Shown: positions 1-24,779 of the stretch, one piece after another
Numbering within the stretch: the stretch's first letter is position 1
Layout of the letters: each line of letters opens with the position of its first letter
Virus record (IMG/VR): IMGVR_UViG_3300038443_001555
Reading direction: 5' to 3' (one strand)
From: an uncultured virus (IMG/VR IMGVR_UViG_3300038443_001555)
Lineage: Duplodnaviria > Heunggongvirae > Uroviricota > Caudoviricetes
DNA length: 24,779 nt
Made by a program: the position numbers and the translations under genes
The notes under the pieces: generated by a model
The model's database searches: none
The model's input: only the letters and a program-made list of their open reading frames with translations
Told to the model about the DNA's origin: nothing

Positions 1-800
1 CCGACACGGATCGGCTTGCCGGTCTCGACGTCGATCGCCAGCACCGTGCCGACCATGCCGTTGCCGACCTTGTTCTCCTTGTGGCTGCTGCGCTCGGTGC
101 GCCCTAGGCTGTTGGTCTTGGCCTCGTTCAGATTGGTCTCGGCCTCTTCGAAGCCGGTGCAGACCGCGTCCTTGTCCGAGGTCGGCTTGAAGCGCCAGAA
201 CTCGTTGTCACGCTTGCCCGGCCGCCCAGACTTGTGCAAGGCCTTCGGATTGCGGAAGATGGCGCCCTCGTACTGCAGGTCCAGGCACTTGGCGATGAAG
301 GCCAGTGCCTGCTCGGCGTTCTCGATGACCTCGTAAGGCAGCACATGGAGATGCTGGGCGAGCACTTCCGGCATTGCCAGGACGTGGGTGCACAGCGCGG
401 CATAACGCTCTTCATACGGCAGGTGCACGATGTCCGGATGCAGGAAGTCGAACAGGTTCCACTTTGCGTTATCCGGCAGGCACTCCTCGCCCTTTTTCAG
501 CTTGCTACGGTTGCACAAGCCGGTGGTCAGGCTGCACAGCGTCTCGCCCTCGGGCAAGCCTTCGGCCGTCAGCAGGCCGTCGATGGTCAGCTCGCCGTCC
601 AGGCCGGCGTACAGGTCGTGCGAAAACTTGAAGTTCAGGGCGTGGTTCTTGAAGGGATCCATCGAGCGACCGACGAAGCCGCGCACGGCGGCCGCGCGCA
701 CGCCGTCGACCTTGGGGAAGCCCCAGAGCGGGAAGGAGACACCCTTGAAGGTTTCGGTGTCGATGTCGTGGGCCAGCTGGCAGGTGATTTCTTGGGTCAT
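1..800 (-). CDS. ATP-dependent DNA ligase (phage type), 3' end outside window
   Basis: Not in the ORF track. Manual translation from ATG at 800 gives MTQEITCQLAHD...PKVDGVRA (motif I KxDG)...LDGEL (III)...NLFDF (IIIa)...YEGAIFR (IV)...WRFKP (V), open to the window edge. Confidence 0.93.
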   Translation of the reverse strand, partial: MTQEITCQLAHDIDTETFKGVSFPLWGFPKVDGVRAAAVRGFVGRSMDPFKNHALNFKFSHDLYAGLDGELTIDGLLTAEGLPEGETLCSLTTGLCNRSKLKKGEECLPDNAKWNLFDFLHPDIVHLPYEERYAALCTHVLAMPEVLAQHLHVLPYEVIENAEQALAFIAKCLDLQYEGAIFRNPKALHKSGRPGKRDNEFWRFKPTSDKDAVCTGFEEAETNLNEAKTNSLGRTERSSHKENKVGNGMVGTVLAIDVETGKPIRV

Positions 801-821
801 TTTCTTCTTTCTGTGGTTGAT

Positions 822-839
822 GCCCGGCGAGCGCCGGGC
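822..839. other. GC-rich intergenic hairpin
   Basis: GCCCGGC-GAGC-GCCGGGC, a 7-bp stem between the 118-aa ORF and the ligase. There is no U-tract on the coding strand. Confidence 0.5.
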
Positions 840-846
840 GGGTGGG

Positions 847-1203
847 TTATCGTTTCTTGCCTTTCTGGTTGCGGCGATACACGGTCAGCTGGGCCAGCGC
901 CTTGAAGATGTGCTGGGTCTCCTTGCCGTACAGGAGGACCACATCGATCCGACCCTGGAGGTGGCTAGGCCCGTACGCATCCTGCACTTCAAGTTGTTGG
1001 AGCGCCCAGCTGCCGCGGCGCTCGCCCATCTGAAGTCGGTGCAGGCTGGTACGATCCGCGACAACCCTGACACGTAGTTCGGTGCGGATCATGCCCGGCG
1101 TGCCCGGCATACCATTCTGCTGGGCGTTCAGCTCCCAGCCCGAGATGAGCCTCGACGAGAGGCCCAAGGTCCGGGCGACTGCTTCGGCGACGAGGTCCTT
1201 CAT
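847..1203 (-). CDS. hypothetical phage protein (118 aa)
   Basis: ATGA overlap with the polymerase stop; AAGGAGG Shine-Dalgarno upstream. Confidence 0.8.
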   Translation of the reverse strand: MKDLVAEAVARTLGLSSRLISGWELNAQQNGMPGTPGMIRTELRVRVVADRTSLHRLQMGERRGSWALQQLEVQDAYGPSHLQGRIDVVLLYGKETQHIFKALAQLTVYRRNQKGKKR

Positions 1204-4200
1204 GCTGCCTCCTTGAGTTCGCCACGCTTACGCATGCCGTCGTACATCTCGGCCAGACCCTTGTCGATCGCCTCACGAGTCGGGTAGGCGCCGATCTCGG
1301 TCTGGCGATAGAAGTTAGGGCCGAACGAGATGGTCGAGACCACCTCGAGGTCCATGGTTTTGTACGGCGCCGTCATCGCCGCGTGGCAGCGCGGCAAGAA
1401 CTCGTACAGGTCCTTGATGCGCACCGACCAGACCACCTCGTCGTGGATCGGGCCGTAGCAGATCGCATCGAAGTCGTAGGCCAGGTTGTCGCGCCACATG
1501 CGGCCCTCGGCTAACTTGGTCTGCTCGCCGGCCGCGCCCTGCACCTTGAAGTTCACCGCCTGGCGCTCGGCCTTGCTCTTGTCGAAGCTGGTGCCGTTCT
1601 GCAGCACGTCGCCAAGGTGGCGCACGGCGCCACCCAGCGTACGCACCACGCCGTTCTGCTTGACCTCGTCGCGGATCGCCTGCTTCCACTGCTCGGCAAC
1701 CGGATACATCGCCTCGCGCGCGTCCAGGAACAGCTGCGCGCGTTCGACCGAGATCATGAGCGTTGCGGCCACCTTCTCGGCCATGGCGCCGTATTCGGCC
1801 GTGAAGTTCACCTTCTTGCCCAGCGCGCGCACCTCCTTGGCCACCTTGTACATCTCGTCGCCTAGGGCTTTCTCCAGCGCGCGCTCGTAGTCCTCGTACG
1901 TCCAGTCCAGGCGCTGCTCTTCGCGGATGATGCCCAGCGCCGTAATGGTGTGCGGCGACTTGCGCTTCTCGCCCTGGAAGCAAGACAGTGCGTTCGGATC
2001 CTGCGACTGGAACGCAATCAGGACCATCTCCTGGGAGTCGAAGTCCATGGAGACGATGACGGCGTCCGGCCGGTGCGGCACGATCACCTCGCGGAACTTG
2101 GCCTCCTGCCCGTCGATCTTCTGGTGCTTGGGCAGCTGCTGCTTGTTGGGCTTGGATTCGCTGGCGCGCCGCGTCACCGTCGAGCACTGGTTGTGCTGCG
2201 AGCGCACGCGGCCGTCCTTCCAGTGCGGGAAGTACGGGTACTTCGAATAGAACAGCGAGCGGCGCGTGGTGACCATGCCCATCAGCTTCAGGGCCTCGAG
2301 CACAGCCTTCTGCTCCGGGTCGCACTCCTGCAAGGCGTAGGCGATCGCCAAGAGGTCAGTCTTGGGCGAGCCCTCGCGGATGCCGGCCTTCTTCATCGCG
2401 TCGGTCGGCATGTTGCGCACGCGGACCGGCAAGCCCATCACCTCGTACATCAGCTTTTGCATCTGCAGGGGCGAACCCTTGTTGAACTGCGGCTCGCCCT
2501 TGAAGTAGCTGCGCACGTAGGCGGTGAACTCCTTCCCGGCCGGCATCTCGTGCTCCGGATCGGTGTCCTTCGCTTCCACCAACCGCTGCAGCATGCCGGC
2601 GAACTGCAGGTGCGGCGTGTTCGCTTCGATGAACTTCACGATCTTCGAAGGCGTGCGCATCATCGTGTCCAGCACCTCGCCGGTCACGATGGTGTAGGCC
2701 TCCTTGATCTGCGCCGGCGTGATGTCGACCGTGTAGGTCGGCGGCGCCGTGCCGGCCCAACCTTGCTCGATCAGGTACTGGCGCACCACCGCCCAGGATG
2801 CCTCGTAGGTCTCGTCGTCCTCACGCTCGAGCTCCTTGCAGCGCGCGACCGACACCTCGGTGCCGTCGATGAAGTTCTTCGCGTGCTGGTAGGCCGCGTC
2901 GATCTCCACCTCGAGGTAGGTCTGCCAGCTGTGCTCAAGCTGCATGAACAGCTTGTAGTAGTTGTGCAGCGCAATCGTGCAGATTGTGTCGTCGCAGCCG
3001 TAGCCGACGACGTGCGTGGCCGGCAGCTCGTTCATCTTGTAGCGGCGCGTCTGGGTCTTCACGACCGGCTGGCCGTCGACCTCGACCAGCTCCTGCTTCG
3101 TGATCTCGGTTGGCACCACGCTGGCGGCGATCTCTTCCTCGGTCAGCGGCTCGAAGCGGCCGGTGCCGACGGTGCGATATTCGTACTCCTCGCGCACCAG
3201 GCGGCCACCCTTGAACAACTGCGACGGGTGCGCGGTGATCACGCAGGTCTCGTCGTAGGTCTGCTGGCGGTAGCCCAAGGTGCCGTGCGACCGCTCCTTC
3301 AGGCCCGTCTTGATGTTCTCGTCGACGTAGTTGGCCTCGAACTTCGTATCCAGCACGTTGGGCAGGAAGCCGTGGTAGCCGTTGTCCATCTGGCGCGCGC
3401 CCCACTCATTGAAGAGCACGGCCAGCTCGAACGAGACGTTCTGAATCACCAGCGGGATCGCCTGCGGGATCTCGGCGATCGCGCGCCGCAGGTCTTCGCT
3501 CGCGATGTTGTCGGTATCGGCGTGGTCGACCGAGAAGTAGAACGTGTACTGGTTGTTCGGGCCGAACGTAAGCGCGAGACCCGTCAGCATCGAGCCGAAC
3601 ACGTCGACGCCGTCCGGGTCGCCCAGCGCGGCCAGCCATTCATCCGACTCGTCCGGCGTCGACGTCTCGATATCGAGCGACACCTCGCGCGATGCGAGGA
3701 TGTGCGGCTTGGCCCAGGCCCAGGCTTCCTTGAACATGGCGCCGGTGATCAATCGTTGCCGGCCGTAGTAGCCCTTCAGGCGCGGATCCCGATCAGTTGG
3801 CTGCAGCTGGCGCACCATGCCCGGCTCCCAGTGCAAGGGTTGGCGCATCGTGTTGACCCACTCGGGGCGCAGGCGCGCCAAGTCGAAGCAGCGGATCACT
3901 TGCGGCGCGTTGTCCAGGATCATCTGCAGCAACTTGTCCTGCGGGCCAGAGATGTAATCGGCCAGCGGCGACAGGTCGCTCCTGAGCAGCATGGCGTGGA
4001 TCTCGGCCAAGCCGTCGTAGCCGTACTGGTTGCACAGCTTCTCGAAGCTTTTCTCACCGAAGCCCGGACAGCCCTTGATGTTGTCCGACGAGTCGCCGAC
4101 CAGCGCCTTGTAGGTCGTGACCAGGTGATAGTCGAACGCGCCGTACTTGCAGAACTCGAACATCTGGTTGATCCAGGTCGAGACGCGCGCGCCCCAGGCG

Positions 4201-4685
4201 TTGGGGTGCAGGTTCAGCGCCGTCAGGTCGTTGTCGAACGTGAAGATGACCAGGTCGTCCTCGGTGTTGAAAGCCAGCCACGCGAGCGTGTCGTCGCCTT
4301 CGGCGAAGTCCTGCCACATCAGTTGAGCGCCAAGTCCGCGCCAGACGTCCTTGAGCATGTCGCGCAGCTTCTCGAATTCGACGTACCACTCAGGCGCGCG
4401 AGAGGGGCCGGCGCCACCCTTGTACTGGTTGTCGATCAGGAGACGCTTGCCCTTGCTGTTCTGGCCTTCGAAGACCAGGACGCAGTCGATCGGCTGCAGC
4501 TTGTATTCCTTGAGCAGATCCAGCATGCGCGCCATGACGTTGTCGTAGCCGTACTGGGCGGAATTGATATAAACAGTTTTCCCTTCGTGCTCGACCTCGT
4601 AACCGTTCTCACGATCCTTGCCGACCGACAGGTGCGTCCACATGAAGGACGACATGTCGAAGGCGCCGCGGCGGTATTTTTTCAT
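1200..4685 (-). CDS. polA: DNA polymerase family A with N-terminal 5'-3' exonuclease, 3'-5' exonuclease and polymerase domains (about 1161 aa)
   Basis: 5'-3' exo motifs EGDD, DNDL, GDSSDNIKGCPGFGEK; Exo I SLDIETS and Exo III YGCDD; polymerase motifs A DFDSQE, B RALGKKVNFTAEYG, C IHDE. Start moved to ATG 4685 (GGGAG SD, ATGA overlap). Confidence 0.96.
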   Translation of the reverse strand: MKKYRRGAFDMSSFMWTHLSVGKDRENGYEVEHEGKTVYINSAQYGYDNVMARMLDLLKEYKLQPIDCVLVFEGQNSKGKRLLIDNQYKGGAGPSRAPEWYVEFEKLRDMLKDVWRGLGAQLMWQDFAEGDDTLAWLAFNTEDDLVIFTFDNDLTALNLHPNAWGARVSTWINQMFEFCKYGAFDYHLVTTYKALVGDSSDNIKGCPGFGEKSFEKLCNQYGYDGLAEIHAMLLRSDLSPLADYISGPQDKLLQMILDNAPQVIRCFDLARLRPEWVNTMRQPLHWEPGMVRQLQPTDRDPRLKGYYGRQRLITGAMFKEAWAWAKPHILASREVSLDIETSTPDESDEWLAALGDPDGVDVFGSMLTGLALTFGPNNQYTFYFSVDHADTDNIASEDLRRAIAEIPQAIPLVIQNVSFELAVLFNEWGARQMDNGYHGFLPNVLDTKFEANYVDENIKTGLKERSHGTLGYRQQTYDETCVITAHPSQLFKGGRLVREEYEYRTVGTGRFEPLTEEEIAASVVPTEITKQELVEVDGQPVVKTQTRRYKMNELPATHVVGYGCDDTICTIALHNYYKLFMQLEHSWQTYLEVEIDAAYQHAKNFIDGTEVSVARCKELEREDDETYEASWAVVRQYLIEQGWAGTAPPTYTVDITPAQIKEAYTIVTGEVLDTMMRTPSKIVKFIEANTPHLQFAGMLQRLVEAKDTDPEHEMPAGKEFTAYVRSYFKGEPQFNKGSPLQMQKLMYEVMGLPVRVRNMPTDAMKKAGIREGSPKTDLLAIAYALQECDPEQKAVLEALKLMGMVTTRRSLFYSKYPYFPHWKDGRVRSQHNQCSTVTRRASESKPNKQQLPKHQKIDGQEAKFREVIVPHRPDAVIVSMDFDSQEMVLIAFQSQDPNALSCFQGEKRKSPHTITALGIIREEQRLDWTYEDYERALEKALGDEMYKVAKEVRALGKKVNFTAEYGAMAEKVAATLMISVERAQLFLDAREAMYPVAEQWKQAIRDEVKQNGVVRTLGGAVRHLGDVLQNGTSFDKSKAERQAVNFKVQGAAGEQTKLAEGRMWRDNLAYDFDAICYGPIHDEVVWSVRIKDLYEFLPRCHAAMTAPYKTMDLEVVSTISFGPNFYRQTEIGAYPTREAIDKGLAEMYDGMRKRGELKEAA

Positions 4686-4882
4686 TGTAGACTCCCGATG
4701 ATGATGGCGCCGATGATTGCAGCGCCAACAGACCACACGCTCGACACCAGCATAAAGTGTCGCGCCCAGCACCAGTCCTCAGACTGGTGCGCCTCCTGCG
4801 CAACCTTCAGGTTGTGGTGGGCGAAATAAACGCACGCGATGCCGAGCGCTGCACGAAAGCTGGTTACAATCATCGGCATCAT
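4682..4882 (-). CDS. small putative membrane protein (66 aa)
   Basis: Start 4882 overlaps the TraR stop (ATGA) with GGAGG upstream; two hydrophobic segments. Confidence 0.65.
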   Translation of the reverse strand: MMPMIVTSFRAALGIACVYFAHHNLKVAQEAHQSEDWCWARHFMLVSSVWSVGAAIIGAIIIGSLQ

Positions 4883-5124
4883 CCTCGCCTCCCAAGTTTC
4901 TCTTTCCGTTCGACCTCGCATTGGCAAGGTGTGCAGCGGATGCGCCCGTAGGCGATGCGCACCGGCGGCAGCTCATCGCCGCAGTCCGGCTCGATGCAGT
5001 GCTTGCCGTCGAAGTCAGGGTGCTTCTCGATCAGCCGGGCGCGCACGCTGGCCAGACCATCGGCCACGGCCTGCTCGCGCACTTCCTCAGCGACTTCAAG
5101 TTCGTCTGCGGTACGTTCGGTCAT
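4879..5124 (-). CDS. TraR/DksA C4-type zinc-finger protein
   Basis: N-terminal helix ADELEVA; C-terminal CIEPDCGDELPPVR...RCTPCQ zinc finger; 81 aa. Confidence 0.88.
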   Translation of the reverse strand: MTERTADELEVAEEVREQAVADGLASVRARLIEKHPDFDGKHCIEPDCGDELPPVRIAYGRIRCTPCQCEVERKEKLGRRG

Positions 5125-5648
5125 TCAGCACCCCACAGCGCCGCGCGCACCAGATGAAACAGCCCGCCCAGCGACGCTTCGTTGTGGATGACAGGATCAC
5201 CAGGCTCACGCAGGATGCCAGCCTCGGATGCGTGACCGGCGTTGGCGCCCAGCTCGGCCGCGCGCCCGGTGATGTGCAGCACCTTGCCTCCCAGCTTGCG
5301 GATCATCGCTGCTTCGTTCTCGAAGCGCACGTCGGAAAACACGATGCGCACGTCATCGGCGAAGTGCGCCAACTTCCTCTCCATGATCTTGGTCCAGATG
5401 TCGGGGTCGAGACCACGACCGAACTCCGTACCCAGCTTCTGCGCAGCCTCGCGCCAGCTGAAGTCGAAGCCCGGGATCGGCTGCTCCTTCAGTGCGCGGT
5501 CGACCGGCTCCGGCATGTCGATGATGGCCAGCATCGCCTTGAGCGGGCCAGCGAATGACAGCTTTAGAAAGCCGTGCGTCGAGCACAGATAGTCGGCGAC
5601 GGTGTCTTTTCCACTCCCGGCCCTGCCGGTGATTCCTACGAGTTGCAT
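5121..5648 (-). CDS. deoxynucleoside monophosphate kinase (T4 gp1-like)
   Basis: VGITGRAGSGKDT P-loop, SFAGPLK, REAAQKLGTEFGR, SDVRFENEA, HASE. Confidence 0.93.
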   Translation of the reverse strand: MQLVGITGRAGSGKDTVADYLCSTHGFLKLSFAGPLKAMLAIIDMPEPVDRALKEQPIPGFDFSWREAAQKLGTEFGRGLDPDIWTKIMERKLAHFADDVRIVFSDVRFENEAAMIRKLGGKVLHITGRAAELGANAGHASEAGILREPGDPVIHNEASLGGLFHLVRAALWGAE

Positions 5649-6712
5649 GTGTCTTCTCCTTCAGTTTTTAGTTGTCGCATCGCTTCCGGAATGCGGGATT
5701 GGTACTCTTGCTCCAGCCACGCGCGGATCGAGTCCAGCTTGGCCTGGGCCAGCGAGAACGGGAACTGCGTGCCGTTGAAGATGTGCTGCTTGAATTTCGA
5801 CGCGCTGATCACATCTGGCACCAGCAGGTTGTTCCAGATGGTCAGCTTGCTGCGGTCCGAGATGCTCATGTCATCCAGCAGATCGATCGAATCGCGCAGC
5901 GCACGCTCGGCCTGGCGCAGGCGCGGCAGGTCCAGCGGCGCCAGCTTCATTTCGGTGACCAGTTCCGGGCAGTGGCCGCCCAGCGACAGGATGCGCATCG
6001 CCTGCAAGGCGAAGTCGATACCCTCGAACTCCTCGAATCGCCGGCGATGCACATGCAGCACCGAGCGCACCATCGCCAGCTGGTCGAAGCGGCAGGTGTA
6101 GTCGGCCTCGCCGCGCGAGGTCTCGAGCAGGTCCGGCACCATGCCGGCCACGTCCATGGTCCAGGGCGAGTCGCAGATGATCAAGCCATTGCGCACGCCG
6201 ATCAGCTTGCCGTTGGCAAGCGCCACATAGAAGTTCTCGTCGTCGCACACCAGGTCGTGCACAGGCAGCGAGGCAGCCGCGATGTGCGCAAGCTCCATCG
6301 AGAACAGCGCGCCGGCTGTCATCTCCATGTTGGCCGGGAAGCCGGCCGGCGTCGAGAACAGGAACGCACGCTGACCCAACTTCACCTTGGGCATGGCCCA
6401 GGCGCAGTTGGCAAAAGCGCCGCGGCGTAGCGCACTTGAGGGCCGGTGCCACAGGTCGTCCAGCGTCTTGGTCCAGAAACGGTGCAGGTTGGCTTCGTCC
6501 AGCGCCACCGGCACGGTGAGATAGTCCGAAACCGGCACGCCGCCCAAGGTGGCCTTGGTGCGCAGCGGCGGCGCCACCCACGGCATGTCCGCGATCTCGA
6601 TCCGGCCCGGGTTGCGCTCCTCCTCGGACAGCGGAGAAGCAGCAAAAGCGGCCGAAACCGCTTTTGCCAAAGCCCGGACCTGCGCGGATGCGCTGATCAG
6701 GTGAGACGCCAT
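5636..6712 (-). CDS. hypothetical protein (358 aa)
   Basis: Long ORF packed between the MazG-like and kinase genes with GC3-rich codons; no confident family. Confidence 0.8.
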   Translation of the reverse strand: MASHLISASAQVRALAKAVSAAFAASPLSEEERNPGRIEIADMPWVAPPLRTKATLGGVPVSDYLTVPVALDEANLHRFWTKTLDDLWHRPSSALRRGAFANCAWAMPKVKLGQRAFLFSTPAGFPANMEMTAGALFSMELAHIAAASLPVHDLVCDDENFYVALANGKLIGVRNGLIICDSPWTMDVAGMVPDLLETSRGEADYTCRFDQLAMVRSVLHVHRRRFEEFEGIDFALQAMRILSLGGHCPELVTEMKLAPLDLPRLRQAERALRDSIDLLDDMSISDRSKLTIWNNLLVPDVISASKFKQHIFNGTQFPFSLAQAKLDSIRAWLEQEYQSRIPEAMRQLKTEGEDTCNS

Positions 6713-6714
6713 GA

Positions 6715-7338
6715 TCAGCTGTTGCGGGCGTCTTCGCCGCCCTTATCAAGCCGCGCCTCGGCCGCTTCGTCGCTGTATGCGTCCGGAAAGCGCTCGCGCA
6801 GCTTGGCGATGTTGTCGCGGGCGACGTCAATCAGATCGACGCCGATCAGGTAGGCCAGATCGACCAGCGCAGCCAGAATGGCTCGAACTTCGTGGATCAA
6901 GTCAACGACGCTCGGCTCAAGGCCGAATTCATCCTCGATACGCTGGGCGATGCGGCCGGCAGCAATCGTCAGGCGCCGCGACACACTGGCTAGTGCCATG
7001 TTCAGCGTGTCACGGCGAGTGATCTCGGCAGCTGGCGCCGCCGGCACGCGGCCGAACGTTTCGCCTTCCGGATCGAATTCACGGGTGATGATCGGCAGGT
7101 ACCAGAGCACGTCGCCGGACTCTTCAGCAATCAGCTGGCGAAAAGTTTTACCGGCATCCGGCCCCTTCTCGACGACGCTGTCCAGTGTCTTACCGTAGAT
7201 GCAGATGCGCTTGATGATGGTGGCGATCTCGCCGGTCTCGGTGGCCACGCCCAGCGCGGCGTGTTCCATGCGCGCGAAGACGGTCGGCAGTGGCTTTTCG
7301 GTGCGGGCCGCGAGGGCCGGGTATTCTGCGAAGTTCAT
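6715..7338 (-). CDS. MazG-like nucleoside triphosphate pyrophosphohydrolase
   Basis: LGVATETGEIATIIKR, AEESGDVLWY and the C-terminal NIAKLRERFP typical of phage MazG-like proteins. Confidence 0.88.
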   Translation of the reverse strand: MNFAEYPALAARTEKPLPTVFARMEHAALGVATETGEIATIIKRICIYGKTLDSVVEKGPDAGKTFRQLIAEESGDVLWYLPIITREFDPEGETFGRVPAAPAAEITRRDTLNMALASVSRRLTIAAGRIAQRIEDEFGLEPSVVDLIHEVRAILAALVDLAYLIGVDLIDVARDNIAKLRERFPDAYSDEAAEARLDKGGEDARNS

Positions 7339-7352
7339 GGGTGGGTCCTTTC

Positions 7353-8063
7353 TTATTTCATCGTTTTGAGAACTTTGACGATCGAGGCCTTCAGGTTCGG
7401 CTCAACTTCGGGCTGCTTCTTGAACCACTCGAGGTAATCCTTGGGCGTGTCCATCAGCAGCCGGCCGCGATACTTGCCGAAGGTCCAGCGATGGATCGTC
7501 GTCTCCTGGGTGGCGTGGAAGTCGCGCAAGGTGCGCCGGCCGGCGCGCGCCATCAGCTCCTTGAGCAGGCGGTGCGTGGTGGCCACGTCGGCCATCGCGC
7601 GGTGCGCTTCGTTCTTCGGAAAACCGAAATGCTCGCGCAAGGTCGGCAGCTTGTGGTTGGCAGCTTCCGGGATCAGGCGGCGCGCGTGAAACAGCGTGCA
7701 GACCGACGAGACGATGTTGCCGACCTTGCGCAGGCGCTTCTCGTCGAACGAGGCGTTGTGCGCGATCAGCACGATGTCGCGGCCGTCGAAGCGGCCGTCG
7801 AGATAGCCCGGTGTCGAGATGAACTCGTCCATCGTCGGCGCGGCGGCCACCATCTCCTGGGTGATGCCGTGCACGCCCTGCGCGCCCGGCTCGATTTCGC
7901 ATTCCGGATCGATCAGCGACTGGATCTCGCCGAGCACTTCCAGCGTGTCGGGGCAGATCTCGCGGAAAGCGACCTCGCAGGCCGGACCGGTCAGGCCAGT
8001 GGTTTCGGTATCGGCGATGACCCAGGCGATCTCGCGGACTTCTTCTTGTTGGACAGCTTCCAA
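7353..8063 (-). CDS. DEDDh 3'-5' exonuclease, ExoX-like
   Basis: ADTETTG, AHNASFD, CTL, AHRAMADV; C-terminal TFGKYRG...PKDYLEW domain as in exonuclease X; TTG start with GGAG SD. Confidence 0.92.
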   Translation of the reverse strand: MEAVQQEEVREIAWVIADTETTGLTGPACEVAFREICPDTLEVLGEIQSLIDPECEIEPGAQGVHGITQEMVAAAPTMDEFISTPGYLDGRFDGRDIVLIAHNASFDEKRLRKVGNIVSSVCTLFHARRLIPEAANHKLPTLREHFGFPKNEAHRAMADVATTHRLLKELMARAGRRTLRDFHATQETTIHRWTFGKYRGRLLMDTPKDYLEWFKKQPEVEPNLKASIVKVLKTMK

Positions 8064-8090
8064 GGTGGTTCTCCAGTGGTTGGGGTGTAG

Positions 8091-8117
8091 AAAAGGGACC
8101 TCCGAGGAGGTCCCTTT
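8091..8117 (-). terminator. Rho-independent terminator after the putative SSB gene
   Basis: Minus strand reads AAAGGGACCTC-CTCG-GAGGTCCC-TTTTCT, about 20 nt after the stop at 8137. Confidence 0.85.
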
Positions 8118-8136
8118 CGGTCAGGCTGGCGCTGCT

Positions 8137-8937
8137 TTATGCGAGGTTGCCTGCGTAGCGGGTGAAGTTGGCGACGGTCCAGCTCATGCTGCCGCGCGTG
8201 ACGACATCACAGTCGATACGCACGACCTGGGCACCCTCCGGCTGGACGAAGCCCTTGCCGATCTTGAAGGCCTGGTCCATCTGGTAGCGCTTGAAGGTAG
8301 CCTTCGAGGTCGGCGGCAGGCTGACCTGTGCCAGCGTGCCTTCCAGTTCCGGCATTTCCTTCTTGCCCTTGGCGCTCAGCTCGGTGATCGCCAGGCCAAG
8401 GACCACGCGCTCGGACAGGTTGGCTTTTTCATAGCCGATGCCCCTCAGCTTCTCGATGTAGTCAGCAATGTCCTCGCCCTTGGTCGTGGTCTTGCCGTCG
8501 TCCGAGTAGCGGACATGCTCTTTCGCCTCATCGCCGTCAACGCCCGGAGACACCACCCACTGATCCTGAAAAGTCAGGATCTCGGCGCCCATGCTTACGC
8601 CCAGCACGCGACCGGTGGATTTGTCCGTGATGTTGCCGTTGGTGATGACCAGCTGGCGCAGCGTGTCGAATTCCAGCGGGAAAGCGTTCTTCAGGGTTTC
8701 CAGTGGGTTCACCATCGGCTTGGCCTTGGCGACCTGGCCGCCGGTGGCTGCCGGCGCCGCGACCGCGGCGCTGGGCGACTTGGCTTCTTCCTTCGGCTGG
8801 GATGCCTTATGCTGCTCAGCTGCAGCAGCCAGGCGCTCCTGCGCCGAAGCGCGAGTTGCTGCGCCCTGGTCGACGGTTTCGTCGTCCGGAGCTTCGAAGG
8901 CCGGGGTCTGTGCTGCGGTGTTTTTGATCAGTGCCAT
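8137..8937 (-). CDS. putative single-stranded DNA-binding protein (266 aa)
   Basis: Start moved to ATG 8937 (AGGA SD). Has its own promoter and terminator inside the replication module, a gene 32-like leader pseudoknot, a low-complexity N-terminus and a beta-rich core. Function is inferred, not homology-proven. Confidence 0.6.
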   Translation of the reverse strand: MALIKNTAAQTPAFEAPDDETVDQGAATRASAQERLAAAAEQHKASQPKEEAKSPSAAVAAPAATGGQVAKAKPMVNPLETLKNAFPLEFDTLRQLVITNGNITDKSTGRVLGVSMGAEILTFQDQWVVSPGVDGDEAKEHVRYSDDGKTTTKGEDIADYIEKLRGIGYEKANLSERVVLGLAITELSAKGKKEMPELEGTLAQVSLPPTSKATFKRYQMDQAFKIGKGFVQPEGAQVVRIDCDVVTRGSMSWTVANFTRYAGNLA

Positions 8938-8962
8938 TTTCGTTTTCCTATCATTGTCGTTG

Positions 8963-8995
8963 TGCCGGGTCAGGATCCCACGCCCGGCATGTGGG
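8963..8995 (-). promoter_or_regulatory. H-type mRNA pseudoknot in the 5' leader (gene 32 operator-like)
   Basis: CCCAC-A-UGCCGGG-C-GUGGG-AUCCUGA-CCCGGCA: S1 5 bp, L1 single A, S2 7 bp, 7-nt loop, all Watson-Crick pairs. Confidence 0.8.
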
Positions 8996-9004
8996 TGAAG
9001 ATTC

Positions 9005-9033
9005 AGTATGGCAAACTTCTTGTGCTGTGTCAA
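9005..9033 (-). promoter_or_regulatory. sigma70-type promoter for the putative SSB gene
   Basis: TTGACA (9033-9028), 17 bp spacer, TGc-CATACT (9010-9005) with an extended -10 TG. Confidence 0.85.
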
Positions 9034-11967
9034 TTAATTCTTGAAAACATCGACACCAAGTTTTGCCAGCTCGTTGACGTCGAACGTGTACACGCCCGGC
9101 ACCTGCAGGCCGACGCCGGTGCCCTTCTTCACGAAGGCGCTGCTGTCCTGGATCGAGTGCGCGAAGCTCTCAGGGCTGGCAAACAGCGCCTCAAGGCCCG
9201 TCGAGCGGCAGTACATGCGGTAGCGGTGGTAGGCCGTGCGCACTGCGATCTCGACGCAGTCGCGCCCGCCCAGCGTCGTAAACGCATACTCGGAGCCGCG
9301 ACGCATCGCGTCGGGCCGCGTGGCCTCGACGTGGTGGCTCATGCTCGCGATCTCGGCCAACACCTTGACATACTCCGGCGTGGTCGCCGCATGCAAGTCG
9401 ACCAGGCGCGCGTAGGTGCCCTCTTCCATCTCGGCCATGATCCCGTCGAAGCGGTCGCCGAAGATGTCGGCCACCACCTTGCGCAGCTGGCGGAAGCCGA
9501 ACTTGGCCACCGTATGGTTGTAGACCGGGCGTTCCTTGGTGTTCTGCTTGTCCTGCAGCACCTCGGCCGACACGCCACCCTTCAGGTCCTCCTCGGACAG
9601 CATGAAGCGGCGCTTGGCGTCCAGGTACATCTCGTCGAACTCCTTGATGAACGCCTCGCCATTACCCTCGTTGAGGATGCTGGCGGCAAGGTACTGGCCG
9701 ACGATGCCGAGCAGGTGACGATTGCGCCAGAACGCCTGCCAGTGTGCGTGGTTCTTCAGGCCCTGGCTCTGCGGTGGGCGGGCCAAGGTGACCAGCACCA
9801 CGCGCTCCATCACCGCGGCTTCCTCCTCGGCCGCCTCGGCGATGAAGGCCATGGGCGCGGCCATCTGCGAGAACTGCAGCACGCGGTAGTCGTCCGACTC
9901 GCGTGAGCCGCCGCCGCGCGCCTGGTCACGCTGGTTGTACACGTCGCGGAACAGGCCCTTGAGCGCGTCGACCCGGGCCTTGACCATGACGTGCGGCTTG
10001 TACTCGTCGAGGATCAGCGGGATCGACGAAGAAGCCATCAAGTGCTGCAGCAGCGCGAAGTTGGTCGAGCCAGGAGAGAGCGGCCGCGGCTCGCCGCGCC
10101 AGTAGAACAGCGAAGCGATGCCGATGTTCTGCTCGGTCTTGCCCAAGCCCGCCGGGCCGTTGACGTGCAGCAGCGGGAACTTGCCGTAGTGCTTCTGGAA
10201 CAGCTGCTTCCAGAAGCAGGCCGTGTACCAGCCCAGCATCTTGCCCAGCACCTCGGGGCGCTGGCAAGAGAACAGGTGCTCAAGCGTATCGCCCAGCAGC
10301 TCGCGATTGTCCGGCGACTCGATCCACTCGGCCAGCGCCGGCGCGCCCGAGATATCGGTCTTGAACACGCCGCGCGGGTCTGGAAAGCCTGCAAACTTGA
10401 TCTTCAAACCGGTATCGGCGATTTCCGGCTCGAGCTTCACGCCGTGGTTGTCAGCCCAAACCATGAACGGCTCGCGCAGGCGCTCGTTCTCGTGGTGCGG
10501 AATGCTGATGATGTCGAGACCTTCGCGCGTCACGACGTAGTTGATATTGCCTTTCTTTTTTGCCTGTTCGACGAAGCGCATCATGACCGTCCTGACCTGG
10601 GCATCGTTGCCTTGGAAGGCATGCCCGTATTTTGAAACGAACCTGTTAAAAGGGACCAGCCCGCTGAACATGTCGAGCTCGAGCGTCACGGCGCCCATCG
10701 GGCGGCCGTTGACCAGCACCTGGGCGTCGTAGCCGATGATCTGGTCGGTGTCACTCGAACGCAGCACAGTGGCCGTGTCGAACGATACCGCGCAAATGCG
10801 CTTCTTGCCGAACTCGCCGTCCATGTAGACACCATACTTCGACAAGGTCACGCCCTTGGCCACATCGCCATACTCGTCCTGCTCCGGGTCATCCACCTGC
10901 GTCGCCGCAATCTCGATCTCCTCCTTGATCTCTTCCTTCGTAGCAGCAATGCCGTCGAGGTCCGGCGCCGGGTGCGACAACAGGGTCTTGATGGCGCCGA
11001 CCGAGAACTCGTAGCACTGGTTGCCATCCATGTAGCGGTGCATGCGGCGCAGCTCGTTGGCGCGCCGCTCGGGCGTGCCGTAACGGGTGCTGTCGCTCTG
11101 GTGGTTGTTGATCAGGCCGTCGCACTCGACCACGAACCTGTCCTCCGACATGCCGGCCGCCACCGCGGCGATCGCCAGCTGCGTCGCAATCTCCTGAAAG
11201 CCAGTACCAGGCTTGATGCCCATGCCAGCCATCATCCACTGGATCGACGCGCACGACGCCTTCTCGCGCACGGCCGGATCGGGCTTGAAGCGCGCGCGCT
11301 TCTTGAGCAGGTCCTCAACCTTCTGCGCCGCCTTCGAAAATTCAATCGACAGCTTGACACAGAAAGCCGGGGCCTTCACCTCAACCGCATCGCGCGGTGC
11401 CGAAGTCAGCTCGACCGCAAGGTCGGGCGTCATCTCGCGCATCTCGCGCACCGTGATGGGCACCTTGTAGCGCCCGTTGGAACGCTTCACGTTGGGCGTG
11501 CGCCACATGCGGCCACGCCCGGCCGAATAGATCTTCAGGTCGAGCGTGTCGACGATCAGCGACAAGGCCATCTCGCGGTAGATCATCGGCAGACCGATCG
11601 TGCCGCCCTTGGGCACCTTGTCCATGAAGACCTGCTGCGGCACCTCGACGTGGTAGCCGCGGCCGCCCGTGGCAAACAGGCGGCACATCGACAGATCAAC
11701 GCCGAGGGCTTCCAGCTTGTCGAGATATTCGTTGACCTTGATGATGACCAAGGACTCGTCCTCGGAGTCGAAGTCGCTGTAGAACGGCCCGTCATAGGCC
11801 AGCTTCAGCTTCTCCTCGAACGAAAGGTCGGCGACCAGCTTGGACACCGACAGCACGGTCATGAAGACTGGGCGCAGATCCTTGAGGACCTGCTCGCGAT
11901 GGGATACCGGAACCGGCTGCCATTCCTCCTCGCCACCCTGGATTTGGTAGTAGTGAAAAGAGCTCAT
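9034..11967 (-). CDS. primase-helicase: N-terminal AEP primase-polymerase fused to a C-terminal P-loop helicase
   Basis: FYSDFDSED (DxD), ATGGRGYHV, DLKIYS..RMWRTPN; Walker A GPAGLGKT, Walker B LILDEYK, and an ER arginine-finger-like motif. Confidence 0.88.
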   Translation of the reverse strand: MSSFHYYQIQGGEEEWQPVPVSHREQVLKDLRPVFMTVLSVSKLVADLSFEEKLKLAYDGPFYSDFDSEDESLVIIKVNEYLDKLEALGVDLSMCRLFATGGRGYHVEVPQQVFMDKVPKGGTIGLPMIYREMALSLIVDTLDLKIYSAGRGRMWRTPNVKRSNGRYKVPITVREMREMTPDLAVELTSAPRDAVEVKAPAFCVKLSIEFSKAAQKVEDLLKKRARFKPDPAVREKASCASIQWMMAGMGIKPGTGFQEIATQLAIAAVAAGMSEDRFVVECDGLINNHQSDSTRYGTPERRANELRRMHRYMDGNQCYEFSVGAIKTLLSHPAPDLDGIAATKEEIKEEIEIAATQVDDPEQDEYGDVAKGVTLSKYGVYMDGEFGKKRICAVSFDTATVLRSSDTDQIIGYDAQVLVNGRPMGAVTLELDMFSGLVPFNRFVSKYGHAFQGNDAQVRTVMMRFVEQAKKKGNINYVVTREGLDIISIPHHENERLREPFMVWADNHGVKLEPEIADTGLKIKFAGFPDPRGVFKTDISGAPALAEWIESPDNRELLGDTLEHLFSCQRPEVLGKMLGWYTACFWKQLFQKHYGKFPLLHVNGPAGLGKTEQNIGIASLFYWRGEPRPLSPGSTNFALLQHLMASSSIPLILDEYKPHVMVKARVDALKGLFRDVYNQRDQARGGGSRESDDYRVLQFSQMAAPMAFIAEAAEEEAAVMERVVLVTLARPPQSQGLKNHAHWQAFWRNRHLLGIVGQYLAASILNEGNGEAFIKEFDEMYLDAKRRFMLSEEDLKGGVSAEVLQDKQNTKERPVYNHTVAKFGFRQLRKVVADIFGDRFDGIMAEMEEGTYARLVDLHAATTPEYVKVLAEIASMSHHVEATRPDAMRRGSEYAFTTLGGRDCVEIAVRTAYHRYRMYCRSTGLEALFASPESFAHSIQDSSAFVKKGTGVGLQVPGVYTFDVNELAKLGVDVFKN

Positions 11968-11974
11968 GCCGGCC

Positions 11975-12472
11975 TCACAGGGTAACGTTGGGCCACAGGT
12001 CGCGGAACTCCTTGGCAGTCGACAGCTGCACCTGGCCGGGTGCAGGCTGGCGCCCGGCCTCGGTGCGCACGCACATCGGCAAGGTCAAGCGCCAGGCGCT
12101 CTCCGGATCGCCGTGCACGAACGGGCAGAAGCGTGTCTCGGCGAACGGCGGGATCCAGGCGAACACGCCCGGCACAATCTCGCGCGGATGGAAGTTGACT
12201 TTCAATTTCTGCTTCGAGAGGGTGGCGGAAAGCTCGAGGGCAAGGCCGCCAGTGAACGTTGCCGAAACGTCCTCAACACGCAGCATATCGATAACCTGCG
12301 GCTGCCCGTTGGTTCCTAGGCGCCAGGCCACGAAGACCTTGCGGTCCCGCGCCTGCACGACCCGGGCGCCCGGGCCTGTGCTTTGCCACTTGGCGTTGCG
12401 CGCCATCAGGGCGTCGAGCCAGCGCGCCTCGAGGCTGAATCGCTCGGACTTGCTGTAGGAGACGTTCTCCAT
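11975..12472 (-). CDS. hypothetical phage protein (about 165 aa)
   Basis: ATG 12472 with AAAGGA SD; fills the gap between helicase and primase. Confidence 0.75.
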   Translation of the reverse strand: MENVSYSKSERFSLEARWLDALMARNAKWQSTGPGARVVQARDRKVFVAWRLGTNGQPQVIDMLRVEDVSATFTGGLALELSATLSKQKLKVNFHPREIVPGVFAWIPPFAETRFCPFVHGDPESAWRLTLPMCVRTEAGRQPAPGQVQLSTAKEFRDLWPNVTL

Positions 12473-12529
12473 TCTTATTCCTTTTCTGAGGTGAAACACG
12501 ACTTGAGGCGAGAATTCTACAACTATTTC

Positions 12530-13975
12530 CTACGGGAAAATCAGATTTTTGATGCCCTGCTTCGAGCCCGACGCGCGGTTGACCAGCTCATCGTTGGCGA
12601 AGAGGTTCTTCAGCAGCTGCTCCTGGATCGTGCCGCGCGCCACGAACAGGCGAATGTTCGGGTTGTAGCGCTGGCCCTTCCGGTCGATCCGGCCGGACGA
12701 CTGGATGAACGGGATGGTCGTGGTCGGGATCTGCACGAAGCCGCACTCCCAGCACAGGTACTGGGGGTTCAGGCCGGCACCGGCGCTGCCGGGTTGGGCC
12801 GTCAGGCAGACCGTATTCGGGTCTTCCATGAACTGCTTCACCGAGCGCTTCGAATCAACCTCCGAATACGCCAGTACGCCGCGCTTGCCGATCTCGGCAA
12901 GTCGTGCATCCATGTGCGCGCCGATCAGCCTAGACACGCTGCGGTGCGTGGTCCAGAGGATCAGCTTGCTGGCTGGCAGAGTTTGCTCGCCGATCAGGAT
13001 CTCGCCGCCAAGGTTGATCTCGTCGGCCACGCCGTCGACCAGGTCGAAAATCGCCGAACGCTTCGTCTCATCGCCAGCGAAGTAGCCGAAGTCCAGCACG
13101 ATCTGCTGGGCCGCGTGGTAAAGCCTTGTCGCGGTGGTGGCATCAATCTTGCTTCCGTCGTCCAGCAGCAGGAGCTGCTCTTCCATCAGGCGCTTGTACA
13201 GCGCCATGTGCTCCTTGCTCAGGTCGTAGTAGACCGGGATGTAGTTCGCCTTGGGCAGCGCGCTATGCACTTCCTCCTTCGTGCGGCGAATGCGGCGCAG
13301 GTCCAGATTCGCCTGCAGCACGTCAAGGTTGTGCCACACCTTCGGCTGCTTGAAGACGTCCCGCTCGGCAACGTGGATGTTTTCGAACTGGGCGTAGCTG
13401 GCATAGACCTCAGGCGAGTTCAGCTTCACGTAGCTATAGCCATCGCCGGGCTTGCTCATGATCGTGCCTGACATCATGATCAGGTCACGGCCGCCGGCCG
13501 TAAAGTTGCGCACGTTCTTGAAAAGCACGCCGCGACCCTTGAGCGCCTGCACCTCGTCGACTACGGTCAGCACCTCGCAGCGCAGCAGGTCCTTCGAGAG
13601 CCGGCCGATGTCGTTGTTGAAGACCTGGTACGACATGACCAGCCAGCGCGCGCCACGCACCGGCAACCCCTTGCGCGCCGCCGGCGACCCGGTATAGGCG
13701 ATCGCCTGGCCAGCGCCCGGGATGCTGTTGAGCCAGGCTACCCACTGGGCGATCAGGATGGGCGGCACCAGCACGATGGTCGTGTCAGGCTGCAGGATCA
13801 GCGAAACTGCAGTAGCCACCAAGGTCTTACCGTACCCAACCGGGAGATCCAGCAGTGCACGACGCCATACTGCAGCGCGCTCGATGTCTTCGCGTTGCAG
13901 AGGGTCGAGCGTCATGACACCGCCCAAGGGGTGCGGAAAAGGGTACTTCTCGATAACCTGATCCAGAGTCAGCAT
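12530..13975 (-). CDS. SNF2-family (SF2) helicase
   Basis: DLPVGYGKT, VLVPP, VVDEVQ, MSGT, GAGLN, QSSGRIDRKGQ. Confidence 0.92.
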   Translation of the reverse strand: MLTLDQVIEKYPFPHPLGGVMTLDPLQREDIERAAVWRRALLDLPVGYGKTLVATAVSLILQPDTTIVLVPPILIAQWVAWLNSIPGAGQAIAYTGSPAARKGLPVRGARWLVMSYQVFNNDIGRLSKDLLRCEVLTVVDEVQALKGRGVLFKNVRNFTAGGRDLIMMSGTIMSKPGDGYSYVKLNSPEVYASYAQFENIHVAERDVFKQPKVWHNLDVLQANLDLRRIRRTKEEVHSALPKANYIPVYYDLSKEHMALYKRLMEEQLLLLDDGSKIDATTATRLYHAAQQIVLDFGYFAGDETKRSAIFDLVDGVADEINLGGEILIGEQTLPASKLILWTTHRSVSRLIGAHMDARLAEIGKRGVLAYSEVDSKRSVKQFMEDPNTVCLTAQPGSAGAGLNPQYLCWECGFVQIPTTTIPFIQSSGRIDRKGQRYNPNIRLFVARGTIQEQLLKNLFANDELVNRASGSKQGIKNLIFP

Positions 13976-14667
13976 ACTTCCCTCCTTCGCCCAAACCGCA
14001 CCGCCTGCTCAGCCATGAATTTCTCGTTTAACTTTCTGCCCTTACGAAGATTGCACTTTACCGTCAGCAACTGGATATTGCTGTCAACATTCTTACCGCC
14101 GTTCACTAGGGCAAGAATATGGTCCATGTGGTAGCCGAATTTTCGAAGTGGCCGCTGACAGGGGCAGGCACATCGTCCTTGCTGCTTACCCCACAAGGTC
14201 TCTACTAGATCCGTGGAAAGCTCACCTTCGCTGGTCCCAGCCCGCGCGCGTCGGTTATGGGCATAGAGGCGCGTTTTCTCAGGCTTAGAACGCTTCCACT
14301 TTCGGCATGCTGCTGCATGCTGTTCCGAGTTCGCAGCCAACCAGGCAGCGTTTGTGGCCGCAGTCCGCTCCACATTTCGGGCGCGCCATGCCGTGATATT
14401 CGCTTTCTGCCGCTCAACGTTCGCCTCTAGCCACGCTTTTTGCGTGGCCCGGCGACGTTCACGGTTAGCCGCCACCCACGCCTGAGAAATCCTTCGCTCA
14501 CGCTCAGGATTGGCCGCGCGGCGACGTGCAGCCTTTTCCTTAAAACACGCTAGGCAGCCGCGACTTGAGACGTTACGCTCTGCCGTATGGCCGCGAGAAC
14601 ATGCCTCGCCGGTGAAGTACCTAGTGAGGCCTGCATCGCGAGCCTCAGACCAGCTAACCACCTGCAT
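13969..14667 (-). CDS. free-standing HNH homing endonuclease (232 aa)
   Basis: Start moved to 14667 (GGAGG SD). N-terminal YFTGEACSRGH...CLAC zinc module, Arg-rich helix, C-terminal CACPC...DHILALVNGGKNVDSNIQLL..CNLRK. Visibly more AT-rich than flanking genes. Confidence 0.9.
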   Translation of the reverse strand: MQVVSWSEARDAGLTRYFTGEACSRGHTAERNVSSRGCLACFKEKAARRRAANPERERRISQAWVAANRERRRATQKAWLEANVERQKANITAWRARNVERTAATNAAWLAANSEQHAAACRKWKRSKPEKTRLYAHNRRARAGTSEGELSTDLVETLWGKQQGRCACPCQRPLRKFGYHMDHILALVNGGKNVDSNIQLLTVKCNLRKGRKLNEKFMAEQAVRFGRRREVC

Positions 14668-15100
14668 GGTCAAGCCTCCTCTGTGCAAGCAGTCGCAGTA
14701 GTGGGTACGCCTGCTCAACGATCTGGCCCGACGCCGGCTGCTCGAGCTGGCGCGCGAATTCGCGCAGCGGCAGCAGGCCGGCCACATCGAGCAGCGGCTC
14801 GCCGCCAACGCACGCGCCGTAGCCTTGAGTGATCAGAATCGAGTACAGGCCGTTCTGCGCCGCATCGTAAGACAGCGGCGGTCGGTCCATCTCCATGGAC
14901 AGCCACAGCAGGTTGGCCAGGCCCGGGTTGCTGGCCGCGACCACACCGAAGCCCTGCGGCTTGCCGTCCGGCCGGGCCCAGATCCATGCCTGCGGGTTCG
15001 GCATCCAGTAGGGCCGGGCAAGGTGTTCGCACATGGCGCGCACCTTGCCCATCTCCGGGCTGTGATCCGGCTCAGGTCTGCTCTGGAAGAACAGCGGCAT
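14654..15100 (-). CDS. hypothetical protein (about 148 aa)
   Basis: Start MPLFFQ at 15100 overlaps the upstream stop (TGATG). Confidence 0.7.
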   Translation of the reverse strand: MPLFFQSRPEPDHSPEMGKVRAMCEHLARPYWMPNPQAWIWARPDGKPQGFGVVAASNPGLANLLWLSMEMDRPPLSYDAAQNGLYSILITQGYGACVGGEPLLDVAGLLPLREFARQLEQPASGQIVEQAYPLLRLLAQRRLDHAGG

Positions 15101-15306
15101 CACAGCCCCGCGAGCTTGCGCTCGAGGTCCAGGTCGCGCGCCGGCACTGGCGACCAGCCGATGTAGCGGGCATTGCTGCCGATCTGCGGACCCTTCCAAG
15201 GGCCTGTGGAGATCGAGCCGTCGCGCTCGAGCAGGATGAGGCGCTGGTTCAGCGGCGCCGGCTTGTTGTATTCGAAAGGCCAGTCGTGTTTGATGCAGTT
15301 CTTCAT
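15100..15306 (-). CDS. small hypothetical protein (68 aa), weakly DUF551-like
   Basis: ATGA overlap with the deaminase stop, GGAG SD; YIGWSPVP resembles the HWxPLP motif. Confidence 0.7.
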   Translation of the reverse strand: MKNCIKHDWPFEYNKPAPLNQRLILLERDGSISTGPWKGPQIGSNARYIGWSPVPARDLDLERKLAGL

Positions 15307-15638
15307 ACTTTCTCCGGTGGCGCGCCGATGGTCAGCGCTTTGATTCCCGCCTGTCCGAACAGGACTTCCTGACAGTTGCGGCAGGCGTAGGTGTGGTTCT
15401 CGACATAGGCGTGGCTGCCGCGCGCGGCGTCGCCGGCCAGCATCACGGCGACTTCCTCGGCGTGGCCGATCTGGCCGCACACGCTCTCGCACTTCTCGTA
15501 GCCCTCGCCGGGCAGGCGAGGGCAGGCGGGCTGCGGATGGGCGCACCAGTTCTCGCCGACAAAGCGACTGCCCTCCGGCGTGATGATGGTGCAGCGCACC
15601 TGCAGCTTGGCGCAAGGGCCTAGGGTTCCGGCGGTCAT
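15303..15638 (-). CDS. dCMP/cytidine deaminase-family zinc protein (111 aa)
   Basis: CAKLQV..I...G....GEN, an extra Cys loop, GHAEE, ACRNC (PCxxC variant) and AGI tail. Confidence 0.85.
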   Translation of the reverse strand: MTAGTLGPCAKLQVRCTIITPEGSRFVGENWCAHPQPACPRLPGEGYEKCESVCGQIGHAEEVAVMLAGDAARGSHAYVENHTYACRNCQEVLFGQAGIKALTIGAPPEKV

Positions 15639-16630
15639 TCAGCGGCTCCCGTAGTACGCTTCGAGGAACGCTTTCGCTGCGTAGACATTGATTGCATTGC
15701 CCGCACCCCGCAGGAGAGCCACGCGGCCGGATACCCCATGAGCCAGAGGGAATGTGCCGGGTTCAACTGGCCGCCACTTTCCATCCCTGCAGAAGAGCCA
15801 GTCAGCATCTGCCCAGTAGCCGTTAGTCGGGCCGGGCCGTCCGTCACCGACCAGGACGCCATGGTCGGCAGATCCGTCCCGCGCAGCGTGTCCGCCGTCG
15901 GATCCGTGCCCTTCAGACCGTCCGCCGCGCGCGGCGTCGGCCAGCCCGCTAGGTTCCACGACACCACGTCCACCGTCTTGCGGCTGCTGTCGTTGTTCCC
16001 CGCCGCGTTGTTGCCGTTTTGCGCCGGCGTGCCCGCCATCGGCGTCGGCCAGCCCGCCAGATGCGCGGTCGGCGTCAGGTACGCTCCGTTCTGCCCAGGG
16101 CCGCCCTTGGGACCGTCGCCCGCCATAGGGGTCGGCCACCCAGTCAAGTTCGCCTGGCGCGGCAGCTGGTCGAGGCGCTCCGATCCGTCCGAGCGCGGCT
16201 TGATATCCGCTCCCGAGTCCTTCCAGTCGCGCGACGTTGGCGTCACCCAGCCAGTACGCACGGTCTCGGATGTGCGGGGCACCGACGCCCGCAGACGGAA
16301 ACGCGACCGCCGCGAGGGCGTATCCCAAGCCTTCCATGTCAGCTTGTACAAGGTCGATCCAAGGGTCGACAGCACGGCTTGCAACCTGCTCTCCAACGAC
16401 GACTGGAGGACGGCCGACGCGGATGAGGTGGTGGAAATGGGGCCATAAGTGCCGCTCGTCAGCAAACCCAGCTCCTTCGCCCGCCGCGGAGAAAGGCTGG
16501 CAAGGGCAGCTTCCAGTCCAGAGAGGCTCGGTGTCGGGGATGCCTGCGAGACGCAGTGCAAGTGGCCAGCCGCCGATGCCGGCGAAGAAATGGCATTGGG
16601 AAAATCCGGCAAGGTCTCCGGGTGTGACAT
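15635..16630 (-). CDS. C5 DNA methyltransferase beta-like polypeptide in the +1 frame (TRD-like repeats plus motif IX)
   Basis: AAGGAG SD 8 nt before ATG 16630; four GW(P/V)TP repeats; QLNPAHSLWLMGYPAAW matches motif IX; stop overlaps the deaminase ATG. Confidence 0.78.
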   Translation of the reverse strand: MSHPETLPDFPNAISSPASAAGHLHCVSQASPTPSLSGLEAALASLSPRRAKELGLLTSGTYGPISTTSSASAVLQSSLESRLQAVLSTLGSTLYKLTWKAWDTPSRRSRFRLRASVPRTSETVRTGWVTPTSRDWKDSGADIKPRSDGSERLDQLPRQANLTGWPTPMAGDGPKGGPGQNGAYLTPTAHLAGWPTPMAGTPAQNGNNAAGNNDSSRKTVDVVSWNLAGWPTPRAADGLKGTDPTADTLRGTDLPTMASWSVTDGPARLTATGQMLTGSSAGMESGGQLNPAHSLWLMGYPAAWLSCGVRAMQSMSTQRKRSSKRTTGAAE

Positions 16631-16739
16631 CTTCGATACTCCTTTCGTCGACCACGCCCGGCGCGATCAGGTTCTCTTGGATCAACTCTCGCAGCCAGGC
16701 AGCGGCCGCGGAGTCAAATTCGTTATAGTAGGCGGTCAT
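15639..16739 (-). CDS. C5 cytosine DNA methyltransferase, catalytic (alpha) polypeptide
   Basis: FFAGIGG (I), GSCPCQPFSAAG (IV), DERHLW (V), GEQV (VI), HIRDRAYW (VIII), LRGAGNAI (X). Confidence 0.93.
   Translation of the reverse strand: MTAYYNEFDSAAAAWLRELIQENLIAPGVVDERSIEDVTPGDLAGFSQCHFFAGIGGWPLALRLAGIPDTEPLWTGSCPCQPFSAAGEGAGFADERHLWPHFHHLIRVGRPPVVVGEQVASRAVDPWIDLVQADMEGLGYALAAVAFPSAGVGAPHIRDRAYWLGDANVARLEGLGSGYQAALGRIGAPRPAAAPGELDWVADPYGGRRSQGRPWAERSVPDADRASGGLADADGGHAGAKRQQRGGEQRQQPQDGGRGVVEPSGLADAARGGRSEGHGSDGGHAARDGSADHGVLVGDGRPGPTNGYWADADWLFCRDGKWRPVEPGTFPLAHGVSGRVALLRGAGNAINVYAAKAFLEAYYGSR
15932..16057. repeat. 18-nt direct repeat CGGCGTCGGCCAGCCCGC (15932-15949 and 16040-16057)
   Basis: Exact copies encode AGWPTP in the beta frame; degenerate copies lie near 16127-16141 and 16238-16252. 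Confidence 0.85.
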
Positions 16740-17044
16740 TTGAAGAGCGCCTCGGCTTTCGCTGCCTGCTCGGCGCGCACTGCGTTCAGGCGGTAGGCCT
16801 GCTCCGAGCTGACTGCGAAGAAGGCGTCAGCCTCCTCCTTCGTGTCGCACAGGGCGACGATGCTCTTGACCGCACAATAGGCGCCCTCGTCCTCGCCATG
16901 GCGATTTCTGCGATACACGCGCGAGCCAGAACGACGGACCACCTCACGAGGCGGCGAGCAAATGTGATCCCGCAGCAGCGGGGTCTCGCAGATCCACTGG
17001 CCAGGCGTGATTTCGGTCAGCGGCGTGACTTTGCGGACAGTCAT
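16736..17044 (-). CDS. hypothetical protein (102 aa)
   Basis: ATGA overlaps on both sides; GGAGG SD. Confidence 0.75.
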   Translation of the reverse strand: MTVRKVTPLTEITPGQWICETPLLRDHICSPPREVVRRSGSRVYRRNRHGEDEGAYCAVKSIVALCDTKEEADAFFAVSSEQAYRLNAVRAEQAAKAEALFK

Positions 17045-17379
17045 CGGCGCGCCTCCCTCGGCGCCGTGCGCAGGATTTCGTACAGGTTGGCGCCCCAGGT
17101 GCGCTCCTGCCCGACTTCGCAGGCGGTCCAGTAGGCGTAAGCGAACGTGGCCAGCCGGTCGACGCGGCGCAGCAGTTCCTGCTTCACTTCCGGCAGCGGC
17201 TTGGCCGGCCAGTAGGCCGCGGTGTCGAGGCCGGCCTTGCGCGCATGCTCACGCAGCGACTCGACCATCTGCTCAAGGCTTTCGATGTGGTCGGCCGCGG
17301 CGAGACGCACCTCGCGCATCTCGTCGAAGGTAAAGCCATGGCCGTTGCGCAGCTTGCCTAGGATTTCGTGGCAGGTCAT
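17041..17379 (-). CDS. hypothetical protein (112 aa)
   Basis: ATGA overlaps on both sides; AGGAGG SD. Confidence 0.75.
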   Translation of the reverse strand: MTCHEILGKLRNGHGFTFDEMREVRLAAADHIESLEQMVESLREHARKAGLDTAAYWPAKPLPEVKQELLRRVDRLATFAYAYWTACEVGQERTWGANLYEILRTAPREARR

Positions 17380-18227
17380 CGCGCCTCCTGCACCAGCGCG
17401 TCGATCAGCACGCCCAGCTCGCGTGTCATCAGGGCGACGTCGCTGTCAAAGCGGTCAGCCTCGACCACGCCCTCGCGCTCCTTCAGGATGTCCAGCGGCT
17501 TGATGCGACGCAGCTGCATGTTCTCGGTCATGACGAACGACACGCGGCTGTCGTAGGTCATGGCGACCTGCGCCACGGCGGCACCGGCGGTCAAGTGGTT
17601 CAATACGTCCAGGCCCTGCGCCGACGCGCGCTCGAACTTCACGACCTTGCCCTTCTCGCCCGGGTACTGCAGCACCACGGCGTCGTCGATCGTGAAGTCG
17701 GCCGGCTCGTCTTCCAGCCAGCTGGTCACCACCTTGGCGCGCGGCCAGGTCACGTCCTGGAACTGGAGGGAGTCGCCGAAGGTTTTGATGAGTACGCGCA
17801 GGATGTCGTCGGCCGCGCTGGGCGAGGCCGTGTCGACCACGATGCGGTGCTGGTCCTGGTCGATCCAGACCAGCGTCGAACGGTGTGAGGTCAGCGCGCG
17901 CGGCAGCAGCTCATCGAATGCGCGCTCCTTGAGCTCTTTGAGCGCCTTTCGGCCGGGCGGGAAGCCTTGCTGCTCTTCCAGTTCCGCCGCGCGCGCCTCG
18001 ACTACCTGGCGCACAGCCGAGCTCGGGATAACCTTCTTCTCGGTCATGAACTTCAGCAGGATGTGCTTGCCCTGCTTGTAGGCCAGCTCGCCGTCGCGCA
18101 CTGGCACGAAGCCGGACGAGACCAGGTCGAGGCGACCGATGGGAACAAAACGAGCAGCCTGCAGCTGCTCGAGATCGAAGTGGGCTTTCGGCGAGATGCC
18201 GTAGATGGTTGCGTTCTTGGGCCACAT
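17376..18227 (-). CDS. rdgC: recombination-associated protein RdgC
   Basis: MWPKNATIY, SSGFVP, EKKVIPSSAV, ELLPRA, VVDTAS, SFVMTENMQLRRIK, FDSDVALMTREL. Confidence 0.93.
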   Translation of the reverse strand: MWPKNATIYGISPKAHFDLEQLQAARFVPIGRLDLVSSGFVPVRDGELAYKQGKHILLKFMTEKKVIPSSAVRQVVEARAAELEEQQGFPPGRKALKELKERAFDELLPRALTSHRSTLVWIDQDQHRIVVDTASPSAADDILRVLIKTFGDSLQFQDVTWPRAKVVTSWLEDEPADFTIDDAVVLQYPGEKGKVVKFERASAQGLDVLNHLTAGAAVAQVAMTYDSRVSFVMTENMQLRRIKPLDILKEREGVVEADRFDSDVALMTRELGVLIDALVQEAR

Positions 18228-18259
18228 GGGATTTTTCTTTCTGGTGGGAAGGGATACTT

Positions 18260-18288
18260 AGGGTAAGCAAACTTCTGAGTTGTGTCAA
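18260..18288 (-). promoter_or_regulatory. sigma70-type promoter for the rdgC-MTase-helicase-primase operon
   Basis: TTGACA (18288-18283), 17 bp spacer, TACCCT (18265-18260), in an AT-rich divergent intergenic region. Confidence 0.7.
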
Positions 18289-18380
18289 AACAATTTTCTC
18301 TGGTCAATACCTCCTCGGCAAGTTTCTGTGGTTTGATTTCCTTCTGTCAAGTTGCGGCTTTACTTCAGGCAAGAAGCGTG

Positions 18381-18400
18381 CCAGAATTCTTGCATTCTGG
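18381..18400. promoter_or_regulatory. inverted repeat upstream of the plus-strand cassette
   Basis: CCAGAAT-N6-ATTCTGG, about 10 nt before the AGGAG SD of the 18421 gene. Confidence 0.5.
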
Positions 18401-18420
18401 AATCTCACTAGGAGCCTCTC

Positions 18421-18891
18421 ATGTCCGCACTGACCGACGCATACGAAAACAAGCAGATCGACTTCCTGTTCCGCGGCCAGGCGCTTGGCCTGGCTAACTC
18501 TACCGCTGCCGCCGGCAGCGGCCCGGCTACGTGGTATGTCGGCCTGATCACCGCAGCAGGCAGTGATTCCGCTGTCGGCACCGAAGTGTCCGGTGGCAGC
18601 TACGCGCGCGTGGCGGTCACGTCGTCGCTCGCGAATTGGGCAGGCACCCAGGGTGCAGGTACCACGACCGCATCGACTGGCTCGAGCGGTACCACCTCGA
18701 ACAACAACACGATCACCTTCCCGGCGCCGACCGCGAACTGGGGCACGGTGGTCGAGTTCGCTCTTTTCGACTCGTTGACCGGCGGAACCGAAGCGATCCG
18801 CGCCTCGCTCTCCACCTCGAAAACGATCAACTCCGGTGATCCGGCACCGTCGTTCGCCGCTGGCGCGCTGACCTTCCAGATCGACAACTAA
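18421..18891 (+). CDS. phage virion fibre subunit-like protein (156 aa)
   Basis: Recognisable phage family pattern: YENK..DFLFRG, YVGL, TEVSGGSYARVAV, ITFPAPTANWGTV, DSLTGG, KTINSGD..SFAAGAL; AGGAG SD. Confidence 0.75.
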   Translation: MSALTDAYENKQIDFLFRGQALGLANSTAAAGSGPATWYVGLITAAGSDSAVGTEVSGGSYARVAVTSSLANWAGTQGAGTTTASTGSSGTTSNNNTITFPAPTANWGTVVEFALFDSLTGGTEAIRASLSTSKTINSGDPAPSFAAGALTFQIDN

Positions 18892-18900
18892 GGCTGGACC

Positions 18901-20142
18901 ATGCCGTACCCCGCCGATGTCTATAGCTGTGCGAGTGGCCAGTCGATAGCTGGCGGGCGATTTCTACTGCCCGCCTGGGTACCGGCTGCCGGCACCTTCG
19001 CCAACATCAGCAAAAACACGCTCAACAGCGTGCGGCCGGCAGGCTGGGGCACCGGCACAGAGATCACCGGACCGTTTGCAAACTGGTCGGGCGGCGCGCG
19101 CGCCGATGACTTCTCAAAGCTGGGCGCGTACCTGGTGCACGGCAGTGGCGACTTGCTGCGCAATGAAACTCTGTGGGGCGGCGTCGGGGCGTTCGACCTA
19201 GACACCTTGATGTGGCAGATGCTGAACGTGCCGCCTGCGCCGCTGCTCGAAGAGGCAAACGCCATAGGCAATCGCTTCGGAGAGGCGAATGCCTATTACG
19301 ATCTCAACGGCGAAAGCACGCAGTCCGGCCTCGTCGGCTGGCCGTACGTGCCGCACAATTACACCGGGTTGGTCTACCAGCGCGCGAAGTTCGGCGGCGG
19401 CACCAAGGGCTCGCTGCTGCGCAACTGGGTCGGCGGTACGTGGTGCAACAAGGTCGTCCACAGATTCGACCTGTCGCCCTCGAACATGCCGACGCGCGTC
19501 ATCGACAATACCAGCAGCTCGGGGAGTACCTATCCGATGGCGGCCGTCGACGAGGCGCGCGGGGGCTACTGGCTGTTGAGCGCGAACGGCGCGGGGGCCC
19601 TCGTGTTCGTCAAATTCTCGGACTGGTCGCGCACCGAATACCCGGTCACGTACAACGAGTACGGCGACAACGTCATGGTCTACATCCCGGCCCCATGGGA
19701 TTGCCTGGTCGGCTTGGGGCGTGGTGGTGGCGGCGGCCTGCAGTTCGTCATGTACGTCTGCCCGATCGTCAACAACGTGCCGACCGCCTGGACGCAGATC
19801 ACGCCGGCCGGCACGCCGCCCGTCTATTCCGACGCGAACCCGGGCGCGATCAAGTGCGGCGGACAGTGGTTCAAATCGCTGCAGAAGATCGTCTCCTACG
19901 TCGGCGCCGGCTCGACCGGCGTGCACAAGCTGACGCCCCCGGCGCCGGGCGCGCTGACGACCGGCCAGTGGGTATGGGATGTCGAGACGTTGACCGGCGT
20001 TGCCGGCGCGACTCCATCGAAAAATCCTCAGTATCAAAACGGGTCGTGGGGGCGCTTTATTGAGTTCCCGTCGGCTCGCTGCGCGATCTGGTGCGACGGT
20101 ATTGACCAACCCGTACAGGCTTGGCGCCTCCAAGGAATGTAA
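18901..20142 (+). CDS. Trp/Gly-rich probable beta-propeller protein (413 aa), candidate fibre tip or receptor-binding domain
   Basis: Recurrent blade-like ends (FDLDTLMW, FDLSP, FSDWS, TAWTQIT, QWVW). Fold is inferred. Confidence 0.55.
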   Translation: MPYPADVYSCASGQSIAGGRFLLPAWVPAAGTFANISKNTLNSVRPAGWGTGTEITGPFANWSGGARADDFSKLGAYLVHGSGDLLRNETLWGGVGAFDLDTLMWQMLNVPPAPLLEEANAIGNRFGEANAYYDLNGESTQSGLVGWPYVPHNYTGLVYQRAKFGGGTKGSLLRNWVGGTWCNKVVHRFDLSPSNMPTRVIDNTSSSGSTYPMAAVDEARGGYWLLSANGAGALVFVKFSDWSRTEYPVTYNEYGDNVMVYIPAPWDCLVGLGRGGGGGLQFVMYVCPIVNNVPTAWTQITPAGTPPVYSDANPGAIKCGGQWFKSLQKIVSYVGAGSTGVHKLTPPAPGALTTGQWVWDVETLTGVAGATPSKNPQYQNGSWGRFIEFPSARCAIWCDGIDQPVQAWRLQGM

Positions 20143-20144
20143 AG

Positions 20145-21173
20145 ATGACGACAGTCACACTCGACTCAGTATCAAGCGGCTATCAGAACTACGGCGGAAC
20201 GCTGTCGATCTCGCATACCGTTTCAGGCACGCAGCGTGTCCTTGTGGCTACTTGCGGCATCGGCGGCACGCCAAACAACAAGGTGTCGGGTGTCACGTAC
20301 GGCGGCATAGCGATGTCGCTGGTCCGATCCGAGGCGGGAAACGGCCCATCCGCCGTGACCTATATTTACGAACTGGTCAACCCGCCAGTCGGCACTGCAA
20401 ACGTCGTATGGACGTTCACGAGTTCCGACGTGACGGCGCAGGGTTTCAACGCTTCGTTCAACGGCGTTGACCAAACTACGCCCGTCAGCGCGAGCGCTGG
20501 CCATAACAACTCATTCGCATCCAGCCCGCTTGGCGACTCGCTGACGCTGCCGACGGGCGGCATGGTCATGGATGTGGTGGCAGCGGGCGTCCCTTCGTCC
20601 GACGGACCGTTGACTCCTGGGGCCAATCAGACGCAGATCGGCACACCGAATACGCAAGGTCTGATCATCACGGCCGCATCATACTCTTCGACATCGGGCG
20701 CAATGTCGTGGACTTGGACAGGTGGCGCGCAGCGGGCGGGCTCGCATTCGATGCTTGCGCTGAACCCGGCTAGTGGCTCGACCGCTGCCGCTCTGGCCGG
20801 CAACGCCACGGCGCAGGCCACCGCGACTGGAACGCTGGCCGGCACCGCGGCCGGCGCCGCGCTGGCCGGCAGCGCCACAGCACAGGCCACCAGCACTGGC
20901 GCGCTGGCAAACACCGCATCGTTCGTCTGCGACGTGATGATCAACAACACGAACACCGTGTACAAGAATCAGGCGGTGGTCTGGACGTGGGAGCAGGGTG
21001 GTAGGGTCGGATCGCCGCCGACAAGTGTCGTGCGCGGTACCGGCACGATCAACGCAAGTGGCGTGCTCACCTTGACCGGCTTGCCGGCCGGTCCGGGCCT
21101 GGGGTGGGTTGCGGTACAGCACACGAACGCCGCCGATGACGACGTGTTCTACCAAGCTGGCACGGCGGCTTGA
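20145..21173 (+). CDS. Ser/Thr/Gly-rich virion fibre-like protein with two Ala/Thr repeats (342 aa)
   Basis: ATG 20145 with AAGGA SD; beta-sandwich-like N-domain, two AALAGxATAQATxTGxLA repeats, small C-domain. Confidence 0.65.
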   Translation: MTTVTLDSVSSGYQNYGGTLSISHTVSGTQRVLVATCGIGGTPNNKVSGVTYGGIAMSLVRSEAGNGPSAVTYIYELVNPPVGTANVVWTFTSSDVTAQGFNASFNGVDQTTPVSASAGHNNSFASSPLGDSLTLPTGGMVMDVVAAGVPSSDGPLTPGANQTQIGTPNTQGLIITAASYSSTSGAMSWTWTGGAQRAGSHSMLALNPASGSTAAALAGNATAQATATGTLAGTAAGAALAGSATAQATSTGALANTASFVCDVMINNTNTVYKNQAVVWTWEQGGRVGSPPTSVVRGTGTINASGVLTLTGLPAGPGLGWVAVQHTNAADDDVFYQAGTAA

Positions 21174-21175
21174 CC

Positions 21176-21880
21176 ATGCGGCGCAACCTTAACCAGTCTG
21201 CTGCTGGGCGCCGCATCCTCGGTACGCCGCAGGTCGGCGTGCTGGCATCGGCGATCCCGTCAACCGGTGACCAGGGCGCATCCCTGCTGTACAACAAGAT
21301 CCAGGCGGGCGACCCGGCGGGCTGCCTGTACCGCATCTGGATCACGTCACAGCCGGCGTCCGGCACACTCGTGGTTGACGAGACCGGCGCGTTCACGTTC
21401 AGCGGCGCGGCCGACGGCACATGGACTGCCGGCGAGCGGATCGACAAATACGATCCGGCAGTCGGCCTGTTCAGCACGGATACCGGCACGGCGCAATTCA
21501 ACGTCAACGTCGCAGGCGCGGCACTGGCTGGTGCCGCTGCGGCCGTCGCGACAGCCAGTGCCGCACTTGCGGGAAGCGCTGCAGCACTGAGCGGCTCAGG
21601 TGCAGCGGTGGCCAGCGCCACTGGCGCGCTGACCACCGCGATCCGCCTGTCCGGCACCGCCACTGCCACAGCTGCGGCGGCAGCCACGCTCAAAGTCAAC
21701 GGTGCGGCGCTTGGCGGATTGGCGTCAGCCCAGGCAACGGCCAGCGGCACGCTAAACGCGGGCCCTATCGTTCCAGTCACCTTCCCGGCCGCGTCCGTGC
21801 CGGCCGCACACCGCGTCGTCTTCGCCGGCGGCACGAAAGTCGTGACCTTCGACGGCGGCACAAAAACTGTGAGATTCTAA
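21176..21880 (+). CDS. virion fibre-like protein with Ig-like N-domain and four Ala/Thr repeats (234 aa)
   Basis: ITSQPASGTLVVDETGAFTF Ig/cadherin-like signature; four repeats; C-terminal VVFAGGTK-VVTFDGGTK-TVRF. Confidence 0.65.
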   Translation: MRRNLNQSAAGRRILGTPQVGVLASAIPSTGDQGASLLYNKIQAGDPAGCLYRIWITSQPASGTLVVDETGAFTFSGAADGTWTAGERIDKYDPAVGLFSTDTGTAQFNVNVAGAALAGAAAAVATASAALAGSAAALSGSGAAVASATGALTTAIRLSGTATATAAAAATLKVNGAALGGLASAQATASGTLNAGPIVPVTFPAASVPAAHRVVFAGGTKVVTFDGGTKTVRF

Positions 21881-21881
21881 A

Positions 21882-22211
21882 ATGGCAAACGCAACCGCAC
21901 CCTACCAGGTCAATGGCAAGTGGACCATTGACGTCGACCCGGACGACATCAACTTCATCGTCTGGGACGTGACGAAGGACTTTTCCGACCGGGCTACGCA
22001 GGCGGCAGCGAGTAATCCAGTCAGCATGGTCCCAGGCGGGAACATCATTGTCCTGCAGGGACCGACAGTCCAGGGCACGGTAGTGATCGCGCTGGTGAAG
22101 ATGGACGTGTCCGATCCGCTGAAGACCGACCATCACGGCACCGTGCGAGTCAACTGCGCCAACGGCGAGCAGTTCGACCGCACGATCTACTTCAACCTGG
22201 AGGATCACTGA
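21882..22211 (+). CDS. putative fibre adaptor protein (109 aa)
   Basis: IDVDPDDINFIVWD...VRVNCANGEQFDRTIYF resembles the phage DPxDxxxYxxDW...DRT family that I recall next to such fibre genes. Confidence 0.6.
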   Translation: MANATAPYQVNGKWTIDVDPDDINFIVWDVTKDFSDRATQAAASNPVSMVPGGNIIVLQGPTVQGTVVIALVKMDVSDPLKTDHHGTVRVNCANGEQFDRTIYFNLEDH

Positions 22212-22363
22212 TGAGCGAAGTCAAGTTCGACGCCACGGCCTTGCTGGCCGCCCAGCGCCGCGCCGCAGAAGACGCCGCCAAGCAGGCGGCAGCGGCGGCC
22301 CAGCAGCCGGCCGCGCCGGCTGCGCCAGTGAAGCCGCCGGTCTACATCAAGGTCAGGCCGTAA
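22211..22363 (+). CDS. 50-aa Ala/Pro-rich peptide, not in the ORF track
   Basis: TGATG overlap and GGAGG SD; MSEVKFDATALLAAQRRAAEDAAKQAAAAAQQPAAPAAPVKPPVYIKVRP. Confidence 0.7.
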   Translation: MSEVKFDATALLAAQRRAAEDAAKQAAAAAQQPAAPAAPVKPPVYIKVRP

Positions 22364-23144
22364 TCCCTGTGATGTCCTCGAGCGTGCGCTTGACGCCGTT
22401 CTTGGGCATCATCATGACCTGACCGGTCGACTTCTCCAGGCCGACGTAATTGCGGTAGACGTTCGGGTCGTTGACCAGCTCCGGATGGTCGCGCACCAGC
22501 TCGGCGGCGCGCCGCAGATCCTCGTCCTTGGCATAGATGCAGAACACGCAGGAAAAGCGCCGCATACCCATGCGGTAGACGATGTGAGGCTGCTGGCCGG
22601 CATGGGCGATCATGGCGTACACGTACTTCTCGCTCCAGCTGTGCACCGGCAGCCACTCATACCATTCGCGGCCGGCCTTGCTGTTGGTCGCGTCGAATTT
22701 GAAGGGCACCATTTTCTTGCGCTTCGTGCTCTCCTCAGCGCGCAGGCCCTGGCAGTTCACCACCAGATGCCAGGCCGGATGGCCGGCCGCCTTGCGGGCG
22801 TAGGTCAGGTGCCGGATCACCTTCGTGATCGGGCCGCGCTTCAGGTCGGAAGTGCACTGGCGCTGCTCAGGCGACGGAAACATGCCGCGCTCCTCGACCA
22901 TCTGCAGCAAGTCGCGCCGCGCACGGCAGACATGCAGCGGCTCGCCGCTCGTCGTCGCCTGGATGTGCTCGAGCGCGCCGGCCCACTCCACGCGGCCAAG
23001 GTCGGCATGCACGATCACCAGCTGCTCGCGCGGCACCATGCTCCGCAGCAGCAGGTACATCGCCTGACTGTCCTTACCGCCGGAGTGGTTGACGACGAAC
23101 AGCGCGCCGCGCCGGATCAGGGTCGGGATCTCGGCCGGGATCAC
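22353..23144 (-). CDS. PAPS-reductase/DndC-like PP-loop protein (263 aa)
   Basis: GTG start at 23144 (GTGA overlap); NHSGGKDS, QCTSDLKRGPI, GLRAEES..R, LPVHSWS, YRMGMRRFSCVFC. Confidence 0.9.
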   Translation of the reverse strand: MIPAEIPTLIRRGALFVVNHSGGKDSQAMYLLLRSMVPREQLVIVHADLGRVEWAGALEHIQATTSGEPLHVCRARRDLLQMVEERGMFPSPEQRQCTSDLKRGPITKVIRHLTYARKAAGHPAWHLVVNCQGLRAEESTKRKKMVPFKFDATNSKAGREWYEWLPVHSWSEKYVYAMIAHAGQQPHIVYRMGMRRFSCVFCIYAKDEDLRRAAELVRDHPELVNDPNVYRNYVGLEKSTGQVMMMPKNGVKRTLEDITGITA

Positions 23145-23347
23145 GGCTCGATCCCCAGCTTGCCGCGCACAGCGTGCGCGACTGCGATCTTGACCGTGCT
23201 GGGCATGACGTGCTGCAGCCGCAGGCCCGGCGCCTTCACGCGGCAGGCGGCCAGATGGTCCTGCGCTGGCGCCAGCAGCACCTTCTCCAAGGCCTCGCCC
23301 CAGCTCTCGGCTTCCACTTCGTGGACCATGGTGACGACGATTTTCAT
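23141..23347 (-). CDS. hypothetical protein (68 aa)
   Basis: GAGGAG SD; 4-nt overlaps with both neighbours. Confidence 0.75.
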   Translation of the reverse strand: MKIVVTMVHEVEAESWGEALEKVLLAPAQDHLAACRVKAPGLRLQHVMPSTVKIAVAHAVRGKLGIEP

Positions 23348-24021
23348 TTTCTCTCCTCGACAATCTTGATAACGGTTTTCCGGCGCGCGCCGTGCGCTTC
23401 GAACGCGACAATAGCATGCCGGTTTGCCTTCTGGCAAAGCTGGCAGGTCGCACAGGTGACGTATTCCTTGAACTGGGCCGGGCACAGCGTGACCTTGTGA
23501 CCGGCCGGCGTCGCGCCAGCATCCCAACCAGGCGGCACCACCACCACGAGCGGCAGGCCAAGCGGTGCGAGGCGGTCGGCGTCGGCGAGCGAATCGGCCG
23601 ACAAGTTGATCGTAAAGCCTGCCTTGTTGGCGGCGCGCAGCAGCTTGAGGTTCTCCTTCGTCGGCGGATAGTGGGTGTAGGTAAAGGCGCGGCGACCGCG
23701 GTTCGCCTTCACCAGATCGCGCAGTGCCGCGGCGTCGATCGCATCGTGCTGGCCCGGCAGGTCGCCGGCCTGGTTGTGGCGCCACAGCTGGCCCTTGGGC
23801 AGCCGCCGGATCTCGTCGAGGAAGGATTCCCACGGCACGCCGCGCTCGCCGCGCGTCACGCGATCCCAATGGATCGCGAGTGGGAAGTTTTCGGCATAGC
23901 AGCCGTTCTCCTTAAAAGAACAGGTCGACGGACACGTCGACCTGCTGGAAGTTGAGACTGGGATGGGGCCGGTCTTGGCGTTGCTCGAGGCCCGGGTAAG
24001 GTGGACTGGTGGCTGGGTCAC
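23344..24021 (-). CDS. Gp88-like / radical-SAM-like Cys-rich phage protein (225 aa)
   Basis: NAKTG, TCPSTCSFKENGCYA, RHNQAGD, FTYTH, NLSAD, CPAQ...CATCQLC, FEAHG. Confidence 0.75.
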   Translation of the reverse strand: MTQPPVHLTRASSNAKTGPIPVSTSSRSTCPSTCSFKENGCYAENFPLAIHWDRVTRGERGVPWESFLDEIRRLPKGQLWRHNQAGDLPGQHDAIDAAALRDLVKANRGRRAFTYTHYPPTKENLKLLRAANKAGFTINLSADSLADADRLAPLGLPLVVVVPPGWDAGATPAGHKVTLCPAQFKEYVTCATCQLCQKANRHAIVAFEAHGARRKTVIKIVEERK

Positions 24022-24257
24022 GATGCCCCTTTCTTAGCAAGTTGTTTGACCTGCGCTGGCAAGATCCACGGGTCCTGTCCGATCGGGCGATAGTCAGGTG
24101 TCAGGAAACCCATGCTGATGAGCTTGCCGAGGATGCCGTAGGCTGTGCGTTGATGCACCTCCATCATGTCCTCAAGCTGCATGCCGTCCTGGTACTCCCG
24201 GCGCAGCTGCTCAAGTTCCGCCTGCAACCACACCTGGCCGCCGCGCTCGGCGCTCAT
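24018..24257 (-). CDS. hypothetical protein (79 aa), possibly HTH-like
   Basis: W...ELEQL...Y..G...EDM...HQRT...I..KL pattern; coupled overlaps on both sides. Confidence 0.7.
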   Translation of the reverse strand: MSAERGGQVWLQAELEQLRREYQDGMQLEDMMEVHQRTAYGILGKLISMGFLTPDYRPIGQDPWILPAQVKQLAKKGAS

Positions 24258-24451
24258 ATGCTCCCCTGCCAGGTGATGGTGACTTCGCGCACGTCACCGA
24301 TGAACAGCGGCCCGGTGCTGAGGCTGCGCGCATCGGTCATGGCCAGCTGCAGCGCACCGCCGGCGCTGTAAGAAAAGACGTCGCTGTCGTAGCGGCCATC
24401 GGTGAACACGATGACGACGCGCCAGCGTGATGCTTCGGTTGGGTCAGGCAT
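24254..24451 (-). CDS. hypothetical protein (65 aa)
   Basis: ATG 24451 with AAGGAG SD; stop overlaps the next ATG. Confidence 0.7.
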   Translation of the reverse strand: MPDPTEASRWRVVIVFTDGRYDSDVFSYSAGGALQLAMTDARSLSTGPLFIGDVREVTITWQGSI

Positions 24452-24452
24452 T

Positions 24453-24698
24453 TCAGGTCTCCTTCGGCAGCCGGGCTGCCAGCATTTCATCAGCGATCTG
24501 GTACGACGTGACCGCCAGTTCCTTCGAGGTGTAGCTGTCGGGCCCGGCGCACAGGCCGGCCAGCGCGCAGCCGGCGAATTCGTCGCGCAGGTCGTGCGGG
24601 TGCAGCGGCGTGCGCATGATGACCAGGGCCTGAGCGCGCGTCAGGCCGTAGTGCTCCATGACATGCTCGAGCACCTGGTGAACGGTGGGTTTGCTCAT
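24453..24698 (-). CDS. conserved small phage protein (LRDxFAxxA...AYxxADxMLxAR type)
   Basis: LRDEFAGCALAG...SYQIADEMLAAR; start 24698 with GGAG SD. Confidence 0.8.
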   Translation of the reverse strand: MSKPTVHQVLEHVMEHYGLTRAQALVIMRTPLHPHDLRDEFAGCALAGLCAGPDSYTSKELAVTSYQIADEMLAARLPKET

Positions 24699-24779
24699 AT
24701 CCCACTCCGCGCGACGCCATACCGGGTAGCGCCGCACTTACAGGCGTAGGCGCCTCGCCGGGAAAATTTGACCATGCCC
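24695..24779 (-). CDS. 3' end of a small ORF entering from outside the window
   Basis: ...GMVKFSRRGAYACKCGATRYGVARSGI*, whose stop overlaps ATG 24698 (ATGA). Confidence 0.55.
   Translation of the reverse strand, partial: GMVKFSRRGAYACKCGATRYGVARSGI

Follow-up and report, generated by a model that had tools for sequence, protein, structure and literature searches.

The leader of a probable single-stranded DNA-binding protein (SSB) gene in an uncultured phage contains an H-type pseudoknot with the geometry of the T2-type gene 32 operator, from which it differs by one junction nucleotide and by an unrelated sequence. The pseudoknot is real and conserved, not a product of chance. By analogy with gene 32, we put the chances at about even that the leader is an autogenous translational operator, possibly protecting the 5′ end of the message as well.

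The DNA analysed here, hereafter the window, is a 24,779-nt stretch with 63.7% GC from an uncultured virus of the Caudoviricetes (IMG/VR record IMGVR_UViG_3300038443_001555). The 266-aa ORF under study (8137..8937, minus strand, AUG at 8937), whose product is referred to as P0001, is flanked by a primase-like gene and a DnaQ-like exonuclease gene according to Pfam and PHROGs searches of the window. The primase-like gene (9034..11967, minus strand; PHROG ‘primase’, E 2e-35) ends with a TAA stop at 9036..9034. The module around P0001 also has genes for a helicase, a family A polymerase, a ligase, a dNMP kinase, and RdgC. The best cultured match of the polymerase has 30% identity and comes from 84-kb Vibrio phages, in agreement with the non-T4-like phage of the preliminary description; the phage is uncultured, far from isolates, and non-T4-like. 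Other genes of the window were inspected as well. An HNH/endonuclease VII-like ORF (13969..14808, minus strand) lies between the helicase and the upstream ORFs of the replication module. The region 22353..24021 (minus strand) encodes a PAPS-reductase-like protein of 402 aa adjoining a DUF7227 protein (E 3e-91), and a C5 cytosine methyltransferase is encoded at 15639..16739; these three genes may form a DNA-modification module. The rightward structural genes start with the ORF at 18421..18891 (plus strand). Its match to Pfam Gp80 (podophage GP4 fiber I protein; E 1e-31) points to a podophage-like virion.

The pseudoknot spans 8963..8995 on the minus strand and reads CCCAC-A-UGCCGGG-C-GUGGG-AUCCUGA-CCCGGCA. 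Stem S1 has 5 bp (8995-8991 with 8981-8977), loop L1 is a single A (8990), stem S2 has 7 bp (8989-8983 with 8969-8963), the junction (L2) is a single C (8982), and loop L3 has 7 nt (8976-8970). A Watson-Crick-only scan of both strands of the whole window for this geometry (S1 >= 5 bp, L1 1-2 nt, S2 >= 7 bp, L2 0-1 nt, and L3 3-10 nt) returned three distinct sites, all on the minus strand, compared with a mean of 0.23 sites in 30 dinucleotide shuffles of the window. The second site (18369..18400, CCAGA-AU-GCAAGAA-U-UCUGG-CACGC-UUCUUGC) falls between two divergent genes, on the upstream side of the rdgC promoter, and adjoins the plus-strand gene starting at 18421. The third (13608..13642) is within the helicase ORF and probably reflects chance. 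The leader pseudoknot has a rough energy of -18.6 kcal/mol, calculated as stacking of -28.2 plus an initiation penalty of 9.6 with loop terms ignored, versus -14.8 kcal/mol for the best nested fold. Restricted to nested pairs, the leader fold is unexceptional (z = -0.19), and 80/200 shuffles fold equally well. Since the nested fold is ordinary, the single sequence proves little, and the weight of evidence comes from homologues. Rfam gave nothing relevant for the leader (E <= 10) or for 16 related loci (gathering threshold). As no model of the T4 operator is present in Rfam, this silence says little.

We collected relatives of P0001 and inspected their leaders. A word-indexed search found 65 relatives, and an exhaustive search found 337 representative clusters at 50% identity, among which a cultured member was not found. 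DNA was obtained for 25 viral and 21 metagenome loci. The close clade is composed of the window, L001-L011, and L026, the last being the only close leader contributed by the metagenome scan; their proteins are 48-80% identical. The leader pseudoknot that the preliminary description had drawn is kept in this clade, as an H-type pseudoknot occupies the homologous position in all 13 leaders (13/13), while any such knot appears in 1-11 per 100 trials with shuffled leaders. S1 occurs as CCCAC/GUGGG, CCCUC/GAGGG, UCCCC/GGGGA, UCCCU/AGGGA, UCGCC/GGCGA, or CUCCCC/GGGGAG. S2 occurs as UGCCGGG/CCCGGCA (in L002, as a G-U variant of it), GCCGAGC/GCUCGGC, GACCGGA/UCCGGUC, GUCAGC/GCUGAC, or GCCGCC/GGCGGC. 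Both stems are wholly replaced in L010, which combines UCGCC/GGCGA with GUCAGC/GCUGAC. Among the 12 parsed leaders, L1 varies between A and AA, L2 consists of a C where it is present at all, and L3 has 3-10 nt of unconserved sequence.

Alignments of these leaders demonstrate covariation in both stems, the check that had been proposed for the pseudoknot. In nine leaders aligned with MAFFT, 96.2% of the cells are paired, compared with 26-50% when the partners are slid. A covariance model built on S2 only was searched against 182 kb and found 12 leaders at E < 1e-3, its other matches being only weak ones on the reverse strand, where the palindromic S2 is echoed. L010 was recovered only with the filters off (E 0.019), and L012 was missed. 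In alignment A5, which contains 12 sequences and was fitted to S2 only, 94.9% of the cells are paired versus 22-56% with slid partners. There, 5/12 pairs change on both sides and 0/500 shuffles reach the covariation score, statistics that overstate independence owing to the kinship among the sequences. S1, which is outside the model fit, is 100% paired with 3/5 pairs covarying, and S2 is 91.6% paired with 2/7 pairs covarying, its outermost U-A pair occurring in 5/12 sequences only. The slid-partner controls and the stem replacement in L010 are independent of kinship, and are hence unaffected by the overstatement.

The pseudoknot is preceded by the sigma70-type promoter (TTGACA-17-CATACT) of the preliminary description, which is indeed near-consensus. 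This promoter (9033..9005, minus strand) agrees with the consensus at 10/12 positions and is the only promoter-like site within 7000..10000 (shuffle mean 0.4). Its -35 hexamer TTGACA (9028..9033) comes directly after the TAA of the primase-like gene, and its -10 hexamer CATACT (9005..9010) is of the extended type with TG upstream, the spacer being 17 nt. By promoter geometry, transcription is predicted to start at 8996..8998 on the minus strand, 7 to 9 nt past the -10 hexamer, leaving 1-3 unpaired nucleotides ahead of the pseudoknot. The spacer is 17 nt in all 12 leaders parsed, and the gap from the -10 hexamer to S1 is 6-9 nt (9 nt in the window), which places S1 at the predicted +1 to +4. 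The spacer motif AGAAGTTTGC is kept in relatives. The exact promoter pattern occurs once per genome in five complete relatives, one of which (G002) has an additional match with two mismatches. A second promoter of the same kind (18260..18288, minus strand; TTGACA, spacer ending AGAAGTTTGC, TACCCT) is located before rdgC (17376..18227, minus strand), the head of the leftward replication operon, and is the only other one in the window with this spacer. The spacer common to the two promoters may mark a phage promoter class. The rdgC leader is short, unstructured, and without a knot. This rules out the knot as a general feature of the promoters of this phage; hence, the knot belongs to the P0001 gene rather than to the promoter class.

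Two further observations concern the promoter region. An inverted repeat, TTGAC-N4-GTCAA, includes the -35 hexamer and lies about 95-110 nt before the ATG. It is perfect in L001, L004, L010, L011, and L026 and deviates by 1-2 mismatches in the remaining close relatives; the window has a weak version (TTGACACAGCACAA). A dimeric transcription regulator could use this repeat as its operator. A promoter-motif scan of viral contigs found at least 116 stretches, at least 11 of which have the full promoter among the matches listed. Of the full-promoter matches listed, 10 are loci already in our set, and one precedes a different gene. The latter (L107), on an unrelated 36-kb viral contig, has TTGACA, a spacer ending AAAGTTTGC, CATACTGA, and then a hairpin, CCCCG-UAU-CGGGG.

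Between the pseudoknot and the AUG is a 25-nt tract (8938..8962, minus strand; 56% A, 36% GC), inside which the SD sequence AGGA is located (8949..8946). It had been described as A-rich and unstructured, and its minimum free energy (MFE) of 0.0 kcal/mol bears this out, random 40-mers of the window having -10.5 +/- 4.3 kcal/mol. The tract is unfolded and A-rich in 13/13 close leaders, with a length of 25-45 nt, 30-36% GC, 38-59% A, and an MFE of 0 to -3.9 kcal/mol. In total, these 13 leaders contain 14 copies of UUAA versus 3.0 expected, and 0/1000 shuffles reach 14; at least one copy is present in 10/13 leaders, often as (A)CUUUAA repeats. The window’s own 25-nt tract has neither UUAA nor a UUAAA-type repeat. 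At the other end of the gene, the expected terminator was found at 8087..8118 (minus strand), with a 12-bp stem, a tetraloop, and a U-run (-24.1 kcal/mol, z = -4.0). A hairpin with a T-run follows the stop codon in 14/17 loci inspected, and the terminator stems covary. No hairpin is present in L014 and L024, and that of L012 lacks a clear T-run. In L024, a tRNA gene (3733..3805) is directly downstream of the SSB-family gene, in the usual place of the terminator.

P0001 is hardly recognizable by sequence. It has no match in Pfam (E <= 0.01) or PHROGs, nor do 28 relatives in PHROGs or P0001 together with 31 relatives in Pfam at E <= 1. No match was obtained by tblastn against 50,697 phage records or by a profile search of PDB sequences (E <= 10), and the genome-contig scan gave no name. 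The hits of an Atlas search were viral clusters without a name, apart from a weak pointer to PF23977 Pam3_Gp34. The AlphaFold2 model, based on a 65-sequence alignment, has a pLDDT of 85.4, with the core (about residues 75-266) above 90; the N-terminus is disordered save a helix at residues 25-45, and a low-complexity linker precedes the core. Foldseek against PDB ranks the RB69 gp32 core best (E 4.4e-3, probability 0.97) and T4 gp32 next (E 1.3e-2), with no match at E <= 0.001. In the VIA-align ranking, SSBs of the gp32 type take all of the first five places. BFVD gave 40 matches at E <= 1e-3, most of them unnamed; three are named SSB (ranks 17, 21, and 32), and a fourth named SSB at rank 42 is slightly above the threshold (E 1.5e-3). 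The OB fold that Foldseek was proposed to look for is thus present in the predicted structure, as a putative ssDNA-binding core of gp32 topology covering about residues 75-266.

In other respects, the protein departs from gp32. The zinc site in the core of gp32 is made of a His and three Cys. P0001 has a single Cys and hence no gp32-type Zn(II) site. Its core reaches the C-terminus without a C-terminal tail, and both the basic N-terminal cooperativity segment and the acidic C-terminal protein-interaction domain are absent. A conserved acidic motif, MALxK...FEAPDD (residues 1-20, alignment A1), is present at the N-terminus ahead of the disordered linker, and may be a protein-interaction or self-association tip, which bacterial SSB has at its C-terminus. 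In the five complete relatives, we searched for other SSBs using PF00436, PF08804, and PF10991, and found no match in 5/5; the PF08804 control finds T4 gp32, while PF10991 was used without a working control. The P0001 family is single-copy in each of these five genomes. Given the gp32-type structural matches, the replication module, and the lack of another recognizable SSB in the complete relatives, P0001 is probably an SSB with a gp32-like fold outside the Pfam gp32 family. The earlier assignment of the 266-aa protein as an SSB is in this sense probable, with fold and genomic context on its side and the function itself inferred.

The leaders of distant family members, the proteins of which are 30-38% identical, are without the knot. 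Among 16 distinct distant leaders scanned, only two showed any knot, at non-homologous places and at chance level. The distant leaders (L013-L025 and L027-L044) have two tandem hairpins about 75 nt before the ATG, following a TATAAT-type -10 hexamer. The order is hairpin 1, a UUGACA/UUGGCA linker, hairpin 2, and an A-rich tract with the SD. Hairpin 2 (GGCCG-GAAAGAA-CGGCC) is 86.7% paired with 4/5 pairs covarying; hairpin 1 is variable in sequence, covaries, and is 64% paired on a poorer alignment. Kissing or pseudoknot pairing between the two hairpins is seen in single sequences only. The twin-hairpin leader has no Rfam match.

We compared the window pseudoknot with the gene 32 operators in public records. 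The T4 leader (UGCC-A-GCUAUGA-GGUA-AAGUG-UCAUAGC, at -67..-40) has an S1 of 4 bp and an L3 of 5 nt; the 39 nt downstream of it are rich in A and U and include UUAAA repeats. The RB27 leader, which is of the T2 type (UGACC-A-GCUAUGA-GGUCA-UACAUCG-UCAUAGC), has an S1 of 5 bp, an A as L1, an S2 of 7 bp, and an L3 of 7 nt, with TATAAT 8 nt upstream. Hence, the geometry that the preliminary description had assigned to T2, T4, and T6 together applies to the T2 type but not to T4, and the RB27 comparison agrees with its statement that the window knot matches apart from one junction C. Like the T4/T2/RB69 gene 32 operator, the window knot is 5′-proximal and H-type, combines an S1 of 5 bp and an S2 of 7 bp with a loop of a single A, resides in the leader of a probable SSB gene with gp32 fold, lies a few nucleotides from the predicted 5′ end, and precedes an unfolded A-rich tract holding the ribosome-binding site; UUAA repeats are present in 10/13 close leaders, and the 7-nt L3 is shared with the T2 type specifically. 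In contrast, its stems and loops have no sequence similarity to the T-even operator (UGCCGGG versus GCUAUGA), it has the junction nucleotide that RB27 lacks, and its tract is shorter than that of T4 (25 versus about 39 nt) and free of UUAA. For steric reasons, H-type knots commonly have their optimum at a 1-nt L1 over an S2 of 6-7 bp, so the geometry alone is weak evidence for a shared function.

In the gene 32 literature, gp32 is described to nucleate at the knot and spread cooperatively over UUAAA/UAAA repeats covering the ribosome-binding site, both knot and UUAA(A) tract being required for repression, and RB49 is described as lacking the knot (PMC3014915, PMC535899). P0001 differs from gp32, a Zn(II) metalloprotein according to PMC3014915, in having no zinc site and no match to PF08804. 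It has no detectable sequence relationship to T4/RB69 gp32 or to the phiC31 gp3/TG1 gp25 group (PMC11795197), and different from gp32-type SSBs, its conserved acidic peptide is N-terminal. When the literature was searched for further pseudoknot operators of SSB genes, nothing but the studies on T4/RB69 and papers on unrelated subjects came up. The Rfam family RF03084 ‘DUF2815 RNA’ is comparable in being a candidate structured leader at phage SSB-type genes. It differs in that it does not match the window and belongs with another protein family; DUF2815 is presumably the same Pfam family as PF10991 Enc34_ssDNA-bd, which is unmatched in the relatives.

The analysis shows the promoter, the conserved and covarying pseudoknot, the unfolded tract, the terminator, and the gp32-like OB fold. 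Together, these data suggest a mechanism whose steps are inferred throughout, from the place where transcription starts and the action of P0001 as an SSB to its binding of RNA, its cooperativity, and the repression. P0001 would be the replication SSB of the phage, a zinc-less and very distant structural relative of T4 gp32. Its gene would be a self-contained unit within the replication operon, having its own strong host-type promoter, leader, and terminator, and the mRNA would start with the compact H-type pseudoknot 0-3 nt from its 5′ end. SSB in excess of ssDNA would nucleate at or beside the pseudoknot and then spread cooperatively along the unfolded tract, blocking the SD and the AUG in the way T4 gp32 acts on gene 32 mRNA. 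The 5′-terminal knot would probably also shield the message from 5′-end-dependent decay. The gene specificity of promoter and knot is in line with such an operator: the exact promoter pattern occurs once per complete relative, and the covariance model matches this site only in 182 kb. Points against it are the modest fold scores, the missing basic cooperativity segment, the short and UUAA-free tract of the window, and the lack of the knot in distant members.

A chance complementarity, functionless and arising from GC-rich sequence, is very hard to sustain. The unexceptional nested fold and the two further pseudoknot-like sites of the window would fit it, but a knot at the same position in every close leader, despite proteins that are 48-80% identical, and double-sided changes in both stems would not, and slid partners pair in only 22-56% of the cells. 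A more serious alternative, though still an unlikely one, is that the pseudoknot merely stabilizes the mRNA of a protein required in quantity against 5′-end-dependent attack by RNase E and RppH, with the tract being an efficient initiation region and no feedback taking place. Stem-loops at the 5′ end stabilize bacterial mRNAs, the ompA 5′ UTR being an example; the window structure resembles them in lying a few nucleotides from the predicted 5′ end of a message that is highly expressed. The extreme 5′ position of S1 in the 12 parsed leaders fits stabilization equally well, a strong promoter and an own terminator are typical for a highly expressed gene, the distant relatives open with a hairpin of variable sequence directly after the -10 hexamer, and L107 has a simple 5′ hairpin behind the same promoter type before a different gene. 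Moreover, the gene 32 mRNA is given as the most stable T4 message in PMC3014915. However, a hairpin would suffice for stabilization, as in ompA-type leaders, whereas here both stems of a two-stem pseudoknot are selected, with compensating changes throughout the close clade. Nor does the rdgC promoter, which is of the same kind, have a 5′ structure behind it, and neither the UUAA enrichment nor a long conserved unfolded tract is necessary for a stabilizer. A stabilizing role is compatible with the operator reading.

Another effector might target the leader, which we consider improbable. Candidates would be some other RNA-binding protein encoded by phage or host, an sRNA, or, in a riboswitch-like manner, a small molecule. 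Small H-type pseudoknots serve as ligand sites in the preQ1 and SAM-II riboswitches, and as protein sites elsewhere. Leader and promoter are gene-specific, and the inverted repeat TTGAC-N4-GTCAA across the -35 hexamer in several relatives hints at extra regulation. The S15 rpsO operator is mentioned as a pseudoknot protein site in PMC3014915. On the other hand, L1, L2, and L3 are unconserved, while these are the positions conserved in riboswitch pockets; with no Rfam match in addition, a small pseudoknot of the riboswitch type was ruled out. Moreover, the sole constant companion of the leader is the gene product itself.

The pseudoknot described here provides a second case of the gene 32 geometry, in front of the gene of a barely recognizable, probable SSB with gp32 fold. 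Covariation supports it, and its sequence is unrelated to that of the first case. It offers an independent system with natural variants of stems and loops, in which one can ask whether shape alone nucleates an SSB on RNA. The analysis also assigns a probable SSB function to a widespread family outside Pfam and PHROGs, and adds an RNA motif new to Rfam. We tentatively extend the argument, at somewhat less than even confidence, to a rule for gp32-fold SSBs beyond T4-like phages: a 5′ nucleation structure followed by an unfolded tract might be a general means of self-limitation, either ancient or repeatedly reinvented. In the large zinc-less family of P0001, the structure would have been exchanged between clades, a T2-like knot in one and twin hairpins in another, with the protein core and the one-gene cassette remaining constant. 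If this is true, the clade-swapped structures would constitute a natural series for studying how an SSB distinguishes the mRNA of its own gene among other RNAs.

Follow-up and report, generated by a model that had tools for sequence, protein, structure and literature searches.

Introduction

In single-chain C5 methyltransferases, a target-recognition domain and motif IX are located between motifs VIII and X. The multispecific C5 methyltransferases of Bacillus phages are also single chains; between motifs VIII and IX they contain short modules in tandem, which vary in number. A nested two-frame methyltransferase layout has, to our knowledge, been demonstrated at the bench for one enzyme only, M.EcoHK31I, the source study of which is reportedly that by Lee, Kam and Shaw in 1995. 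This enzyme has already been used for targeted-methylation tools. As far as we know, long overlaps on one strand with conservation of both frames are uncommon except in small viruses.

In the sections of PMC2836561 and PMC3404938 that deal with M.EcoHK31I, this enzyme from E. coli HK31 (YGGCCR) is described as two chains, both of which are required. The alpha chain possesses motifs I-VIII as well as X, and keeps the target-recognition domain, and the beta chain, which is read from another frame inside alpha, supplies motif IX only (PMC2836561, PMC3404938). M.AquI (CYCGRG) is described in part of PMC3404938 as a two-subunit C5 methyltransferase that is split within the variable region, with motifs IX and X on the small chain. 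A passage of PMC9409062 gives lambda Rz/Rz1 as an instance of overprinting.

Here we describe a C5 methyltransferase gene (alpha) with a second open reading frame (ORF; beta) nested in its +1 frame. The gene was found in a 24,779-nucleotide stretch of DNA from an uncultured virus of the Caudoviricetes (IMG/VR IMGVR_UViG_3300038443_001555), and this whole stretch is called the window. Compared by the descriptions in the above sections, both in the locus and in M.EcoHK31I the alpha gene of a C5 methyltransferase contains a further ORF that is read in a different frame. The preliminary description of this DNA had taken the locus for a similar but longer arrangement of the M.EcoHK31I type. The nested dual-coding over 992 nt and the selection on both frames bear this out in part, but the split differs from the one that these sections describe: the variable, recognition-like region is on beta (331 aa) and not on alpha, the middle of which is filler. 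The locus further differs in having two blocks that are conserved in both frames, and its beta has, moreover, a conserved block at the N-terminus, which is overprinted on alpha motifs IV-VIII.

M.AquI is similar in that a catalytic chain is combined with a chain that has the distal variable region and later motifs; the difference is that nested genes are not described in that part of the source. In lambda Rz/Rz1, a phage gene is likewise wholly inside another and the products cooperate, although these are lysis proteins, whereas the products here would be two halves of one enzyme fold. The Rz/Rz1 overlap is much shorter than that of alpha and beta. By description, tandem modules are common to beta and the multispecific Bacillus phage enzymes, and those of beta are on a separate chain.

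The reading that we prefer, and consider fairly probable, is that one gene gives two proteins, namely a catalytic alpha chain and a beta chain that docks on it for DNA recognition, and that the DNA is methylated against host restriction.

Results

Layout of the two frames

The features of the locus are collected in Table 1. The overlap covers 992 of the 996 nt of beta, and the nested layout was likewise found in 90 related loci. The two frames had been described as fully overlapping. Both ORFs are indeed present on the minus strand and the +1 frame is open for 331 aa, but the overlap is not strictly full because the beta stop falls 4 nt past the alpha end. The claimed overlap of this stop with the next gene was found, the beta TGA overlapping the next ATG. 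The G+C content of the window is 0.64, and an antisense ORF of 236 aa also lies over the two-frame gene.

Table 1. Features of the two-frame methyltransferase locus (positions in the window)
Feature	Position	Strand	Basis or remark
alpha CDS, 366 aa	15639..16739	minus	ORF; C5-methyltransferase catalytic (large) domain, unconserved linker and motif X helix
beta CDS, 331 aa	15635..16630	minus	ORF in the +1 frame of alpha
ATGA junction: stop of the upstream 102-aa ORF overlaps the alpha ATG	16736..16739	minus	Sequence
TGAATGA junction: alpha stop, and ATG of the next ORF (15303-15638) overlapping the beta stop	15635..15641	minus	Sequence
Shine-Dalgarno AAGGAG for beta, from alpha codons 32-34	16639..16644	minus	Sequence; 8 nt ahead of the ATG
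beta start codon ATG	16628..16630	minus	Same alignment column in 75/90 loci
alpha motif I, FFAGIGG, residues 51-57 (FxGxG SAM-binding loop)	16569..16589	minus	(Nearly) invariant in 114 sequences
alpha motif IV, PCQ, residues 79-81, catalytic Cys80	16497..16505	minus	P79, C80 and Q81 invariant (114 sequences); aligned to M.HhaI PCQ
alpha motif VIII, HIRDR, residues 156-160, QxRxR-like	16260..16274	minus	R158 and R160 invariant; region aligned to M.HhaI
alpha motif X core, GNAI, residues 347-350	15690..15701	minus	G347 and N348 invariant; helix 352-365 pLDDT >90
First doubly constrained block: alpha 91-181 (region of motifs IV-VIII) over beta 55-145	16197..16469	minus	Both frames conserved; same-codon fraction 0.71
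Second doubly constrained block: alpha 314-361 over beta 278-325	15657..15800	minus	Both frames conserved; same-codon fraction 0.66
alpha linker (filler), residues 182-305, over the beta variable region	15825..16196	minus	alpha unconserved, pLDDT <50
beta W-x-T-P array: GWVTP at 127; GWPTP at 164, 193 and 229	15911..16261	minus	Sequence
Direct DNA repeats of 36 nt (three copies) beneath the GWPTP modules, spacing 108 and 87 nt (whole codons)	15923..16153		Sequence
beta motif IX-like QLNPAHSLWLMGYPAAW, residues 288-304	15719..15769	minus	Short-motif resemblance only

Catalytic core of alpha

In the profile search, PF00145 matched alpha with 41.4 bits (cut-off, 22), covering residues 75-166 only, and TIGR00675 of NCBIfam gave 30.5 bits, which is under its cut-off of 100.65. 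The phage family phrog_363 matched residues 1-363 (E 2e-78), and M.HhaI was matched by residues 66-168 with phmmer. When the AF2 model of alpha was compared with M.HhaI, M.HaeIII, DNMT1 and DNMT2, the Foldseek probability was 1.00 (E 7e-7 to 3e-4; approximately 190-220 aligned columns).

Motifs I-VIII and X had been reported for alpha. We located FFAGIGG, PCQ, HIRDR and GNAI (Table 1), together with the ENV-like GEQV of motif VI at residues 116-119, and all of these are invariant or nearly invariant in 114 sequences. Their numbering within motifs I-X follows the convention of the C5-methyltransferase family. The report of filler between motifs VIII and X also agrees with the present analysis. 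Residues 1-170 and 350-366 of the AF2 model are confident, and the pLDDT of residues 176-344 is below 50. Conservation is seen in residues 1-170 and 305-362, with an unconserved middle, and no profile match was detected in residues 176-344 in the Pfam search. In the linker, the G+C content at alpha codon position 1, which corresponds to beta position 3, is 0.83-0.97. Judging from the motifs and the predicted structure, alpha is a C5 DNA methyltransferase core without a conserved middle, where a disordered linker is predicted. Alpha could be active without beta.

Family and modules of beta

Beta matched two PHROG families, phrog_31772 (E 1.8e-39) and phrog_1008 (E 3.4e-38), both of which are labelled DNA methyltransferase. 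Among 8000 candidates, 7617 called proteins were related to beta, and phmmer with beta returned 11,054 representative clusters with an E-value cut-off of 0.001 and 8,203 with one of 1e-10. Residues 55-145 and 278-325 are conserved, and conservation of beta is also seen where the alpha middle is unconserved.

The number of W-x-T-P motifs per beta is 1-5 across the 90 loci, and P0241, a relative of 627 aa, contains at least ten such modules. Since the three 36-nt repeats in the window are spaced by whole codons, modules may be gained and lost by in-frame duplication.

Residues 288-304 show a short-motif resemblance to the L-x-P...L-[QM]-G-F-P stretch of four classical enzymes. In 104 sequences, L289, W296, L297 and W304 are invariant, and most positions from N290 to P301 show conservation of 90% or more. 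The C-terminal stretch of beta resembles motif IX in this respect only, and is a candidate for it.

No match was found in Pfam for beta or its 104 relatives, nor in NCBIfam for beta. The PDB profile search with beta gave 0 hits, and only chance matches (E >=0.35) were obtained for its C-terminal 62 aa against PDB. With hhalign, the probability for beta against the four classical enzymes, which came from genomes of related loci, was 0.1%, although this negative result is weak because the template alignment was tiny. The AF2 model of beta alone was poor (mean pLDDT 58.6), and with it Foldseek detected no solved fold in PDB at E<=0.001. The look-alikes of beta in the ESM Atlas are unnamed viral clusters only. 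Beta is a second conserved protein that probably supplies the DNA-recognition half of the methyltransferase.

Beta-like units in longer proteins

Beta might instead be translated and not complete alpha, sharing DNA with it through overprinting only. It would then act on its own or with other enzymes, for instance as a portable factor for DNA binding or specificity that serves methyltransferases of several classes, or it would have some other role in the phage. The Pfam, PDB profile and hhalign searches described above, which gave no tie of beta to parts of C5 methyltransferases, are in line with this, and so are the longer proteins. Among 27 longer matches, beta-like units are fused to an N6/N4 domain (PF01555) in four and to a D12 domain (PF02086) in one, and no PF00145 was found in those chains; the proteins recovered in a scan of P0244 were all relatives of its N6/N4 domain. 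On the basis of the N6/N4 and D12 fusions, beta is perhaps not dedicated to alpha. However, since phage Cr-LKS3 has an N6/N4 methylase gene immediately downstream of its two-frame gene, the fusions may be read-through of adjacent genes. Moreover, beta accompanies alpha in all 90 loci, and alpha has no conserved recognition region of its own.

P0265 (633 aa) also argues against independence, because an alpha-type N-terminus is followed in the same frame by seven GWxTP repeats and motif X, that is, the repeats are in cis with an alpha-type core. It is the only one of the 27 longer matches in which such a core is paired with in-frame GWxTP repeats, and it is a single sequence from one contig; the seven relatives examined all carry the repeats in the +1 frame, in the usual two-frame layout. 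Overall, we consider it unlikely that beta acts apart from alpha.

Initiation signal of beta

A Shine-Dalgarno sequence 8 nt before the beta ATG, built from unusual codons, had been proposed. The site was confirmed, and in the 14 other ORFs of the window AGG accounts for 4.3% of the Arg codons and AGT for 4.8% of the Ser codons. An SD-like 4-mer is present at 68 of the 75 loci with a column-matched ATG (AGGAG at 54). Of the remaining 15 loci, 13 have another start with an SD-like 4-mer ahead of the conserved block. The alpha codons at this site were then compared with those elsewhere. In the Arg33 column, AGG is used in 55/89 loci, versus 7.9% of other Arg codons; in the Ser34 column, AGY is used in 72/83 loci, versus 43% elsewhere; and Asp37, which supplies the AT of the beta ATG, is encoded by GAT in 79/90 loci, versus 36% of other Asp codons. 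These results show that beta has a conserved initiation signal of its own, and that codons 33, 34 and 37 of alpha are strongly skewed to the SD and the ATG.

This signal bears on whether a single polypeptide, a fusion of catalytic and recognition parts, is made by a programmed frameshift from alpha into the +1 frame. Such a product would fit with the +1 offset of the frames on a common strand and with the position of the recognition-like part, downstream of motifs I-VIII. Against it stand the conserved ATG and SD of the +1 frame, and the product would be without motif X. In addition, conservation of beta sets in at residue 55, far upstream of where motif VIII ends; beta is thus read in parallel with the catalytic motifs of alpha. 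We regard a frameshift product as very improbable.

Selection on both frames

Whether both frames stay open in homologues was analyzed with the 90 loci, which are non-redundant. The +1 frame is open over at least 70% of the alpha length in 86/90 loci (median, 0.90). Of the other frames, +2 reaches this length in 0/90 loci, and the three on the antisense strand do so in 10/90, 0/90 and 0/90. The openness of the +1 frame holds in loci with a G+C content of 0.52-0.57. When the alpha codons were shuffled synonymously (500 shuffles per locus), no more than 5/500 reached the observed open length in 61/90 loci; in the most G+C-rich loci, up to 59/500 did so. Thus, the open +1 frame exceeds chance.

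The same-codon fraction was calculated among pairs with an identical alpha residue. It is 0.71 and 0.66 in the doubly constrained blocks, versus 0.42 before the beta start and 0.48. The suppression of synonymous change in alpha is confined to the conserved blocks of beta. These results support a long same-strand dual-coding gene with purifying selection on both frames.

An untranslated shadow ORF, arising from G+C-rich codon bias or from a constraint on the DNA or RNA of alpha, would be compatible with the G+C content of the window, the antisense 236-aa ORF and the shuffles of the most G+C-rich loci. It is, however, at odds with the opening of the +1 frame alone, including in the loci of lower G+C content, with the conservation of beta residues where alpha is unconserved, with the restriction of synonymous suppression to the conserved blocks of beta and with the selected start codons. 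The probability that beta is such a shadow is very small indeed.

Occurrence and annotation

The two-frame layout is found in isolates and cultured phages, among them a complete chromosome of Yersinia aleksiciae, BcepC6B, K1G, Bas70 and RcJoli. We rejected, as almost certainly wrong, the idea that the layout comes from a frameshift error in assembly or from the decay of a once single-frame methyltransferase into a pseudogene. A related locus with a broken alpha frame in a polished long-read MAG (L012) might speak for it, but the layout recurs in these isolates and cultured phages and in all of the 90 loci.

It had been expected that standard annotation would miss this arrangement. In the nine phage records examined, alpha only is annotated in four, as expected, but both ORFs are annotated in four and beta only in one. 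Among the called proteins of the window, beta is present (P0121, 100%) and no protein identical to alpha was found. The gene caller seems to have retained beta at the expense of the catalytic chain, both in the contig studied here and in phage Cr-LKS3. The nested ORF is labelled "putative Mte8-like protein" in K1ind2 (GU196280), and paired "DNA methyltransferase" CDSs are annotated in K1G, PhiXhv-5 and PhiXhv-28. These labels, like phrog_1008 and phrog_31772, refer to the same nested +1 ORF in homologous genes, and carry no function, partnership or selection analysis. In the part of PMC5582158 that contains it, the Mte8 label is merely listed. No paper on the nested ORF of this phage methyltransferase family was found in a literature search that covered main texts, mostly from outside the subscription journals.

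Discussion

According to the preferred two-protein reading, alpha would be translated from the ATG at 16739 and would provide the SAM loop, Cys80 for catalysis, motifs VI and VIII, and the helix of motif X. Only a disordered linker would join motifs VIII and X, in place of a recognition domain and motif IX. Beta would be translated from the internal ATG (16630) with its own Shine-Dalgarno sequence, in the +1 frame through nearly all of alpha. It would consist of a conserved N-terminal block, the variable W-x-T-P array and the conserved C-terminal stretch that resembles motif IX. Docking of beta on alpha would form a two-chain enzyme in which beta provides DNA recognition, and this enzyme would methylate the phage DNA against host restriction. 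We infer that beta is translated, binds alpha and sets the specificity, and that the role of the enzyme is anti-restriction. By analogy with M.EcoHK31I, beta may complete alpha as a chain for recognition and motif IX.

A further, tentative idea, to which we give a modest chance, is that beta serves as a specificity subunit for multiple targets and is built of modules. Every W-x-T-P module would read a different DNA site, and modules would come and go by in-frame duplication. The subunit would be portable, also serving the N6/N4 adenine or cytosine methyltransferases to which it is sometimes fused.

About 1 kb of DNA is read twice in this gene, with approximately 140 codons doubly conserved, across a family of more than 8,000 representative clusters. 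The two-frame gene offers a clean test for methods of detecting selection in overlapping genes, and is a warning for gene callers. If the split between catalysis and recognition is as proposed, it would be a natural scaffold, ready for use in targeted-methylation tools. If recognition is the task of beta, thousands of "orphan" cytosine methyltransferases of phages are half annotated, and their specificity would not be predictable from the annotated chain. Should the modular multi-target reading also be true, one overprinted gene would give these phages a tunable, broad-spectrum shield against host restriction.

Gene organization

The ORF listing confirmed the two-frame arrangement noticed in the preliminary description: a C5-methyltransferase frame, alpha, and a nested ORF, beta, both on the minus strand. 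The start of beta is 109 nt downstream of that of alpha, which places beta in the +1 frame of alpha, and codon position 1 of beta corresponds to codon position 2 of alpha. The two frames share 992 of the 996 nt of beta. The stop of an upstream 102-aa ORF and the ATG of alpha form an ATGA overlap. At the other end, a TGAATGA junction joins alpha and beta to a 111-aa ORF located immediately 3′. This ORF possesses an HAEE...C-x-x-C pattern, which we take to be reminiscent of the zinc sites of cytidine/dCMP deaminases; no Pfam or PHROG match to it was detected.

The window forms a phage module for replication and nucleotide metabolism, with genes for a ligase, a 1190-aa DNA polymerase, a dNMP kinase, a MazG-like protein, an exonuclease, a primase, a helicase, an HNH/endonuclease VII and a RecE-like exonuclease. 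Two further proteins, one with a PAPS-reductase domain (PF01507, phrog_424) and the other a DUF7227 protein (PF23872, E 3e-91), overlap or abut and may be a DNA-modification pair of the same phage.

Features of the methyltransferase region and other positions in the window
Feature	Coordinates	Strand	Length	Remark
Alpha	15639-16739	-	366 aa	ORF listing
Beta	15635-16630	-	331 aa	ORF listing
TGAATGA junction	15635-15641	-		alpha stop, ATG of next gene, beta stop
First block conserved in both frames	16197-16469	-		alpha and beta conservation
Second block conserved in both frames	15657-15800	-		alpha and beta conservation
YYNEFD of alpha	16713-16730	-		alpha residues 4-9
ORF 3′ of alpha and beta	15303-15638	-	111 aa	HAEE...C-x-x-C pattern
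HNH/endonuclease VII-like ORF	13969-14808	-		phrog_1035, E 6e-22; between helicase and methyltransferase region
PAPS-reductase-domain and DUF7227 proteins	22353-24021	-		
Antisense ORF	15738-16448	+	236 aa	GC3 0.83; over methyltransferase gene

Openness of the second frame in related loci

Related loci were gathered from species genomes (29) and from viral contigs (80 of 312). Eight partial or atypical loci (L012, L014, L020, L024, L025, L026, L028 and L029) were left out and exact duplicates were removed, leaving 90 loci with the window counted. Both frames stay open in these homologues, a check that had been proposed with the original observation: the longest open stretch of the sense +1 frame was at least 70% of alpha in 86 of the 90 loci (median 0.90). 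The sense +2 frame reached this length in 0/90 loci, and the three antisense frames in 10, 0 and 0. Since the antisense frames are so seldom open, the 236-aa antisense ORF looks like a G+C shadow. The +1 openness was also found at a G+C of 0.52-0.57, for example in Yersinia, Rosenbergiella and Tatumella.

The synonymous codons of each locus were permuted 500 times, keeping the alpha protein and its codon pool. The observed open length was reached by at most 5 of the 500 shuffles in 61/90 loci, and by none in 23; in the worst locus, which is G+C-rich, 59 shuffles reached it. L012 (Rhodoferax MAG, 1501-2548) is the sole related locus with a broken alpha (72 codons open), and two other frames are long there; a long-read assembly frameshift is the probable cause of the break.

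Selection on both frames

Conservation of alpha covers residues 1-170 and 305-362, with none in between. That of beta covers residues 55-145 and 278-325, and the middle of beta varies in length. Thus, both frames show conservation in two blocks. When sequence pairs with an identical alpha residue were compared, the share with the same codon was 0.42 before the start of beta and 0.48 over the unconserved N-terminus of beta, and rose to 0.71 and 0.66 in the first and second shared blocks, respectively. Since a change at alpha position 3 alters beta position 2, these higher fractions reflect purifying selection on the beta protein. In the middle region, the G+C at alpha position 1, which is beta position 3, was 0.83-0.97. 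This is the signature of codon usage set by the beta frame.

The window has AAGGAG 8 nt upstream of the ATG of beta. The ATG occupies the same column in 75 of the 90 loci, and a Shine-Dalgarno (SD)-like 4-mer was detected in 68 of these 75 and AGGAG in 54. Among the other 15 loci, 13 possess, upstream of the conserved block of beta, an alternative start codon accompanied by an SD-like 4-mer; none was flagged in the remaining two, L030 and L082. The alpha codons of which this signal is made are biased: Arg33 is AGG in 55/89 (7.9% of other Arg codons), Ser34 is AGY in 72/83 (43% of other Ser codons) and Asp37 is GAT in 79/90 (36% of other Asp codons). The SD of the window had been described as built from unusual AGG and AGT codons, and this holds, as AGG makes up 4.3% of the Arg codons and AGT 4.8% of the Ser codons in the 14 other window ORFs. 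Selection acts on both frames and on the start signal of beta. Openness, conservation, same-codon fractions and start signal provide strong comparative support for the proposed dual-coding gene.

The alpha chain

PF00145 matched alpha at residues 75-166 only (41.4 bits; cut-off 22), M.HhaI matched residues 66-168, and phrog_363 (DNA methyltransferase) covered alpha end to end (E 2e-78). The motifs FFAGIGG, PCQ, GEQV, HIRDR and GNAI were invariant or nearly so among 114 aligned relatives. AlphaFold2 modelled residues 1-170 and 350-366 with confidence and gave residues 176-344 a pLDDT below 50. Foldseek aligned the model with M.HhaI, M.HaeIII, DNMT1 and DNMT2 over ~190-220 columns (E ~1e-6). Thus, alpha consists of the large catalytic domain and the motif X helix, joined by a stretch that lacks conservation and is not modelled as folded. 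Residues 3-21 at the N-terminus (YYNEFD..., pLDDT >90) form a conserved strand and helix that precede the FxGxG strand (residues 48-51), an order unusual for this fold.

The beta chain

No Pfam or NCBIfam match to beta was detected. Two PHROG families carrying the label DNA methyltransferase did match beta, phrog_31772 (E 1.8e-39) and phrog_1008 (E 3.4e-38). Among called proteins, 7617 of 8000 scored candidates were relatives at E<=0.001, and the 120 relatives listed have 253-505 aa, lack a Pfam domain and are mostly annotated as hypothetical. An exhaustive phmmer search against representative clusters gave 11,054 matches at E<=0.001, 8,203 at E<=1e-10 and 2,059 at E<=1e-30.

W-x-T-P modules are found in the middle of beta, one of them GWVTP (residue 127) and three GWPTP (residues 164, 193 and 229). 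Three 36-nt direct DNA repeats underlie them, with spacings of 108 and 87 nt, that is, whole codons. The number of W-x-T-P motifs per beta was 1-5 among the 90 loci, and P0241, a relative of 627 aa, has at least 10 modules.

Beta had also been described as carrying motif IX. A short resemblance was found: QLNPAHSLWLMGYPAAW in the C-terminal block is similar to the L-x-P...L-[QM]-G-F-P stretch located ahead of the GN motif in four classical enzymes translated from related genomes. Statistical support for it was not obtained, as the PDB profile search with beta gave 0 hits, PF00145 matched none of 104 beta relatives, and hhalign against the four-sequence template of the classical enzymes gave a probability of 0.1%. 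The last 62 aa of beta gave chance hits only in the PDB. The beta-only model was poor (mean pLDDT 58.6; best at the helix and hairpin of residues 71-116 and the segment 267-281) and matched no solved fold.

Longer relatives and fusions

Links between beta-type sequence and METHYLTRANSFERASES were sought in 27 longer proteins matching beta. In P0265 (633 aa), seven GWxTP repeats share one frame with an alpha-type N-terminus (PF00145 at 77-173) and a terminal GN motif. Judged from its protein sequence alone, this one sequence from one contig reads as a single-chain form with repeats where the recognition domain belongs. In seven of seven relatives of P0265, the repeats are in the +1 frame.

In five of the 27 proteins, beta-like units are fused to N6/N4 (PF01555) or D12 (PF02086) methyltransferase domains. 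In P0244 (877 aa), two tandem beta-like units are followed by an N6/N4 methyltransferase domain. The Cylindrospermopsis phage Cr-LKS3 (OM373202) has an N6/N4 methylase gene (1591-3441) directly 3′ of its two-frame gene, and therefore the fusions may be read-through of neighbours. They may also leave room for a role of beta beyond alpha.

Annotation and literature

The arrangement had been expected to escape standard annotation, which holds for part of the phage records. Among nine examined, alpha alone is annotated in four (BcepC6B, RcJoli, Bas70 and pEp_SNUABM_08), both ORFs in four (K1ind2, with beta as 'Mte8-like protein', K1G, PhiXhv-5 and PhiXhv-28) and beta alone in one, Cr-LKS3. In the latter, beta (807-1544) is named 'methyltransferase' and the catalytic alpha (626-1594) is unannotated.

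The nested ORF is already present in databases: tblastn with beta found 235 phage records, with a query coverage of at least 80% in 75, and the protein collection contains the window's own beta (P0121, 100%). No identical alpha was found in this collection, where the best match was 67%. The GC3 of beta is 0.78 and that of alpha falls below the 0.72 filter; automatic calling on the source contig seems to have kept beta and dropped alpha. In the portions of the literature covered, including PMC5582158, PMC9409062 and PMC3025963, the arrangement is not described for this phage family.

Proposed mechanism and origin

According to the portions consulted of PMC2836561 and PMC3404938, the split of M.AquI falls within its variable region, and M.EcoHK31I requires both of its chains: alpha, with motifs I-VIII plus X together with the recognition domain, and beta, with motif IX, whose coding sequence lies within alpha in a different frame. 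The nested topology is common to M.EcoHK31I and the present gene. Here, however, the recognition-like region is on beta and not on alpha, beta is about as long as alpha, and conservation extends to both frames in two blocks.

The gene plausibly originated from a single-chain gene, in which the part for recognition and motif IX would have slipped, between motifs VIII and X, to the +1 frame. Later, an upstream start would have been gained and a new N-terminus of beta overprinted on motifs IV-VIII. This origin is supported by the motif IX-like stretch of beta, which lies ~10 codons upstream of the GN motif of alpha, the normal IX-X order.

The best-supported reading of the sequences is a two-chain enzyme, likely functioning as a heterodimer. 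Alpha would perform SAM binding and catalysis. Beta, presumably translated from its internal start on the same mRNA, would bind alpha and contribute DNA recognition and the motif IX-like element. The pair would then methylate phage DNA, possibly as an anti-restriction measure.
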